In this document: positions 1 to 64,000 of the stretch, in pieces
Numbering within the stretch: the stretch's first letter is position 1
How the letters are laid out: every line of letters begins with the position of its first letter
Source of the DNA: Planctomycetota bacterium
GTDB taxonomy: Bacteria; Planctomycetota; SZUA-567; H5-PLA8
Assembly (NCBI GenBank): GCA_038227875.1
Contig: JBBRPR010000046.1
Span: forward strand, 1 to 64,000
Direction of reading: 5' to 3'
Length of the DNA: 64,000 nt
Translations under genes and position numbers: made by a program
The notes under the pieces: model-generated
Databases searched by the model: none
The model's input: only the letters and a program-made list of their open reading frames with translations
Told to the model about the DNA's origin: nothing

Positions 1-34
1 AAATGGTGATGAGCGCAAGAGTGTCTTTCTGCAT
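1..34 (-). CDS. 5' end of a CDS running off the left edge (MQKDTLALITI...)
   Basis: ATG at 34-32 preceded by a GAAAGGA Shine-Dalgarno; frame is open to the window edge. Confidence 0.4.
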   Translation of the reverse strand, partial: MQKDTLALITI

Positions 35-227
35 CAGGGTGTTCCTTTCAGAAGCCGCGGCTGCCATCACCGTCTTCCTACATACCCCGATTCCGCATAG
101 AAGCGATGTTTTGATTTCATAGTGTTTATTTTCGTGCTATTAAATATTGAAAGGTCCTGACTCAGAATTGGCGGAACGAATTTCGTTCTGCGCGTTCTGC
201 GCGTTCTGCGCGTACCGGACTACGTCT

Positions 228-1346
228 TCAAGTCGGCTTTCTTGAGGCCACGGTCCTGCCTTCGCACCACGGTGCCGGAATTCTCCGGACCTGCGGTGGA
301 AACTTCGCTTCCAGCAGCAACAGCGCGGCTTGTCTGCCGAGTTCTCGAAAGTCGACACGGGGGCCGCTAATCTCCGCGTGCGTTCCATCGCGTTCCTGGA
401 AACACACCACGCTCAGATCCCGCGGAATCGCCAGGCCCCTCTGACTTGCGGCTGATAAGACCAGCCTCGCCTTGTCCGAATCCACCGCGAGCACAGCAGT
501 CGGCTGCGCACGGCCGACAAAAAGCGAACGAATGGAGGGGCTGTTGAGATTGTCGGTGCCCAGCGAATTCAATATCAGCTCCGCCCGGACACGAAGACCG
601 GATTCACGTAGCGCGCGTTCGTAGCCTTTCTGGCGCTCAACAGTATCCGGGTCCACGTCGCGCGCATGAATGTGAATCTGGCGGATAAAGGCGATCCGTC
701 TATGACCCAGGGCGATCAAATGCCGGGTCGCGTCAAACGCCGCGTTCTCGTTGTCTACGCAGGCGCTGTGCATTTTCCAATTCGCAGGCGGGCGATCCAC
801 AAGCACGATGGGCAGATTCATGCGTTCGTAACGCTGAAGCACGTCCTTCCGAAAGTTTCCCCAAAGCAGCACACCGTCGGCCGGCAGACGGTCAAATCCA
901 GAGGGAACCGCCGCCAGAAATCGAAAGTTATGCGCCAGCAGCAACGCGCGGCCCTGGTTGGTCACTTCCAGCGTCAGGCCTTCCTGGACCATTCGGCCAT
1001 AGTTTGTGCGCAAGTACGCGTCGAGGTAGCTGCTGACAACTTCAACCGCGAGACGATGGGTGGCCGCGCGCACACCCGAGGGGGCCTGAACCAGCAACTG
1101 GCCGCCGCGCGTCTTCTCCAGTCGCCCTTCCATCCGTAACAATTCGAGAGCGCCGCGAATCGTGATGGGTCCCGCACCGAATTCGCGCGCCATTTTTCGC
1201 AGGGAGGGAAGAGTAAATCCGCTCCCCCAGACGCCCGCCGACATCCGCTCGCGCATGGTTTCTGCAATTGTGCGGTAGAGCGCATCCTGCAACTGCGGAC
1301 GGCCGCGTTTTCGTTTGTGCGGTGGGGGGCCGATTGTTTTCGTCAT
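228..1346 (-). CDS. GntR-family HTH / LacI-type periplasmic-binding-fold transcriptional regulator
   Basis: N-terminal YRTIAETMRERM...LPSLRKMAREFG...TIRGALELLRMEG (GntR wHTH); C-terminal DNENAAFDATRHLIALGHRRIAF...IPRDLSVV (LacI/AraR effector domain). Confidence 0.85.
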   Translation of the reverse strand: MTKTIGPPPHKRKRGRPQLQDALYRTIAETMRERMSAGVWGSGFTLPSLRKMAREFGAGPITIRGALELLRMEGRLEKTRGGQLLVQAPSGVRAATHRLAVEVVSSYLDAYLRTNYGRMVQEGLTLEVTNQGRALLLAHNFRFLAAVPSGFDRLPADGVLLWGNFRKDVLQRYERMNLPIVLVDRPPANWKMHSACVDNENAAFDATRHLIALGHRRIAFIRQIHIHARDVDPDTVERQKGYERALRESGLRVRAELILNSLGTDNLNSPSIRSLFVGRAQPTAVLAVDSDKARLVLSAASQRGLAIPRDLSVVCFQERDGTHAEISGPRVDFRELGRQAALLLLEAKFPPQVRRIPAPWCEGRTVASRKPT

Positions 1347-1421
1347 TCGTATGGCGATTCCGACACTCTGCTTTCAAGCGCTCATGTGTTGCTGCTGTCA
1401 CATTGAGCCATGATCCGTCCT

Positions 1422-1787
1422 CTACATATCCGCCAACTCATAAAACGGCCGAATCTCTATCTCGCTCGGCACCGGCATGGGATTGGGGCAGCGCTTCACC
1501 CACGCGACCGCCTCGTCCATGTCTTTGACTTCCCAGATCCAGAATCCGGCCACCAGCTCGCGGGGGTGAGAGAACGGCCCGTCGATGACCGTGCGACCGG
1601 TTCCATTGAACGCGATCCGCTTCCCACGCGACGAGGGCGTAAGCCCATCGGCCATCCGCAGGATTCCGGCCTTGCTCAGTTCGTCATTAAAGCGCCCCAT
1701 TGCCTCCATCGCCGCCTTCGATTCCGGCGTGGGAGAAAATCCCTTTTCGCTTTCCTCAGTCGCCTTCACCAGCACCATCACCCGCAT
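1422..1787 (-). CDS. YciI/DGPF-domain protein (PhnB-like)
   Basis: MRVMVLVKAT...VIDGPF...ELVAGFWIWEVKDMDEAVAWVKRCPNP; AGGAG RBS before ATG 1787. Confidence 0.9.
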   Translation of the reverse strand: MRVMVLVKATEESEKGFSPTPESKAAMEAMGRFNDELSKAGILRMADGLTPSSRGKRIAFNGTGRTVIDGPFSHPRELVAGFWIWEVKDMDEAVAWVKRCPNPMPVPSEIEIRPFYELADM

Positions 1788-2414
1788 CGCTTTGTCTCCT
1801 TTACACAAACCCACCCGCATCGTAACGACGAACTGCATTTTCGGAAATCAACATCGTCCAAGCCGCGTCCAGAACAGCCCAAAAACGCGTTCCCAGCCGT
1901 CTATACGCGCCTCCCCGACCTCGATCCGACCCAAGTGCCAGATTCACGACCGAACGATTCACAGCCCACAGAACACGCGAAAGCAGAGCGCCATCACGTG
2001 CACCGCTGCACATCCTGAATTATAAAATCTTTTTCACTAATTTTATAAATAACACTTGACTTTTGCAATCAATCACCGCTTATATAGTATAGAGAAATAT
2101 GCAATGTTCCATTTCTATGGGTCCCGCAGGTCTATCGTGATTTCCGACACTCCGTATGAATCCCCCTGCTTGGAGGTGGAATTATGCTCCCCACAAATAA
2201 GCGTTCTTTGCGGCCTCCGCACGCACAACGGGCACCTGTATAGAAGTCCCCACACTTGTAACATTTGGTAACATTCCGTCACATTCACTTGGAGGACCCA
2301 GCCTCATTGATAATTAAAAATTCAAAACTAAAAATTAAAATCGCAACCTTCTCCCACCCTTGACGCCCCTCCCCCGTCCGTTACTGTCGCTCCACAAACC
2401 CGGAATGCCCGCGT

Positions 2415-3314
2415 ATGGAATCCAACTTCACCTGCACCTGCGGCACCAGCGTCTCCGCGCCAACCGACGAGGAACTCCCCGTCATCTGCCCGCAATGTCA
2501 GGAAATGTTCTTCGTCCCCATCGCCGCCCAGCGCGTCACGCCGATCACGCAGTCGGTCGTCGCCAGGGCCGGAGCCTGGGGCTGCCTGATGCCTACCGGC
2601 GTCCTGCTGCTCCTGATCGGCACCCGCAGTCTGCTGATCGGACGAACGCCGCGCACCGCCTGGGTGCTCGCCTTTGCCGCGCTCTTCCTTGCCGGTTTCA
2701 GTTGGCTCCTGCGCGTGAATTCAAAATCCTGGCGGAGTTTCTTCCGCCGCGTCGCGCCAGTCTGCGTCGTCGCCTCGGCCGTCTCGGCGTAAATCTGGAA
2801 GGAAGTCCGCGCGCAGCAGGAATTGGACGCCCGCTTCGCCGCGGTGCTCAGCGATGCCCTCGCCGTCGCCCGAAAGCCCAAGGGCGACGCGACAGTTCAA
2901 AAACTAGCGCCCAAGTATCTGCCCGTCCTACTCACCGAACGCGGCGCACTCCACCCGGCGGAATCGACCCACGTCGACGCCGATCTCTACGCCGAACTCA
3001 CTCCGGAAGAGCGGCCCACCTCCAGCGACGACGTCCACACCATCGTCGTGATCGACTGGTGCTACGAACAGACCGGCTACTACGCCTCCAGAGACGCCTT
3101 CAAAACGCCGGGAGCGCTTGTCTACGCCGGAGCCTGCACTGTCAGCGTGATCGACCGCGACTCGAAGAAGCTCGTCGGCGGCCGGCACTTCGCCGTCCCC
3201 ACTCAGGCGCCCGCCACGCGGCCCAGCGACGCCGAGACGACCTGGTATGGCCCGCAACCCCTGGAATCGGAGATCGAGGAGTACATCAAAACCCTGCACT
3301 TCGCCGCGAAGTAA
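2415..3314 (+). pseudogene. Zn-ribbon + 3-TM membrane protein interrupted by an in-frame TAA at 2790-2792
   Basis: ORFs 2415-2792 and 2823-3314 are in the same frame, separated only by TAA; reads ...VVASAVSA*IWKEVRAQQELDARF...; CxCG...CPQC zinc ribbon at the N-terminus. Confidence 0.6.
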
Positions 3315-3343
3315 GCAAAACCTTATCGAAAGACGGTCCCTGT

Positions 3344-3811
3344 ATGTACAAGACCCCATCCAAACGACGCTGGTTTCAGCTCCACCTCTCCACGGCACTG
3401 TTGTTGATGCTCGTCGCGGGGACGCTGATGAGCTTCAATCTGCAGCAGCGCACCAGCTTCTTCTCGCTCGACACCACGCTGCTGGGCGACGACGGCCAGA
3501 CCCGGCCGGTTACCTTCCACGTCCGCGCCGAGACCCACGGCTGGCCGTTCTGGACCGACGCCACGTTCAAGCGCGTCGAAGCCGACGGCAGCGAGTTTCA
3601 AGGCTACACCGATTTCGACACCTCCACGGTGCTCTTCCGCACCATCCGCGCGGAGATCGGAAACTTCGATTCACCCTATCCGCATCGCTTCGACAACGGT
3701 GGCGTGGCGTTGGCGATCCTCGCGGGCGTGGCGGTGCTCTGCGAACTACTCACCCGCATCCGCCGCCGCGACCGGGAGCGTGCCAAGGCGGAAGCGCTTG
3801 CTTCTCCATAA
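3344..3811 (+). CDS. hypothetical membrane protein with a planctomycete-type RRWFQLHLST N-terminus
   Basis: MYKTPSKRRWFQLHLSTALLLMLVAG...HGWPF...C-terminal TM; true start is internal to the 2360-3811 ORF. Confidence 0.7.
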   Translation: MYKTPSKRRWFQLHLSTALLLMLVAGTLMSFNLQQRTSFFSLDTTLLGDDGQTRPVTFHVRAETHGWPFWTDATFKRVEADGSEFQGYTDFDTSTVLFRTIRAEIGNFDSPYPHRFDNGGVALAILAGVAVLCELLTRIRRRDRERAKAEALASP

Positions 3812-3923
3812 AAATTCGATGAAGAGATTGTTAACATCTTTCAAACTCAATTATTGCCGAATCTACCGCAGGGAGTACACTCGGTGATAGCATCGTGACA
3901 GGTAGTGCTGGGAGGGCAGCTCA

Positions 3924-4940
3924 GTGCCAGATACGTTCGAAGAAATCGACCGCTCCGAAACAGACCTCGTCGTCATGCACGACGTCTTAAGCTGGCGGGA
4001 GTTTCACGAATTAGCCCTGCGCCGCGCCGGCTTCGGCGTGATCACGTACCCCGCCCAACCCGATTCGCTCGCCGAACACCTCAACCACGAACAGGACCAC
4101 CGCGCCGACCTTGTCGTCTACGGCATCCAACCCGGCTCCGAACGTTCGTGGGACAATCTCCGCCAGCTCCGCGAACTCTACAACGGACCCGTACTGGCCA
4201 CGACCGAAGTTCACAACAACGAAGTCCGCAAGCGCGTCCAGGACATGGGCGTCCACGACTACCTCGCCATCGGCGACTTCGGTGAGGAAGGCCTGGAACT
4301 GAAAGTCGAAACCGCGCTCACGGCCTACCGCATCAACGCCATGATTCTGGAAAACGAGCTGCGCATTCAGCGCCTGTTCGTGAACATCCTGACGGTGATG
4401 GTCAAAATCCTCGAATCGAAGGATCCGTACACACGCTTCCACAGTCACTCCGTCACCAAGTGGTCGCGCATGATCGGCCGGCGCAAGGGGTTGTGCGAAG
4501 AGGATCTCGACCGCCTCGGCCTGGCGGCGCTGCTGCACGACTTTGGCAAGATCGGCGTGCCCGAAGAGATCCTGTGCAAGGCTTCGCGGCTGACCGACGA
4601 AGAATTCGCAATTATGAAAAAGCATCCCACGATCGCCCGGGATCTGCTCTCGTCGCTGGAATTGTGTTCCGACCTACTGCCTGCGATCACCCACCATCAC
4701 GAACGCTGGGACGGCAAAGGCTATCCCGACGGACTCAAAACCGAGCAAACGCCCCTGTGGGCGCGCATTATTTCCCTGGCGGACTCCTATGACACCATGA
4801 TGAGCCGCAGAACGTATAAGGAACCCTATACGCCCGAGCGTATCCGCGAAGAACTGGACAAAGGTCGTGGAACCCAGTTCGATCCGGAATTGGTCGACCT
4901 TTTCAAAGCTATTCTCGACGAACACGTCAACACCGTTTAA
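3924..4940 (+). CDS. HD-GYP c-di-GMP phosphodiesterase with a degenerate receiver-like N-terminus
   Basis: KDPYTRFHS, LLHDFGKIG, HHHERWDGKGYPDGL, ARIISLADSYD, GRGTQFDP. Confidence 0.92.
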   Translation: MPDTFEEIDRSETDLVVMHDVLSWREFHELALRRAGFGVITYPAQPDSLAEHLNHEQDHRADLVVYGIQPGSERSWDNLRQLRELYNGPVLATTEVHNNEVRKRVQDMGVHDYLAIGDFGEEGLELKVETALTAYRINAMILENELRIQRLFVNILTVMVKILESKDPYTRFHSHSVTKWSRMIGRRKGLCEEDLDRLGLAALLHDFGKIGVPEEILCKASRLTDEEFAIMKKHPTIARDLLSSLELCSDLLPAITHHHERWDGKGYPDGLKTEQTPLWARIISLADSYDTMMSRRTYKEPYTPERIREELDKGRGTQFDPELVDLFKAILDEHVNTV

Positions 4941-5063
4941 ATTAAATGACCTCATACTGGACAGTTACTTCTCCGCGGACGCAACGTGCGATTCCATGCG
5001 GTGGGCTGCTTGTGTGATGCCGTGTTGCAACGGGCGTTGAGCTGTACCTATCGGGGTTGACTG

Positions 5064-7565
<2,502 letters not shown>

Positions 7566-7622
7566 GTAACGTTGCGCTTATCGAATGTCGAAGTGTGTTG
7601 GGATATCGAACGGAACTTCAAA

Positions 7623-7952
7623 CTACATCACCGTTTTTGCCGGAAGCGGACGTCGTGGAACGTCCGAAACCTGCGGCACATCGTCCGGCAGAACGGAGGC
7701 CAGACGGCGATCCAATTCCCGGCGCTCGTCGGTGAGTTGCGCGTGGGCGTCGGTGACCTGGAGCTGCAAATCGTCGCAGCGCTTTTCAAGTGAAGCGCAG
7801 CGCTGTCGGAGCGCTTCCAATTCGACGCTATGATCAACCGACGTACTCTGTCCGTTACGCGCCTTAGCCATCGCCAGCCGGTGCTTCAGGAGCTCGGAAA
7901 TGACGGCCGAGGATCCGATCACAATCAGGACAATCTCAAAGCCGCTTAACAT
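7623..7952 (-). CDS. small single-TM coiled-coil protein
   Basis: MLSGFEIVLIVIGSSAV...LEKRCDDLQLQVTDAH; paralogous to the upstream neighbour. Confidence 0.65.
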   Translation of the reverse strand: MLSGFEIVLIVIGSSAVISELLKHRLAMAKARNGQSTSVDHSVELEALRQRCASLEKRCDDLQLQVTDAHAQLTDERRELDRRLASVLPDDVPQVSDVPRRPLPAKTVM

Positions 7953-7972
7953 CTCGCAATTTCTCCTGTCAG

Positions 7973-8341
7973 CTACTCCCGCAGCCGCTCGCGGTTTTTC
8001 CTGCGGGCCGATGGCGCCACAGAGGGCTCGTCGGGAATCGGCGGCATCGGCGCGACGATGCCGGGAAAGGACTCCGCCAGTTTCTTGTCCAGCATGCGCT
8101 GTTCGTCGGCCAGCAGCATGTGCGCATCGGTGATCTGTTCCTGCATGGCCGCGCATTTCTTCTCGAGGCGCTCCATGCGTTCCTGCAGGGTTTCGACGTG
8201 CTGAGCGTGTGTGCCCTTGAGTTCGGCCATGCGCCTGCGGTGATATAGGTACGAGAGCATAAACGGCAGCGCCAGCAGCGCGAACGCGAGGAGAACCAAG
8301 CCGCTGAACACGGCGAAGGCTGCAATAGAGGTAGTGTCCAT
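7973..8341 (-). CDS. small single-TM coiled-coil protein
   Basis: MDTTSIAAFAVFSGLVLLAFALL...LEKKCAAMQEQITDAH. Confidence 0.65.
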   Translation of the reverse strand: MDTTSIAAFAVFSGLVLLAFALLALPFMLSYLYHRRRMAELKGTHAQHVETLQERMERLEKKCAAMQEQITDAHMLLADEQRMLDKKLAESFPGIVAPMPPIPDEPSVAPSARRKNRERLRE

Positions 8342-8448
8342 CGCGCAGCTCCGGGCAATCCGCCAACAGCATACCCGGTTTGCCTCACCGTTCAACCCGT
8401 GGGCGGGTCACTAAATTGACTGTTGCTCTTGTACCCAATCAAATACGG

Positions 8449-8763
8449 TCAATTCTCTCGAAGGATCGTAGGTATGTCACGTGCTCCATGGAGAACTCTG
8501 AACACTTCAACGCATCCGTCAGCAAACAGGTAGATCACCAAATAGTTTTCAAAGCCGCGAATTGGAAACTTGCGAATCTGCGCGAGTTTTGGATTTTTAA
8601 AGTGGCAAGGATGCCCGATGTTGGGTGCTTCAAGAAGTAGATCCAGAGTGCCCTCAGCCGCGTCCAAAAACCGCAGCGCGGCGTCCAAATTCTGGTGTCG
8701 GATGTATTCGTATTGCTCGTTTAGATCAATTCGAGCACGCGGTTTAATGGACAACCGATTCAT
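8449..8763 (-). CDS. parE: RelE/ParE family toxin
   Basis: IKPRARIDLNEQYEYI...P(N)IG...IRKFPIRGFENYLVIY...VEVFRVLHGARD. Confidence 0.9.
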   Translation of the reverse strand: MNRLSIKPRARIDLNEQYEYIRHQNLDAALRFLDAAEGTLDLLLEAPNIGHPCHFKNPKLAQIRKFPIRGFENYLVIYLFADGCVEVFRVLHGARDIPTILREN

Positions 8764-9011
8764 TTAGAATGACGAGCTAACGCCTCCGACTTCAACTTCT
8801 TCCAAAATTCCTTGTCAACTGGAATAGACTCTCCTGAATTCATTCCCTCAAGAACTTTCTGTTCCAGCTCTTCTTCAGCTCGCCGGACCTGATCTTCATG
8901 AACCAGATTTTGCAAATACGCTTCAACGTTTTCAAAACGCCCACACGCAATCTGATCATCAATGTGCGACTTCAGCGCTTCTGGAAGATCAATCTTTACG
9001 TTGATTGTCAT
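8760..9011 (-). CDS. parD: ParD-like antitoxin (RHH)
   Basis: IDLPEALKSHIDDQIACGRF...YLQNLVHEDQ...LEQKVLEGMNSGE; 4-nt overlap with the toxin. Confidence 0.85.
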   Translation of the reverse strand: MTINVKIDLPEALKSHIDDQIACGRFENVEAYLQNLVHEDQVRRAEEELEQKVLEGMNSGESIPVDKEFWKKLKSEALARHSK

Positions 9012-9147
9012 ATCAGCGTGCTCCTGAACCAGTACTACTATATAGGATCGATAATCGGGTGTGCAATACGCAACTTTCAGTTTCTGAACGTCCAATCGCC
9101 CCCCGACAGACCCAAGCCAAGAGCTAACAGCCAGGAGCCGCCCTCCC

Positions 9148-10497
9148 TCACTGCAGCCACAGCTTCTCCGAGTCCTCATCGTAAGCGAAGAGGTTGCCGA
9201 AGCGCGCCCAGCCGACAAACGTGGTGAACTGCGTTTCGTAGTTTTCCTGAGGCATGTTCAGCACGATGTATTCGCGGACGTGGTCGGCGTCGATTTCCTT
9301 GTTGGGCTGGCGGGCGATCATGTCGCGCATGTCGCGGAAGAGCCGCAGTTTCAAAATCAGGTCGCGCCACAAATTCTTGCGGTCGTCGGCGCCAGCCGCG
9401 ACAAAACGTTTGCCGTCGGCGTTGATCAGAACCATGCGCTTGGGCGTGTCGACCAGGTCGAGCATCTCCAGCGCCTTGACGATCGTGATGACGTGCCCGA
9501 ACTCCCGGTGCGTGTCGGCGACGACGCGGAAGACGTCTTCCTTGCCGCCGCGCGCATCCAGATACTCCAGCAAGCCGATGATTTCGCTGGGCACCGCGCC
9601 CGGCAGCGGTTCGAAGGCCATCGCAGCCGCAGCTGCGGCGGGAGCCACGGCAGCCGGGGCGAGTTCCGGTTCGTCGGGAATTTCATGCCCGGTGATGATT
9701 TCGTGGAGCTGGTCGACGAGCTTCAGAAACTCTGGCAGCCGGTAGTCGCGCGGACGAGGAAGCTTGTTCTCGACGATTTTCAGCACGCGGCCGGGATTCG
9801 AGGCCAGCACGACGATGCGGTCGCACATGTACACCACTTCTTTGATGTCGTGGCTGACCATAAGGATCGACGACGGATTGCGGTCCTTCGCGGACCAGAT
9901 GTCGATCACTTCCGCGCGCAGCGATTCGGCCGTCAACGCATCGACGTGGCTGAACGGTTCGTCCATGAACAGCAATTCGGGGCTGACCGAGAGAGCGCGC
10001 GCGATGCCGACGCGCTGCTTCATCCCGCCGGACAGTTCGCGCGGATAGGCTTCTTCGAATCCCGCCAGGCCGACCATCTTGATCGCCTGATGGGCGCGGT
10101 TCGGAATTTCGTTGCTGGCGATGCCGCGGGCTTCGAGCACGACCATGATGTTTTCGGAGACCGTCAGCCACGGCAGCAGCGCGAAGCTCTGAAAGACAAT
10201 CGCCACGTCGGGATTCAATCCCACCAGCGGCTTGCCGTGCGAAATCGCCTGGCCCTGCGTGGGTACGATCAGTCCGGCGAGGATGCGCAGCAGCGTCGAC
10301 TTGCCGCAACCGGAGGGTCCCAGCAGCGCGATGACTTCGCCGGGTTGCACAGCCAGCGTGATGTTCTCGAGCACACGCAGTTTCTTGCCGTTGGGCAGCG
10401 AGAAATCATGGCTGACGTTGCGCGCTTCGCACACGCCGACCGCTTTGCTCTCCACTGTCAGAGCCGGAGGAGTTGGAGTTGCAGTGTCTGCCATCAC
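9148..10497 (-). CDS. NitT/TauT-type ABC transporter ATP-binding protein with C-terminal AAA-associated domain
   Basis: [32 protein letters not shown]-terminal ...[11 protein letters not shown]. Confidence 0.92.
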
Positions 10498-10530
10498 GGG
10501 GTGCCTCTGCCTTATTCAGTATCCATGGAA

Positions 10531-12243
10531 TCAACGACTAAGCGAGTACCGAGTTTCAGCCAGATGGTACAGGCGTTTCCAGACCAGACGGTTGAAGAGC
10601 ACGACCACCATGGACATGACCACGACCGCGGCGGCCAGGCGCGAGAGATTACCTTTTGCGAAGGCGAAGCTGATCTCGCCACCCAGCCCGGACCACGCGC
10701 GGTGATTCGTATCAATGAACTCTGCCACGATGCTGGTGTTCCACGCGCCGCCTGCGGCAGTCACCCATCCCGTAACGAGATACGGAAACACGCCGGGAAA
10801 GTAGATTTGCCTGAAGCGCTGCCAGCCGGTGATGTTGTAGCTCTCCGCCGCCTCGCGAATGTCGGCGGGAATCGCCATGGCTCCGGCCACCACGTTGAAC
10901 ACGATGTACCACATCGTACCCAGCAGCATCAGCGCGATGCTGGCCCAATCGATATCGATTCCCAGAGTCCCCATCAGCGCCAGCACCATGGGAAACAGCA
11001 TCGGCGCGGGAAACGAGGCTACAATCTGCACGATCGGTTGCAGCGAGCGGGACAGCTTGGGCGAAAGTCCGATAACCAGACCCAGTGGCAAGGCAATCAG
11101 CGTGGCGATGGCCGTGGACGCCAGCACGCGGCCCAGGGTCACAAACGAGACCTGAACCAGATTGCTCCAGGTCATCGCGTCATTCTGGCGGAGCAGATTA
11201 AACAATTGAATGCCGCCCCAGCCCAGAATGATCAGAAGCAGGAGGAAGAGGATCGAGGAAAAAATCTTGCTGCTGCGCGTCGCCTTGGGTGCTTCGACCG
11301 CGACTGGCTTGACGCGCGCCGGCCTCTCTTTCCGTTTGAAGAAGAGGCCTTCCAGAAACGCCAGGATGCGCGAGCGGCGCAGAAAATCGAGGAACCAGGA
11401 TTCCATCGCTTCAGCCTGGCCGGCGTCGTCGAGCCGGAATTTCTGCGACCAGACCACCAGCGGGCGCCAGAGCAACTGGTCGAGCGCGATGATCATCAGC
11501 ATCATCGAAATAATCGCGTAAATCTGCGCGGGGCCGTTCTTCTGCGTCACCGCTTCGCTCATGTAGGAACCCAGACCCGGCAGCGTGTTGTCCTTGAATT
11601 GCTCGCTGATCATGATGAAAAACCAGCCGCCGGCCATGCTCATCATGCTGTTCCAGACCAGGCCGATGGTCGAAATCGGAAGCTCGAGCCATTTCAATCG
11701 TTCCCACCACGTGAAGTTGTAGAGCGTCGCGGCTTCGTTCAGATTTTCAGGGACCGACCGGAGCGAATGATAGTAGCTGAAGGTCATGTTCCACGCCTGG
11801 CCGGTGAAGATGGTGATGATGGCGGCGAGCTCCAAGCCCACGCGGTTGCTCGGAAAAAGCGCGACCATGGCGAGGATCAGACCTGGCATGAAACCGAGAA
11901 TCGGAATGCTCTGAAGAATGTCGAGCATGGGAACGAGCAGTCGTTCGGCGACGTGGTCCTTCGCGGCCCAGTAACCGTAGACGAGCGTAAAGACAATCGA
12001 GAAGACGTATCCGATCAAACCGCGCGTGAGCGTTAGCAGCGTATAATAAGGGAGGAGACTTGGCGAGAGATCGAACTTCTCTTGAATCTGAGCAACTTTC
12101 GGCAGCGCCCATTCGTGTGCGACGCCGAAGAGACCGAAGACCACTCCTGCGAATCCGGCGAGCAGAATGAAGTCCACCCAGATGCGTCGCGAAACAGAAA
12201 GGTAACCCGAGGCTGCGCCCCAAATCTGTCGAAATTTGATCAT
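10531..12243 (-). CDS. ABC transporter permease (double BPD_transp_1, NitT/TauT-like)
   Basis: LDILQSIPILGF, FTGQAWNMTFS, WNSMMSMAGGWFF, GGAWNTSIVAE. Confidence 0.9.
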   Translation of the reverse strand: MIKFRQIWGAASGYLSVSRRIWVDFILLAGFAGVVFGLFGVAHEWALPKVAQIQEKFDLSPSLLPYYTLLTLTRGLIGYVFSIVFTLVYGYWAAKDHVAERLLVPMLDILQSIPILGFMPGLILAMVALFPSNRVGLELAAIITIFTGQAWNMTFSYYHSLRSVPENLNEAATLYNFTWWERLKWLELPISTIGLVWNSMMSMAGGWFFIMISEQFKDNTLPGLGSYMSEAVTQKNGPAQIYAIISMMLMIIALDQLLWRPLVVWSQKFRLDDAGQAEAMESWFLDFLRRSRILAFLEGLFFKRKERPARVKPVAVEAPKATRSSKIFSSILFLLLLIILGWGGIQLFNLLRQNDAMTWSNLVQVSFVTLGRVLASTAIATLIALPLGLVIGLSPKLSRSLQPIVQIVASFPAPMLFPMVLALMGTLGIDIDWASIALMLLGTMWYIVFNVVAGAMAIPADIREAAESYNITGWQRFRQIYFPGVFPYLVTGWVTAAGGAWNTSIVAEFIDTNHRAWSGLGGEISFAFAKGNLSRLAAAVVVMSMVVVLFNRLVWKRLYHLAETRYSLSR

Positions 12244-12431
12244 GGAACTTCCATCACGCTGAACGTCAAATCGCAAGGGGCCGCGAGCGGAACGTAAGTA
12301 AAACTTGAACACGGGGTTTGTAACAGACAGTTAGAAAATTGAGATGAGCCAATCGTAAAGAAAGTGAACTTTTCAAAAGAATAGTTAGGTCGCACGAAAT
12401 CCCGCGTGATACAGAAAGAGTTCTCAAAAAT

Positions 12432-12461
12432 AAAAAAGGCGGCCCGAAGGCCGCCTTTTTT
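12432..12461. terminator. bidirectional intrinsic terminator
   Basis: AAAAAAGGCGGCC-CGAA-GGCCGCCTTTTTT, downstream of the pilin-like gene. Confidence 0.85.
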
Positions 12462-12482
12462 CTAACGCGGTTGTGCTTCCGA

Positions 12483-13043
12483 TCACTGCGTCGGGACCCA
12501 GTTGGTGTCCGGGTTGAACAGTGTCAGCAGGGTCGAGTTGCCCGTGTCCTGCTGGAAAATCGTACCGTTGTTGTTGATGAGGAACTGATCGCGGCCCGTG
12601 CTATCCCAGGCGCCCGGGACGGCATTGATGGCGTAGCCGAGGGTCATGAATGAATTGACCACGTAATTGCGCGCTCCACCCGTAGCGGCGGAAGCCTGCG
12701 AGGTCATGACGGTGAAGACGTAACCGGCCTTCGGAGTGGCCGACGTCGCTGGACCTTCGGCGCCCGCAAACGTCTTGTCGATCAGGGCGAGTTCACCGCT
12801 GATGCCCAGCAGGCTGTTCACGCCCGACAGATGCTGCGAATACTGGAGCACCGCGGACTTGGTGTAGTCCGTGCGATGGTAAATTTCCTGTGCTTCGGCG
12901 AACGCCTTGCACGCGGCGGCTGCGGCCGTTTCGTTGGCGGCCATACGCGACCGCAACAAGCTCGGGATCGCGATTGCCGCGATGATGGCGATGATCGCGA
13001 CGACGATCATCAGCTCGATCAACGTGAATCCTTTGTTACGCAT
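12483..13043 (-). CDS. type IV pilin-like protein (prepilin N-methylation motif; DUF2950-like C-terminus)
   Basis: MRNKG|FTLIELMIVVAIIAIIAAIAIPSLLRSRMAANE; GGAGG RBS. Confidence 0.88.
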   Translation of the reverse strand: MRNKGFTLIELMIVVAIIAIIAAIAIPSLLRSRMAANETAAAAACKAFAEAQEIYHRTDYTKSAVLQYSQHLSGVNSLLGISGELALIDKTFAGAEGPATSATPKAGYVFTVMTSQASAATGGARNYVVNSFMTLGYAINAVPGAWDSTGRDQFLINNNGTIFQQDTGNSTLLTLFNPDTNWVPTQ

Positions 13044-13124
13044 GTTCATCCTCCAGGGTACTACAGCGACACAGCCATGATCTTCGACCACCGTAGCTCT
13101 CTGCGTCCGCACGATTTAACATGG

Positions 13125-13140
13125 TGCAAACGTGAGGCCC
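13125..13140 (-). promoter_or_regulatory. candidate sigma-54 promoter of the pilin gene
   Basis: minus strand GGGCCTCACGTTTGCA, i.e. GG-N10-GC spacing with TTGCA at -12. Confidence 0.5.
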
Positions 13141-13381
13141 TAAATCTAAATCTTTCGTTTAAAATTCAAGGCGTTTGGGTCACGGGTATTACAGGATCGC
13201 TAATAGGTGGCGCAAATCCGTCAGCACTAACAATTATTAGCTACAACTCGTGCATGTGACATTTTCAGGCGTGGTCCGGAAAGGCAATTGCCTTCATTTT
13301 TACACGATTTCAACCGATCTTTTGAATGTGCAGGGGACTGGTGAGTCTAACTTTGCACAATCTTTGTGGAGGGAGTTACAG

Positions 13382-13651
13382 ATGCAGAAGTTCATGTTGG
13401 GTTTGATTCTCAGCGCGGGCGCCATGGGTTCGGTTCTGGCGGGAGATGGCAAGACTGACGCGCCACCCAGGCCCAAACCAGTGACGGTCTACGAGCCCCA
13501 ACGCTCCGGCGATTCTTCGTGCGGATGCGACAAGGGGTTCTTCCACCCGTTCACGAAGTTCTGGGTCAAGACCGTCGGCGGAAACATGGCCGGCGGCATG
13601 AAGTCCGGCGCTTCGCACGTCAAGCACGGCATTGGTGGCGGCGGCGACTGA
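13382..13651 (+). CDS. small secreted hypothetical protein
   Basis: GGAGGGAG RBS; MQKFMLGLILSAGAMGSVLA signal peptide. Confidence 0.65.
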   Translation: MQKFMLGLILSAGAMGSVLAGDGKTDAPPRPKPVTVYEPQRSGDSSCGCDKGFFHPFTKFWVKTVGGNMAGGMKSGASHVKHGIGGGGD

Positions 13652-13673
13652 AGTCCGCGCGCGTTAAGTAACC

Positions 13674-13708
13674 AGACCCTGGCAGCACCACGCCAGGGTC
13701 TTCTTTTT
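13674..13708 (+). terminator. intrinsic terminator between convergent genes
   Basis: AGACCCTGGC...GCCAGGGTCT followed by a T-run. Confidence 0.65.
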
Positions 13709-16254
13709 TACTTCGCGTCCGGCAATGTCAGGCGGATGTCAAACGGCGCGTACGTGATCGCATCGTAGACCTGCAGTTCCGTCACGGAAAGCCAGCGCGC
13801 GGTGGTCAGCTTGTATTTCACATAACGAGCCTGCACGGCTTCCGGCAACGCCAGCTCAAAATTCCAACCCAGTGCCTTCTCGTTGTCCTGCACCATAAAG
13901 TTAATGGGTACGTCCTTCTTATAGATATTCGTATTTACAAATCCACGGCTGGCGAAATCCTTGCCATCTTCGCTGGTCAACACTTCAACCTTGTCCTGAA
14001 CTTCGCCGCGGAACGCATCTGACCACGGCCAACCGGCGGTGATGAAAATGCGGAACGCGCCGCATTTTTGCGCGGTGCCAAGATCGACTGTGAATTCCGG
14101 CGTCTTACCGGCGTCGTACTGCAGGCCCATAGTCGGAGCATTGCCGCCGGCTTCCGGCGGACCGGCCACGCCGTCGGTCAGCACCTTTTCACCCAGCGGG
14201 TGTTTCGTTTTCGGATCAACGCTCACGGTCACGGGCTTGCCTTGTGCCAGATTCTTGCCTTCGGTCATCCAACGATGCACGTACTTTTCGCCGCCGGCAT
14301 CCTTGCCGTCGGAGTACCCGGTCTTGATCTCCTGCGCGTTCAGCGGCATTGCGACAGCCAGCGACTCCATGACCGGATGGTCGGCGCCGCCGACATCAAT
14401 GGTGTACGTGAACGGCACCGCGTCGATGCGCTGCGTGTGGCTGCGTTGCACGAGCTTGCGGTCGGCCTGCACTTCATTCCACGTGAATGTGACGCTAAAG
14501 GGTTTGAACTCCGCGGCCACGGGCTTGTATTCGGCTTCCATGTGGACGTTGTGGATGCTCGAACCGGCCGTCATGAAGTACTTGAACAGAATACTGCGGT
14601 GCCCGGCAGGGATCTCGATGGATTCCTGATGCAGCACGTCCCACGGCTGTTCACAGGTCGTCAGCGAGTACGACGGCGTCCACGTCTTGCCGTCATCAAG
14701 CGAATGGAACATGTCGATGTGATTCTTCTCGTACCGGTTTGAAAACCGTCCGCCGTATGTCACGCGGGTCATGTCGCGCGGCGTGTCGAGTTTGTAGACG
14801 ACGTACGCGTCAGCCTTGCGATCGGCGGGATGGACCCAGCCATAGTAATTCCATTCCTTGTCGAATCCGCACTCGATGTTCTTTTCTTCGAAGAGCAGTT
14901 CCTTGTACTTGCCCGGCCGGTTGTCCGGCCAGAGGACGATCGAATTGGTCTGCGCGCCCTGGCCGACGTAGATCGTGTTCTTGCCAATGTTCAGCTTCGG
15001 ATTGGCCTTGGCGTTGATCTCGGTGATGGTCTTGATTTCAACGCTCTTCAGCAGCGCATCTTCAGCCGCGGCTTTGCCGAGCAGCTCGAACTTCAGCAGA
15101 ATGTCGTACGCGCCGTTAACGTCCGCGCCGATGGCGATCTGCGCGGTCGCCTGTGGAGTGGAACCGTCCGCCGCGGCCCAGACTTCCTTCCAGGAGATAC
15201 CATTGTTCGTGCTGACGGAAACGCGCAGCGAATCGGCCGGCGTCTTGCGAACGTAATCGAGCACCAGGCTCTCGCTGGTCGTCACGTTGGCGGAGGTGAT
15301 CTTGTAAACAATCTCGCCGGCTTCACCGGCGCGCTGGCAGTGCAGACCGGCGGCATCGGCGACGACATTTTTGGTGGAGTGCGCGAAATTCTGAAACTGA
15401 TCGTTCAGCAACGGCTTGAACGTCCAAACACCGTTTCCGCGGATGCCGAACTTCTGTGGGCTCTCCGGATCGAACGACGGCTTCTCCGGATGCTCACCGA
15501 CGTTGGGAATGAAGAAGTTCGCATCGCCGCCGAGCGCATGGTACGTGCGCGTGTACGTTTCACCTTCGCGCAAGTTCAGTCGGTAGTGGTGGCCACCGTC
15601 CCAGTTGTTCCAATAGTAGCGGTATTGATGCCCGACGAACGCGCCGTGCATGGAACCGAGCGTGCGGGCGCCATCCGAACCGGTGATGAATCCATTGGGA
15701 CTCGTGCAGGTCAGGCAATGGTACTTGGCGATGTGCCCGGCTTCCTTCAGTCCGTTGGACGCGGCGCACGCGCCTTCTTGAGCGACGTCCATCACGGCGG
15801 CGATGGTCTTGCCGTCGCAGAGCGTGTACATCGCAGAAAACGCGCTGTCGTAGACGTGCCAACCGTTATCGTAATTGCATTCGGCGACCGTATGATTGGC
15901 GATGTCCCAGAATTTGACCTTCATGCCCATGCTGCCCCAGAGCGCACAGTTCATTCCCGAAACCGTGCTGCACATGGCAAAGCCATAGTCGTTGAATTGG
16001 CGGATCGGGTCGGTGCACTCAAAGCCGTGAACGATCATCGGCGTCGTCTGGCGGCGTGAGAGATGGACCCAGTAAAACATGGCCCAGACTTTCTCTTTCA
16101 GCGTCGGCCATTTCGAGGTGACGCTGTGAAGGAGAGAGGGCATGTCGGAGAAGTCCGGCGATGCGTCGGTGACCACTTTGAGGTTGCAGTCTTCCGCGCG
16201 AAGAGTAGCGCCGCAGAGTGCTGCCGCCAGTACCGCTACGAGAATGGCTTTCAC
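13708..16254 (-). CDS. secreted transglutaminase-like protein with C-terminal discoidin (F5/8 type C) domain
   Basis: signal peptide; GFAMCS...NHTVAE...WHVYD Cys-His-Asp pattern; NLAQGKPVTVS...LTDG...TVDLG...ARYVK...VTELQVY. Confidence 0.65.
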   Translation of the reverse strand: MKAILVAVLAAALCGATLRAEDCNLKVVTDASPDFSDMPSLLHSVTSKWPTLKEKVWAMFYWVHLSRRQTTPMIVHGFECTDPIRQFNDYGFAMCSTVSGMNCALWGSMGMKVKFWDIANHTVAECNYDNGWHVYDSAFSAMYTLCDGKTIAAVMDVAQEGACAASNGLKEAGHIAKYHCLTCTSPNGFITGSDGARTLGSMHGAFVGHQYRYYWNNWDGGHHYRLNLREGETYTRTYHALGGDANFFIPNVGEHPEKPSFDPESPQKFGIRGNGVWTFKPLLNDQFQNFAHSTKNVVADAAGLHCQRAGEAGEIVYKITSANVTTSESLVLDYVRKTPADSLRVSVSTNNGISWKEVWAAADGSTPQATAQIAIGADVNGAYDILLKFELLGKAAAEDALLKSVEIKTITEINAKANPKLNIGKNTIYVGQGAQTNSIVLWPDNRPGKYKELLFEEKNIECGFDKEWNYYGWVHPADRKADAYVVYKLDTPRDMTRVTYGGRFSNRYEKNHIDMFHSLDDGKTWTPSYSLTTCEQPWDVLHQESIEIPAGHRSILFKYFMTAGSSIHNVHMEAEYKPVAAEFKPFSVTFTWNEVQADRKLVQRSHTQRIDAVPFTYTIDVGGADHPVMESLAVAMPLNAQEIKTGYSDGKDAGGEKYVHRWMTEGKNLAQGKPVTVSVDPKTKHPLGEKVLTDGVAGPPEAGGNAPTMGLQYDAGKTPEFTVDLGTAQKCGAFRIFITAGWPWSDAFRGEVQDKVEVLTSEDGKDFASRGFVNTNIYKKDVPINFMVQDNEKALGWNFELALPEAVQARYVKYKLTTARWLSVTELQVYDAITYAPFDIRLTLPDAK

Positions 16255-16393
16255 GATGTGAGACTCCCCAAGGGTTCAATTGTCACTCGCCACTCCATGG
16301 TATGAGCTCGGACGGTTGGCTATGGGCAGGAAATTGGCTAAAATTACATATGTACAGTTGGACAGCTTGGTTACGGACGCTTCTGCGGATCGC

Positions 16394-17521
16394 TCACGGC
16401 TTCTCGCGCTTGATAATTTCCTGCATGATCTCGTTGATCGTATTTACGTACGCCGTGGTGGTGGTCGTCGCGCCTGAAATTCCATCCACCGGCTTGGCGG
16501 ATTCCTGCGGCGTGCGGCCATTGAACTGTTTGAAAAATTTCTCGACTTCCGGCTTCTCCAGGCGCACGCCGCGCCGTTCCAGCCAGCGCACCGGCCGCAT
16601 GTCCACGACCGTGAGTCCCGGCGACTTCAGCGCGACCAGGAACTGCGTGTCGATGCAGATCGGGCAGGTAATGTGATGGAATCCGTTGGCCACCCACCCC
16701 ACGTCCTTCTTGTCGACCTGAATGAGATAATAATCGGTGGCGTCCAGGGCCTGCGCACACGTCACCGTAGTGGCGGTGGGGCCGAAGACCTCTTTAACGT
16801 AAGAGGCGATATCGACGGATAACTTGCCCTTCAGTTTCGCTTCGCCCAGCACGCGTTCGCAGACGGCTTCGAATGATTCTTCGACCATGCGCTGGTCGCC
16901 CTTGCTGACGAGCACAAATGCCTCGAAGGTGGCCGTGATGTCGCCGTGATCCTTGATCTTGTAGACATCTTCAATCTGCTTCAACGACATACGCCCGGTC
17001 GGCGTGTCGTTGGGAACCTTGGTGATTTTTAGTTTCGGATACTTCTTGTTGACCTCGTCGATAATTTTCTCCGCGGCGGGCCAGTTCTTGTCGCCCGGTG
17101 TGTAATAGACCACGACCGCGTTTTTGTCGGTCGGCGTATCGCTGGACTGCTCGTTGTTATTCCTCTTATCCTTATCCTTGTCCTTCTCTCGTTCCTTCTC
17201 CTTCTCTTTCTCTTTTTTGCGCTTCTTCTCTTCGTCCTTGCGTTTTTCCTCGTCCTTCTTCTGCTCTTCTTCCCGCTTCTTATCTTCTTCTTTTCGCTTC
17301 TTGTCGTCGTCCTTCTTCTTGCTCGAATTCCAGTCGCTATCGTTGTCCGGAGCGTCAGAGGCCTGAACCGGCGCCGATACTGCCAGCACGCCGGCGCCCA
17401 TGCACATGAAAACCAACGCTAGAACGCCGGCCCGAATTGGCCTGGGGAATATCTTCTTCATGGGATGAGGGCACATCATGTTGGCGTCGCTGATCTGCGT
17501 GGCTCTGAATTTTGACTTCAA
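16394..17521 (-). CDS. exported protein with K/E-rich coil, thioredoxin-like region and FMN-binding domain
   Basis: signal/TM segment, KKE-rich stretch, CPIC, VDGISGATTTT; start codon uncertain. Confidence 0.6.
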   Translation of the reverse strand: MKSKFRATQISDANMMCPHPMKKIFPRPIRAGVLALVFMCMGAGVLAVSAPVQASDAPDNDSDWNSSKKKDDDKKRKEEDKKREEEQKKDEEKRKDEEKKRKKEKEKEKEREKDKDKDKRNNNEQSSDTPTDKNAVVVYYTPGDKNWPAAEKIIDEVNKKYPKLKITKVPNDTPTGRMSLKQIEDVYKIKDHGDITATFEAFVLVSKGDQRMVEESFEAVCERVLGEAKLKGKLSVDIASYVKEVFGPTATTVTCAQALDATDYYLIQVDKKDVGWVANGFHHITCPICIDTQFLVALKSPGLTVVDMRPVRWLERRGVRLEKPEVEKFFKQFNGRTPQESAKPVDGISGATTTTTAYVNTINEIMQEIIKREKP

Positions 17522-17593
17522 CCGCTGCTGCGGCTGATCTTTTCACCTCCTGTTCTTAAGCGTGTTGTGGCGGAAGTCAAACCCGTCTGTCCG

Positions 17594-18919
17594 TTACGCA
17601 TTCAATTCCGCGCGCGTTGGAAGGCGGCGGAGATCCTTTTCGCAAATTTGGAAATGCAGCGCCCGTCGCCAACGATGCGGCAGGAATAAATTCAGTATCT
17701 CACCGTCGGCGAACATGTCCAAATACGAGCACTGATAATTGAAGAACGCCAGCCGTTCCGTATCCGTCAGCGCGTTGGCGAGCACGAAGCGCGGCTCGCT
17801 CCAGGTGCGGCCTTCGTCGGTGGACAGAGAGACCCACAATTCGGATCGATCGCCCATCTGGGCGGCGTTGCCGTTCAGGCCCTGGTAATTTAAATCGTGA
17901 TGCCGGTTGTGATGGAACGCGGCGAGCGTCTTGCCATCGGCAAGCGGAAAAAGCATCGGCGGTGCGTCGGGGTGGATCAGCGTCGTGGCTTTCGGATCGC
18001 TCCAGGTTTTCCCGTCGTCCTCGCTGCGCGAATCCCAGAGATGGCCCTCGGGCGTGCGCAGCTGCATGTAAACTTTACCGCCGCCCAGCGCGATCGGGCG
18101 GCCTTCGTCCATGCGGTTGAAGTTGCGGCAGTACCAGCCGCCGTGGCTCGCGTCGGGGAGCAAATCCCACGTCTGGCCCTGATCTTCGGAGCGCAACAAA
18201 TACTGTCGCGTGAGCAGCGGGCGGTAGCTCCAGTCGCCTTCGTGCGCGCCGAGCAGCCATGTGCCGCGGTCGGTCTCGGTCATGCGCATCACCGACATGC
18301 CGCGGAATCCGGGATCGTTGCGCGGGCGGATGATGCGGACTTCCGACCAGTGAAGGCCGTCGTCGTCGGAGTAGCGGTAACCGATCGGCGCATTTTCGCG
18401 CAGGCCGTTTTTGTGATGATCTCCCGGCTGCCAAAGATCCCAGACCGGCTGCGTGCCGAACGCATAAAGTCGCTTGCTGCCCCGCGGAATCAGCGGAATA
18501 AAACCATGCTGATTGTAATCTATGTCAAACGCGACCGTGGGCCCCGTCCACGTCTTCCCTTTGTCCTTGGATCGGTACGCGACCATCGCGTTGACTTTCT
18601 TGTTCTGACCTCCATAGTGCGCGACGCCGACCCATGCGTTGTCTTTGTCGGTCTGGGGCTGCGGCAGGCCGTCGGGAAACATCAGCAGGTAGTCGCCGTT
18701 GGGCGTGATTGTGGCGCGTGTTTCAAACAGGCCGCCCCACCGGTTTCGATGCACGACCTTCCCTGTGATTCCGATGCCCGTGACCAGGCCCAGTTCCGTG
18801 TTGAGTTTTAAACGGCGAGGCAGGTCCTGGGTATAAAAATCGGAGCCTGCAACGGTGACGTTCGGGCGAATCTCTTCGGCTGGAACGGCGGGAACGTTCG
18901 GCATGCGTGGCTGCTCCAA
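17594..18919 (-). CDS. BNR/Asp-box sialidase-family protein
   Basis: repeated Asp-boxes SKDKGKTW, SDDDGLHW, SEDQGQTW, SEDDGKTW, STDEGRTW. Confidence 0.85.
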   Translation of the reverse strand: MEQPRMPNVPAVPAEEIRPNVTVAGSDFYTQDLPRRLKLNTELGLVTGIGITGKVVHRNRWGGLFETRATITPNGDYLLMFPDGLPQPQTDKDNAWVGVAHYGGQNKKVNAMVAYRSKDKGKTWTGPTVAFDIDYNQHGFIPLIPRGSKRLYAFGTQPVWDLWQPGDHHKNGLRENAPIGYRYSDDDGLHWSEVRIIRPRNDPGFRGMSVMRMTETDRGTWLLGAHEGDWSYRPLLTRQYLLRSEDQGQTWDLLPDASHGGWYCRNFNRMDEGRPIALGGGKVYMQLRTPEGHLWDSRSEDDGKTWSDPKATTLIHPDAPPMLFPLADGKTLAAFHHNRHHDLNYQGLNGNAAQMGDRSELWVSLSTDEGRTWSEPRFVLANALTDTERLAFFNYQCSYLDMFADGEILNLFLPHRWRRALHFQICEKDLRRLPTRAELNA

Positions 18920-19243
18920 AGTGAGTCAAATTTGCAAATCGGCATCTGCGATTCCTGCAGGAAAGATACGCCGCGAAAACCGCGTCCGATACAGTAATTA
19001 AATGTGATTCACGGTAAATTTGTAAGGTTCAATATTAGATAGTCCCAGCTGCAAAACCCAAAAAGCGATCTTAAGGGCGCTTAACTGGCTGCATCAATCT
19101 ACCTTTGCTGTCGTCGATCAAACGGTTAAACTTCATTGGTCAAGTCATGTGCGAGCCACGACCCGCACAGACCGACCCCGCAGACGGTCCCTGATCCCAT
19201 CTTTTATGTCGTTTGCCCGCACCGCATAGCCACGAGGTATCTC

Positions 19244-21652
19244 ATGCCCACTATTCTTGTCCTTGAAAGCGACGATCGTGCCTTCCGGTCACTCAGCACG
19301 GCGCTTCAGGGCAAGGTCCGAGCCGAATTGGAACTGTGCAAATCGGCTCAGGAAGGTCTTGAGCGGATTACCGAAACCGATTTCGACGCCATCATTGCGG
19401 ATATCCGCCTCGCGGGCGTGAGCAAGCTCACATTGCTGGAGGAAATTCGCGCCCGCCGCCCCAACACTCCGATTGTCCTCACCTCCGCCGCTGCCACGTC
19501 GGCCGACGCTTTGAACGCGCTGCGCACTGGCGCCTTCGATTTCATCACCAAGCCCTACGATCTCGATTACCTTATCAAGTCGCTGAATGCCGCCGTCAGT
19601 TTGAGCCGGATCAACAAGACCGTGGTGGAGAAATCCAAGCAGCTTGAATTGCGCGCCGCTGAATTCCAGGCGCTGGCCGAAGCGCGCGCACTGGCTCTCG
19701 CACATACGCGCATCCGGCTGGAGCAGGCCGTCGAAGCCGGGCAGACCGGAACGTGGGAATTGGATCTTAAGAACAACCAGTTCTACTGGTCGCCGTTGCT
19801 GGAGAAAATCTGCGGTCTGACTGAAGGGCAGTTCAAAGGCTCACTGGACGAACTCTACAAGTTCGTCCATCCCGACGATGCGGCCAATGTCAAAAAGGAA
19901 ATGGAGATCGCCATCTCGCAGGACACCGACGTCCAGCTGGAGTACCGGATCATACATTCGTCCGGCGCCGTCCGCTGGTTGCGCGTTCGTGGAAAAAGAT
20001 TCTTCGATGACAATGGTGCGCCGTCCAAGCTTGCGGGCGTCTGCGTCGACATCACCGACCGGCGCAACGCCACGGATACAATCGAACTGGAGCGCGAAAA
20101 ATTCCGCATCACGCTCAACAGCATCGGCGACGCGGTGATCGCCACCGATCAAGTGGGCAATCTGTCGTTCATGAATCCCATCGCCGAACGGCTGACCGGC
20201 TGGACAACCTCGGCGGCGGTGGGCAAACCAATGGATCAGATCTTCACTATCATCAACGAGAAGACCCGGAAGTTCGAGCCCAACCCCGTCATCTCCGTGC
20301 TCCGAGACGGCAAGGCGGTGGCATTGGAAAATCACACCATCGTCATTTCCAAAGCCGGGATTGAAACGCCCATCGAGGACAGTGCCGCTCCCATCATCAA
20401 TAAGAATGGCGAAATCGCCGGAGTCGTACTGGTCTTCCGCGACGTTTCCAAGGAAAAGAAAATCCAGGCGGAACGCGATGAGCTGATGCGGCTGGAACAG
20501 GAAGCGCGCGCCGAGTCCGAACGCGCCAATCTGGCCAAAGACGATTTCTTCGCCACGCTCTCCCACGAACTGCGTTCACCGTTGACGCCGATGCTGGGCT
20601 GGAGCCGGCTCTTGAAAAAGGGCGATCTGGACGAAACCGAAAGAAAACAGGGTATCGACGTCATCGAGCGCAACGTGCTGGTGCAGGCCAAGCTGATCGA
20701 CGACATCCTCGACATGTCTCGAATCATGACCGGCAAGTTGGCGCTGACCGTCGGACTGTTGGATTTCAACCGCGTGATCGCCGCCGCGGTCGACATCGTT
20801 CACAACGCCGCCGATGCCAAGCGCATCGATCTGCAGGTCACGTCTGAGACGTCGCCGCTCACGATGATTGGCGATTCCGACCGGCTGCAGCAGGTCGTCT
20901 GGAATCTGCTGACCAACGCCGTGAAATTCACACCCAAGAACGGCAAGATCTCGATCAAGACGGAATTGCGCAATTCCAGCGTGATCATGGTCGTCACCGA
21001 TTCGGGCTCGGGCATTCCCGCGGACTTCATCCCCCATTTGTTCGAACGGTTTTCGCAGGCGAACAATTCCTCCACCCGTGTGCACGGCGGGCTGGGCATT
21101 GGGCTATCGCTGGTCAAGCAACTGGTGGAACTGCACGGCGGCACGGTGGTTGCCACCAGCGACGGAGAGGCAAAGGGGTCATCGTTCACGGTGAATCTTC
21201 CCATCCGCGCAGTCGGCGAATACGACGATCCCCAGGTTCCGCCGCAAGCGGCCGTCGCGAAAGTTGCCAAGGACATGCTCTCCGGCCTGAAAATTCTGAT
21301 CGTCGACGACGAACCGGACGCCCGCGAACTGATCGGATTGTCTTTCCGTAAATTTGGCGCCAAGACCATTCTGGCCGATTCCGCCGACGATGGATTTGCG
21401 AAGTTCAAGGAAGGCGCGCCCGATTTGCTCGTCTCGGACATCGGCATGCCGGTAAAAGGCGGCCTGGAATTCATCCACATGATCCGGAAGCACGAAAATG
21501 GCGACGGCAAGGTCCCCGCCGTCGCGCTCTCTGCCTACGCCAGTGACAAGGACGGCCGCCGCAGCCTGGAGGCCGGATTCCAACTCCACATGGCCAAGCC
21601 CGTGGACCCGACGGAGCTGGTGAAGGCGGCGATTATTTTGTTGAAGCGGTAG
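19244..21652 (+). CDS. hybrid sensor histidine kinase (REC-PAS-PAS-HisKA-HATPase-REC)
   Basis: SHELRSPL H-box, NLLTNAVKFT, DSGSGI, GGLGIGL; REC domains at both ends. Confidence 0.93.
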   Translation: MPTILVLESDDRAFRSLSTALQGKVRAELELCKSAQEGLERITETDFDAIIADIRLAGVSKLTLLEEIRARRPNTPIVLTSAAATSADALNALRTGAFDFITKPYDLDYLIKSLNAAVSLSRINKTVVEKSKQLELRAAEFQALAEARALALAHTRIRLEQAVEAGQTGTWELDLKNNQFYWSPLLEKICGLTEGQFKGSLDELYKFVHPDDAANVKKEMEIAISQDTDVQLEYRIIHSSGAVRWLRVRGKRFFDDNGAPSKLAGVCVDITDRRNATDTIELEREKFRITLNSIGDAVIATDQVGNLSFMNPIAERLTGWTTSAAVGKPMDQIFTIINEKTRKFEPNPVISVLRDGKAVALENHTIVISKAGIETPIEDSAAPIINKNGEIAGVVLVFRDVSKEKKIQAERDELMRLEQEARAESERANLAKDDFFATLSHELRSPLTPMLGWSRLLKKGDLDETERKQGIDVIERNVLVQAKLIDDILDMSRIMTGKLALTVGLLDFNRVIAAAVDIVHNAADAKRIDLQVTSETSPLTMIGDSDRLQQVVWNLLTNAVKFTPKNGKISIKTELRNSSVIMVVTDSGSGIPADFIPHLFERFSQANNSSTRVHGGLGIGLSLVKQLVELHGGTVVATSDGEAKGSSFTVNLPIRAVGEYDDPQVPPQAAVAKVAKDMLSGLKILIVDDEPDARELIGLSFRKFGAKTILADSADDGFAKFKEGAPDLLVSDIGMPVKGGLEFIHMIRKHENGDGKVPAVALSAYASDKDGRRSLEAGFQLHMAKPVDPTELVKAAIILLKR

Positions 21653-21673
21653 ATCCACCCGAGGATTTGGAAC

Positions 21674-21919
21674 ATGGTTTCTGAGCGATTAAAGAACGAG
21701 CTCGCGGAACTGCGCGCGAAGATGCTGGATATTCGCGAATTCGATGCATCCTCGTCCGAACACTTACGAGGCCTGTTTGAATCGATCAAGAATCTTCAGG
21801 CGGTGATGACGGAGATGGTGCTGAATCAGGCGGAGGCACATATGCCGCTGGCAGTTGCTGCTGTGTCCGTGCCGAGCGGGAATGCCGTACACGCGCCGGG
21901 GGCGTTGCCGAAAGTTTGA
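21674..21919 (+). CDS. small hypothetical protein
   Basis: GAGG RBS, helical ORF directly after the kinase. Confidence 0.5.
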   Translation: MVSERLKNELAELRAKMLDIREFDASSSEHLRGLFESIKNLQAVMTEMVLNQAEAHMPLAVAAVSVPSGNAVHAPGALPKV

Positions 21920-21954
21920 AGCAGCCCTGCCACGATTGGGTGAGCTTTCCAAAC

Positions 21955-22254
21955 TCACTCTGTCTTGCGGTGAGTCACAAGCCCCAAAACAATCGCGACT
22001 GTTCCAGCAATTCCGAATATCGAAGGGCCCTGCTTAAAGTAGAGGGAACTCAAGAACTGAATCGAGATGAGCAAGACGCCCAATCCAATCAACATAGCCC
22101 GCCAAAGCGTCACGGGTTTAGTATCAGCCAGGTCGGGCTCGCTACCATCATTGGGTTTGTTACACTTGTCGCAAAAAGACAAGTTGCCGTGAAACCAGTG
22201 ACCGCAGTAATTGCATTCCGTCCATTTCTTACCGGGTGGCGGTTGCTCGGCCAT
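21955..22254 (-). CDS. Zn-ribbon + 2-TM small protein
   Basis: CNYCG...CDKC followed by two hydrophobic helices. Confidence 0.55.
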   Translation of the reverse strand: MAEQPPPGKKWTECNYCGHWFHGNLSFCDKCNKPNDGSEPDLADTKPVTLWRAMLIGLGVLLISIQFLSSLYFKQGPSIFGIAGTVAIVLGLVTHRKTE

Positions 22255-22364
22255 TAATTCAGTGTGCCGCGGCTATTTATCAATATACAGAAGGTTCCAG
22301 TGAAAACAGCCTTGAACCCCAGACCCACTAGCGTCCTGACACCCGGCGTCAGCAGTCTCGACTT

Positions 22365-23177
22365 TCATTTCATGACCGCGGGACGCAACATTCCGTTGCT
22401 TAGATTTTTCAACAATGAAACTTCGGTCGACCCTGCGGCGTTGATAAACATGGCGGCGGCAGATTCGGGCCATGCGGGAACGGGACCGATTGGCGTGGCC
22501 CATCCGGGACGATAGGAATAAAACAATGCGCGCCGCGGACCGTTGGAAAAATTGTGCCCACCCGCGTGTGCGGTGAAGCAATGAAAGAGGACTGCATCTC
22601 CCGCGCGCGCCAGAACACGGCGCACGTGCGTCGAAAATTCAGCTTCCACGCGCGTTCCCGGAGCGAGGTCCAGGCGGCGATGAGAACCGGGAACGATGTA
22701 CAGCGGTCCGTTGTCGGACGTCAATGAGTCCAGGTACATGCCCACATTCACCCAAGATGGTGACGTGTTACGGAAATCATCGGCGTGCTCGGTTGTGCCC
22801 CAATCAAAGTGCAGCCACTGCCGCGCCATTTCGCTGCGCGGTTCCTGTTTCTTGGCCCAATATACCCCTTTAAAGAAGCGCAGATCTTGACCGTAAATCG
22901 CGCGCACTGTCCGCAGCATTTCTGGGTTGGCAATCTGCGCCGCGAACTCGGGAATATCGAAAGGTGTGCCCCGTTCGCCCAGTCCTGCACGCTCAATATC
23001 GCCATAGATCTTCTGCAACCGCGCCGCGTTTAAGACGCCAGGCACCAGCACAAAACCGTTTTCGAAAAAGTAGTCCCGCCGCTCGGTCAGGGACATATTC
23101 TCAAAGTGCGCCTCCAGCAATGGTACTTCAGCAGACACCTCGGCGGCTGCCATCGGAACCGATTCAGATTGTTGCAT
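22365..23177 (-). CDS. phytanoyl-CoA dioxygenase (PhyH)-family 2OG-Fe(II) oxygenase
   Basis: FFENGFVLVPGVL, HFD, NGPLYIVPGSH, AGDAVLFH...HAGGHN...RRAL. Confidence 0.85.
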   Translation of the reverse strand: MQQSESVPMAAAEVSAEVPLLEAHFENMSLTERRDYFFENGFVLVPGVLNAARLQKIYGDIERAGLGERGTPFDIPEFAAQIANPEMLRTVRAIYGQDLRFFKGVYWAKKQEPRSEMARQWLHFDWGTTEHADDFRNTSPSWVNVGMYLDSLTSDNGPLYIVPGSHRRLDLAPGTRVEAEFSTHVRRVLARAGDAVLFHCFTAHAGGHNFSNGPRRALFYSYRPGWATPIGPVPAWPESAAAMFINAAGSTEVSLLKNLSNGMLRPAVMK

Positions 23178-23319
23178 GGATTTGTGCTAGCTCCAAAGCC
23201 TGCGCGCTCCCGAGCGCGCACGCTTCGAATACACCCGGTTAGAATGGAGCGTCTGAAAAAAGTGTGGTTTTGCTTCGCTTGCAGGATTGATTCACGACTT
23301 CGTATCTTCCATTGGGAAA

Positions 23320-24109
23320 AATATGAAGCCCGGCTCTATGGCTGGCACACTGGACAAGTCGACTTCGTCGATACTTTCAAAGAATACTCGAACAGTGTTA
23401 CGTGCCGCGAGTTTTGGCAATTGCGCGAGCTTTGGTTCGTTACGCAATCTTTGAAGTGCAATTGACTCCGCATCTGGAATCGTTGAGTGCGTGGTGCTGC
23501 GACCGACGCTATCTTCAAGCCAATCCGCTCGAGAACGCTGGTGAGATCGACACGACGCCGGAGGAAACGCGACGCGCGCTCACTGCCGACGAGATCAAGT
23601 TGCTACTGTCCAAGTGCAAGCCTGAGAGACGCACTTTGTATAAGCTTTCGATCTGCTCGGGCCTTCGCAAGAACGAGTTGATGTCGCTTACCGTCGTCGA
23701 CCTCGACGCCGCTAATTGCTGTCTCCGGCTCCGGCCAGAGTGGACGAAGAACAGGAAATCAGGCTGGCAACCGCTCCCTGCAGCGTTGACGGCGACCCTT
23801 GCCGCTGACGTGGAGGGGCTTCTCCCGACCGCTCCGTTAATCCACGTACCCAGCGACGCCAGTGCAAGATTCGAGACCGACCGTCGAAGAGCGGATTTGA
23901 AGAAAGAAACAGAGGACGGGGTCTGCAACTTCGCGTGCCTGCGCCAGACTTATATCACGATGGTCAACGATACGGGAGCCACAACCAAAGCAACACAAAC
24001 ACTGACTAGGCACAGTACGCCGTCGTTGACATTCAAAACGTATGCGCGTGCGCGGTCGGCTGAACTGGTTGGTGTGGTGGAAAAGCTGGCGCTGCTGGTT
24101 GGCTCTTGA
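23320..24109 (+). pseudogene. degenerate tyrosine recombinase fragment, paralogous to the island integrase
   Basis: WCCDRRYLQANPL...DTTP...RALTADEI...SGLRKNEL...FACLRQTY...LTRHST...TYAR; N-terminus missing and HxxR histidine replaced; left boundary approximate. Confidence 0.75.
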
Positions 24110-24110
24110 A

Positions 24111-24272
24111 TCACTTTGAAGCATCGTCCTCTTTCGGCGTTTCTTTATCCTTGCGAAAGTGCCGGTAGGTCACAAAAAGAATTATGACTAACACAATAAA
24201 ACCTAGAACAACAATTACTATGCCTTCCAATCCGATTAGGAATAGTCCGGCCAAACCATCAGCAAGGAACAA
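24111..24272 (-). CDS. 53-aa single-TM peptide (not in ORF track)
   Basis: GGAG RBS + TTG; (M)FLADGLAGLFLIGLEGIVIVVLGFIVLVIILFVTYRHFRKDKETPKEDDASK*. Confidence 0.5.
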   Translation of the reverse strand: MFLADGLAGLFLIGLEGIVIVVLGFIVLVIILFVTYRHFRKDKETPKEDDASK

Positions 24273-24357
24273 AGCTTTTCTCCGCTTGAACCACTCAAAA
24301 GCGTAGCGAGGGTCTTCTACGGCGCACTACACGAATGGAGCGTTAGGTGGTTTGTAG

Positions 24358-25599
24358 TTATACGCCCTGAGGGACTTGAACCCCCAATGGAATCTCGACG
24401 GGTTTCATACAAACACTAGCGGCATGACTGTTTACAATGTCACCCTCCGCCCCTACTGCAAGTCGTTGGGTTGCCATGGGGGCGGCGGCGGTCTGTTTCA
24501 GGGCTTCGGCAACAGATTCGGCCACGGCCCGCATTCGTTGCGCGTCCGGCTTGGCGTACGTGCTCATGGACATAGTGGCGGATGAGTGCCGGGCCAGCGT
24601 CATGATCGTTTTCAGGTCAGCCCCCGACTTCACCACGGAATTGATATAGCTCACCCGCAGGCTGTGGAACGTCGCCTTACCCGCGCCTTTGATTTCCTTT
24701 GTGATTCCAGCGTTGTCAAAGTCCCGGTCCAAATTCGCGCAACACGTTTCTTGGAGCGGCATCGGCAAAAGCGGTGCGTCCGGCTTCTTGCCGATCGACA
24801 GCGCGGCCAGTTCGTCGGCCAGTTCACGGGCAATGGGTTGCCGGGCGTCGCGGCGGTCCTTGCAGAATTCAGCGGCCAGCGGCAACGACGGCCCGAACAT
24901 GTCCAGATTGCCCACGGTCAGGTTGCGTAGTTCATTTTGCCGGTAGCCCGTTGCCAGGGCCACGCGATAGACCAAAGCCCTGTGCGGCGGCGCGGTGGCC
25001 AGCAGCTTTGCAATTTCGTCCGTGCTCAATTCGCGGTGCGGCATCTTCGGCGTGGTGTCGAACGCCACAATCGCGGCCAGCGGATCGGCGGCAAGGTATT
25101 GCCGATTCACGCACCAATCGAGGAAAGATGCGATCGCTTCACTGTACCCTTGCACTGTCTTTTCTGTCAGCGGTCCCGACTCGTCTTGACCGTGGGCCAG
25201 CAGTTCGCGCAATGCGATTTCCACGTCCGCCAATTCCACGTCTTGAATCGTCTGTAATTTCAGACGGTCGCCCCACCATTTCAACGTCCAGCCCTTTTTT
25301 CGGGCGTGGACCTTCGACCAACCAAAGCCGCGGCGGCCTCCACAACTTCGGCCCCATGCCAGATATTCGGACACCGTCGCGGCATAGTCGCGGGCCTTGT
25401 CCGATTCCTTCGGCGCGGGGCGGATGCCGTCGCGGATTTCATTTTCAATGATCTGGCGCCGGTTCGCCGTCCGCTCGGTTTCCGCGTAGCTCGTGGTGCC
25501 GGTTGCCTTCCGGCGCCGCCCCTTCCAGTCGCGATACTCGAATTTATAGCGCGGGTGGGGTTTGCCGTCCTTGTCGAAGGTTTGAAAGACATGTGGCAT
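24358..25599 (-). CDS. int: tyrosine recombinase/integrase (integrated-state form, 413 aa)
   Basis: TGYRQNEL, K(DRR), FHSLRVSY, LARHS, TYA catalytic motifs; N-terminal arm-binding-like YKFEYRDWKGRRRKATG. Confidence 0.93.
   Translation of the reverse strand: MPHVFQTFDKDGKPHPRYKFEYRDWKGRRRKATGTTSYAETERTANRRQIIENEIRDGIRPAPKESDKARDYAATVSEYLAWGRSCGGRRGFGWSKVHARKKGWTLKWWGDRLKLQTIQDVELADVEIALRELLAHGQDESGPLTEKTVQGYSEAIASFLDWCVNRQYLAADPLAAIVAFDTTPKMPHRELSTDEIAKLLATAPPHRALVYRVALATGYRQNELRNLTVGNLDMFGPSLPLAAEFCKDRRDARQPIARELADELAALSIGKKPDAPLLPMPLQETCCANLDRDFDNAGITKEIKGAGKATFHSLRVSYINSVVKSGADLKTIMTLARHSSATMSMSTYAKPDAQRMRAVAESVAEALKQTAAAPMATQRLAVGAEGDIVNSHAASVCMKPVEIPLGVQVPQGV
24360..24387. repeat. att core, distal copy (tRNA 3'-end duplication)
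   Basis: ATACGCCCTGAGGGACTTGAACCCCCAA identical to 29962-29989. Confidence 0.95.
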
Positions 25600-25601
25600 T
25601 G

Positions 25602-25814
25602 TCAGCCCTTTCCCTTTCGATGCGGCGCCATTATGAACGCCGATACAGTCAAACCCGCCATTCCCGCTTTTTCTCGCAGGCTTTCGTATTCAACTTCGCT
25701 CACGCGGATAACCACGTTGCGGCTTTTGGCGCGTTCTCCAAGTGACGGGCGGCCGGTGCGAAGCGCATCGGCTTCAATCTGTGCTTTCGTGCGTCGTTTT
25801 CGTTTCATACTCAT
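25602..25814 (-). CDS. ribbon-helix-helix / MobC-like DNA-binding protein
   Basis: GRP...NVVIRVSEVEYESLREKAGMAGLTVSAFI. Confidence 0.7.
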   Translation of the reverse strand: MSMKRKRRTKAQIEADALRTGRPSLGERAKSRNVVIRVSEVEYESLREKAGMAGLTVSAFIMAPHRKGKG

Positions 25815-25839
25815 ACTCTACTTTACGCATAACAATAAT

Positions 25840-26202
25840 TCAAGAAGCTTCGAGTTTTCTTGCGGCCCGTTCGGCGTCGCGGACCTGCCGTTCGGCGCGG
25901 GCTTCAATGTGGGCAAGAACTTTGCCGGTAAGCCAAGTGGACTTCCCCGCGAATCGGAACGGCGGCGGAAGTTCATGGCGTGACACCATTCGCCGGACGG
26001 TGCGTTTGGAAAGGTTCAACGCGGCCGACAGGGCGCATTCATCCAGCAGCGTCCGTTCCGGCAACGTCGCCAGCGCGGTGATCGTCCGACCCTGCCCGGC
26101 AGGCTTGGGTACGTCAATCGGCACAGGTGCCGGCGGCGGGAGCGCGCTTGCATGCGTGTTTTCCGGCGCCGTGGGAACGGTCGCGTCATCGTTGCTTGTC
26201 AT
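25840..26202 (-). CDS. AlpA/excisionase-like HTH protein
   Basis: LLDECALSAALNLSKRTVRRMVSRHELPPPFRFAGKSTW; ATGA overlap with Prim-Pol. Confidence 0.75.
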   Translation of the reverse strand: MTSNDDATVPTAPENTHASALPPPAPVPIDVPKPAGQGRTITALATLPERTLLDECALSAALNLSKRTVRRMVSRHELPPPFRFAGKSTWLTGKVLAHIEARAERQVRDAERAARKLEAS

Positions 26203-27419
26203 TCCGGTAATCCCCAAATCTCGAATGGCCAAAGGACAATGAATTTACTTGCCGGCGCGCCCGGCACGTTCTTCGCTCGATACGTGCACTGCAATAACGG
26301 TTCTGGCTTCTGTTTAAGTTTGTTGATCAACCACCACCCGCGTTTGGCATCGGCGAGCTGTAGCAAGGGCTTCAACATTCGACCGGAGAATTTAAAGTCA
26401 CGGCCTTTGCCAGCCCACCTTTGCATTTCGATGGCAATGGCAGCGACCATTTGAAGCTCGGACGACTTGTACACCAGGACACAGCGCGGCAGGGGTCGGG
26501 ACTGCACGGCCTGCCAGGCGATCTGTATAGGCTTTTCATCAAGTGTCACCCGCGCCGAATTATACCCCCGCTGCAGTTTGTCGCGGTACTCGTCTTCCGA
26601 TACCCCGGCACGAAAGAATGGTCTGGCATGAGACACCCACTTATTTTCAAGCTGTTCGTATTCACACCGCGTCAGTTCCCGACCCCACCGCTTTTCGAGC
26701 GTAATCAGCACACGGCCAAATCGAAAACATGCGGCGTCGTTTGTGTGCACTTTCTTCGGCAGTGACTCTTGCAGAACATACTTTAATTCACTTACGGATA
26801 TGCCGCAGTGGTTGCTGTGTACTGTTTCGCATGCCGCAGTGGTTGCTGTGTCGTCTGTGTTAGCTGTGAGTGCTGTGTCTTCTGTGTTAGCTGTAGTCGT
26901 TAGAGTGTTTATTAAAGTTTCGCACTCTTGACCCAGTCCGGCCGCAAACGGATCTACTTCCCGCACGGCCCCCGGCGGCAGCGGCACCAGCCATTCGTAG
27001 ATGCAGCCACTTGGATGCAGTGACGGCGGCAGCAAGCAGTACCCGCCTTTCCCGCGCAATTCACCGTCCTTGACCTTGATCGTTCGGATCGTGGTTTTGC
27101 TGGTGAAGTAGACGTGTCGGCCACGGGCGGTCACCACGGTCGGCAGCGTGCGAGCGAGTTCCGGAAAATCCGCCGCCCACGATTCATAAGTTTCCAGGGT
27201 GTCAAAGTCACGGCAGCACAGCCCGCCAGACACCGGTCCGAACACGACTGCCAGACCCGTGACGCTCGGCTGTTTGAACCATGTGGACAATTCCCCGTCG
27301 GTTGCCCGTCGCGACTGAAACGTCTTCCAGCTTTGCAGCGCGGCGCGTTTGTCCTTGCCGATCGGAATGACAGACCAGCCACGGCGGGCGTAGGCACAGG
27401 CGTTATCTAACAATGTCAT
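26199..27419 (-). CDS. bifunctional DNA primase/polymerase (Prim-Pol, N-terminal) replication protein
   Basis: AYARRGWSVIPI...GLAVVFG..SGGLCCRDFD...T.RGRHVYF...GGYCLLPPSLHPSGCIYEW. Confidence 0.88.
   Translation of the reverse strand: MTLLDNACAYARRGWSVIPIGKDKRAALQSWKTFQSRRATDGELSTWFKQPSVTGLAVVFGPVSGGLCCRDFDTLETYESWAADFPELARTLPTVVTARGRHVYFTSKTTIRTIKVKDGELRGKGGYCLLPPSLHPSGCIYEWLVPLPPGAVREVDPFAAGLGQECETLINTLTTTANTEDTALTANTDDTATTAACETVHSNHCGISVSELKYVLQESLPKKVHTNDAACFRFGRVLITLEKRWGRELTRCEYEQLENKWVSHARPFFRAGVSEDEYRDKLQRGYNSARVTLDEKPIQIAWQAVQSRPLPRCVLVYKSSELQMVAAIAIEMQRWAGKGRDFKFSGRMLKPLLQLADAKRGWWLINKLKQKPEPLLQCTYRAKNVPGAPASKFIVLWPFEIWGLPE
26800..26894. repeat. iteron-like direct repeats within the Prim-Pol gene
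   Basis: ATGCCGCAGTGGTTGCTGTGT x2 (26800, 26831); TGCTGTGTCKTCTGTGTTAGCTGT x2 (26844, 26871). Confidence 0.75.
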
Positions 27420-27709
27420 TGGCGGGTGCCTTTCGGGCGTTCAACCAATTGCCAAACCCGCTCCAAGTGGCGTTGCGACTCAGGCGTCACGGCCGGCGCG
27501 CAGCCGATGCACTCAATGATGCCAGCACAAAACAGCGCGTTCACAACGTGGCCGATTCGGGGAGTGCCGGGGATTCCGTACTTCTTGCGAGTACGGCTTG
27601 CCGTGGTCGGTCCGGTACCCAATTCTGTAAGAAAGCAGCGCCTGAAATCCGGCGCGGGATCCAAAACTGGCGGCTCACCAGCGGCAGAAAACAAGTCATC
27701 GCTTGTCAT
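27416..27709 (-). CDS. hypothetical element protein (possible winged helix)
   Basis: GGAG RBS, ATGA overlap with Prim-Pol. Confidence 0.6.
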   Translation of the reverse strand: MTSDDLFSAAGEPPVLDPAPDFRRCFLTELGTGPTTASRTRKKYGIPGTPRIGHVVNALFCAGIIECIGCAPAVTPESQRHLERVWQLVERPKGTRQ

Positions 27710-27899
27710 TGCCGCTCCAGTCCGAATGATTCTTGGACTCCAGGAAGGCGAATAGCCGTGCTCGATCGAATCGAATGGACTTGTCGGGCAAGAAGATTGC
27801 TGGAAGCAAGCCACGGCGGGCAAGCCTTGCCGCTTTGCCGTTTGGCAGCTTTAACAATTCATCTACTTCGGTGGGTGTGAGAAACTCAGACACGCGCAA
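27696..27899 (-). CDS. excisionase-like HTH DNA-binding protein
   Basis: FLTPTEVDELLKL...ARRGLLPAIFLPDKSIRFDRARL. Confidence 0.7.
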   Translation of the reverse strand: MRVSEFLTPTEVDELLKLPNGKAARLARRGLLPAIFLPDKSIRFDRARLFAFLESKNHSDWSGNDKR

Positions 27900-27950
27900 A
27901 CCCTCACTTTCCGAGAGTATTAACGCTTGTCGATAGCGGGATGTGGGCGG

Positions 27951-28640
27951 TCAGTTTTGCGGGGAGTTGCGGGAAGTCGACAGTTTTCGGTATTCGCGTG
28001 CACTTCCAGACCTGTTGTTGTGTTCTAAAAAGTGGGCTTTGGTCATCGCGTTCAACCAATCGGTTCGAGTTGTGCGATCGTACTTGTTTCCGAGCGTTCC
28101 GGCCCTGAACCATGTGCCCGTCGTTTTAGCAACAGCTTCTAAAAAGTATTGATGCACGGCCTCCCCAATTCCGCTGGGACAGGTCGGCTGTTTACTCGCC
28201 ACTTCGCCGCTGAATAGCCGATTTCGAACCAATGCCCGCTCCAAGTCTCTTGCAAGTTGCGTCGGGAAGGACCGTACGCGCTCTAACGTTCGCTCCCAGT
28301 GTCCGGCCTCTGCCAGGTCCACAGCGTCTTTCCAATCGTTTTCTAACTGTCGCTGTCTGTCGATGAAATCCGTAAGGACATTGAGCTCTTGTTCGTGAAG
28401 GGGGTATTTTTCAGTGACGGCAATTTCTTTGCACACATTGCCGAAAAGCGTCTCTTTCCAGTTGCGATCGCTCAAGTACACGGACATTTGCGAAGGACCA
28501 ACGGCGCCATGTCCTCTGACTTTCAGGCTGCCTGTTACGCCGTCGAGTCGTTCGGACAGTTCTTGACCGTAACGCGCTCGCTCTGTGTCGATCGCCTTTT
28601 GGCCTTCGGTGCGTACTGCATCCCAATTCGGTGCATTCAT
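27951..28640 (-). CDS. hypothetical element protein
   Basis: 229-aa ORF with GGAG RBS, same strand as the other element genes. Confidence 0.55.
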   Translation of the reverse strand: MNAPNWDAVRTEGQKAIDTERARYGQELSERLDGVTGSLKVRGHGAVGPSQMSVYLSDRNWKETLFGNVCKEIAVTEKYPLHEQELNVLTDFIDRQRQLENDWKDAVDLAEAGHWERTLERVRSFPTQLARDLERALVRNRLFSGEVASKQPTCPSGIGEAVHQYFLEAVAKTTGTWFRAGTLGNKYDRTTRTDWLNAMTKAHFLEHNNRSGSAREYRKLSTSRNSPQN

Positions 28641-28671
28641 GGCGCCGCTCCAGCGCTGCTCATTTGGTTAT

Positions 28672-28724
28672 GCCGGGGGCTGTCCAGTTGAGCGACTGGA
28701 CGGGGAGCTACCCCTGCCCCCAGC
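28672..28724 (-). ncRNA. candidate structured RNA (three-way junction) leader
   Basis: outer stem GCTGGGGGC/GCCCCCGGC enclosing hairpins GGGG-TAGCT-CCCC and GTCCAGT-CGCTCA-ACTGGAC. Confidence 0.4.
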
Positions 28725-28731
28725 TGTGCTC

Positions 28732-29244
28732 TCAATGCTGCCGATTCAGAGAGCGGTAGATCACAATCCAGACGCCGAGCAGCGTAGGCCAAAAGACTAA
28801 ATTGGAGAGGGTGCACGTAACGAACAGGTGGAAGATCCCCGCCGACGACATGCCTCCGCCTGACAGCGATACGACATCAACAAACGAGATTACTGCGAAG
28901 ATGACAGCAACGCACGTGCTCCACACCAGCCACCGATTGCCAGCCTGTTTACTCTCAAGCACCAACGTAACGAGGTTGGTTTCGGTACTGCGATCATTGC
29001 TGGCTGGCGCAACGGCCCGCTCGAACTTCGCGCCAGTCCTGCCGGAACTTTGGTCCCATGCAGAGCGAGCGGATGGCGTTTCGCTGCGGGTCCCTTGGTT
29101 CCCCCCAGCGCCAACCGCGTTAGCAGCTTTCTGCGCTTCTCTGTGGGTACGGAATATTCCGGGGCTGCAATGCTCGCAGACACTCTTACCCGACGACGAA
29201 GTTAACAACTCGGCCGCCTGCCCGCAGTTCTCGCATTGTTCCAT
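28732..29244 (-). CDS. Zn-finger + TM cargo protein
   Basis: CENCG...CEHC at the N-terminus, C-terminal hydrophobic helices; GAGGAG RBS. Confidence 0.6.
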   Translation of the reverse strand: MEQCENCGQAAELLTSSSGKSVCEHCSPGIFRTHREAQKAANAVGAGGNQGTRSETPSARSAWDQSSGRTGAKFERAVAPASNDRSTETNLVTLVLESKQAGNRWLVWSTCVAVIFAVISFVDVVSLSGGGMSSAGIFHLFVTCTLSNLVFWPTLLGVWIVIYRSLNRQH

Positions 29245-29593
29245 AGGCTCCTCACTTCACTTTTTGCCCAAGGTTATTTTCATCCATTGCGTCTGTGATC
29301 CGCCGGTTCGGACCGATCGTCACATTCAGGTTGGGAGTCTATCGCGCATGCCCCGCAACGCAGCAATAAAGCGCCGCCAGCTGCTGCATTCTGGGGCGTT
29401 TTCATAGGTGGATTTCCCTTGGGGGCTGTGTGGAATTTAAAGACGGGCACGCGCTTTGGGGTGTCATCGGCTAACCAGTGGGGGTGCCGGGCACCTTAGA
29501 AAATTAGGCGACTACGCAACTCGAATCGTATCCGATCGGTGCCAACGCTTGCTTTTCAATGCACGCGAATGCCGGGAGCAGTGGTCGGGGTGG

Positions 29594-29989
29594 TCACACG
29601 GGGCGAAATAGAAAGGCCACGTCTTCACCGTGGCCCATTCCCTGCATTTGCGGCGCGTCTGGCGAGCTCTCTACTTCGAACCCGATGTCTTTGACCATCG
29701 CGACGATGCCAGCGCGTAGCGCGTCCGGCAGCTTATCCCACGCGGCCACGACGGCGGCAAGATCGGCGGGCAGCGGATTCCGTTGGGTTGCCATTGGGTT
29801 GAACGCGTGGCCGGACGCGGTGTCTGTCTGTCGCGGTTGCGTCCGCTCATTGTCGAGCGTCGCTCGTACAACGTCGGGTGTCTTTTGTTGTTCGACGAAT
29901 TGCGGCGCGGATTGACTCGAAACTGACGCGGTCCCGTCCGCTCTTGTAACGCCTTTAGAGAATACGCCCTGAGGGACTTGAACCCCCAA
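29594..29989 (-). other. integrase C-terminal extension segment (in frame with int only after excision)
   Basis: frame begins inside the att core (LGVQVPQGV, the same residues that end Int) and stays open for 131 codons, including LPADLAAVVAAWDKLPDALRAGIVAMVK. Confidence 0.7.
29962..29989. repeat. att core, tRNA-proximal copy
   Basis: identical to 24360-24387; overlaps the tRNA T-arm and acceptor stem. Confidence 0.95.
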
Positions 29990-30036
29990 CCTCCTGGTTC
30001 GAAGCCAGGCACTCTATCCAGTTGAGCTAAGGGCGC
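29963..30036 (-). tRNA. tRNA-Arg(TCG)
   Basis: GCGCCCT-TA-GCTC..GAGT-G-CCTGG CT TCG AA CCAGG-AGGTT-GGGGG TTCAAGT CCCTC-AGGGCGT-A cloverleaf; CCA not encoded. Confidence 0.95.
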
Positions 30037-30184
30037 TTAAATTTTCAATGTTGTTCGACGCTCATCTTACGCGGCACTCCGTCGCATTGCAAACGGGCTC
30101 CGAATTCAACCCGCGCCGGCGGCCGGATCCGGTGTAGATTGTTTTTGAAATTTGAAAACGCGACAGTGATCGGAGGCGACGGGG

Positions 30185-31632
30185 ATGCGGCTGCTTTCTG
30201 CGGCGGACATGCATATCAGCGATGCGGCGTCGTGCCGCGTGGCGCTGGAGTGCTTTGAGTGCGCGCTGCGGCAATTCCGCCCCGACGTCGTGGCCTGTCT
30301 GGGCGATCTTTTCGATAACCGCACGTTCCTGGAACAGTTCGGCCCTGAGTTTCACCGCCGATTGCGCGCACTACATCCGGATTGGTTGTTTGTGTTTGGC
30401 AATCACGATGGCTCCGGAAATTCGCGAGGGCAGAACGACGATGGCTGGCGGACGTTTTGCGACCTCTTCGGTCCGGCTCAATACACTCGCGAAATCGGCG
30501 GCCACCATTTTGTCGTGCTGGCGAATGTACAGTCGGATTCCGGTTGGCAGGAGTTTGCTGATGCGGAAACCCGCGCGGGCTCGGTTGTGCTGGCGCACCG
30601 GCCGCTGGACGCGGCCACGATCGAACGTTGCGCTGGCCGGGGCGCGCGGCTGATTCTCGCCGGCGATGCACATTCTTCTAAGATTTCCCGCAGCGCTGAT
30701 GATTCTTGCGAGCAGCGCGTGCAGCCGCCGTTTCTGTTCGGCGGCCGGCTGGGAGACGCCGCGGGATTCAACGTCATCGATTTTGATGACGATGGGTATT
30801 CCTGCCAGTGGGTGACGCAGACGCTGCCTGCGATGCCGGGCAATTCGCGCGTCGTCGAGAATGCGTGGCAACCGCGCTGGCGCACAAAGTCGGAGTCGAA
30901 TTTTCCCGAACTGGCGGAGTGGTGCGACGTGGAGCCCTGTCGCTCGGACGAGTACCTTTGGTTCGGCGGCGCCGCGCGGCTGCAATGTTATCGTTCCGGC
31001 GTGCTGCACTGGGAGACGGACACAGCTTCGGCGACATGTGTCCGCCCGTCCATGTCCATCACGGGGAGCGCAGCTTTCTGATCATCGGCGGAACGTGGGT
31101 CCCGGCGCCGTCTGGAACTTTTGCGTCGGTGATCGTGGTCGATCCGTTCACGGGAGACGAATTTTATCGCGTGCCGGTGATCGGCGTGTCTCAATCGCCC
31201 ACGGTTGTGGACGGTGTGATGTACATCGTCGGGCAGTGGCGGGAGATCATCGCAGTCGACGTTGCGACAGGGAGGGAGTTGTGGCGCCGGCGCAGTCAGG
31301 TGGAGACGCCCGCCACGGCCGACCTCTCCTGGCATGATTGCCGTACAGGCGGAGGCTGGTCGGTCTGCGCGCCGGCGGTCGCCAAGCATGTCTGGACCGT
31401 GAACGCGCGCGGCGATTTGTTCGGCTATGACCGCCACAGCGGGCACGAGCGGTTTGTGTATCCCATGGCCGTGCCACTCAACGCCGCGCCGACCTGCCCG
31501 TTTGCCAATCGGTTGGCTTGCGCACCCAAGGCGTTTCTCATCGCAGAGCAGACGCACGGCGGCGTGGTATTCAGCGTTAATGGGCAACGCATTAACGACA
31601 GCACCGGTGAGTTGTTGACGGCATCACGTTGA
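30185..31632 (+). pseudogene. metallophosphoesterase + PQQ/BamB-like beta-propeller, frameshifted near 31015
   Basis: ADMH, LGDLFD, FGNHDG, LAH, GDAH motifs; the coding frame switches at ...LHWE|(G)HSFGDMCPP... to SPTVVDGVMY...AVDVATGRELW. Confidence 0.65.
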
Positions 31633-31878
31633 CCGTCGCCTCACTTGCACAAGTAAGTCGCTAAACTGTGCAAGTAAGACACTTAAATTCATTCCTGAAA
31701 ATGTGTTACGGAAATATTCTGAACGGCAGTCACTTATTTAATGAAAGAAATCTTCGCGCTGAAGGAATATAAAAAGAGCAAAATCACATTGTGCAGGTAA
31801 GTGCAATGCGTAAAATGCACCACGAACAAATGGACTGTCTGGCAATCACAACTTGGATGAAACAAGAAAGGAGTTCTT

Positions 31879-33585
31879 GTGTCAAAACCTCGTAATCACA
31901 GAAATTTCTCTCCGCGCATGGCCTTGGCTACCTTAATGGTCATTGGCGGAACGCAGCTGGCGCTGCACGCTGAGGATGCCGCAAAACCGCGTCTGTTCAA
32001 ACATACACCCCGCTACGTCGGACCCAGTCATCTCGTGAGCGGCCCGGTTGCGCCGCGCGCGGGCGGACTGACCTTTGTTCCAACATTCGACTCGTCGATC
32101 ACGGGCGACAAGAATGCGACTGCCATCCAGGCGACGATCAATGCCGCCTTGACGGAGCTGGCTGCCAACTATTCCGATCCGGTCACCGTGCTGGTCACGT
32201 TTAAGAATGTGAAAACCGGGTTGGGCGCAAGTTCCACGTCGTACACCCAGGTCAGCTACACTGATTTCCTGACGGCGCTGAAAGCCCACGCCAGCACCGC
32301 CAACGATGCGACTGCCTTGTCCCACGTTCCCACCCAGGCAAACAATCCCGTCAACAACGATCCGAATATCACGCTGACACTCCCCAACGCCAGCGCGCTG
32401 GGCTTCTCCGCGGATCCGGGCACCGCGGACAGCACGGTAGAATTGAACATCAGCTTGATGAACATCACCGCGTCCGACTCCGATCCGCAGAAGTATTCCC
32501 TCCGCGAGACGGCGCTGCATGAACTGACCGAAGTGCTCGGCTCGTCGTCGGCGCTGGATTCGGGAACGACCGGCCCGGTCTGTCCGATCGACCTGTTCCG
32601 CTACGATGACAAGGGCAACCGCAGCTACACCCAGTCGCCCACCGCGCTGGCCTTTTTCTCCATCGATGTCGCGACCATGCTGGCGCAGTACAATCAGGAT
32701 AAGAGCGGCGACTTTGGCGACTACTTCAGCGTCAACGGCAACCAAAAGCCCCAGATCCAGGACGCGTTTGGTTCGCCAGGTGTCTCCAATCTGCCATTGG
32801 GTGCGGAACTGATCACGCTGGATGTGGTCGGCTACAAGCGCATCGATGGCTCTGCACCCACCACCGGTGGCGTCACGCCTCCGACACCGACCGCCCCGGT
32901 GATCGCATCCGCGGCAACCTGTAATCCGAATCCGGCCTACATTGGCGGACTGTGCGCGTTGTCGGTGAGCGCCACCGATCCGAATAACTCGCCCATCACC
33001 GTTGGATGGGATTTTGGCGACGGTTCGAAGGGCGCAGGCGCATCCACGTTCCATGCCTACACCACGGGTGGAAAGTACACCGCCACCGCGACGGTGATGG
33101 ACGGTCTGGGACTTTCCACGACCAGCAGCGTTCTGGTCGATGTCAGTCTGACCATGATCAAGGCCGGCAGTGTGAAGCAGTCCTTCACGCTGAACTTCAA
33201 GTTTCCGAACAACGACGGCGGTGCCTCCAGCGGCAAGGACAAATTCGACATCACCCTGCAAAACGATGCCTTCACCACGTCGGCCGACGGCACCGACATT
33301 CAATTCATAATCGGCAACAACGTGATCGATCAGGGTACGCTCGATCGCAACAAGGCCTTTGGCGACGTCGGCAAGTTCACGGTGAATGTCCGCACGGGAA
33401 CCATCCGCTACACGACGACGAAGGCGGCGCTGCAGTTCATGCTGAGCAACTTTGGTGCTGTCAACGACACCGTCAGCACCAGTCTGCAGCTTCCGATTTC
33501 ATTCTCGTTCAACAATGCCATCTACGGCGACACGTACAATTTCTCGTACTTCAGCACAGCCGGCAGAATGGGTAAAGGCAAATAG
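31879..33585 (+). CDS. secreted NF038122-like metalloprotease with PKD domain
   Basis: signal peptide; TFDSSIT, ALHELTEVLG, DLFRY, FSID, DFGD, LDVVGY; WDFGDG...HAYTTGGKYTATATV (PKD). Confidence 0.8.
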   Translation: MSKPRNHRNFSPRMALATLMVIGGTQLALHAEDAAKPRLFKHTPRYVGPSHLVSGPVAPRAGGLTFVPTFDSSITGDKNATAIQATINAALTELAANYSDPVTVLVTFKNVKTGLGASSTSYTQVSYTDFLTALKAHASTANDATALSHVPTQANNPVNNDPNITLTLPNASALGFSADPGTADSTVELNISLMNITASDSDPQKYSLRETALHELTEVLGSSSALDSGTTGPVCPIDLFRYDDKGNRSYTQSPTALAFFSIDVATMLAQYNQDKSGDFGDYFSVNGNQKPQIQDAFGSPGVSNLPLGAELITLDVVGYKRIDGSAPTTGGVTPPTPTAPVIASAATCNPNPAYIGGLCALSVSATDPNNSPITVGWDFGDGSKGAGASTFHAYTTGGKYTATATVMDGLGLSTTSSVLVDVSLTMIKAGSVKQSFTLNFKFPNNDGGASSGKDKFDITLQNDAFTTSADGTDIQFIIGNNVIDQGTLDRNKAFGDVGKFTVNVRTGTIRYTTTKAALQFMLSNFGAVNDTVSTSLQLPISFSFNNAIYGDTYNFSYFSTAGRMGKGK

Positions 33586-33613
33586 TCCGGCTGAATAATC
33601 CGAAGCTGTAAAA

Positions 33614-33648
33614 CGGGAGGGGCGATCATCGCCCCTCCCGATTTTTTT
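33614..33648. terminator. bidirectional intrinsic terminator
   Basis: CGGGAGGGGCGAT-C-ATCGCCCCTCCCG then a T-run. Confidence 0.85.
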
Positions 33649-33685
33649 GCCGCAGGCGTGTCCCGCGCGACCGGATCAACTTCAG

Positions 33686-36600
33686 CTATTCCTTTTTCTG
33701 CTCCATGACTTCGCGAATTTTGCGCGTCAGGCTGGCCGACGTAAAGGGCTTCTGGATAAACGCCAGACCGGCATCCAGCGTGCCATGGCGCACAATGGCG
33801 TGGTCCGTGTATCCCGACGCGAAGAGCACCTTGATGTCCGGGGCTTGTGCCTTGATGCGCACCGCCAGTTCCGGTCCACTCATTCCCGGCATGACCACAT
33901 CACTTAAGAGCAGATCGACGCCCTTGTTTTCGCTGAACAACTTCAGTGCCTCGTCACCGTTCCCAGCGGCGAGGACCGTGTATCCGCTGTTGCTCAGAAT
34001 GTCTCGCATTAAGTCCCGGACATATTCTTCGTCTTCCACAACCAGAATCACACCATGTCCGAAGGTTATGCGAGGATCCACGCTGGTTGAGGACCGCGCC
34101 AGCTCTTCCTCGGTTCGCGGAAGATAGATCTTGAACGTCGTACCTTTACCGACCTCGCTATAAACCTGAATATGTCCGTTGCTCTGTTTCACCACGCCGA
34201 ACACCATCGCCAGACCCAGGCCGGTGCCCTGGCCCCGCGGCTTGGTGGTATAGAACGGTTCGAAGATCCGGGTCTTGACCACCGAGTCCATGCCATGACC
34301 CGTGTCACTGACGGCCAGCAACACGTGCGGTCCGGGCTTCAGCTCCGGCCGGGTCGCGCAGAATTCTTCACTGAGTTCCACATTGGCGGTTTCCAGCGTG
34401 ACCTTCCCGCCGTCGGGCATGGCATCGCGCGCGTTAACCATCAGGTTCACAATGACCTGTTCAATTTGTCCGGGATCCACCTTTACGCGCATCAACTTCG
34501 GATCGAGTTTGGTCGAAATGTCGATATCTTCGCGGACCATCCGCCGCAGCATCATGTCCATATCCATCACGACGGTATTGAGATCCAGCACCACCGGCTG
34601 CAGCACCTGCTGGCGGCTGAAGGCCAGCAGCTGCCGGGTCAGTCCCGCGGCGCGTTCGCCGGTTTTGAAAATGAGCTCCAGGTCACGGCGTGTTTTGTCT
34701 TCGGGTTCGAAGCGATCCATGGCGATCTGACTGCGACCGTTGATCACCGTGAGCAGGTTGTTGAAATCGTGCGCCACGCCGCCGGCCAGCTGCCCGACAA
34801 CTTCCATCTTCTGAGCCTGGCGTAGTTGCGCCTCCAGCTTGACGCGCTCGGAGATGTCACGAATGTTGCATTGGATCACCTTCTTGTTGCCCACTGCGTA
34901 ACTGTTGCTGACGAACTCCACCGCGATCTGGCGCCCGTCCTTGGTCTTCAGCGGCATGTTTTCAAAACGGATGTATTCCTTGATCTGAAGTTCGATGAAC
35001 GCGGCCTTGGAGGCCACGATCTTCTCAAACACCCCGATTTCCCACAGCTCCTTCCCCAGCACCTCGTCCAGCGTATAGCCCAGCAAATTCATCAGATACG
35101 GATTGCAGTCCGTAATCTTGCCGCTGAAAGCGTTGAGGATCAGGATGCCATCCTTCGCCGCTTCGAAAAGGCGGCGGAACTGTGCTTCCTTTTCCGAGAT
35201 GGCAAACTCCGCCAGTTTGCGTTCGGAGATTTCCTGTACCGCGCCGTAAAAGTTCAAGGCCTCCCCTGCCGCGTTGCCCGCCACTCTCCCGCGTGCCTGC
35301 AACCAACGGAACGTTCCATCCTTCTGCCAGACCCGGTACTCAATGTCGTACGTCCCGCAGGTGTCGATCGCACGCTTCAACGCCGCGCCAACTCCGGGCT
35401 GGTCGTTCTCATGAATGGCTTGAAGGTAGGCTTGGGCGGGCAATCCCTTCTCCGCCATTTTCGCATCGAGGGAAAACATGCGCGCCGTGAAGCTGTCCGC
35501 GATCAGGTTGTCGTGAACGATATCCCAACTCCACGTCCCAATCGCGCCCGCTGCGAGTGCCGACGAGAGCCGCACTTGCGCGTCAAGCAGTTCCGCTTCG
35601 TGCTGCTTGCGCATCGAGATGTCGCGCACCGCCATCACGATATAGTTGCGGTCGAGCGGTACCCACTTCGCGCTGTATTCCACTGGAAACGTCGTACCGT
35701 CCTTACGCCGATGGAGTCCTTCGCCACTGATGGATCCGGCCGCGCGCAAGGCGTCGATCTTTTGCGGCCAGTTCACGGCGGTGATAGAGGGATCGACGTC
35801 GCTCAAGCGCAGCCTCAGGAATTCAGTACGGGTGTACCCCAGTTCAACGCAACCCTTGTCGTTGACATCCAGAAACCGTCCCGTCTGCGCGTCGATGACT
35901 TCAAACGTGTCGTTGGACTGGTCGACCAGTGTGCGGAACAGGCGCAGCGCCGCCTCGCCTTTTTTGCGATCCGTGACGTCGCGCGCCACTTTCGATGCGC
36001 CAATCACGTTGCCTTCGGCGTCTTTGAGCGGCGAGGCGGTAACGGAAACGTCAATCCGCGCACCGGATTTGGTCTGACGCTCCGTTTCGAAATGTTCCAC
36101 GCTTTTACCGGACCTGATCTTCTCCAGAATATGCGTCTCCTCGTCTGCGCGCTCGGGAGGAATCAGACGCATGATGGAAAAACCGACCATTTCGCTTGCC
36201 GTATATCCAAATATCTTTTCAGCGCCCCTGTTCCAACTGGTTACAATGCCGTTCAAGTCTTTGCTGATAATGGCGTCTTCGGACGATTCGACGATGCTGG
36301 CCATTTGCCTGCGCACGGTTTCCGCCAATTCCCGGCGGACATCCACACGATGAAGGATCACGGCGTTAAACCAGACCAGCGCGCCAAAGATCAGGGTATC
36401 TGAGAGAATGAACAGCCACGACGCCGACTCGGCGTCCACCCAGCCGCTGGCGGTGAAACGCGATTCCACCCAGTTCATCAGAAGTGGGCCGAGCAACATG
36501 GGCAGCAACAAGCGCCGGGCAATCAAGCCTCCGGAACTGTTGCTCACCAGCAACGCCATCAACCCGCCATCCGTACGCGTACACAGCAACCCCGCCCCCA

Positions 36601-37176
36601 GCAGCACAAAGCAACTCGCTCCGTGAACAGTCAAGGATTCAAAGGCCGAGAGCGTCGCCGAGCCGAAGAAATAGCGTGAAAGTCCCAGCCAGCCGATCAA
36701 CAGCGACGTCAACGTGAGAAATTGAAATGTCCTGAAATAACGCCGGCTTGTCGCCAGCAGCAGGGCGCTGCCGAGCAGCAGCCGATTCAGCGCACCAGCC
36801 ATTCCCAGTCGTGTTGGAGACGCGACAGCGCGAGCATCGTAAAAGCCCAGCAGATCCAAACCCAATTTCCATCCGCCCAGGTGTTCCATCCACTTGAGCA
36901 CGCCAATCAGAATTACCAAGCTTGCGCAAATTTGAGAAACACGAACTAATTTCGCATTCCCATCGTTGGCCCTTGCCGGCATGCCAATGATATTCCGGCC
37001 AGAACGTGTCCCGCCGCTGCGAGCGGCGACATATTCGACCAGATGGGCAAGATGCATTTCAGAAACTGAATTCCGAAGCACCATCCCAACAGCACCGCGA
37101 GGCCCACAAGCGTAACAATGTCGCCAGTAGTTCTGGAAATGAGCTGGGGCCAGCGTGGAGGTGTCGAGGTATTCAT
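33686..37176 (-). CDS. membrane multi-PAS hybrid histidine kinase (CckA-like output), N-terminus frameshifted near 36950-36990
   Basis: QAQKMEVVGQLAGGVAHDFNNLL, FYTTKPRGQGTGLGL, C-terminal REC; first TM helices (MNTSTPP...VGLAVLLGW) are in another frame (36946-37176). Confidence 0.85.
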
Positions 37177-37465
37177 CAGTACATCGCTTCTATAAATTGC
37201 CGGCAACAAAACCGACACGATCACATCCAGTATGGCACAGGTCCTATAACCTACACATTTCTTATAGGGCAGTACCGGACGCGATAAAGCCCTAAACTGT
37301 CGAATTGTGGCAGCATTCGCTTGTTTTGGACTTCCACGAAATCACACTGCGCAAATTCTTCCGCGTGAGTTTTCAATTGAGGCCCGAATTTGCTCGACAA
37401 AGGTGGCATGCCGCACTACAAAAACTTGGATAGAAGCAGCATAAATTTCAGCGACGGAGAATACC

Positions 37466-38032
37466 GTGGCCGCCAACCCGAACAGCACGCCCAACACCCC
37501 CAATCCCAACGCGCCGGAACAGCGTTCCAAACGCGCCTACAACTCGATGCTCGAGATCCGCAACAGCCTCTACCGCCGCCTCGTCGACTACGTGCTCACC
37601 AATGAAAACCGGCTCATGGACGAAGTCTCCGGCGAAGACACCTACAGCTTCACGCTGCAGCAGCTCGACGAACAGTTTCTTAACAAGCTCAACGTGGTCG
37701 AACGCGCCGTCGGCGAACTGACGCGCTGCGAAAACCGCGACGGGCAGATGACCACCACCACTTACGAAGCCGTCGAAATCATCGCCAAGCGCCACGAGCT
37801 GCCGCAGAAAGTCGCCGACGCGCTGGCCGAGCATGGCGATTCCGATTTCCTCGACCTGTGCGTACTCCGCGCCGACGACAAGCAGGCGGAAGTGCTGCTG
37901 GTGATGGCCCGCGAAGACAACGGCCCCGCTCCGAAAAATGCCGCCCGTCCCGAACGCCTCGAACATGGCGAACAGGAACAGGGCGAGCAGGGCGAAGATG
38001 GCTCGACGGGCCCGGACACCAACGCGACCTGA
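37466..38032 (+). CDS. hypothetical protein upstream of hemB
   Basis: GGAG RBS + GTG; host-like codon pattern. Confidence 0.7.
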   Translation: MAANPNSTPNTPNPNAPEQRSKRAYNSMLEIRNSLYRRLVDYVLTNENRLMDEVSGEDTYSFTLQQLDEQFLNKLNVVERAVGELTRCENRDGQMTTTTYEAVEIIAKRHELPQKVADALAEHGDSDFLDLCVLRADDKQAEVLLVMAREDNGPAPKNAARPERLEHGEQEQGEQGEDGSTGPDTNAT

Positions 38033-38053
38033 TCGCGTTGAATCCCCCAGCCC

Positions 38054-39037
38054 ATGGCCTTTCCGCTCCATCGCTCGCGCCGCCTGAGAACTTCTGAAGC
38101 CCTCCGCCGTCTCGTGCGCGAGACGCGGTTGTCGGCTGGCGATTTCATCTCCCCGATATTTCTCTGCGACGGCGAAAAAGTCCGGCGCGAAGTCCCGTCG
38201 ATGCCCGGCGTCTTTAATCTCTCCGTCGACGAAGCGGTACTGGAAGCCGTGCAGCTTCGCGAGCTCGGCATCCCCGCGGTGCTGCTCTTTGGCGTGCCGC
38301 CGAAAAATCGCAAGGACGCACACGGCTCCGAAGCATGGGCCGAGACCGGCCTGGTGCAGCGCGGACTGGCGGCGATCAAAAAGCGCGTGCCGGAATTGTG
38401 CCTCGTCGCCGATACCTGTTTCTGCGAATACACCGACCACGGCCACTGCGGCGTGCTCAACGAAAAACGCGAAGTCGAAAACGATCCGACACTCGAACAC
38501 CTCGCCTTGACGGCCGTCTCGCAAGCGCGCGCCGGAGCGGACATCATCGCGCCCTCTGCAATGATGGACGGCATGGTTACCGCGATCCGCAAGGGACTCG
38601 ACACGAACGGATTCGGCAACACTGCCATTCTCGCCTACAGCGTGAAGTACGCGTCGGCGTTCTACGGCCCGTTCCGGGACGCCGCCGATTCGGCGCCGGC
38701 CTTCGGCGACCGTCGGCAGTACCAGATGGATTACCACAACGTCCGCGAAGGCCTGCGCGAAGCACGCTACGACAGCGACGAAGGCGCCGACATCCTGATG
38801 GTCAAGCCCGCCTTGTCGTACCTCGACGTCATCCGCCAGGTTCGCGATCAGTGCGACCTGCCGCTCTGCGCGTACAATGTCTCCGGCGAATACAGCATGG
38901 TGAAAGCCGCCGCCCAAGCCGGCTGGATCGACGAAAAGCGCATCGTCCTGGAGATGCTGACCTCGATCAAGCGCGCCGGAGCCGACATGATCATCACCTA
39001 CTGGGCCAAAGACGTCGCACAGTGGTTGAAGGTGTAG
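38054..39037 (+). CDS. hemB: porphobilinogen synthase (Zn-dependent ALAD)
   Basis: [48 protein letters not shown]. Confidence 0.97.
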
Positions 39038-39073
39038 TTTTCCTCTCCCCTTTCCTTAAGAGGAGCAACAGAA

Positions 39074-39934
39074 ATGCTCATCGACTCCCACCAGCACACC
39101 AACTGGCACGGTAAAGGCTGCGACGCGGTCGTCGCCGACATGGACCAGGCGGGCATCGACGTCTCGTGGCTGCTGTCGTGGGAAGTTCCGGATAACGAAT
39201 ACGATCAGTCGTATCAGCAAGTCTTCGATCCACGCAATGTCGGCATGCCGTTCACCGACATCATTCATGCGTGCGAACGCCATCCGACGCGCTTCATCGC
39301 CGGTTACGCACCCGACCCGCGCCGGCCCGACGCGCTGGAACGCCTCGAAGCGGCCGTGAAGATGCATCAGGTCCGCGTCTACGGCGAATTGAAATTACGC
39401 GTGCTCTTCGACGACCCCGATTGCATCGCCATGTTCCGCAAGTGCGGCGAATTCAAGCTGCCGATCGTCTTCCATATCGACATCCCGCTGAAAGTGCGCC
39501 CGAAGCCGCCGAGCCGCGATTACTGGTACTGCGTCGACATCGACCGTCTGGAAACGGTGCTGAAGCTCTGCCCCGAAACCATTTTCATCGGCCACGCACC
39601 CGGCTTCTGGCGCCACATTTCCGGCGACGGCTACACCGCCGAATCCGCGTACCCGAAGAGCGAAGTCACGCCCGGCGGCCGCGTGCAGCAGTTGCTGGTG
39701 AAGTATCCGAATCTCTACGCCGACCTGAGCGCCGGCTCAGGTCTCACCGCCATCAGCCGCCCGCCGCAGGGCCACGGCCGCACATTCCTGACGGAGTTCC
39801 AGGACAAGCTGCTCTTCGGCCGCGACTGCTTCGACAACCGCCTGATGGATTTTCTAAAAACGCAAGACCTGCCCAAAGAGGCGTGGGATAAGATCACGCA
39901 TCAGAATGCGCAGAAGATCGTGCGGCCGCTTTAA
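39074..39934 (+). CDS. amidohydrolase_2 family metal-dependent hydrolase
   Basis: IDSHQH, GELK, PIVFH, IGHAPG, NLYADLS, LLFGRD. Confidence 0.85.
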   Translation: MLIDSHQHTNWHGKGCDAVVADMDQAGIDVSWLLSWEVPDNEYDQSYQQVFDPRNVGMPFTDIIHACERHPTRFIAGYAPDPRRPDALERLEAAVKMHQVRVYGELKLRVLFDDPDCIAMFRKCGEFKLPIVFHIDIPLKVRPKPPSRDYWYCVDIDRLETVLKLCPETIFIGHAPGFWRHISGDGYTAESAYPKSEVTPGGRVQQLLVKYPNLYADLSAGSGLTAISRPPQGHGRTFLTEFQDKLLFGRDCFDNRLMDFLKTQDLPKEAWDKITHQNAQKIVRPL

Positions 39935-39999
39935 ACAAGCGACTTGGTGAGGTGACGAGTACGAACTATTGAATGGGGCTTCTTACATCAGGAAAAAAT

Positions 40000-40398
40000 A
40001 TGGAAACTGCAGTCCCGGTCGAAACTAATCCGGTTGAACCTTCTTCGAAAACCTATCGCGACGGCATCGTTGATACCGTCACCGTCGTCTCGATCTGCGC
40101 GTTGCTTAACGACGCTTACGACATCTGGTTCGTGATTCCAAAGTTCACTGACGTCTTTAAATCGTTTCGCGTGGAACTTCCTCCGCTCACACGGTTTTTT
40201 CTATTTCTATCGCACAGCACATCGCTCGTGTTCATCTTTCTGGGTGCAGGCATTCTTTTGCTGGAGTTCGTCCGAAGAACTCACTCACGTCGCTGGGCGT
40301 TCGCCGTAATGATTTTAGTACTCGCGATGGGACCGCTTTCCACCCAATCCGTCTTCCTTCCCATTTATAAAATACAGGATCAACTGCGACAGAAATAA
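40000..40398 (+). CDS. small membrane protein resembling PilC/GspF TM segments
   Basis: FVIPKFTDVFKSFRVELPPLTRF...VFLPIYKI. Confidence 0.5.
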   Translation: METAVPVETNPVEPSSKTYRDGIVDTVTVVSICALLNDAYDIWFVIPKFTDVFKSFRVELPPLTRFFLFLSHSTSLVFIFLGAGILLLEFVRRTHSRRWAFAVMILVLAMGPLSTQSVFLPIYKIQDQLRQK

Positions 40399-40498
40399 GC
40401 AAATGCGCCGATCGCAAACTCGGGCGCACTCCGCCACACACGTTCGCCCACCTCTGACCCTTGGCCCCTGACCCCTCGCGCGTCAGCGCGCTGCGCCG

Positions 40499-41272
40499 CT
40501 AGTTGCCGCCGAGCTGGCTGATCCCGCTGTTGTCCTGAATCCGATGCACCAGATGCTTGGGCGGCGCTTTGCCGTCGGCCGGCTTGTCGGGCGGCAGCAC
40601 GCCGACGGACGTCCGGATCGCCTCGGCCACGTAGTCGTCAATGAAGGCAGCGCCTTCCAGCCCCGAATACGGATCGCGCATGTGGCGGATCGACTCGCAG
40701 CAGCTCGCGTAGAGGTCGACGACGCTACTGGTATGAGCCTGATTGAATTTAAACGCGCCGTCGACGATCACCTTCAGCCACGTCGCTTGGGTCGACGGGC
40801 TGCGCATCAGCTGCGCCATCTCCGGCGACATCTTGGGGTACTTCTCGAGCGCCTTCTCGGTGCCGGCCTTGATTTTCTCGCGCGCTTCCCGCTTCGCGTC
40901 GTCTAAATCCGTCAGCAGTTTGCGGCGCAATTCGGGCGTGGCGTCCAGCAAGGTCTTGGGACGCGCCGGGTCCGCGCCCTCGCCCGGAGCAGACTTCGCT
41001 GCGGCGACCGCGGGTTTTGCGTCCGTCTTTTTTCCGGCGCTGGCTTGAAGTTCCCGCCGCACGCCATCGACGCTGATCGCGCGAATCAGCGCGACATCCA
41101 ATTTTAATTCCGCGCCGCCACTGTTGAACGTGATGGCATCCGGCGTTTCCGCGACGAGCTTGCCGTTCATTTTGGAACCGTTGAGCATCTCCAGCTCATC
41201 GGCCGCCCGTGCGTTCCAAAAGATACCACAGCACGCCAGCAACCCCGCGCCCATCAGCCATTTCATAATCAT
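40499..41272 (-). CDS. secreted hypothetical protein
   Basis: signal peptide ending ARA|ADELEMLNGSKMNGKLV. Confidence 0.65.
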   Translation of the reverse strand: MIMKWLMGAGLLACCGIFWNARAADELEMLNGSKMNGKLVAETPDAITFNSGGAELKLDVALIRAISVDGVRRELQASAGKKTDAKPAVAAAKSAPGEGADPARPKTLLDATPELRRKLLTDLDDAKREAREKIKAGTEKALEKYPKMSPEMAQLMRSPSTQATWLKVIVDGAFKFNQAHTSSVVDLYASCCESIRHMRDPYSGLEGAAFIDDYVAEAIRTSVGVLPPDKPADGKAPPKHLVHRIQDNSGISQLGGN

Positions 41273-41359
41273 GCACTCCGCGAGAACCGGTGAATACGAC
41301 TGCAGTTCTGTCGCACAATCCGGCGGAATGCTGCCTGCAAGTTTAAAGAAATTTCAACG

Positions 41360-42511
41360 CTACACGCGTTTCGCGTTGGCGGCCTCGCTGATTTTCTTCA
41401 CGTCCTGGTCGCGGTCCAGGCGGCAGATCAGGATGTCATCGCCGCTCTGCACGACAGCGAGGTTCTCAACGCCAATCAGCGCCACACGCTTTCCCGGCGC
41501 GAAAACGAGATTGCCCTTCGCGTCCAGTGGCAGCACGGTCGTCGCGGGCCCGATGGCGTTTCCGCTGCTGGAATCCACGTGCCCCGCCACGGCGCTCCAC
41601 GAACCGATGTCATCCCAATCGAACTCCGCGACAACCGTGGCGACAACCCTTGCGTGTTCCATGATGCCGAAGTCGATCGACGTTTTCTTCAGCTCGGGAA
41701 AATGCTTTTTCGCGGCGGCCTGCCATTCCGCTCCGCCGGTCGCGGCGGGTCCGCCGGGCAGTGCGGCAAGCGCTTCGATCATCGCCGCATGTCCGGGAAG
41801 TTGCGCTTTGAATTCACCGAGCAGCGTCGACATCTGCCAGAGAAAGATACCGCCGTTCCAGTAGTACTCCTTGGATGAGACATACTGTTCCGCCGTCGCG
41901 CGATCGGGCTTCTCGCGGAATTGTTTGACGTTGTACACGGCCGGTGCGTCCGGCTTGGCGGTCTTCACCGTGACTTTATCGCCGCGCTGAATGTAGCCGT
42001 AGGCGGTCGCGGGATTCCGCGCCACGATGCCGAAGGTCATCATCGCGTTCAACTGACACGCGGCCGCGGCGCCGGTCAGCGCGCTCTGCTGAAAACGATC
42101 AAGCTGCGAAATCACATGATCGCCGGGCAGCACGAACATGACTTGATCGGCGCCCTTGCTCTCCGACGGACGGCGCGCAATCGCCGCCGCCGCGTACGCC
42201 ACCGCGCCAGCGGTGTCGCGGGGTTCGGGCTCGATGAGTAGATTGCTCGCTGGCAATTCCGGCAGCGAGGCACGGATCAGCTCCGCCTGCGCACTGCCGG
42301 CGACGACGAAGCAATCGTTGGCCGAAGCCACGCCGCGCGCGCGTTCCCACGCGCCTTCCAGCAGACTCTGTGGCTGCCCCGCGCTGGGTCCGGAAGAATT
42401 TGTTTTCCCGAACAGCCGCAGATCCCACTTGGGCCGCTCGCGCCCCGACGCCGGCCACAACCGCGACGATGCACCACCCGCCAGAATCACCGGATAGATC
42501 GATAGAGCCAT
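41360..42511 (-). CDS. manC: mannose-1-phosphate guanylyltransferase
   Basis: VILAGG.SSRLWPAS...PK, EPEPRDTA, PGDH, YGYI, FREKP, WNGGIF, SIDFGIME, WDDIGSW. Confidence 0.9.
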   Translation of the reverse strand: MALSIYPVILAGGASSRLWPASGRERPKWDLRLFGKTNSSGPSAGQPQSLLEGAWERARGVASANDCFVVAGSAQAELIRASLPELPASNLLIEPEPRDTAGAVAYAAAAIARRPSESKGADQVMFVLPGDHVISQLDRFQQSALTGAAAACQLNAMMTFGIVARNPATAYGYIQRGDKVTVKTAKPDAPAVYNVKQFREKPDRATAEQYVSSKEYYWNGGIFLWQMSTLLGEFKAQLPGHAAMIEALAALPGGPAATGGAEWQAAAKKHFPELKKTSIDFGIMEHARVVATVVAEFDWDDIGSWSAVAGHVDSSSGNAIGPATTVLPLDAKGNLVFAPGKRVALIGVENLAVVQSGDDILICRLDRDQDVKKISEAANAKRV

Positions 42512-42690
42512 TGTGCACTCCTTCTGTTCAGGAAAGTTCGACCACATGATATCCGCGTAAATTTGATTGAACAGCCGAGTTGCAAAATGGGGATTTTTCA
42601 AGGTGATCCAGTGACCCGGGCGGCGCAATCAGGTAAATGTAAGCTCATCCGTTTGTTCACCGTCCGCACGGTGGAACTGGGCGCTGGGAA

Positions 42691-44142
42691 ATGGCAATGG
42701 AAGATGGAAGTGGTGCGCCCGCCGATCCGCGTGTCCCGTTGGCCGCGTGGTATCTGCAGCCCGGCCTGCGACGCATGATGATGATTCCGTTGATGGAAGC
42801 GGTGGCGCTGACAGTCCTGCTGCTCTTGTTGCGACAGTCAGGCGGCGATCCGCGCGCCAATCTGGCGGAGAGCACTGCGGCCTTTATCGCCGCGGCCCCG
42901 CCTCCTGTCGCCAAGTCTGAAAACGCGGCTGAACTTTACGCCGCCGCCACGTTGCTGGTCCGTCCGGTTTCGGGTTTCTTAATTACCGCCCACCAAAGTT
43001 CCGAAGAAATGCAATCGCCGGCGTGGCTGGAAAACTCGGAGGCACGCGCCTATTACTCCGCCAATTTGCCGGCCATAAACGCGCTGCTACTGGCTACGCA
43101 AACTGAGAAGTGCAATTTTGGAGTCAACTACCCGCTGGGAAATTCCGCGCCGCTGCCTCAGCTGAAAAAGTTGCGCGAAGCCGGGCGCTTGCTCGCCCTG
43201 GATGCGCGCATGAAAGCCCATGCCGGAGATCACGCCGGCGCCGCCTCTACGCTGGCGGCGATGTATGCCTTGGCGCGCCACATCGGCAGCGATCGCTTTC
43301 TGATCTCGCAACTGGTGCAGATAGCGATCGAGTCCCAAGCCGACTCAACTCTCGAAAACATCGTGTGCTGCGATCCGCCCACGAAAACCGCGGAACTGGA
43401 AGCCTACCGCAAACAGCTCCGCACCAACCGCGAAGGCACCCAGCGCAGCATCGAGGCGCTCCAGACTGAAAAGAAGATGTGCCTCATGGGCATCGACACG
43501 TTTGCCACCAGCGGCTTGACCATGCCCATGGGAAAAAGTTCGGCCGTGGTCAATAACGATTTTTATGCCGCGCTCTTATACCCCTCTGATCGCGCCTGCT
43601 GCCAGGAAGTCATGGACGAATTCATGGCGCGGGCCGCTCGCGGCGAGACGATGGACGACACGGAAGTGGATGACTTTCTGTCCGCCCGCCAGATAGGGCC
43701 GATGGTAATGACGCGCATGATGTTGCCGGCGATGGGCCGTATCGTCTACCGCTTTCAACGCAACGACGAGTCGGCCCAACTGGCGGATACGGCGTTGGCG
43801 TTCCTGTTGTACCGGGCCAAATACGGTCGCGACGTGGCGCGGATTGACGATCTCGTCCCTGAATTTCTGCCAAAAGTTCCCACCGACTTCTTCCATCATC
43901 TTCCGCTCAAGCTCGCTTCGAGTCCCATTTCCGAAACGCAACACGGCTGGCAGAAGGAATTCTTCGGCGACCAGAATATCATCCGGATCTACAGCTTCGG
44001 CAAGAATGGCATCGACGAAAATGGCCTGGGCAATGAGGGCATGGACCCCGATGACCAGGCCTTCATCCTTCCGCCTCTGGGATTCAAGCCCGCTCCGCCC
44101 GTGAAAGCTCCCGCGGGATCAAACACCGGAGCCGACTTCTGA
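42691..44142 (+). CDS. planctomycete-type helical membrane-anchored protein with GspG-like C-terminus
   Basis: ENAAELY, LREAGRLL, LISQLV.IAIE, LVPEFLPKVPTDFF, IYSFGKNGIDENG. Confidence 0.65.
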   Translation: MAMEDGSGAPADPRVPLAAWYLQPGLRRMMMIPLMEAVALTVLLLLLRQSGGDPRANLAESTAAFIAAAPPPVAKSENAAELYAAATLLVRPVSGFLITAHQSSEEMQSPAWLENSEARAYYSANLPAINALLLATQTEKCNFGVNYPLGNSAPLPQLKKLREAGRLLALDARMKAHAGDHAGAASTLAAMYALARHIGSDRFLISQLVQIAIESQADSTLENIVCCDPPTKTAELEAYRKQLRTNREGTQRSIEALQTEKKMCLMGIDTFATSGLTMPMGKSSAVVNNDFYAALLYPSDRACCQEVMDEFMARAARGETMDDTEVDDFLSARQIGPMVMTRMMLPAMGRIVYRFQRNDESAQLADTALAFLLYRAKYGRDVARIDDLVPEFLPKVPTDFFHHLPLKLASSPISETQHGWQKEFFGDQNIIRIYSFGKNGIDENGLGNEGMDPDDQAFILPPLGFKPAPPVKAPAGSNTGADF

Positions 44143-44912
44143 TGGACGCCCCCGTTCCCAATCCCTCCGCCTCCATCGCTCCGCGGGGCGGAATTGTGGC
44201 GCGGTGGTTGCAGCGGCGTCGCGCGCGGCGAGAGGCTTCGCGCGACTTCGATTCACGCTGGGTCGGCCGCGCGCTGTTGTTGCCGGTTATCGCGTCCCAG
44301 TTCGTCTGGTTTCCAGTCGCCAACGCGGTCTCGGCGGCGCTGTTACTGGCCACGGCGCTGTGCGGCGCACTGATTTGCGCTTACTACGCGCATCTGCTTC
44401 TGGCGCGGCTGCAGTGTTCGCTGCTGGAATTCCTGGTGCTGATCGCCGGACTGGGCAGTTGGCTGGGAATGCTGCTGGCCAGTCCCGCGCTCTACGCGCT
44501 GGGGACGCACTGGGTCGTGATTCTCACACTCTTTGGCGCGGGCTGGGTGCTCCACGGCGCGGTGCTCGGAGTGGCACAAGCGCGACTGCTGGGCGTGGAA
44601 TCGCCGGCCGCCCGGGCGTGTCATATTCTTCTGGGTTGGATTACGTCCGGGTCGCGCGGTGTGCTGCTGCTGGGTTTGTCGCTGTCGCTGATTCGTCTCG
44701 CTGACCGGCGGAGCTTTGCAGAAATGCTCGGCCAGCGCTTGGCCACATGGGGAACCGCGCTCTTCATAGCGGGAATCGCCGGGGCCCTGCTGAGCTTCGT
44801 GGTGAATTTCAAAACCCGCCGCGCCGCACAGAAAATCCTGGGCGAAACCGTTCCCCAATCTCGCGCGATCAGTGCGGCTCAACCAGCGCACAATGCCACC
44901 TTCCCCGCGTGA
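44142..44912 (+). CDS. multi-TM hypothetical protein
   Basis: overlaps the upstream stop; ~6 hydrophobic segments. Confidence 0.6.
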   Translation: MDAPVPNPSASIAPRGGIVARWLQRRRARREASRDFDSRWVGRALLLPVIASQFVWFPVANAVSAALLLATALCGALICAYYAHLLLARLQCSLLEFLVLIAGLGSWLGMLLASPALYALGTHWVVILTLFGAGWVLHGAVLGVAQARLLGVESPAARACHILLGWITSGSRGVLLLGLSLSLIRLADRRSFAEMLGQRLATWGTALFIAGIAGALLSFVVNFKTRRAAQKILGETVPQSRAISAAQPAHNATFPA

Positions 44913-45028
44913 ATTTCTTCGCGAGGACCGTCAGGTCAATTGGCCTGCTGTGGGCTTTTAACCAGTAAGCCAATTGGGTCGCGGGGTCTGTGTCACTGGT
45001 GTGAGCATAAGGAAAATTTTCCTTATGC

Positions 45029-47980
45029 TCACTTCGCGGGCGTAAACGCCAGCCGCATGCCCAGCTCGTAGCTCCACGCGTTCGGCGAGAGGCTCCGGCG
45101 CGCCGTGGAGCGGCAGTCGATCGGGCGGAACAGATACGAGCCGCCGCGCAGCGCGCGCTTGGCGTTGCTGGGTACGTCTGTCGCGTCGGCAATGATCTCC
45201 GGCGCGTTGGGCGACTGTGCCTGGGGGTATTCGGAGTATGCGTCCTGGCACCACTGGAAGACGTTGCCCGACATATCCATCGCGCCGCACCAGCTGCGGT
45301 TGTCGAACGCCCCCACCGGCGCAGTGAACGCAAAGCCGTCGTCGGCTCCGGAATACGTCCAGCCCCGCGGTCCCAGCGGATGGAGCCGCTGATCGCTGTG
45401 GTTGGCGCGGCGGCCGTCCCAGGAATTGCCCCACGGGTAGTTGAAATTCTTCGGACCGCGCGCGGCGTATTCCCATTCGGCTTCCGTCGGCAGGCGCAGC
45501 GTTTTGCCGCACTGCTTCGACGCCCATTCCGCAAACGCAGTGCAGTCGCGCCAGTTCAAATTGACCACGGGATGATCTTCGCCTTGCTGGAATCCCGGCT
45601 TCATCCACGACGCGCCCGGCGTCAGCGTCCAGGCGTGATCGACGAGCGTGTACGCCTCGCCGCGGCGTTCGGCGGCGGTTCGGTACTGCGTCGCAGAGAC
45701 AAACGCACGGAACTGCGCGACGGTCACCGGCGTCTTGGCGATGTAGTACGCGCCCACGTCCACTCGGTGAGCTGGAACTTCGTCGGCGTAGTCTTTTTCG
45801 TCGGCCTGCGCTTTCCGGCAGAGCTCCGCCAGTGCGGAGCGATCGGTGCCCATCATGTACGTGCCGGCCGGCACGAGCACAAAATCCATCGAGATGCCAT
45901 TGCCCAGATCGGCCGTGACCTCCTTCGGCAGATCTGCGCTCACCGCCAGTGGCGCCGGCGCGGGCTTGGCTGCTTCGGCGAGCTTCTTGGCTTCGGCCGC
46001 TTCCTGATCGGCTTTCGCCTTGCCTTCGGCGAGCTTCGCGGCTTCCTCGGCTTTTGCCTTCGCAGCGGCGGCCGCAATCGCGGCCTGTTTTTCCGGCTCA
46101 GTCTTTTTCGCTTCGGCGGCTTCGGCTTCAGCTTTCGCCTTGGCGGCGGCTTCCTGTTCGGCCTTGGCGCGCGCTTCAGCTTCGGCGATCTTCTTCTTTT
46201 CGATTTCCTCAGCCTTCAGCTTTTCCGCGGCGGCGACTTTGGCGTCTTCTTCAGCCTTCAGTTTCGCGGCTTCCGCGGCCTGCTTTTCCGCGTCGTCTTT
46301 CTTCGCCTTTTCGGCGGCTTCCGCTTCAGCCTTCAGCTTCGCGTCCTGCTCTTCCTTCGCTTTCGCTTCGGCCGCGAGCTTCGCCTTGGCTGCTTCCTCT
46401 TCCTTGGCCTTCGCTTCGACAGCAGCGGCCGCGACTTTGTCCTCTTCGGCTTTCTTGTCGGCGGCGAGCTTGTCCGCGTCGGCCTTGGCTTTGGCTTCGG
46501 CGTCAGCTTTTTCTTTTGCCTCTCGCTCGGCTCGTTCCTTATCGGGGACCTTGTCCGGCACAACTGCAACGACCGGCGGCTTCTTCTTGCCCAGGAATCC
46601 CAACTGCCACGCGCCACCCGCGACGGCGATCAGCAGCAGCGCGGCGGCCATCAGCGGCATCATCATGCTGCGTTTGGGAGCGGCGCCGACTTCCTCCAAC
46701 TCCGCGCCTTCCTCGATGCTCTGATCGGGAATCGTGATCTCCGCCGTGTCCGGAACTTCTTCGATGGTTCCCGCCGGAGTCGACGCCAGATCCTGCGCCA
46801 GCGCTTCGGTCTCAGCGCTCGCGCCACGCCCCGATGCGGGCCCCGCCACCGGGAAGGACAGCTTGCCGCCAATGACTGTGACATCGTCGCCCGGTCCGCC
46901 CGAGGCCGCCGATGCGGTGGACTCCGCCGCCATCGGTTCAGCGTTGGAGAGAAAATTCTTGATCGCCGGATCCAGATGCGCGACCGTCGGCAGCAGCGCA
47001 TCGATGGCTTTCAACGCTTCGGCCTGCGCTTCCACCGTGCCGTTGTAGGCGCTGCGGGCGAGCTTCAAAGCGTTGAGCAGGATCGACCCGTTCTGGAATC
47101 GCGCCGACGCGTTCTTCTTTAGGCACGCTTCAACCACGCGGTTGGTCGCGCGCGAAACATCGGGCCGCCACGTCCGCAGGTCGTTGCTGTCGTGTGTCAC
47201 CGTCGACGAGAGCACCACGCTCAGGCTCGGCCCACCAAACGGCGGCTGGCCGACCAGCAGGCCGTACATCGTCGCACCCACCGAAAAGATATCCGATGCC
47301 GCCGTAATGTTCTTCGAGCCGACCGCTTCTTCCGGCGACATGAATCCGGGCGTACCGGTTTCCGCCGGCGAACCTTCGAGCATGCGGGCCGTGGCGTCGT
47401 TGTACGCCAGTCCGAGATCGGCGAGCTTGGCCTGCGCGTACAGCGGCGTGTCGTTGTTCTCACCATTCGGGATGATGATGCTCGACGGGCGGATATCGCG
47501 GTGGATGAACCCCGCGGCGTGTGCGGCGGCCAGACCCTCGCAGGCGGCGATGCACAGTTCGAGCACCGCGACTTCGTCCATGCCGGGCTTCAGGCGTTCG
47601 CGCAGGATCGTCAGCTGATGCTGAGCCGAACGGCCGTTGATGTACTCCATGACCTGGAAGAACACGTCCGCTTCCGTGCCTACTTCATAAACCTTGACCA
47701 GCCGCGGTGACTCCACCGATTCCGCCGCGCGCGCATTGGCGAGGAACAGGCCGAAGCGTTCGGTGCGTTCATCCTTCGCATACGGAATAATTTTGACCGC
47801 GACTTCGCGATCCAGCGTCGGGTGCACGGCGCGATAGCAGGCGCCGCTTTCGCCTTGTCCAATCTTGGTGAGCAACGGAATGCCGCCAAGCGCGGGCTGT
47901 CGAAACGCGCCGACCTGCATGCGGCCGACACTCTGCAGTAAAGTTTCGTGGGTGAGGTCCTGACTGGTAATTTCTGCCAT
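45029..47980 (-). CDS. kinase-fold + TM + TolA-like AEK coil + FGE-sulfatase (SUMF1) domain protein
   Basis: VAVK, HRDIRPSS, DLG; TM; AEAKAK repeats; FVLVPAGTYMMG, PVVNLNW, RLPTEAEWEYAARG, DMSGNVFQW, RGGSY. Confidence 0.88.
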   Translation of the reverse strand: MAEITSQDLTHETLLQSVGRMQVGAFRQPALGGIPLLTKIGQGESGACYRAVHPTLDREVAVKIIPYAKDERTERFGLFLANARAAESVESPRLVKVYEVGTEADVFFQVMEYINGRSAQHQLTILRERLKPGMDEVAVLELCIAACEGLAAAHAAGFIHRDIRPSSIIIPNGENNDTPLYAQAKLADLGLAYNDATARMLEGSPAETGTPGFMSPEEAVGSKNITAASDIFSVGATMYGLLVGQPPFGGPSLSVVLSSTVTHDSNDLRTWRPDVSRATNRVVEACLKKNASARFQNGSILLNALKLARSAYNGTVEAQAEALKAIDALLPTVAHLDPAIKNFLSNAEPMAAESTASAASGGPGDDVTVIGGKLSFPVAGPASGRGASAETEALAQDLASTPAGTIEEVPDTAEITIPDQSIEEGAELEEVGAAPKRSMMMPLMAAALLLIAVAGGAWQLGFLGKKKPPVVAVVPDKVPDKERAEREAKEKADAEAKAKADADKLAADKKAEEDKVAAAAVEAKAKEEEAAKAKLAAEAKAKEEQDAKLKAEAEAAEKAKKDDAEKQAAEAAKLKAEEDAKVAAAEKLKAEEIEKKKIAEAEARAKAEQEAAAKAKAEAEAAEAKKTEPEKQAAIAAAAAKAKAEEAAKLAEGKAKADQEAAEAKKLAEAAKPAPAPLAVSADLPKEVTADLGNGISMDFVLVPAGTYMMGTDRSALAELCRKAQADEKDYADEVPAHRVDVGAYYIAKTPVTVAQFRAFVSATQYRTAAERRGEAYTLVDHAWTLTPGASWMKPGFQQGEDHPVVNLNWRDCTAFAEWASKQCGKTLRLPTEAEWEYAARGPKNFNYPWGNSWDGRRANHSDQRLHPLGPRGWTYSGADDGFAFTAPVGAFDNRSWCGAMDMSGNVFQWCQDAYSEYPQAQSPNAPEIIADATDVPSNAKRALRGGSYLFRPIDCRSTARRSLSPNAWSYELGMRLAFTPAK

Positions 47981-48245
47981 GCGTCCCCGCCGATCCGTGT
48001 GAGTCCACGACATGATGCGCAGCGCGCAGTTATGTCATTGTTTTCCGACGACAACACAACGTGCAAAGTTCACCTGAAGCTTAGTGACCGGAAGTGCCGA
48101 TACAACAAGTTTTGCGGAAAAATCTCCTCTACCTTAATTCACGCAAGCAACCTTCTCTCTGATTCGCCATTTTTTATGGAACTTTCTTCCCGATCACTCG
48201 TTCTAAACCTACATGTGTTGATTCGACCACTGAACAGGAGAAGCC

Positions 48246-48842
48246 ATGCGTTACTCATTAACGTTACTTATCGTGATGACCGCTCTCGCTCGAGCGGACG
48301 TTTCCCCAAAGCCACCCACGCCGCCGAAACCCGTGCCGCCGATCAAAGTGGACGTGGTGGAAAACGAGAAGCCACAAAATGCCGCGGAGGTCAAAGTCGA
48401 TCTCGTCGCGCATCTCGGCTCGGCTCCCCTCAAATTGGAAATTCCACGCAAGGTCTTGGAGCAGCTCAACGCCCCGGTGAGCACTCCGGCCAAAAAGGGA
48501 TCCAGCTTGTCTCCGCGTAAAGCGATCACGACAGGCCTGGCGTTCACTCTGGCCTTGGCGCTGGGTGGACTGTGGTTCTCGGTCCGGCGTCCCGGCCACG
48601 CGCGGCATGTGCTCATGCTTGCGGCCATCGCCATGCTCGGCCTCAGCGCCAGCTCCGCTTCGTGGGCCGATAGCCCGCCCGGAGATCGTCCGAAACGCGA
48701 GGAAGCCCCCGTAGAATTCCAGGACATGAAGATGGGCAAGGTAACTATTGAAGTGGTGGACGGCCCTGCGGAATCCCTCGTGATCCTAAAGAGCGACGAT
48801 GCAGACCTGCTGATCAAAGGCAAGAAGGAAGGTGACAAATGA
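48246..48842 (+). CDS. ADxxP protein 1 (signal peptide + internal TM hairpin/second signal)
   Basis: AGGAG RBS; ALARA|DVSP...GLAFTLALALGGLWFSVRR...SASWA|DSPP. Confidence 0.75.
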   Translation: MRYSLTLLIVMTALARADVSPKPPTPPKPVPPIKVDVVENEKPQNAAEVKVDLVAHLGSAPLKLEIPRKVLEQLNAPVSTPAKKGSSLSPRKAITTGLAFTLALALGGLWFSVRRPGHARHVLMLAAIAMLGLSASSASWADSPPGDRPKREEAPVEFQDMKMGKVTIEVVDGPAESLVILKSDDADLLIKGKKEGDK

Positions 48843-49405
48843 AACCACAGTCAGCATTCCTGAAGTACTTACTGGTGTTGACGTTCGTCCTATTGGCGCT
48901 TCCTTTGAGCGCCGATGAAGCGCCAGCGCCGCTCGGAGCTGTTAAACCGCCGCCCGTCTCGGTAAAAATTGACGCGAAGGCGACGGAAACACACATCCAA
49001 ATCTCCCGTGAGGCTCTGAAACAGTTGCTGAATTTGAAGGAAAATCATGGCGACGGCAGTGTCGGATTCATCTCCAGCCCGGACCGCACTCTCGGAGCGG
49101 GGTTGGCAATGTCGTTGGCTCTGGTCCTCGGTGGCCTTTACCTCGCACGCAAGCGCGGAGGCCGCGCGGTTTTAAGTCCCATGGCGATGCTGGCGATCAT
49201 CGGCGTGCTCTGCGCCGGGTCCGTTGCGCTAGCCGATAAAGCACCAACCGTCCCCCCGGTTTCACCGGCAGTCCCCGCTGATCGCTCCGTGGCCAATCCT
49301 GCAAATTCGTCCATCGTTGTGAGTGATCGCGACGCGGCGGAATTCACAATTAACCCCATGATCCTGCGCCTGGTGAAACGGCGCCTGACACCCAAAGGCA
49401 ACTGA
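48839..49405 (+). CDS. ADxxP protein 2, paralog of protein 1
   Basis: ATGA overlap; PLSA|DEAP...GLAMSLALVLGGLYLARKR...SVALA|DKAP. Confidence 0.75.
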   Translation: MKPQSAFLKYLLVLTFVLLALPLSADEAPAPLGAVKPPPVSVKIDAKATETHIQISREALKQLLNLKENHGDGSVGFISSPDRTLGAGLAMSLALVLGGLYLARKRGGRAVLSPMAMLAIIGVLCAGSVALADKAPTVPPVSPAVPADRSVANPANSSIVVSDRDAAEFTINPMILRLVKRRLTPKGN

Positions 49406-49421
49406 TTCGAAGGGATAGGTA

Positions 49422-49592
49422 ATGCATTCAATACTTACAGCAGCAAACGCCTTCCTGGCGGACATTGCTCCGCGCCGCGAGTTGACTCCAATGAAGACCT
49501 CCGACTACGCACTTCCGGTCGTCGGAGTTCTCTTTGTGGCGCTGACGGCATTCATAGTGATCCGCTCATTGAAACGGAAACGAGATAAGTAA
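49422..49592 (+). CDS. 56-aa ADxxP peptide with TM and basic tail (not in ORF track)
   Basis: MHSILTAANAFLA|DIAPRRELTPMKTSDYALPVVGVLFVALTAFIVIRSLKRKRDK*; fills the gap in the operon. Confidence 0.65.
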   Translation: MHSILTAANAFLADIAPRRELTPMKTSDYALPVVGVLFVALTAFIVIRSLKRKRDK

Positions 49593-49597
49593 CCGTC

Positions 49598-50641
49598 ATG
49601 AACTCCGCGCCCTCGACGCTGACCTCAGGAGTGCCCGCATTCAACGGCAACGTTGAGCCGCGTGCGCTTTCCTCCGCGTGGTATTTTGGCGGAGCTGCGT
49701 TGGCTTTGGCGCTGCTGGCCGCGACGCTGGCCGGTTGCGTGCCGCTCGGATTTTCGATCGTCACGGTCTTCCTCTTCGCCGGTCCGCACAATTGGCTGGA
49801 GACCCGTTACTTTCTCTCCCGCATGCCGGCGCATTGGGGGCCGCTGCGTTCCTTTTTTCTGCTCGCCATCGGCGGAGCCATCACGCTGACGGCCAGTTTC
49901 GCGGCGCTGCCGTGGCTGGCCCGCTCGCTGAATTGGAGCGACGGCGCGTGGTCGACGTCGATCTCTGTTTGGAATACGGCGCTGGTGCTCTGGATCGCCA
50001 CGCTGATCGATCTGCGTGGGCGCCAGTCGCCGCGGCGCGATTGGTCCTGGTCGTACGCCGCCGGTTTTGCGTTCATCAGCGTCGCGTGGCTGATGCCGCA
50101 GGCCTGGGACTTGGGACTCGTCTACCTCCACCCGCTGGTGGCGCTGTTTTTTCTCGACCGTGAGTTGGGACGGAATCGTCCACAGTGGCGCAGCGCCTAT
50201 CGCCTCGCGTTGCTGAGTGTACCGCTGCTGCTCACGGTGCTCTGGTTGAACTTGAAGAACGCCGCGCCGCTGCCGGGCGATGATGCGCTGAGCGTCCGCA
50301 TTACGCAGCACGCGGGCGCTGGAATCTTGACCGGCGTCTCGTCGCATTTTCTCGTCGCCGCGCATACGTTTCTGGAAATGCTCCACTACAGCGTCTGGCT
50401 TATCGCCATTCCGCTGGTCGGGATGAAGGCTGCGCCATGGTCGTTGAACTCCGTGCCGCTCTACCGGCGTTCACCGCTCTGGCGCAAGGTCGTATGTGGA
50501 ATCGTGCTCTGCGGCGGAGTGTTGGTCGTCGTATTGTGGAGCGCGTTCCTCGCCGACTACCCGATGACACGCGACATTTACTTCACCGTCGCGATGCTGC
50601 ATGTGCTGGCGGAAGTACCCTTCTTGCTGAGGACAATTTAG
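49598..50641 (+). CDS. His-rich polytopic membrane protein of unknown function
   Basis: AGPHNWLE, YLHP, AHTFLEMLHY, LHVLAEVP within ~8-9 TM segments. Confidence 0.8.
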   Translation: MNSAPSTLTSGVPAFNGNVEPRALSSAWYFGGAALALALLAATLAGCVPLGFSIVTVFLFAGPHNWLETRYFLSRMPAHWGPLRSFFLLAIGGAITLTASFAALPWLARSLNWSDGAWSTSISVWNTALVLWIATLIDLRGRQSPRRDWSWSYAAGFAFISVAWLMPQAWDLGLVYLHPLVALFFLDRELGRNRPQWRSAYRLALLSVPLLLTVLWLNLKNAAPLPGDDALSVRITQHAGAGILTGVSSHFLVAAHTFLEMLHYSVWLIAIPLVGMKAAPWSLNSVPLYRRSPLWRKVVCGIVLCGGVLVVVLWSAFLADYPMTRDIYFTVAMLHVLAEVPFLLRTI

Positions 50642-51016
50642 TTGTCGGATACGACCTGGCTTTGGGAATTCCTGCCGCGCGGGTATCTCCAATCGATCGC
50701 CATCGAGACGCCCGTGCTGCTGCTGGGCCTCTCGCGCATTCACCCACTGAAGCATAAGCTTATCGCTGGTGTCTGGTTGACCGCGTGTACGTATCCCATC
50801 GTCGTGCTGGTGCTGCCATGTTTAATCTCCATGGAGACGCACCGAGTCGCGTACCTGATCGTCGCCGAGACCTTCGCTCCTGCCGCCGAATGCGCGCTCT
50901 TCTGGGCCGCGTTCATCCGCAGCAATCCCGAAGCGCAGCCGGGCTTTTGGCGCGATATGATCACGGTGACGCTGGCCAATCTGGCGTCGTTTGGACTCGG
51001 TATGCTGTTGCAATAA
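50642..51016 (+). CDS. small integral membrane protein
   Basis: abuts the upstream stop; IAIETPVLLLGL, TACTYP, AETFAP.AEC, ANLASF. Confidence 0.75.
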   Translation: MSDTTWLWEFLPRGYLQSIAIETPVLLLGLSRIHPLKHKLIAGVWLTACTYPIVVLVLPCLISMETHRVAYLIVAETFAPAAECALFWAAFIRSNPEAQPGFWRDMITVTLANLASFGLGMLLQ

Positions 51017-51198
51017 GGTGTTTTTTTGTGTTGGCGCCGGTACCTTAACAGGCGGTTTTCTACGCGATATCAAGTCGTAGATTGGTCAACCGACGCGAAA
51101 TGGACGCCCTATGAACTCGTTAAGTGCAAAACAAATTTGTATTGAGATCGCTCATCTACTGACTTCGGAGGTTATACGTCCAGAAGAACGGTCCCGTC

Positions 51199-51285
51199 TT
51201 AACGTTCGAACACTTCGGCGAAGGCGGTCTGGTCCCGCTGCAGGATCGCAGCGTTCAGCAGCGCGTGGTCGTCGCGCGCCTCCAT
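51199..51285 (-). pseudogene. N-terminal remnant of an ECF sigma factor
   Basis: MEARDDHALLNAAILQRDQTAFAEVFER* resembles the D..LL......D..AF..L..R start of ECF sigma factors. Confidence 0.4.
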
Positions 51286-51492
51286 GCTGGAGAGATCCTG
51301 TGCCAGGTTCGTGTCCAGAGCACCCGTTGTAAGCCCCGCCCAGCCCGATACGCAGCCATTTCTTCGCTCTCGAATTCCTTCCCTCCACCGACAGGAACTG
51401 GCAACCTGATTTTTAAAAATTCGTGAAAAGAAAACCGGGAAACTTCTTTTGAAGTTCCCCGGTTCGGTAATGACCTCTGATTTTTCACACCA

Positions 51493-53346
51493 TCAATGAA
51501 TCGTCACAAACTCCGCGCAGTTCACCAGCACCCAGAGTAAGTCATCGGCACTACCCTTCAGTTCCACCACGTCCTCCCGCTCCCGCGGAGTTGGTGGGCG
51601 GCAGAGCGTGGCGGCGAAAAGCGTCTCAATCGGCCGGCCTCCACCTCCGCCGCGCAACATCCGTTGGATCACCGGCGCGTGCATCATCAACAGGGCCAGC
51701 CGCACCGTGCCCTGGAATTCCACTGACGCGACACCCGGCTGGCCTTCGCCTTCGGAATGAAATTGCTGCAGCAGCGTGTAGAATTCCGCGACGTCGGAAT
51801 TCCCTCGGCGCAGATTGTACGCCTCGGAATGCCGCAGCCCTTCCAGAAACGTCTTGGCCTTCGTCCCGTCGTTGGCCGCTTTCAGCACCGCGCAGAAGAC
51901 CATCTCCGGCGTCATCGGCCGCACGTCGGCGCGGGCGGCGTAGCGTACCGCTGTCAGGCGTTCTCTACCCGTCGGACCATAGCTGCTGCGCTGATAGGCA
52001 CGGGTGTTGGCGACGATGGCGATCAAGCGGCGCAGATCGCGGCCGGAGTTTCGGAAGTCTTCCGTTAGAATCTGCAACGCCTCCGGATGGGTCGGCGGAT
52101 TTTTTTCACGCAGGTCGTCGACAGGTTCGACGAATCCGTGCCCCAGCATCGCCTGCCAAATGCGATTGACCGCGACGCGGTCAAAGTTCTCGTTGCGCTC
52201 GCCGGTGATCCATTCCGCCAGTTCCTTGCGGTACTTCTGTCCTTGAGACTCCACCTTGTACTTCGGAACCGATGACGGAAAGCCGGAATAGTTGCGCTGG
52301 CCTTGCTGCGGCGCAGGTGGCTTGTCCTTCTTTTCGGGTACGGCGGAGCGCGCCATGCCAGGCAGCGCAGGATCCAGAATCAGCGACGAATCCGGCGGAT
52401 CGAACGTCCCGGACGTGATGCGGTTGTCATTATCGAGCAGGCTGATTTCGCTGCCGGAGGTATACGAAAAGAACGCCACGACTTTCCAGAAGTCTTCCTG
52501 CGTCCACTTATCGAACGGATGATCGTGGCACTGCGCGCAGCCCATGCGCATGCCCAGGAAGGTGCGCGTGACATGGCCGACAGTTTCCGGCAGCCCTTTT
52601 GTCTCCAGATGACGGCCGAGATACACGATGGCCGGGGAGTGCGGGAGCTGGGCCGCTTGCGGCGACATGTACGCGTTGCCAAAGTACGGGAGCTCGCCAT
52701 AGGACGTGAGCAGTTGTTCAACCCAGACGTCGTAAGGCGTGTTGTACCTGATATGTTCGTGAAGCCACTGGCGAAAACGGCTGGAGGAGTCGTTCGAGAC
52801 AAACTCGCGCTCGCCACCCAGCAGTGTCGCCATCCAGAACGACGCCCAACGTTCGGCGTAGTCGGGCGACTTGACCAAATCGTCAATTTTTCTGCTGCGC
52901 CGGAATTCCGGCGGACAGTTCATGAAATACTTGATCTCCTGGACCGAAGGCAGTTGGCCGGTCAGGTCGATCGAAACACGGCGCAGGAACGTGGCGTCGT
53001 CGCAGAGTTCCTCTGGAGTGATATGCAGCAAATCGAGGTTGTGCTCGATTGCGCCATCGACATCAGCGGCAACATCGGCGATGGACTTCAGCGGCGACTT
53101 CGCATCCTTCGGCGGCAGCCGCGGCGCCACCAGCTTGATCTCGATCGACTCGTCGTCATCGTCTTTGGCGCCCGAGCGCGCCGGCTTGGGAGCAACGGCT
53201 CCATCCATCGATGGCGACTTCTCCAAATCCGGATCGGGTCGCGGCCCGATCGTTGCATCGCCCTCCGCATCCGATTCCGCAAACGCGTAACCGCCGGAGA
53301 CGAGAGCGAGGAGGAGCGCTGCCACGATACGAAGTCGGAGATTCAC
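51493..53346 (-). CDS. DUF1549/DUF1553 (PSD1) planctomycete protein with CxxCH
   Basis: DDATFLRRVSIDLTG, FLGMRMGCAQCHDHPF, VNRIW...GHGFVEPVDD...NPPTHPE; GTG start with signal peptide. Confidence 0.9.
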   Translation of the reverse strand: MNLRLRIVAALLLALVSGGYAFAESDAEGDATIGPRPDPDLEKSPSMDGAVAPKPARSGAKDDDDESIEIKLVAPRLPPKDAKSPLKSIADVAADVDGAIEHNLDLLHITPEELCDDATFLRRVSIDLTGQLPSVQEIKYFMNCPPEFRRSRKIDDLVKSPDYAERWASFWMATLLGGEREFVSNDSSSRFRQWLHEHIRYNTPYDVWVEQLLTSYGELPYFGNAYMSPQAAQLPHSPAIVYLGRHLETKGLPETVGHVTRTFLGMRMGCAQCHDHPFDKWTQEDFWKVVAFFSYTSGSEISLLDNDNRITSGTFDPPDSSLILDPALPGMARSAVPEKKDKPPAPQQGQRNYSGFPSSVPKYKVESQGQKYRKELAEWITGERNENFDRVAVNRIWQAMLGHGFVEPVDDLREKNPPTHPEALQILTEDFRNSGRDLRRLIAIVANTRAYQRSSYGPTGRERLTAVRYAARADVRPMTPEMVFCAVLKAANDGTKAKTFLEGLRHSEAYNLRRGNSDVAEFYTLLQQFHSEGEGQPGVASVEFQGTVRLALLMMHAPVIQRMLRGGGGGRPIETLFAATLCRPPTPREREDVVELKGSADDLLWVLVNCAEFVTIH

Positions 53347-53485
53347 GGGTGGTTCCCTGGCACGTCCTGCAAGAGTCGTACGTCGCGTCCATTCGACGGA
53401 GCAGAGGTGCCAGGTGCAGCATGAAAAGTGGTGAGAAATTAAAGGACGAGAGATCGCCCGCACGAACCCGCTGGTTTTCACAAAT

Positions 53486-53582
53486 ATGCCCCAACGGGGC
53501 ATCGGCTACAAAGCCCAAAGTTGCGCCGGAGGCGCTACCCTGGGTATAGTCGCGCTCCAGGTAGGCAACCCTGTAAGGGTTG
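53486..53582. repeat. REP/BIME-like palindromic element
   Basis: ATGCCCC-AAC-GGGGCAT, an imperfect central hairpin and CAACCCT-GTA-AGGGTTG. Confidence 0.55.
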
Positions 53583-54101
53583 TGGCAATACTCGCTCTCA
53601 GGAATATTCAAATTGGACCAGCACCTCGCCATTGCAGCAGAATTACAGCGAATGATATCCGACGCATGGCGGAACGTCCCAATGCCCACAGGAAGCGTTG
53701 CTGATTCTGGGTGTCCAGAAGACTCGGACATTCAAAAGAAATTCTCAAACAAGTCGATCGACGAGATCGACCTCGACTCTAAGACCTATAATGAAGAAAT
53801 GCCGCTTATCTATATGACTCCTGAAGCAAAGCTCTACTACATCCAAGCCTACTTTCGCTACGTGCTGGATTCGCAACGCATTCAGAATAATGAAATTCGA
53901 TTTGCCACACCTAACCTTCACTTGATTGACACGCTGGCTGGAAAGAGCGAGCGGAAAATGACGTGTTATTCCGTCGACCAAATGAAGTGCATCCTTGCCT
54001 TCTTGGAATTTGTGCTGCGTTTCCCCGATCTCTTCGGCGAGTCCGATAGAGTTGCACGCATCCAGAAAGGCGTTGCGGCTTGGAAGAAAAAGATTCAGTA
54101 G
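53580..54101 (+). CDS. hypothetical protein (DUF6714-like)
   Basis: LIYMTPEAKLYYIQAYFRYVL...Q..CILAFLEF; AT-richer; start uncertain. Confidence 0.55.
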   Translation: MWQYSLSGIFKLDQHLAIAAELQRMISDAWRNVPMPTGSVADSGCPEDSDIQKKFSNKSIDEIDLDSKTYNEEMPLIYMTPEAKLYYIQAYFRYVLDSQRIQNNEIRFATPNLHLIDTLAGKSERKMTCYSVDQMKCILAFLEFVLRFPDLFGESDRVARIQKGVAAWKKKIQ

Positions 54102-54110
54102 GAAAACAAA

Positions 54111-54140
54111 ACCGGGCATCTCTCTGAGAGAGATGCCCGG
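54111..54140 (-). terminator. intrinsic terminator downstream of groEL
   Basis: CCGGGCATCTCTC-TGA-GAGAGATGCCCGG with an A-run on its left side. Confidence 0.8.
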
Positions 54141-54207
54141 CTCTGCAATACCCTTTGACTTCCCTGCGGTGCCCGGTCCCCGACTCCAGACCCCCGGCCC
54201 CGGCAGT

Positions 54208-55827
54208 TTAGTACTCTTCGCCGCCGCCAGCCGGCGCAGCAGCCTTTTCTTTCTTCAGTTCGGAGATCGCGGCATCGGTCGTCAGCAGCAGCGCGGAGAC
54301 GCTTGCGGCGTTCTGCAGTGCGGACTTGACCACCTTGGCCGGATCGAAGACGCCGTCTTTCACCATGTCGCCGTAGGTTTCGGTCAGGGCGTTGAAGCCG
54401 AAGTTCTTGTCCTTCGCTTCCTTCACCTTGCCCACCACCACCGCGCCTTCGTGACCGGCGTTTTCAGCGATCTGCCGGCAGGGAGCTTCCAGCGCCCGGC
54501 GGATGATTTCCACGCCGATCTGTTCGTCGCCCTTCAGCTTGAGGCTGTTGAGCGATTCGCTGGCGCGCAGCAGGCCGACACCACCGCCGGGGAGGATGCC
54601 CTCTTCGACGGCCGCGCGAGCGGCGTGCAACGCGTCTTCGACGCGCATCTTCCGTTCCTTCATTTCCGTTTCCGTCGCGGCACCGACGCGGATCTGCGCC
54701 ACTCCGCCAGCCAGCTTGGCCAGGCGTTCCTGGAGCTTTTCCTTGTCGTAGTCGCTGGTGGTCGCGTTGATTTCGTTCTTGATCTGCGTGATGCGGGCCT
54801 GGATGTCGCCCGACGATCCCGCGCCTTCGATCAAGGTCGTGTTTTCCTTGTCGATCTCGACTTTCTTCACGCGGCCGAGGTCTTCCATGGTCACCGATTC
54901 CAGACCGATGCCCAGGTCTTCGGTGATCGCCTTGCCGCCGGTCAGCACCGCGATGTCCTGCAACATCGCCTTGCGGCGGTCGCCATAACCGGGGGCCTTG
55001 ACGGCCGCGCACTGCAGCGTGCCGCGGAGCTTGTTGACGACCAACGTGGCCAGCGCTTCGCCTTCAACTTCTTCGGCGACGATCAGCAACGGCTTGCCGG
55101 CCTGCGCGATCTTTTCCAGCAACGGCACGATGTCCTTGACCGTGGAGAGCTTCTTTTCGTAGATGAAGACAAAGGCGTTATCGAGCACCGTCTTCATTTC
55201 GCCGACATTCGTGACGAAGTGGGGCGAGAGGTAGCCGCGGTCGAAGCTCATGCCTTCCACCAGTGCGACTTCCGTCTTCAACGACTTGCCTTCTTCGACC
55301 GTGATGCAGCCGTCCTTGCCGACCTTGTCCATCGCCTGCGCGATCATGTCGCCGATTTCGGAATCGTTGTTGGCGGCAATCGAAGCCACCGCGGCGATTT
55401 CCTTGCGGCCCGTGACCGGCGTCGACGCCTTGGTCAGCGCGTTGACGACGCATTCCACGGCCTTGTCGATGCCGCGCTTGATCGCGGTGGCGCTGGCGCC
55501 GGCCGTGACGTTCTTCAAGCCTTCATCGAAAATTGCTTCAGCCAGCACGACGCTGGTGGTGGTGCCGTCGCCGGCAACGTCGTTGGTCTTGCTGGCAACT
55601 TCCTTCACCAGCTGCGCGCCCATGTTCTCGTATTTGTCTTCCAGCTCGATTTCCTTGGCCACCGTCACGCCGTCGTTGGCGACGGTGGGGGAACCGAAGG
55701 ACTTCTCCAGGATCACGCAGCGGCCTCGCGGTCCGAGCGTGACTTTGACTGCGCGGGCGAGTTTCTTCACGCCCTGCCGCAGCGCTTCACGCGCTTCCTG
55801 ATCGAACGCAATCTTCTTTGCAGCCAT
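54208..55827 (-). CDS. groEL: chaperonin GroEL
   Basis: [43 protein letters not shown]. Confidence 0.98.
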
Positions 55828-55882
55828 CGTTCTTTAAACCTCCCAAAAGTTTTAACTCAATCGCTTTGTCGCAGGACACTGC

Positions 55883-56179
55883 TTAGGACTTGACCACGGC
55901 CAGCACGTCTTCTTCGGGCATCAACAGGAATTCTTCGCCGTCGATTTTCACTTCCGTTCCGGCATAGGATGCAAACAGGACGCGGTCGCCCTTCTTGACC
56001 TGGAAACCGCCGCGGGAGCCGTCTTCCAAAAGCTTCCCGGAACCCAGCGCAATGATCTTGCCTTCCTTGGGCTTTTCCTTGGCCGTATCCGGCAGGACGA
56101 TGCCGCCAGCCGTCTTTTCTTCGGCCTGAAGGCGCCGGACCAGAATCTTGTCGCCCAACGGTGTGACGTTCGTGGACAT
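55883..56179 (-). CDS. groES: co-chaperonin GroES
   Basis: PLGDKILV...[18 protein letters not shown]...YAGTEVK. Confidence 0.98.
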
Positions 56180-56242
56180 AACGAAAGTTCTCCTTAAAGA
56201 ACGTGGTTCTGTGAATGACCCCTGACGAAGCGCACAGAAAAG

Positions 56243-56258
56243 AGCAACCCATGGGCCA
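56243..56258 (-). promoter_or_regulatory. candidate sigma-54 promoter of groESL
   Basis: minus strand TGGCCCATGGGTTGCT vs consensus TGGCAC-N5-TTGCW (one mismatch). Confidence 0.6.
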
Positions 56259-56463
56259 GCCCTGTCGATTCAGACTAAGTCATTGTATGGAAGAGTCTTA
56301 GATGATCCAGCTCAGCCCTTCCCAGCTACGGATCGAGTCATACTGACCCGCTCATTTCCCATACCTTCCGCCCTGACGGGTCAATATAATGGGGGCGAAA
56401 TACCTGCGTTATGGGCGTTCAAAGGGTATTCTATGGTTAGAGCAGTCCTCGGGAGGGTCTATA

Positions 56464-56826
56464 ATGGAAATGCCCCATGTAAAGTTGAGTGAAGAAACCA
56501 TTGGCTTCTGTCATAAACACAAGCGCGAAGACGCACCTTTGTTCGTTCATTTGTACGTCGAACACGACGAGAGCGTCACCGTGGAAGACCCCGAAACGGA
56601 GTGGCCCGCGGTCATCGGACTGCGCTTCGCCACGGATACCGCGTCGTGGAGCCAGCAGCTGACGCAGTACCTGGTCAAACACGAAACGCATCAGGAAGAA
56701 GAGCTATCGTTGGAAGAGGAAATTGCGCGCGACGCGATCGTCAACTACGAGAAGCACCGTCACCTTGTCGACGATGCCGTCCGCTTTTTGAATAAGTTGG
56801 GTCTGGCCGCCGTGCGGGCGCCTTAG
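56464..56826 (+). CDS. hypothetical protein
   Basis: GGAGG RBS before ATG 56464. Confidence 0.6.
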   Translation: MEMPHVKLSEETIGFCHKHKREDAPLFVHLYVEHDESVTVEDPETEWPAVIGLRFATDTASWSQQLTQYLVKHETHQEEELSLEEEIARDAIVNYEKHRHLVDDAVRFLNKLGLAAVRAP

Positions 56827-57632
56827 CGCGTCGCCACTTCTGCGGGGCGGTCCTTCTTCGCGATCTCCGCCAGACCCGGCCATTCCAGCCACGGATCGAG
56901 AATCGCTTCGCGGCGTTCGGCGCCAGTCTCAGGTCCTTTCGGACGGTCGTTGGGCGTGAGGCGGAAGAACACCGCGTAACGGACGTGCGGCGAAAGATTG
57001 ACCGCGGCCGTATGCGCCAACAGGTAGTGCGCGAAGACCACGTCGCCGGCCTGGCCCGTCACGTGATGAGCTTCGGGCATCTCGATCTTCGGCAGACCGC
57101 CGTCGGTCAGCGCTTCGGGACCATGTTCGCGGAGGTACTTCGCGAACGCATGATGCGTTCCCGGCCAGACGGTGAAATTGCCGCAGTACTGTTCCGGCAC
57201 GTCGCTGAGCAGCACGCAGGCGATCATGGCGAAATTGAGGACGCGGCCTTTCGGCACGCCGTTATGTTCCGACCAGGTGCCGTCGATGTGCGGCGCGAGA
57301 TTCGGGCGCGCAGTCTTTGCATACGACGGAAAGCGCAGCGCGATTTGCGCGCCACCGGAGCGGTTGATCTTGCCTGCGCCGAGAAGCGATTCAGCCAGCG
57401 AAAACGCGGGCGTCGCGTTGAGCAGATCGGTGATCACCGGCAGGCGTTGAATTTCAGGGCAGTACGATTGAGAGCGGACTTTGTGAATGTCTTCCAGCGG
57501 AATGCCGTTGCCGATCGAATGGTTCATGGCCTTCAGCGCGTCGTTGACCATGATGCGGGGCACGACGCCGGGAATCTTGACGAATCCCCGTTCGTAAATT
57601 TCAGTCTTCTGTGCGACGGATAGTTCCATCAT
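56823..57632 (-). CDS. PhyH-family 2OG-Fe(II) dioxygenase
   Basis: YERGFVKIPGVV, HID, GNFTVWPGTH, AGDVVFAHYLLAH...N...RYAVFFR. Confidence 0.85.
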   Translation of the reverse strand: MMELSVAQKTEIYERGFVKIPGVVPRIMVNDALKAMNHSIGNGIPLEDIHKVRSQSYCPEIQRLPVITDLLNATPAFSLAESLLGAGKINRSGGAQIALRFPSYAKTARPNLAPHIDGTWSEHNGVPKGRVLNFAMIACVLLSDVPEQYCGNFTVWPGTHHAFAKYLREHGPEALTDGGLPKIEMPEAHHVTGQAGDVVFAHYLLAHTAAVNLSPHVRYAVFFRLTPNDRPKGPETGAERREAILDPWLEWPGLAEIAKKDRPAEVATR

Positions 57633-57930
57633 CCGCGTCCTCCAGGGCCTTTAAGGTAACTGCACTCCTTTCAATTAACGACGCCGCACAAAGTGAGTCA
57701 ACGATTTGGCATTGTTTTCCGAGAGGAAAACTTCCACCCCCTTTGGAACGTAGGATGGAACAGTGCAACTCGCCTGGAAAGCGTCGGAAAACTTCGAATC
57801 GAAGGTGAAGAGCGCTGCTGATTCTTGACCTTCCGGAAAATTTTCCGGAAGTTACCTCACCGACTGCCAAACATATGTCCCGCCCTTGGAACAGCGTGCT
57901 CGTCCCATCAGCCGCATGAGGAAATAAAAA

Positions 57931-57956
57931 GGACTCAGGCCACGTGGCCTGAGTCC
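57931..57956 (-). terminator. intrinsic terminator of the VWA operon
   Basis: GGACTCAGGCC-ACGT-GGCCTGAGTCC with an A-run on its left side. Confidence 0.8.
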
Positions 57957-57985
57957 CCTGGGGCCTGAATGTTGTTCACCACCAG

Positions 57986-59749
57986 CTATTTCTTCATATC
58001 CTGCTTTATCCCATCCAGCAGCGCGCGCATCTTCGCCTTCAATTCATCCTGCGAATTTTTCTGCGCGTCGATCTGCTTGTAGATCGCTTCAATATTCGCC
58101 TGCATTTCGAGTGCCTTTTCTTCCTTGGAAATCACCGAGAGCTTGATGTCCTGCGTGCGCGGATACGCCTTGACCATGCCGTCCCGGGTTTCGGCCTTTT
58201 CGCGCGGTTCGCCACCTTCGTCGGCGGGGCGATCCTTGACCCAGTCGTTGGCTTCACAATCGTCGTCGGCTTCGAGCCAGATGATCAGCTGGTCGCCAAC
58301 CTTGAGCGACAGCGAGCCGAGGTTGTCCCAGATGAACTTGGCGTGTTCGATATTCTTCCCCTGCGGGAAATTGGGGATCTCATAGCGCTTGACGTCCCCG
58401 CCCTTCTTGCTGTCCTTCTGATCTTCCGCCGAAATGACGCGGTACGCGATCCAGACCGTGCGCACGTTGAAGTCGTCACGCGCACTGAAGACCAGCACCG
58501 GCTTGCTCGCGGTTGTGATCGTCATGTCCTTCGACGGCTTTTCAAGATGGATCGACGGCGGGTAATCGGGCTTGGCTTCGATCGGGTACTCCACCGCCGG
58601 ATCGCTGTTTTTCAAGCCGTCCGTGTCGGTCAGGTTGATGTGAAACGTGCAGCTTTTGTCGATCGCCATCTTCGCGCAGGTCCAGACCAGGCCCTCGGCG
58701 TCCTTCTTTTCCAGCGCGACGCTCTTGCCATCGGAGCGGTCCAACGACGCCTGGCGCAGCGCCTTGGTGCTGGTCAGCGTCACATCAGTGGTTGAACCGG
58801 TCAGCACCGTGACCGAGCCGAACTTGTCGCCGGGCGGGTCGGGCAGCTTGGTGTACGCGGGTAGATGATGCTGCATCGAGCTTTTATTGACGTCGACTTC
58901 CGGCCGCGCGATGACGCGCACGCGCTTGGCGTTTTCCTTGGCATCGCCGAGGAAAACCACCGCGTCCACATCTTCAAGCACCTTCGACAGTGTCGCGGTG
59001 TAGGTGGCGCCGCCGGCGGGATTCAGGTCGACGGAGATCGAATTCTTTCCCGGCGGCGTGAACTGAACATGGCCGCTGTCCTTGGGGATTACGCTGTTTT
59101 CGTCCAGCGTGACCTGGATGGTGAAATCATCGCCGCGTGCCACGAACGGCGGCGTCTTGATCTCGCGGATGCGCGTGCTCGTCGGGAAGTGCGCATCGGA
59201 ACTGACCAGCCGCTTGCCCATCGCCGCAACGTAATCGGAATTCTTGTAGGCAAGGGCGGCATTGATCAACACCACCACAACGGCGGCGATGACGATCTTG
59301 ACCATCAGGTCCTTATTGATGATCTTGAAGAAGTCCATCGGCCGCGACATATCGCCGGTTTCAGTTTCGAGCGCCTGGATGAGTTCCGTCGATCCGACGT
59401 ACTCGCCGCGCTTGCCCGCGCGCGCCAGCTGCAGCGTGGAAATCAGGCGGCCGCGCAGTTCCGGATTGCGCGCCTCCAGTCGCAGCGCGACCGTGTCGTC
59501 GTCCATCTCCTTGCGCATTTCTTTGATCAGAAACCGGTTGACGCAATATCCCACTGCTGAAATTGCCGCCGTCGCAAAGACCAGCCGCGCCGCGTAGGGC
59601 AGGTCGCAGATCCAATCCAGCAGGAAGTACGCGACCAGCGCACCGATCAGCACCAGCACGCTGCGGCAAACGCCCACGAAAACGACGACGCTCTTCTCTT
59701 TGCGTCGCACAGCGTCGATGCGATAAGTCAAATCTGAGAGTGTTGACAT
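57986..59749 (-). CDS. DUF4175-like membrane protein of the BatA/VWA cluster
   Basis: TM helices, ALRLEARNPELRGRLISTLQL, D.PP.I, ARDDF.V. Confidence 0.7.
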   Translation of the reverse strand: MSTLSDLTYRIDAVRRKEKSVVVFVGVCRSVLVLIGALVAYFLLDWICDLPYAARLVFATAAISAVGYCVNRFLIKEMRKEMDDDTVALRLEARNPELRGRLISTLQLARAGKRGEYVGSTELIQALETETGDMSRPMDFFKIINKDLMVKIVIAAVVVVLINAALAYKNSDYVAAMGKRLVSSDAHFPTSTRIREIKTPPFVARGDDFTIQVTLDENSVIPKDSGHVQFTPPGKNSISVDLNPAGGATYTATLSKVLEDVDAVVFLGDAKENAKRVRVIARPEVDVNKSSMQHHLPAYTKLPDPPGDKFGSVTVLTGSTTDVTLTSTKALRQASLDRSDGKSVALEKKDAEGLVWTCAKMAIDKSCTFHINLTDTDGLKNSDPAVEYPIEAKPDYPPSIHLEKPSKDMTITTASKPVLVFSARDDFNVRTVWIAYRVISAEDQKDSKKGGDVKRYEIPNFPQGKNIEHAKFIWDNLGSLSLKVGDQLIIWLEADDDCEANDWVKDRPADEGGEPREKAETRDGMVKAYPRTQDIKLSVISKEEKALEMQANIEAIYKQIDAQKNSQDELKAKMRALLDGIKQDMKK

Positions 59750-59765
59750 GGCATTGTCCTTCTGA

Positions 59766-59878
59766 CAGTTTTGAGTTTTGAGTTCTCAGTTTTTAGTTAC
59801 TGCTAAAAACTTTAACTCATTCGCCCAAAACTCACTTCACTTCCACCTGCGCAACTAAAAACTCAAAACTGAAAACTG
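59766..59878. repeat. inverted arrays of 7-bp repeats (AAAACTN)
   Basis: CAGTTTTGAGTTTTGAGTTCTCAGTTTTTAGTT ... AACTAAAAACTCAAAACTGAAAACTG. Confidence 0.7.
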
Positions 59879-59881
59879 CTC

Positions 59882-62410
59882 TTAAAGCAGGTCGCTCCGT
59901 TTGCGGCACAGCCACTCCCCACCCATCATCAGCGTGAACAGAATCAATAGCAACGGGGAATCCCAGAGCGTTTTTTCCTTCCGTTCTTCCAGCGGCCGCT
60001 GCGACTGCTGGATGTCCTTGAGCAGATCGCCAGTCTGGTCGGCGAAGTACATGTGCGCCTTGGACGTGCTGTCACCGCGCACGCTGGATCGCGCGATGTT
60101 GTCCAGCACTTCCTTCTTCATGTCCGGCGAATCCATTTCGACCTGCGGGATCGTGACCACGAAGTCCGCGTGCGCCTGCTGATCGTCGTCTTCGTCTTTC
60201 AGCGTCACGCGGAACTTGCCGTCGACTTTGCATGGCGGCGTCGGCGCGCGGAAATTGCCCTTCTGTCCGGGCACCGGCGTCAGGTCGACTTTGTACTGAT
60301 TGCTTTCGTTGTTCAAATCCGTGACCAGCGCTGTAACGTGATCGGCCGTCGTTTCGTTCAGATCCTTCTTCGTCAACACGCGCGCGTCGATCTTCACCGA
60401 ATCGCCGATCGCGTATTCTTCCTTGTCGGTGCTGATTTCAATGCGCGCCGTGCGGCCCAGCAACTTATCCAGCCCCAGGTACTGAACGACGTGGCCGTGG
60501 AAGCGTTCCAGCGCATCAGGTCCCAGTTCGATCGGATAGCGCATGCGCCAGAGGTCCGCGAACGCCTGGTAGAGCACCTTGCCGCGTCCGTTGCGGGCCA
60601 GCACCATCAGCGGCGTCTCTTCGCCGCGCTTGGTCACGACCGGCGCATGTTCGCCGGCAAAGGTCAGCAGCGGAATGGCGCCCAATTTCGCGCGCGTTGC
60701 CTTGTGGCACCAGTACATCGGCGGCATCAGTTCCCACAGATTGCGGCTCTGTTCTTCGGTGCTGGCGCCCGTGCCTTCGGCCATCGCACTTTCCAGACGC
60801 AAAATCGGATTGGTCTTGCCGTCGGGCGTCAGGATCGCGCGGAAGGAATCGACCAGCGGCGCGCGCTCTTCGTCTTCCACCGTGATTTCCGGATTGCGAT
60901 CGAATTCGACCGGCAGCAGGCCTTCCAGCTTCGATTCCTTGTACTGGTCGGGGAAGTTGTTCTTGCCGGCGATGAACCAGATGCCGCCGCCTTCTTCGAC
61001 CACGAACTTGCGGACGTTTTCCAGATCCTTCTCGGTGAAGAATCCGTCGTTGGGCATGTTGCCGAAAATGATCACGTGGAATTTGAAGAGCTCCTCGCGG
61101 GTCGGGAATTCCTTGAGGAAGATGGGGCTCTGCTTGGCCAGTTCGGCCATGTCCGGCACGCGCAGCAGAATCTTGCAGTTTACGCGCTTGTCGCGCAGCA
61201 GCGAATTCTTGAGGTAGCGGAATTCCCAGCGCGGTTCGGATTCGATCACCAGCACGTTGAACTTCTGGTCGATCACTTCCACTTCGCGCGACTTGCTGTT
61301 GTTCGACGGTTCGCTGTCGTGAAGGTCCGGGTTGGCCAGCTTGATCTCCACCTTATAGGTGAAGCGGCCGGGCTTCTTGGCCTTCACGCGCACGATCTCG
61401 GTCTGTTCGCCACTCTCGCGCAACGTCACCGGCTGGCGCGCCAGCTCTTCGGTGTCGCTGCTGACGATCAGGTTGGCCTGCTCGCCGTTGAAGCCGTGCT
61501 GATGGACGATGACTTCGATGCGCACCGGATCGTCGACGAAGATCTTGCTTTCCATCATCATGTACGTCAGCGCCACGTCCTGCGATTCAGGCACGCCGAT
61601 GCCGATCGGGAAGATGCGCGCCGGCGAATCCTGCGCGACGACAGTCGGCTCTTCGCCCTTGTTGTTGCCGCCGTCGGTGATCAGCACGATGCCGGAAAGC
61701 GGCTGGCCCTTCACACGGTCGATCGTGCGGCGCAGTGCGCCGCCGATTTCCGTGACCATGCCGTCGGGCTTGACGGAGTCGATTGCATTGGCGTCGAGCT
61801 TCTTGCCTTCGGAGCCCACAGCCGCCATTTCGTCCGCGCGCGCGAAGTTCCACATCTCCACGTCGTACTGGCTCTGCAGCTTGTCGATCAGCGCGATGTC
61901 CTTGCTCTTGAACAAGGATGTCGTCACGTCCCAGCGCGTCGACTTCGCCACCGCCGCTTCCGCCGCGGAGCTCAGCGACTTGGCGTCATTGCTGCTCATC
62001 GGCACTTCGCCCAGCACGTGCGCGGGAACGAGCCGGTCTTCAGGGCGTGAATACGTATCGGTGCGCGACATCGATTTCGAATTGTCGACCAGGATCACCA
62101 CTTTGCCTTTGACGTAACTGCGCAGCATGATGTCGAGCACGGGATTGGAAATGATGAACAGCAGAATCCACACGCCCATCAAGCGCAGCCCGGCCATGAT
62201 CTTGCGCCGGCGGTTGGTGCAGTATTCCGGCTCGCGCTTGTAGAACCACCAGATCCCATACGCCGCCGCGCCGCCAGCCATCACAAACAGCAACTTCTGA
62301 AACGGCGTGCTGGCGTTCGCAAAACGGATATGCAAACTGCCAATCTCCGCGTTCTGCGTCGGTCCCATTCCCAATAGTCTAAGCAGCAAATTCAGCATTA
62401 CTTTTTCCAC
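59882..62410 (-). CDS. VWA + glutamine-amidotransferase-like domain membrane protein
   Basis: LVDNSKSM (MIDAS), T.IG.AL, LITDGGNN, EPRWEFRYL, LWDSP...EWLCRKR. Confidence 0.85.
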   Translation of the reverse strand: MEKVMLNLLLRLLGMGPTQNAEIGSLHIRFANASTPFQKLLFVMAGGAAAYGIWWFYKREPEYCTNRRRKIMAGLRLMGVWILLFIISNPVLDIMLRSYVKGKVVILVDNSKSMSRTDTYSRPEDRLVPAHVLGEVPMSSNDAKSLSSAAEAAVAKSTRWDVTTSLFKSKDIALIDKLQSQYDVEMWNFARADEMAAVGSEGKKLDANAIDSVKPDGMVTEIGGALRRTIDRVKGQPLSGIVLITDGGNNKGEEPTVVAQDSPARIFPIGIGVPESQDVALTYMMMESKIFVDDPVRIEVIVHQHGFNGEQANLIVSSDTEELARQPVTLRESGEQTEIVRVKAKKPGRFTYKVEIKLANPDLHDSEPSNNSKSREVEVIDQKFNVLVIESEPRWEFRYLKNSLLRDKRVNCKILLRVPDMAELAKQSPIFLKEFPTREELFKFHVIIFGNMPNDGFFTEKDLENVRKFVVEEGGGIWFIAGKNNFPDQYKESKLEGLLPVEFDRNPEITVEDEERAPLVDSFRAILTPDGKTNPILRLESAMAEGTGASTEEQSRNLWELMPPMYWCHKATRAKLGAIPLLTFAGEHAPVVTKRGEETPLMVLARNGRGKVLYQAFADLWRMRYPIELGPDALERFHGHVVQYLGLDKLLGRTARIEISTDKEEYAIGDSVKIDARVLTKKDLNETTADHVTALVTDLNNESNQYKVDLTPVPGQKGNFRAPTPPCKVDGKFRVTLKDEDDDQQAHADFVVTIPQVEMDSPDMKKEVLDNIARSSVRGDSTSKAHMYFADQTGDLLKDIQQSQRPLEERKEKTLWDSPLLLILFTLMMGGEWLCRKRSDLL

Positions 62411-62462
62411 TAATCCAAGCGAACCACTCTCTACATCCCTGTACTACACTCAGTCCTCAGTC

Positions 62463-64000
62463 CTACATCTTGGGCGACCACCGGTGCGCCAGCACCGACT
62501 CTGCGGCCAGCAGCGCGAAAACCAGGAACATCAGCCACGGCCACAGTTCTGTGCCGTGCCGTTCGCTCTGCATCTTGTTCTGAAAATCTTCGGCCTTCTG
62601 AATGTACGTGAACGCGAAGTCCGGGTAATCCGTGTGCAGCGTCTCCTGCGTCACGAACGAGAGATTCGATTCCTGTTCCGTGTTGGCGTTCAAGGCGTAG
62701 GTCAGCGTGACTTTGGGTACGCGGTCGAGGACCACGTCGTAGAAGCCCGCCTTGTCGGTCTCGTGGAAGTCGAACGCGGCGCGGCCGTCGGGTGTCATTT
62801 CCGGGCGCGTTTCACGGCGCTGGCCAGGCGGCGGCGGAATGATGCGCACGATCGCCGTCTGGTCGGCCATCGGCAGCGTGCCGTGAATCGTCGCGGTCAC
62901 GGGCAGATTCTTCGGCTGCCGGTTGCCCAGCGTCAGCATGTTCGACGTGCGCAGCATGATGATCGCGAACGCCGGCTGCGTCGGCAGATTGGTCCACGCC
63001 GTCGTCGCCGGGAACGCAAAGAGGAAGACGAAGCCCTGGCCGATGCGTTTCTCGATGATCGCCGGCTTGCCGTTGGCCAGAGAGGCCACGACGCGAACGC
63101 TATCGTCCTTGGCAACTTCCAGATCGTAGCCCTTGTACACCTTGATATCGTTGAGGAACTGCGCGCCGAAATCCGGGTTGTTGAATTCCGTCATCACCGG
63201 GTGCGACAGCTTTTCCGTCGAGAACGGCACCGACGGCGGCAACTTCGCGTCGCCCACGGCCGGCGCTTCGCCCCACGTCGCCTTGATCGTCGCCGGCAGC
63301 AGTTTCAATCCCGCGTCGCCGAAGTTCGTGTTGTAATCTTCAACGTCGATCTGATCGCCGAGGAAAATCATCAGGCCCATGCCCGCACGTACCTGCTTTT
63401 CGATGCGCTGCACGCCGGCCTTCGGAATCCGCGCCACATTGGAAAGCACCATCGCCTGGTAGTTGAGCAGATTCTTTTCGTTGAGGCGGTAGTGCGGCAC
63501 CGATTCGGTCGTGATCACGTTCTGCTTGTCCGGATTTTCCGGATCCTTCGGCGAGAGCACATACTTCAGGTAGCCGGTTTCGTTGGAGAGCGGATCTTCC
63601 GCGCGCTGGTCCTTGCCGTCCACGAGCAGAATCTGCGCTTCCTGCACCACTTCAATTGAACAGAAGCGGCGGTTGTCGGCCATCAGGCGGTCATCGGCCA
63701 GGCGCACTTCGATCTTGTGATCTCCGCCGGTCGAGAATTTCGTTTCGAAATGAACGCTGCTGACTTCGCCCGCCGGCAGGTTCACGGTTTGGCGGTCGAA
63801 AGGCTTGTCGTCTTTGCCCGTCGGATCGACGTAAAAATCCACCGGCAGCGCCGAGAGTTCCGTCTGTCCGAAGTTCTTGATCTTGGCCACGAAGCGCGAG
63901 GGCATGTCGGTCGCCACCAGCGTGTCTTCGGGCGTCAGTTCGATCACCGCCGCGTTCTCGCCGCCGCCGTCGCCGGCGTTGATCAGGTAAACGGCCGCAT
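62463..64000 (-). CDS. BatA/VWA/CARDB-type protein, 3' part (runs off the right edge)
   Basis: DDRLMADNRRF, ILLVDG, WTNLPTQPAF, ESNL, ELWPWLM...AES; frame open to the edge. Confidence 0.8.
   Translation of the reverse strand, partial: AAVYLINAGDGGGENAAVIELTPEDTLVATDMPSRFVAKIKNFGQTELSALPVDFYVDPTGKDDKPFDRQTVNLPAGEVSSVHFETKFSTGGDHKIEVRLADDRLMADNRRFCSIEVVQEAQILLVDGKDQRAEDPLSNETGYLKYVLSPKDPENPDKQNVITTESVPHYRLNEKNLLNYQAMVLSNVARIPKAGVQRIEKQVRAGMGLMIFLGDQIDVEDYNTNFGDAGLKLLPATIKATWGEAPAVGDAKLPPSVPFSTEKLSHPVMTEFNNPDFGAQFLNDIKVYKGYDLEVAKDDSVRVVASLANGKPAIIEKRIGQGFVFLFAFPATTAWTNLPTQPAFAIIMLRTSNMLTLGNRQPKNLPVTATIHGTLPMADQTAIVRIIPPPPGQRRETRPEMTPDGRAAFDFHETDKAGFYDVVLDRVPKVTLTYALNANTEQESNLSFVTQETLHTDYPDFAFTYIQKAEDFQNKMQSERHGTELWPWLMFLVFALLAAESVLAHRWSPKM

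Follow-up and report, generated by a model that had tools for sequence, protein, structure and literature searches.

The window, which is the whole 64,000-nt stretch of planctomycete DNA analysed here, contains an integrase gene that ends within one copy of a repeated att core, and the second copy of this core opens another reading frame at a tRNA gene. This raises the question of whether the attachment site of the element is located inside its own integrase gene, so that the integrase (Int) would have a different C-terminus in the integrated and in the free state. The analysis presented here makes it quite probable that attP lies inside int and that integration removes a conserved 30-residue tail from Int which excision restores, the presence of the tail possibly altering Int.

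Results

A 5.6-kb island at a tRNA-Arg gene encodes an integrase that ends in the att core

The island of 5.6 kb is inserted at a tRNA-Arg(TCG) and is bounded by an exact 28-nt direct repeat (24360-24387 and 29962-29989), of which no third copy with up to 3 mismatches is present in the window (expected number 0, from 100 shuffles). The tRNA-Arg with anticodon TCG, the integration target, was located with ARAGORN at 29963..30036 on the minus strand, and the proximal core therefore corresponds to the tRNA 3' end. This copy, the attL core (29962..29989, minus strand), encodes LGVQVPQGV at the beginning of the tail ORF, and the attR core (24360..24387, minus strand), a displaced copy of the tRNA 3' end, provides Int codons 405-413 and the first base of a TAA stop codon. 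On the same strand the island encodes a Prim-Pol replicase of 406 aa (26199..27419; PF09250, E 1.3e-19), a NikA-like small protein of 70 aa immediately upstream of int (25602..25814; PF21983, E 4.9e-7), an HTH_17-like protein of 130 aa as candidate excisionase or regulator (25840..26232; PF12728, E 2.2e-4, with 21.9 bits below the Pfam threshold of 27), and an HTH_17 (excisionase-family helix-turn-helix) protein of 67 aa as candidate directionality factor (27696..27899; PF12728, E 1.3e-7). The island is an integrative plasmid-like element that carries a lambda-type tyrosine integrase along with Prim-Pol and HTH proteins.

The integrated, short form of the tyrosine integrase comprises 413 aa (24358..25599, minus strand). 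Its match to PF00589 (E 1.1e-12) is above the curated cut-off, and no other Pfam family was found for Int. Residues 405-413 (LGVQVPQGV) are encoded by the core, which is located 3' of the catalytic Y348 and whose final base is the T of the stop codon. The catalytic residues R220, K247, H312, R315, H338, and Y348 all precede residue 404, so that they stay in the integrated form as had been claimed in a preliminary description of this locus, and together with the N-terminal domain they are kept within the single 413-aa ORF. In the Int family R220, H312, R315, H338, and Y348 are invariant and K247 is near-invariant. Many Int homologues terminate at the tRNA-like core or shortly after it. In the structural model of a homologue in which Int and tail are naturally fused (P0041), the body is predicted with pLDDT >90, the linker (residues 444-525) with pLDDT <50, and two tail helices (531-542 and 545-559) with pLDDT of about 93. 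Residues 1-419 of this model align with full-length lambda Int (1z1b_A) over 319 residues (Z 19.2, rmsd 12.1), and the fold matches the integrases of lambda, Tn1549, and integrons with Z 17-19.

Assembled contigs from two sediment-metagenome runs of one study, of which one is probably where the assembly came from, contained neither the circle junction nor the empty site of the window element, a result that is uninformative either way; as none was seen in these contigs, the element may be inactive today. One odd contig joint was observed, leading from 27507 to 25077 across 40 unmatched letters; it is unrelated to the att sites. It might be argued that the 413-aa form, which holds all catalytic residues, is the sole functional integrase, that the frame downstream of the core is a leftover of an ancestral longer gene, and that the island is perhaps fixed and dead. 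The failure to detect a circle, the many homologues ending at or just past the tRNA-like core, and the frequent occurrence of orphan and decayed tails are in favor of this explanation. In the window, however, the two core copies match exactly and neither frame is broken, and the comparative data described below make this explanation very unlikely.

The proximal core opens a detached reading frame that continues int

From the proximal core an ORF of 131 aa (29594-29989, minus strand) extends, in which the core is read as LGVQVPQGV in the Int frame, followed by 122 codons. These 122 codons (29594..29961, minus strand) are the detached 3' part of int, made up of linker and tail; they are in frame with the core, their only start of their own is a TTG inside the tRNA, and they end in ...AFLFRPV. 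Residues 72-100 of the 131-aa ORF (29690..29776, minus strand) form the conserved two-helix tail motif LPADLAAVVAAWDKLPDALRAGIVAMVKD. By frame arithmetic the rejoined int has 404 + 131 = 535 codons. The statements made earlier from the sequence, namely that LGVQVPQGV is read from codon 405, that the TAA lies at the core boundary, that the 131-codon ORF is in the identical frame and that excision would yield a 535-aa form with 122 added residues, were all found to hold. As 20% of 122-codon windows in the six frames of the window are free of stop codons, the open frame in the window alone is weak proof, and it is the comparative data that carry the case.

A gene caller predicts a 66-aa product (P0122) from an internal ATG of the tail ORF, so that the tail could also be translated separately. 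P0122 would fit an explanation in which the tail is a separate small gene with its own start, located next to the tRNA in these islands, and shares the int frame only because the att region is compact; the many separate tail proteins (37-227 aa) called by gene callers, and the fact that most tails in genomes have no family Int nearby, would fit it as well. The N-termini of tail ORFs, however, are of every length with no conserved start, and many begin inside translated tRNA sequence, which speaks against a stand-alone gene.

The tail is a widespread module conserved at the protein level

A search of 1.84 billion representatives with the tail motif LP.DLAAVV.AW..LP.A.RAGIVAMVKA retrieved 120 protein clusters (E<=1e-3), each of them 37-227 aa long and with the motif at the C-terminal end. 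Of 401 genomes sampled from the phylum, 85 carry tail matches (58 of the 243 high-quality genomes). A T-loop-like motif is located within 350 nt upstream of the tail in 38 of 50 loci and downstream in 2 of 50, in agreement with the statement in the preliminary description that orphan mini-ORFs of this type exist beside planctomycete tRNAs. The genome from which the window derives has four further tail copies, all orphan and some with stops, and its other family Ints are fragmentary. No named relative of the tail was found in Pfam (62 tail members tried), PDB sequences, a phage database, or the ESM Atlas, and the 50,697 phage records searched by tblastn contained no match to the tail. Among viral contigs a single distant match was obtained; such elements are absent from the viral collection.

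At invariant residues of the tail multiple synonymous codons are employed (six for Leu in alignment column 36, five for Leu in column 46, four for Pro in column 47, and four for Ala in column 42), and pairs of tails differ at codon positions 1, 2, and 3 with frequencies of 0.51, 0.42, and 0.63 (46 columns, 31 tails). With 4-6 codons per invariant residue and position 3 being the most variable, the tail motif is under constraint at the protein and not at the nucleotide level. A leftover of a longer gene would lose its amino-acid conservation, whereas the tail keeps it, with free synonymous change, across 85 genomes.

Int and tail share one frame in cognate pairs and are naturally fused in relatives

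For the mapping of cognate integrases, 40 regions of up to 20 kb downstream of tails were sampled, and a family Int on the same strand was considered cognate when a repeat of 17-67 nt was common to its 3' end and the DNA preceding the tail. A cognate Int was mapped in 14 of the 40 tail loci (within about 18 kb), the remainder being orphan tails, contig ends, and over-long islands. In all 14 of these other mapped islands, which cover at least 10 different tRNA targets and two orientations, Int and tail are read in one frame across the repeat, and no stop interrupts either of them. By chance, agreement would be expected for about 1 in 3 pairs, before stop codons are considered. In tandem arrays where an Int lies next to a tail that is not its cognate, the two are in different frames. 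In L026/L041 an Int is located directly 5' of a tail and out of frame, which counts against the proposal. In a sample that started from Int genes, no repeat of the core at the Int end was found within 10 kb upstream in L099, L101, L105, and L106.

In 7 of 120 Int homologues the tail is present at the extreme C-terminus as a natural fusion. One contig of 6430 nt (L058) with an exact terminal overlap of 127 nt lacks a tRNA and carries a Prim-Pol gene and a single ORF of 520 aa for Int plus tail. In a second one of 8171 nt (L107), with a terminal overlap of 55 nt, the Int gene crosses the contig ends and continues through an antisense-tRNA core into the tail. Judged from their sequences, the terminal overlaps mark both contigs as circular forms with one ORF for catalytic domain, tRNA-like core, and tail. 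A region-restricted protein search for further fusions returned the query only; a 58-aa region compared with 5.8 billion sequences gives weak E-values.

Random frames were not encountered among the 14 cognate pairs, and the tail is conserved at the protein level; most of the tail loci sampled (38 of 50) have tRNA-like sequence upstream, some tails are fused to Int, and the common int frame continues in fused ORFs on circular contigs. The proposal of an attP inside int with a conserved helical tail is thus well supported by the 14 in-frame pairs, the seven fusions, and the two circular contigs. A separate tail gene, against which the 14 open in-frame pairs, the out-of-frame non-cognate neighbors, the seven fusions, and the two single-ORF circles all argue, has in our estimation a very low probability. 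Nor would a leftover of an ancestral gene be expected to retain an uninterrupted common frame in every one of the 14 islands, which are diverged and differ in their cores.

Direct repeats flank the core inside the reading frame

An 18-nt direct repeat (17 of 18 positions identical) flanks the core. Its left copy (24464..24481, minus strand), a candidate arm-type Int site of the P arm, is located inside int, 94 nt before the core, and its right copy (29781..29798, minus strand), a candidate P' arm-type site, 164 nt after the core and immediately before the tail motif. In 10 of 12 elements the two flanks matched each other directly with a score above the 95th percentile of 132 cross-element comparisons; for the window element the score was 15, with a 99th percentile of 14. 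These element-specific direct repeats inside the ORF are candidate arm sites. A PMATQR duplication had been considered as a decayed older integrase 3' end, which was rejected as comparable element-specific repeats are found in 10 of 12 elements.

As element-specific DNA repeats resembling arm sites occupy part of the region after the core, this block might be conserved as DNA or RNA (as arm sites for Int or as a structured transcript) and not as protein. The arm-like repeats, however, fall in the variable linker, outside the motif, and the codon usage at the invariant residues of the motif, with 4-6 codons and most variation at position 3, speaks against it, so that we consider the probability of this explanation to be close to negligible.

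Comparison with known systems

For the Myxococcus phage Mx8 the principle of an att site in int was reportedly published in 1996-1999, and the 1999 work reportedly placed arm sequences within int to the left and right of the core and described IntX as less active. The Mx8 Int (533 aa, compared with about 535 aa here) is likewise a tyrosine integrase acting at a tRNA gene. In both integrases the ORF runs through the core downstream of the codon for the catalytic tyrosine, Mx8 Int containing an antisense-tRNA-like STGLEPV stretch, and in both about 110-120 residues past the core are exchanged on integration, leaving a shorter prophage form. Mx8 Int gave no match to the tail HMM with filters off at E<=100, so that the two tails are not detectably homologous, its catalytic part matches weakly (114 of 430 positions of the Int profile), and Mx8 was absent among the phage matches of the window Int. 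Mx8 is a 49-kb phage from another host phylum, whereas the elements described here are Prim-Pol plasmid-like islands of 5-16 kb, whose tail, unlike that of Mx8, is a conserved module common to more than 100 clusters. The Mx8 attP lies within int, and integration creates a new 3' end of int that changes the properties of Int (PMC6070905; PMC4383910), altering but not destroying it (PMC6070905).

In the "suicidal" integrases of SSV1, pTN3, and pT26-2 the att site is within the gene and integration partitions it, so that gene, site, and directionality constitute a compact module, and a review states that self-disrupting integrases (family PF16795) are known only from archaea (PMC8371274). In SSV-type elements the N-terminal part is split from the catalytic part, giving two inactive pseudogenes, whereas here only the tail is removed and the enzyme core stays intact; in addition, the SSV-type proteins belong to PF16795 (Phage_integr_3) and the window Int matches PF00589 only. 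Of the two precedents named in the preliminary description, Mx8 is therefore apt, having the same Int layout, and SSV1 fits less well because the split of its gene destroys the enzyme.

In the integration-dependent immunity of the mycobacteriophages BPs/Brujita and in the corynephage CyranoPS, attP overlaps the tRNA 3' end and is located toward the 3' end of a phage gene, whose product loses a C-terminal segment upon integration, and a base beside the common core makes a new stop codon, as does the TAA in the window Int (PMC9262239; bioRxiv 10.64898/2026.10.29.762952). In BPs/Brujita the gene that is cut encodes the repressor and the piece removed is a short ssrA-like degradation tag, whereas in the window it is int that is cut and the piece carries a 30-residue helical motif and no terminal -LAA-type tag. 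BPs/Brujita-type integrases are "armless" with a core-only attP, whereas the window Int is lambda-like with an N-terminal domain, arm-like repeats, and the whole attP in the linker. With the lambda-type heterobivalent integrases the window element shares PF00589 with R-K-H-R-H-Y, repeats around the core, HTH_17 excisionase-type neighbors, and a tRNA 3' target. The lambda attP, however, is outside int and the protein ends about 15 residues past the tyrosine, whereas the free form of the window Int would have about 190 further residues.

Discussion

In the mechanism proposed here, the whole attP of about 300 bp (repeat, 28-nt core, repeat) would sit within the int reading frame, in a long linker that is probably disordered and connects the catalytic domain to the two-helix tail at the C-terminus. 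As long as the element is a free circle, int would be a single ORF of 535 codons, encoding Int-L. Integration would recombine within the core and cut the gene, placing the catalytic part at the far end of the island as Int-S, whose 413 aa would end at the TAA created by the junction of core and chromosome. The remainder of the linker and the tail would be stranded behind the tRNA without a start codon, and excision would rejoin them with the catalytic part.

By analogy with IntP and IntX of Mx8, the presence or absence of the tail may change the behavior of Int, so that the state of the recombination product would feed back on Int, and we consider the arguments for and against this to be about evenly balanced. 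In our preferred version Int-L would be the integration-proficient form and the tail a module for protein-protein contacts, with a small-xxx-small helix face (A93/G94...A97) for which the flexible linker would provide the reach to neighboring subunits. Int-S, in contrast, would be weakened and would hold the island in place until an HTH_17 excisionase acts. With somewhat less than even confidence, we suggest that the tail acts as a portable "state sensor" used throughout the phylum, made only from the circle, which switches between an integration-proficient long Int and a restrained short one. The same tail is found behind two or more integrase bodies that are rather unlike each other, with many different tRNA cores and in both orientations, and for this reason a conserved docking partner is conceivable, which may be another Int subunit, the Prim-Pol replicase of the element, or a host factor. 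If the tail docks on such a partner, integration would be coupled to replication of the free circle.

The principle has already been published for Mx8, and the same arrangement is found here in a large planctomycete family of small integrative elements. So far Mx8 is the only bacterial case cited in which an integrase changes its own C-terminus by integrating, and the archaeal literature regards att-in-int as an archaeal speciality. The tail itself is an un-annotated module of 30 residues, and it offers an explanation for hundreds of orphan "hypothetical proteins" listed in databases beside tRNA genes; it can serve island-finders as a marker of the tRNA-proximal end of an island. A 5.6-kb element with two protein forms and a defined attP offers a simple system for studying how a recombinase senses the free and the integrated state. 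If the tail acts as such a state sensor, directionality would be encoded in part in the topology of the gene itself, and a lambda-size attP with arms in a disordered coding linker would be a general way around the constraint that lies behind the "armless" mycobacteriophage systems.

Organization of the island and the two parts of int

Two exact copies of the 28-nt att core are present in the window (24360-24387 and 29962-29989); a search allowing up to three mismatches gave no third copy, and none is expected by chance. The right-hand copy forms the 3' end of a tRNA-Arg(TCG) gene (29963-30036, minus strand), and the 5.6 kb between the copies constitute an island with only minus-strand genes. 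These comprise a 131-codon ORF immediately 3' of the tRNA (29594-29989), several small ORFs without family, an excisionase-type HTH_17 protein, a Prim-Pol replicase, a second HTH_17-like protein with a weaker match, a NikA-like protein and, at the end away from the tRNA, a 413-aa tyrosine integrase (Int, 24358-25599). The last nine residues of Int, LGVQVPQGV, are the translated distal core, and the T of its TAA stop codon is the final core base. Behind tRNA-Arg the core is read in the identical frame, which stays open for a further 122 codons. The preliminary description had proposed from these features that the att site lies inside int, so that excision would convert the 413-aa protein into one of 535 aa. 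When repeat, ORF and frame were re-examined, its coordinates and counts for the cores, Int and the 131-codon ORF all proved correct, and the catalytic residues (R220, K247, H312, R315, H338, Y348) all lie within the 413 aa and are retained in the integrated form, as it had stated. Taken alone, the open frame of the window is only suggestive, because 20% of 122-codon stretches in all six frames of this G+C-rich window are free of stops. Three imperfect 27-nt direct repeats (26805-26889) were also observed within the Prim-Pol gene, encoding a repetitive T/A/N/D-rich stretch between the N-terminal domain and the remainder.

The tail is a conserved protein module

The 131-aa ORF was compared with 1.84 billion representative proteins at E<=1e-3 and matched 120 clusters, all short (37-227 aa) and all ending, at their very C-terminus, in a tail motif approximating LP.DLAAVV.AW..LP.A.RAGIVAMVKA, in which W84 and P88 are invariant and L77, A83, L87, A93, G94, I95 and A97 near-invariant. 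At the N-terminus, many of the predicted proteins show what is plainly the translation of a tRNA end (GFEP.., GSNP.., GLEP..), and a tRNA T-loop-like motif lies up to 350 nt upstream of the tail at 38 of 50 loci, compared with 2 of 50 for the 350 nt downstream. The motif profile matched 85 of 401 sampled genomes of Planctomycetota (58 of 243 high-quality ones). Among 31 tails compared as DNA, an invariant Leu is written with six synonymous codons and another Leu with five, invariant-class Pro and Ala columns use four codons apiece, and differences at codon positions 1, 2 and 3 amount to 0.51, 0.42 and 0.63; with many synonymous codons and the third position most variable, the constraint acts on the protein and not on the DNA. 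Comparison of the motif with Pfam gave no family, with PDB sequences no relative and with phage records no match, and in the ESM Atlas only unnamed planctomycete clusters were found.

Integrase and tail share one frame in integrated relatives

For 40 tail matches in other genomes, up to 20 kb downstream of each was fetched. In 14 of these regions a family integrase is encoded on the same strand at a distance of 5-18 kb from the tail, and a 17-67-nt repeat is found both at its 3' end and immediately before the tail. Through this repeat the integrase frame equals the tail frame in 14 of 14 cases, and neither frame is interrupted, either between the gene and the core or between the core and the motif. 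As conservative recombination keeps frames by construction, what the test really shows is that each of the 14 diverged lineages has, in its free form, an ORF that runs unbroken across attP. Fragments of at least ten distinct tRNA genes make up the repeats, the targets being tRNA-Asn, -Ala, -Ser (four anticodons), -Leu (two anticodons), -Arg and -Tyr. Two geometries predominate: the integrase reads into a displaced sense tRNA fragment, as in the window, or antisense into a complete tRNA. A third geometry (L094, G280:C2) has a 26-nt repeat that is read in sense and comes from the 5' part of a tRNA-Ser, with acceptor and D arm.

Of the other 26 regions, 24 contained no complete family integrase in the stretch of up to 20 kb fetched 3' of the tail; a contig end cuts off nine of them (L041, L048-L050, L086, L092, L095-L097), and in L041 an integrase is instead located directly upstream of the tail. 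In the remaining two (L056, L084) an integrase is present and no common repeat was found. Where an integrase abuts a non-cognate tail, the frames differ (the second tail after attR in L047; L026/L041 at the contig end); with its cognate tail, 11 kb upstream, the L047 integrase does share a frame, which provides an internal control.

Tandem tails, or tails directly 3' of a foreign att site, were seen in L047 (12788-12958), L013/L050 (1900-2055) and L026/L041; they are out of frame with the foreign integrase where they adjoin its att site, and each of these loci resembles an array in which two different elements occupy a single tRNA. In L039 (G068:C2) and L042 (G041:C4) a complete tRNA-Ala(TGC) is predicted at both island ends, the common repeat measures 51 and 25 nt, respectively, and the tail begins about 30 nt past the antisense tRNA; these elements seem to carry most of the tRNA gene.

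Natural fusions and circular forms

Int has 127 homologues at E<=1e-3, and nearly all of the 120 listed come from Planctomycetota assemblies. Their C-termini are very often translated tRNA sequence, and reading into the att core is therefore a habit of the family. Seven of the 120 listed (496-606 aa) end in the tail motif, in the order integrase, tRNA-like stretch, variable linker and tail motif; one more is a marginal case, and for P0009, the ninth, the assignment was made by eye alone. P0017, which belongs to the seven, is encoded on a 6430-nt contig (L058) with an exact 127-nt overlap between its ends, as is characteristic of circular molecules. No tRNA gene was found on these 6430 nt, which carry a Prim-Pol and an HTH gene, like the island of the window, and integrase and tail within one 520-aa ORF. 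On a second contig (L107, 8171 nt, terminal overlap 55 nt) the integrase spans the contig ends and is followed by an antisense-tRNA core and a canonical tail, in one frame throughout.

These relatives confirm that the att site lies inside int and lend good support to the structural interpretation first put forward, in which excision restores the tail. The free circle encodes a long form (Int-L; 535 codons for the window, by frame arithmetic) consisting of body, attP-carrying linker and tail; integration at the tRNA cuts this ORF within the core, the integrated island encodes the 413-aa form (Int-S), ended by a stop codon made at the junction, and the tail is left stranded behind the tRNA without a conserved start.

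The circular contig L107 bears the bin name of an actinobacterium, and L101, from a Candidatus Hydrogenedentota assembly, has a complete family integrase at a tRNA-Val; unless both result from erroneous binning, the family extends past Planctomycetota. A motif approximating QR.AVGAE is conserved across the family between catalytic domain and core, 20-30 residues before the core (about residues 383-392 of Int, adjoining the left 18-nt repeat), and is kept either as protein or as part of a P arm.

Possible traces of earlier elements

Just outside attR, 235 aa of another integrase belonging to the Int family are encoded on the plus strand (23402-24109) and match the family profile at positions 109-362 (E 2e-67; PF00589, E 1.5e-8). 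This fragment is opposite in strand to Int and points toward the displaced core, as would be expected if tRNA-Arg had been held by an older antisense-type element before the present island; beside the fragment, neither a tail nor a third core copy is left. The same genome has four more tail-like copies, some with internal stops (C11:13975-14091, C11:20145-20240, C113:10041-10166 and C135:3954-4106), and its other family integrases (contigs C121, C18, C41 and C122) are all fragments or frameshifted. The only intact Int/tail pair of the 9.3-Mb assembly is that of the window.

Candidate arm sites within the ORF

In the window, an 18-nt repeat (17 of 18 positions identical, 14 exact) is present in only two copies, 94 nt before the core, within int, and 164 nt after it, just before the tail motif; because it flanks the core on both sides, both peptides contain PMATQR. 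When the two flanks of each element were compared, their best direct match exceeded the 95th percentile of 132 cross-element comparisons for 10 of 12 elements, and the flank repeats of relatives are element-specific and often doubled internally. Such co-varying repeats on both core flanks resemble arm-type integrase sites and look like candidates for them. Full-length lambda Int and the AlphaFold2 model of a fused homologue align over 319 residues (Z 19.2, rmsd 12.1), starting at residue 1 of the model, which is consistent with a predicted arm-binding N-terminal domain. The body of this model is confident, the att-encoded linker (444-525) has a pLDDT below 50, and the two tail helices (531-559) reach about 93. 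The whole attP seems to lie inside the ORF, and a disordered linker can be a place to write a 300-bp DNA site into a protein at little cost.

Comparison with known systems and possible function

The closest known case is Mx8. In this phage attP lies within the int gene, and integration gives a new 3' end that alters Int behaviour without inactivating it (PMC6070905); integrases that "extend across attP" are treated as an exception by island-finding software, for which Mx8 and SSV are cited (PMC4383910). The 533-aa Int of Mx8 is laid out in the same way, with about 110 residues beyond an antisense-tRNA-like stretch, but it gives no match to the tail profile and the enzyme bodies are only remotely alike; Mx8 is not among the phage matches of Int. 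Arm sequences within int have reportedly been described for Mx8, together with a less active IntX, which limits excision. Archaeal "suicidal" integrases also carry attP in the gene, but there integration destroys the enzyme, and a review deems this trait exclusively archaeal (PMC8371274). According to work on mycobacteriophage integration-dependent immunity and a 2026 corynephage preprint, the same trick is applied to a repressor gene, a base adjoining the core likewise makes the stop codon, and a lambda-size attP is held not to fit in coding sequence (PMC9262239; 10.64898/2026.10.29.762952); the planctomycete family seems to fit one into its disordered linker. A full-text literature search on planctomycete integrases with attP, or on int spanning attP, gave nothing on this family.

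Int-L and Int-S may differ in function. Attached by a long flexible tether, the tail combines hydrophobic and amphipathic character with a face of small residues (A93, G94, A97), which fits protein-protein contact, e.g., among the subunits of a recombination tetramer, better than it fits binding to DNA. We therefore favor, with about an even chance, Int-L as the form that efficiently integrates the incoming or excised circle; Int-S would be a restrained form that needs the HTH_17 protein of the island for excision. Alternatively, the tail might act as a stability signal or contact the Prim-Pol replicase. The principle of a self-split int is already known from Mx8; what merits a report is its phylum-wide spread, the new conserved tail module and the natural circular forms, as well as the probable arm sites within the ORF.
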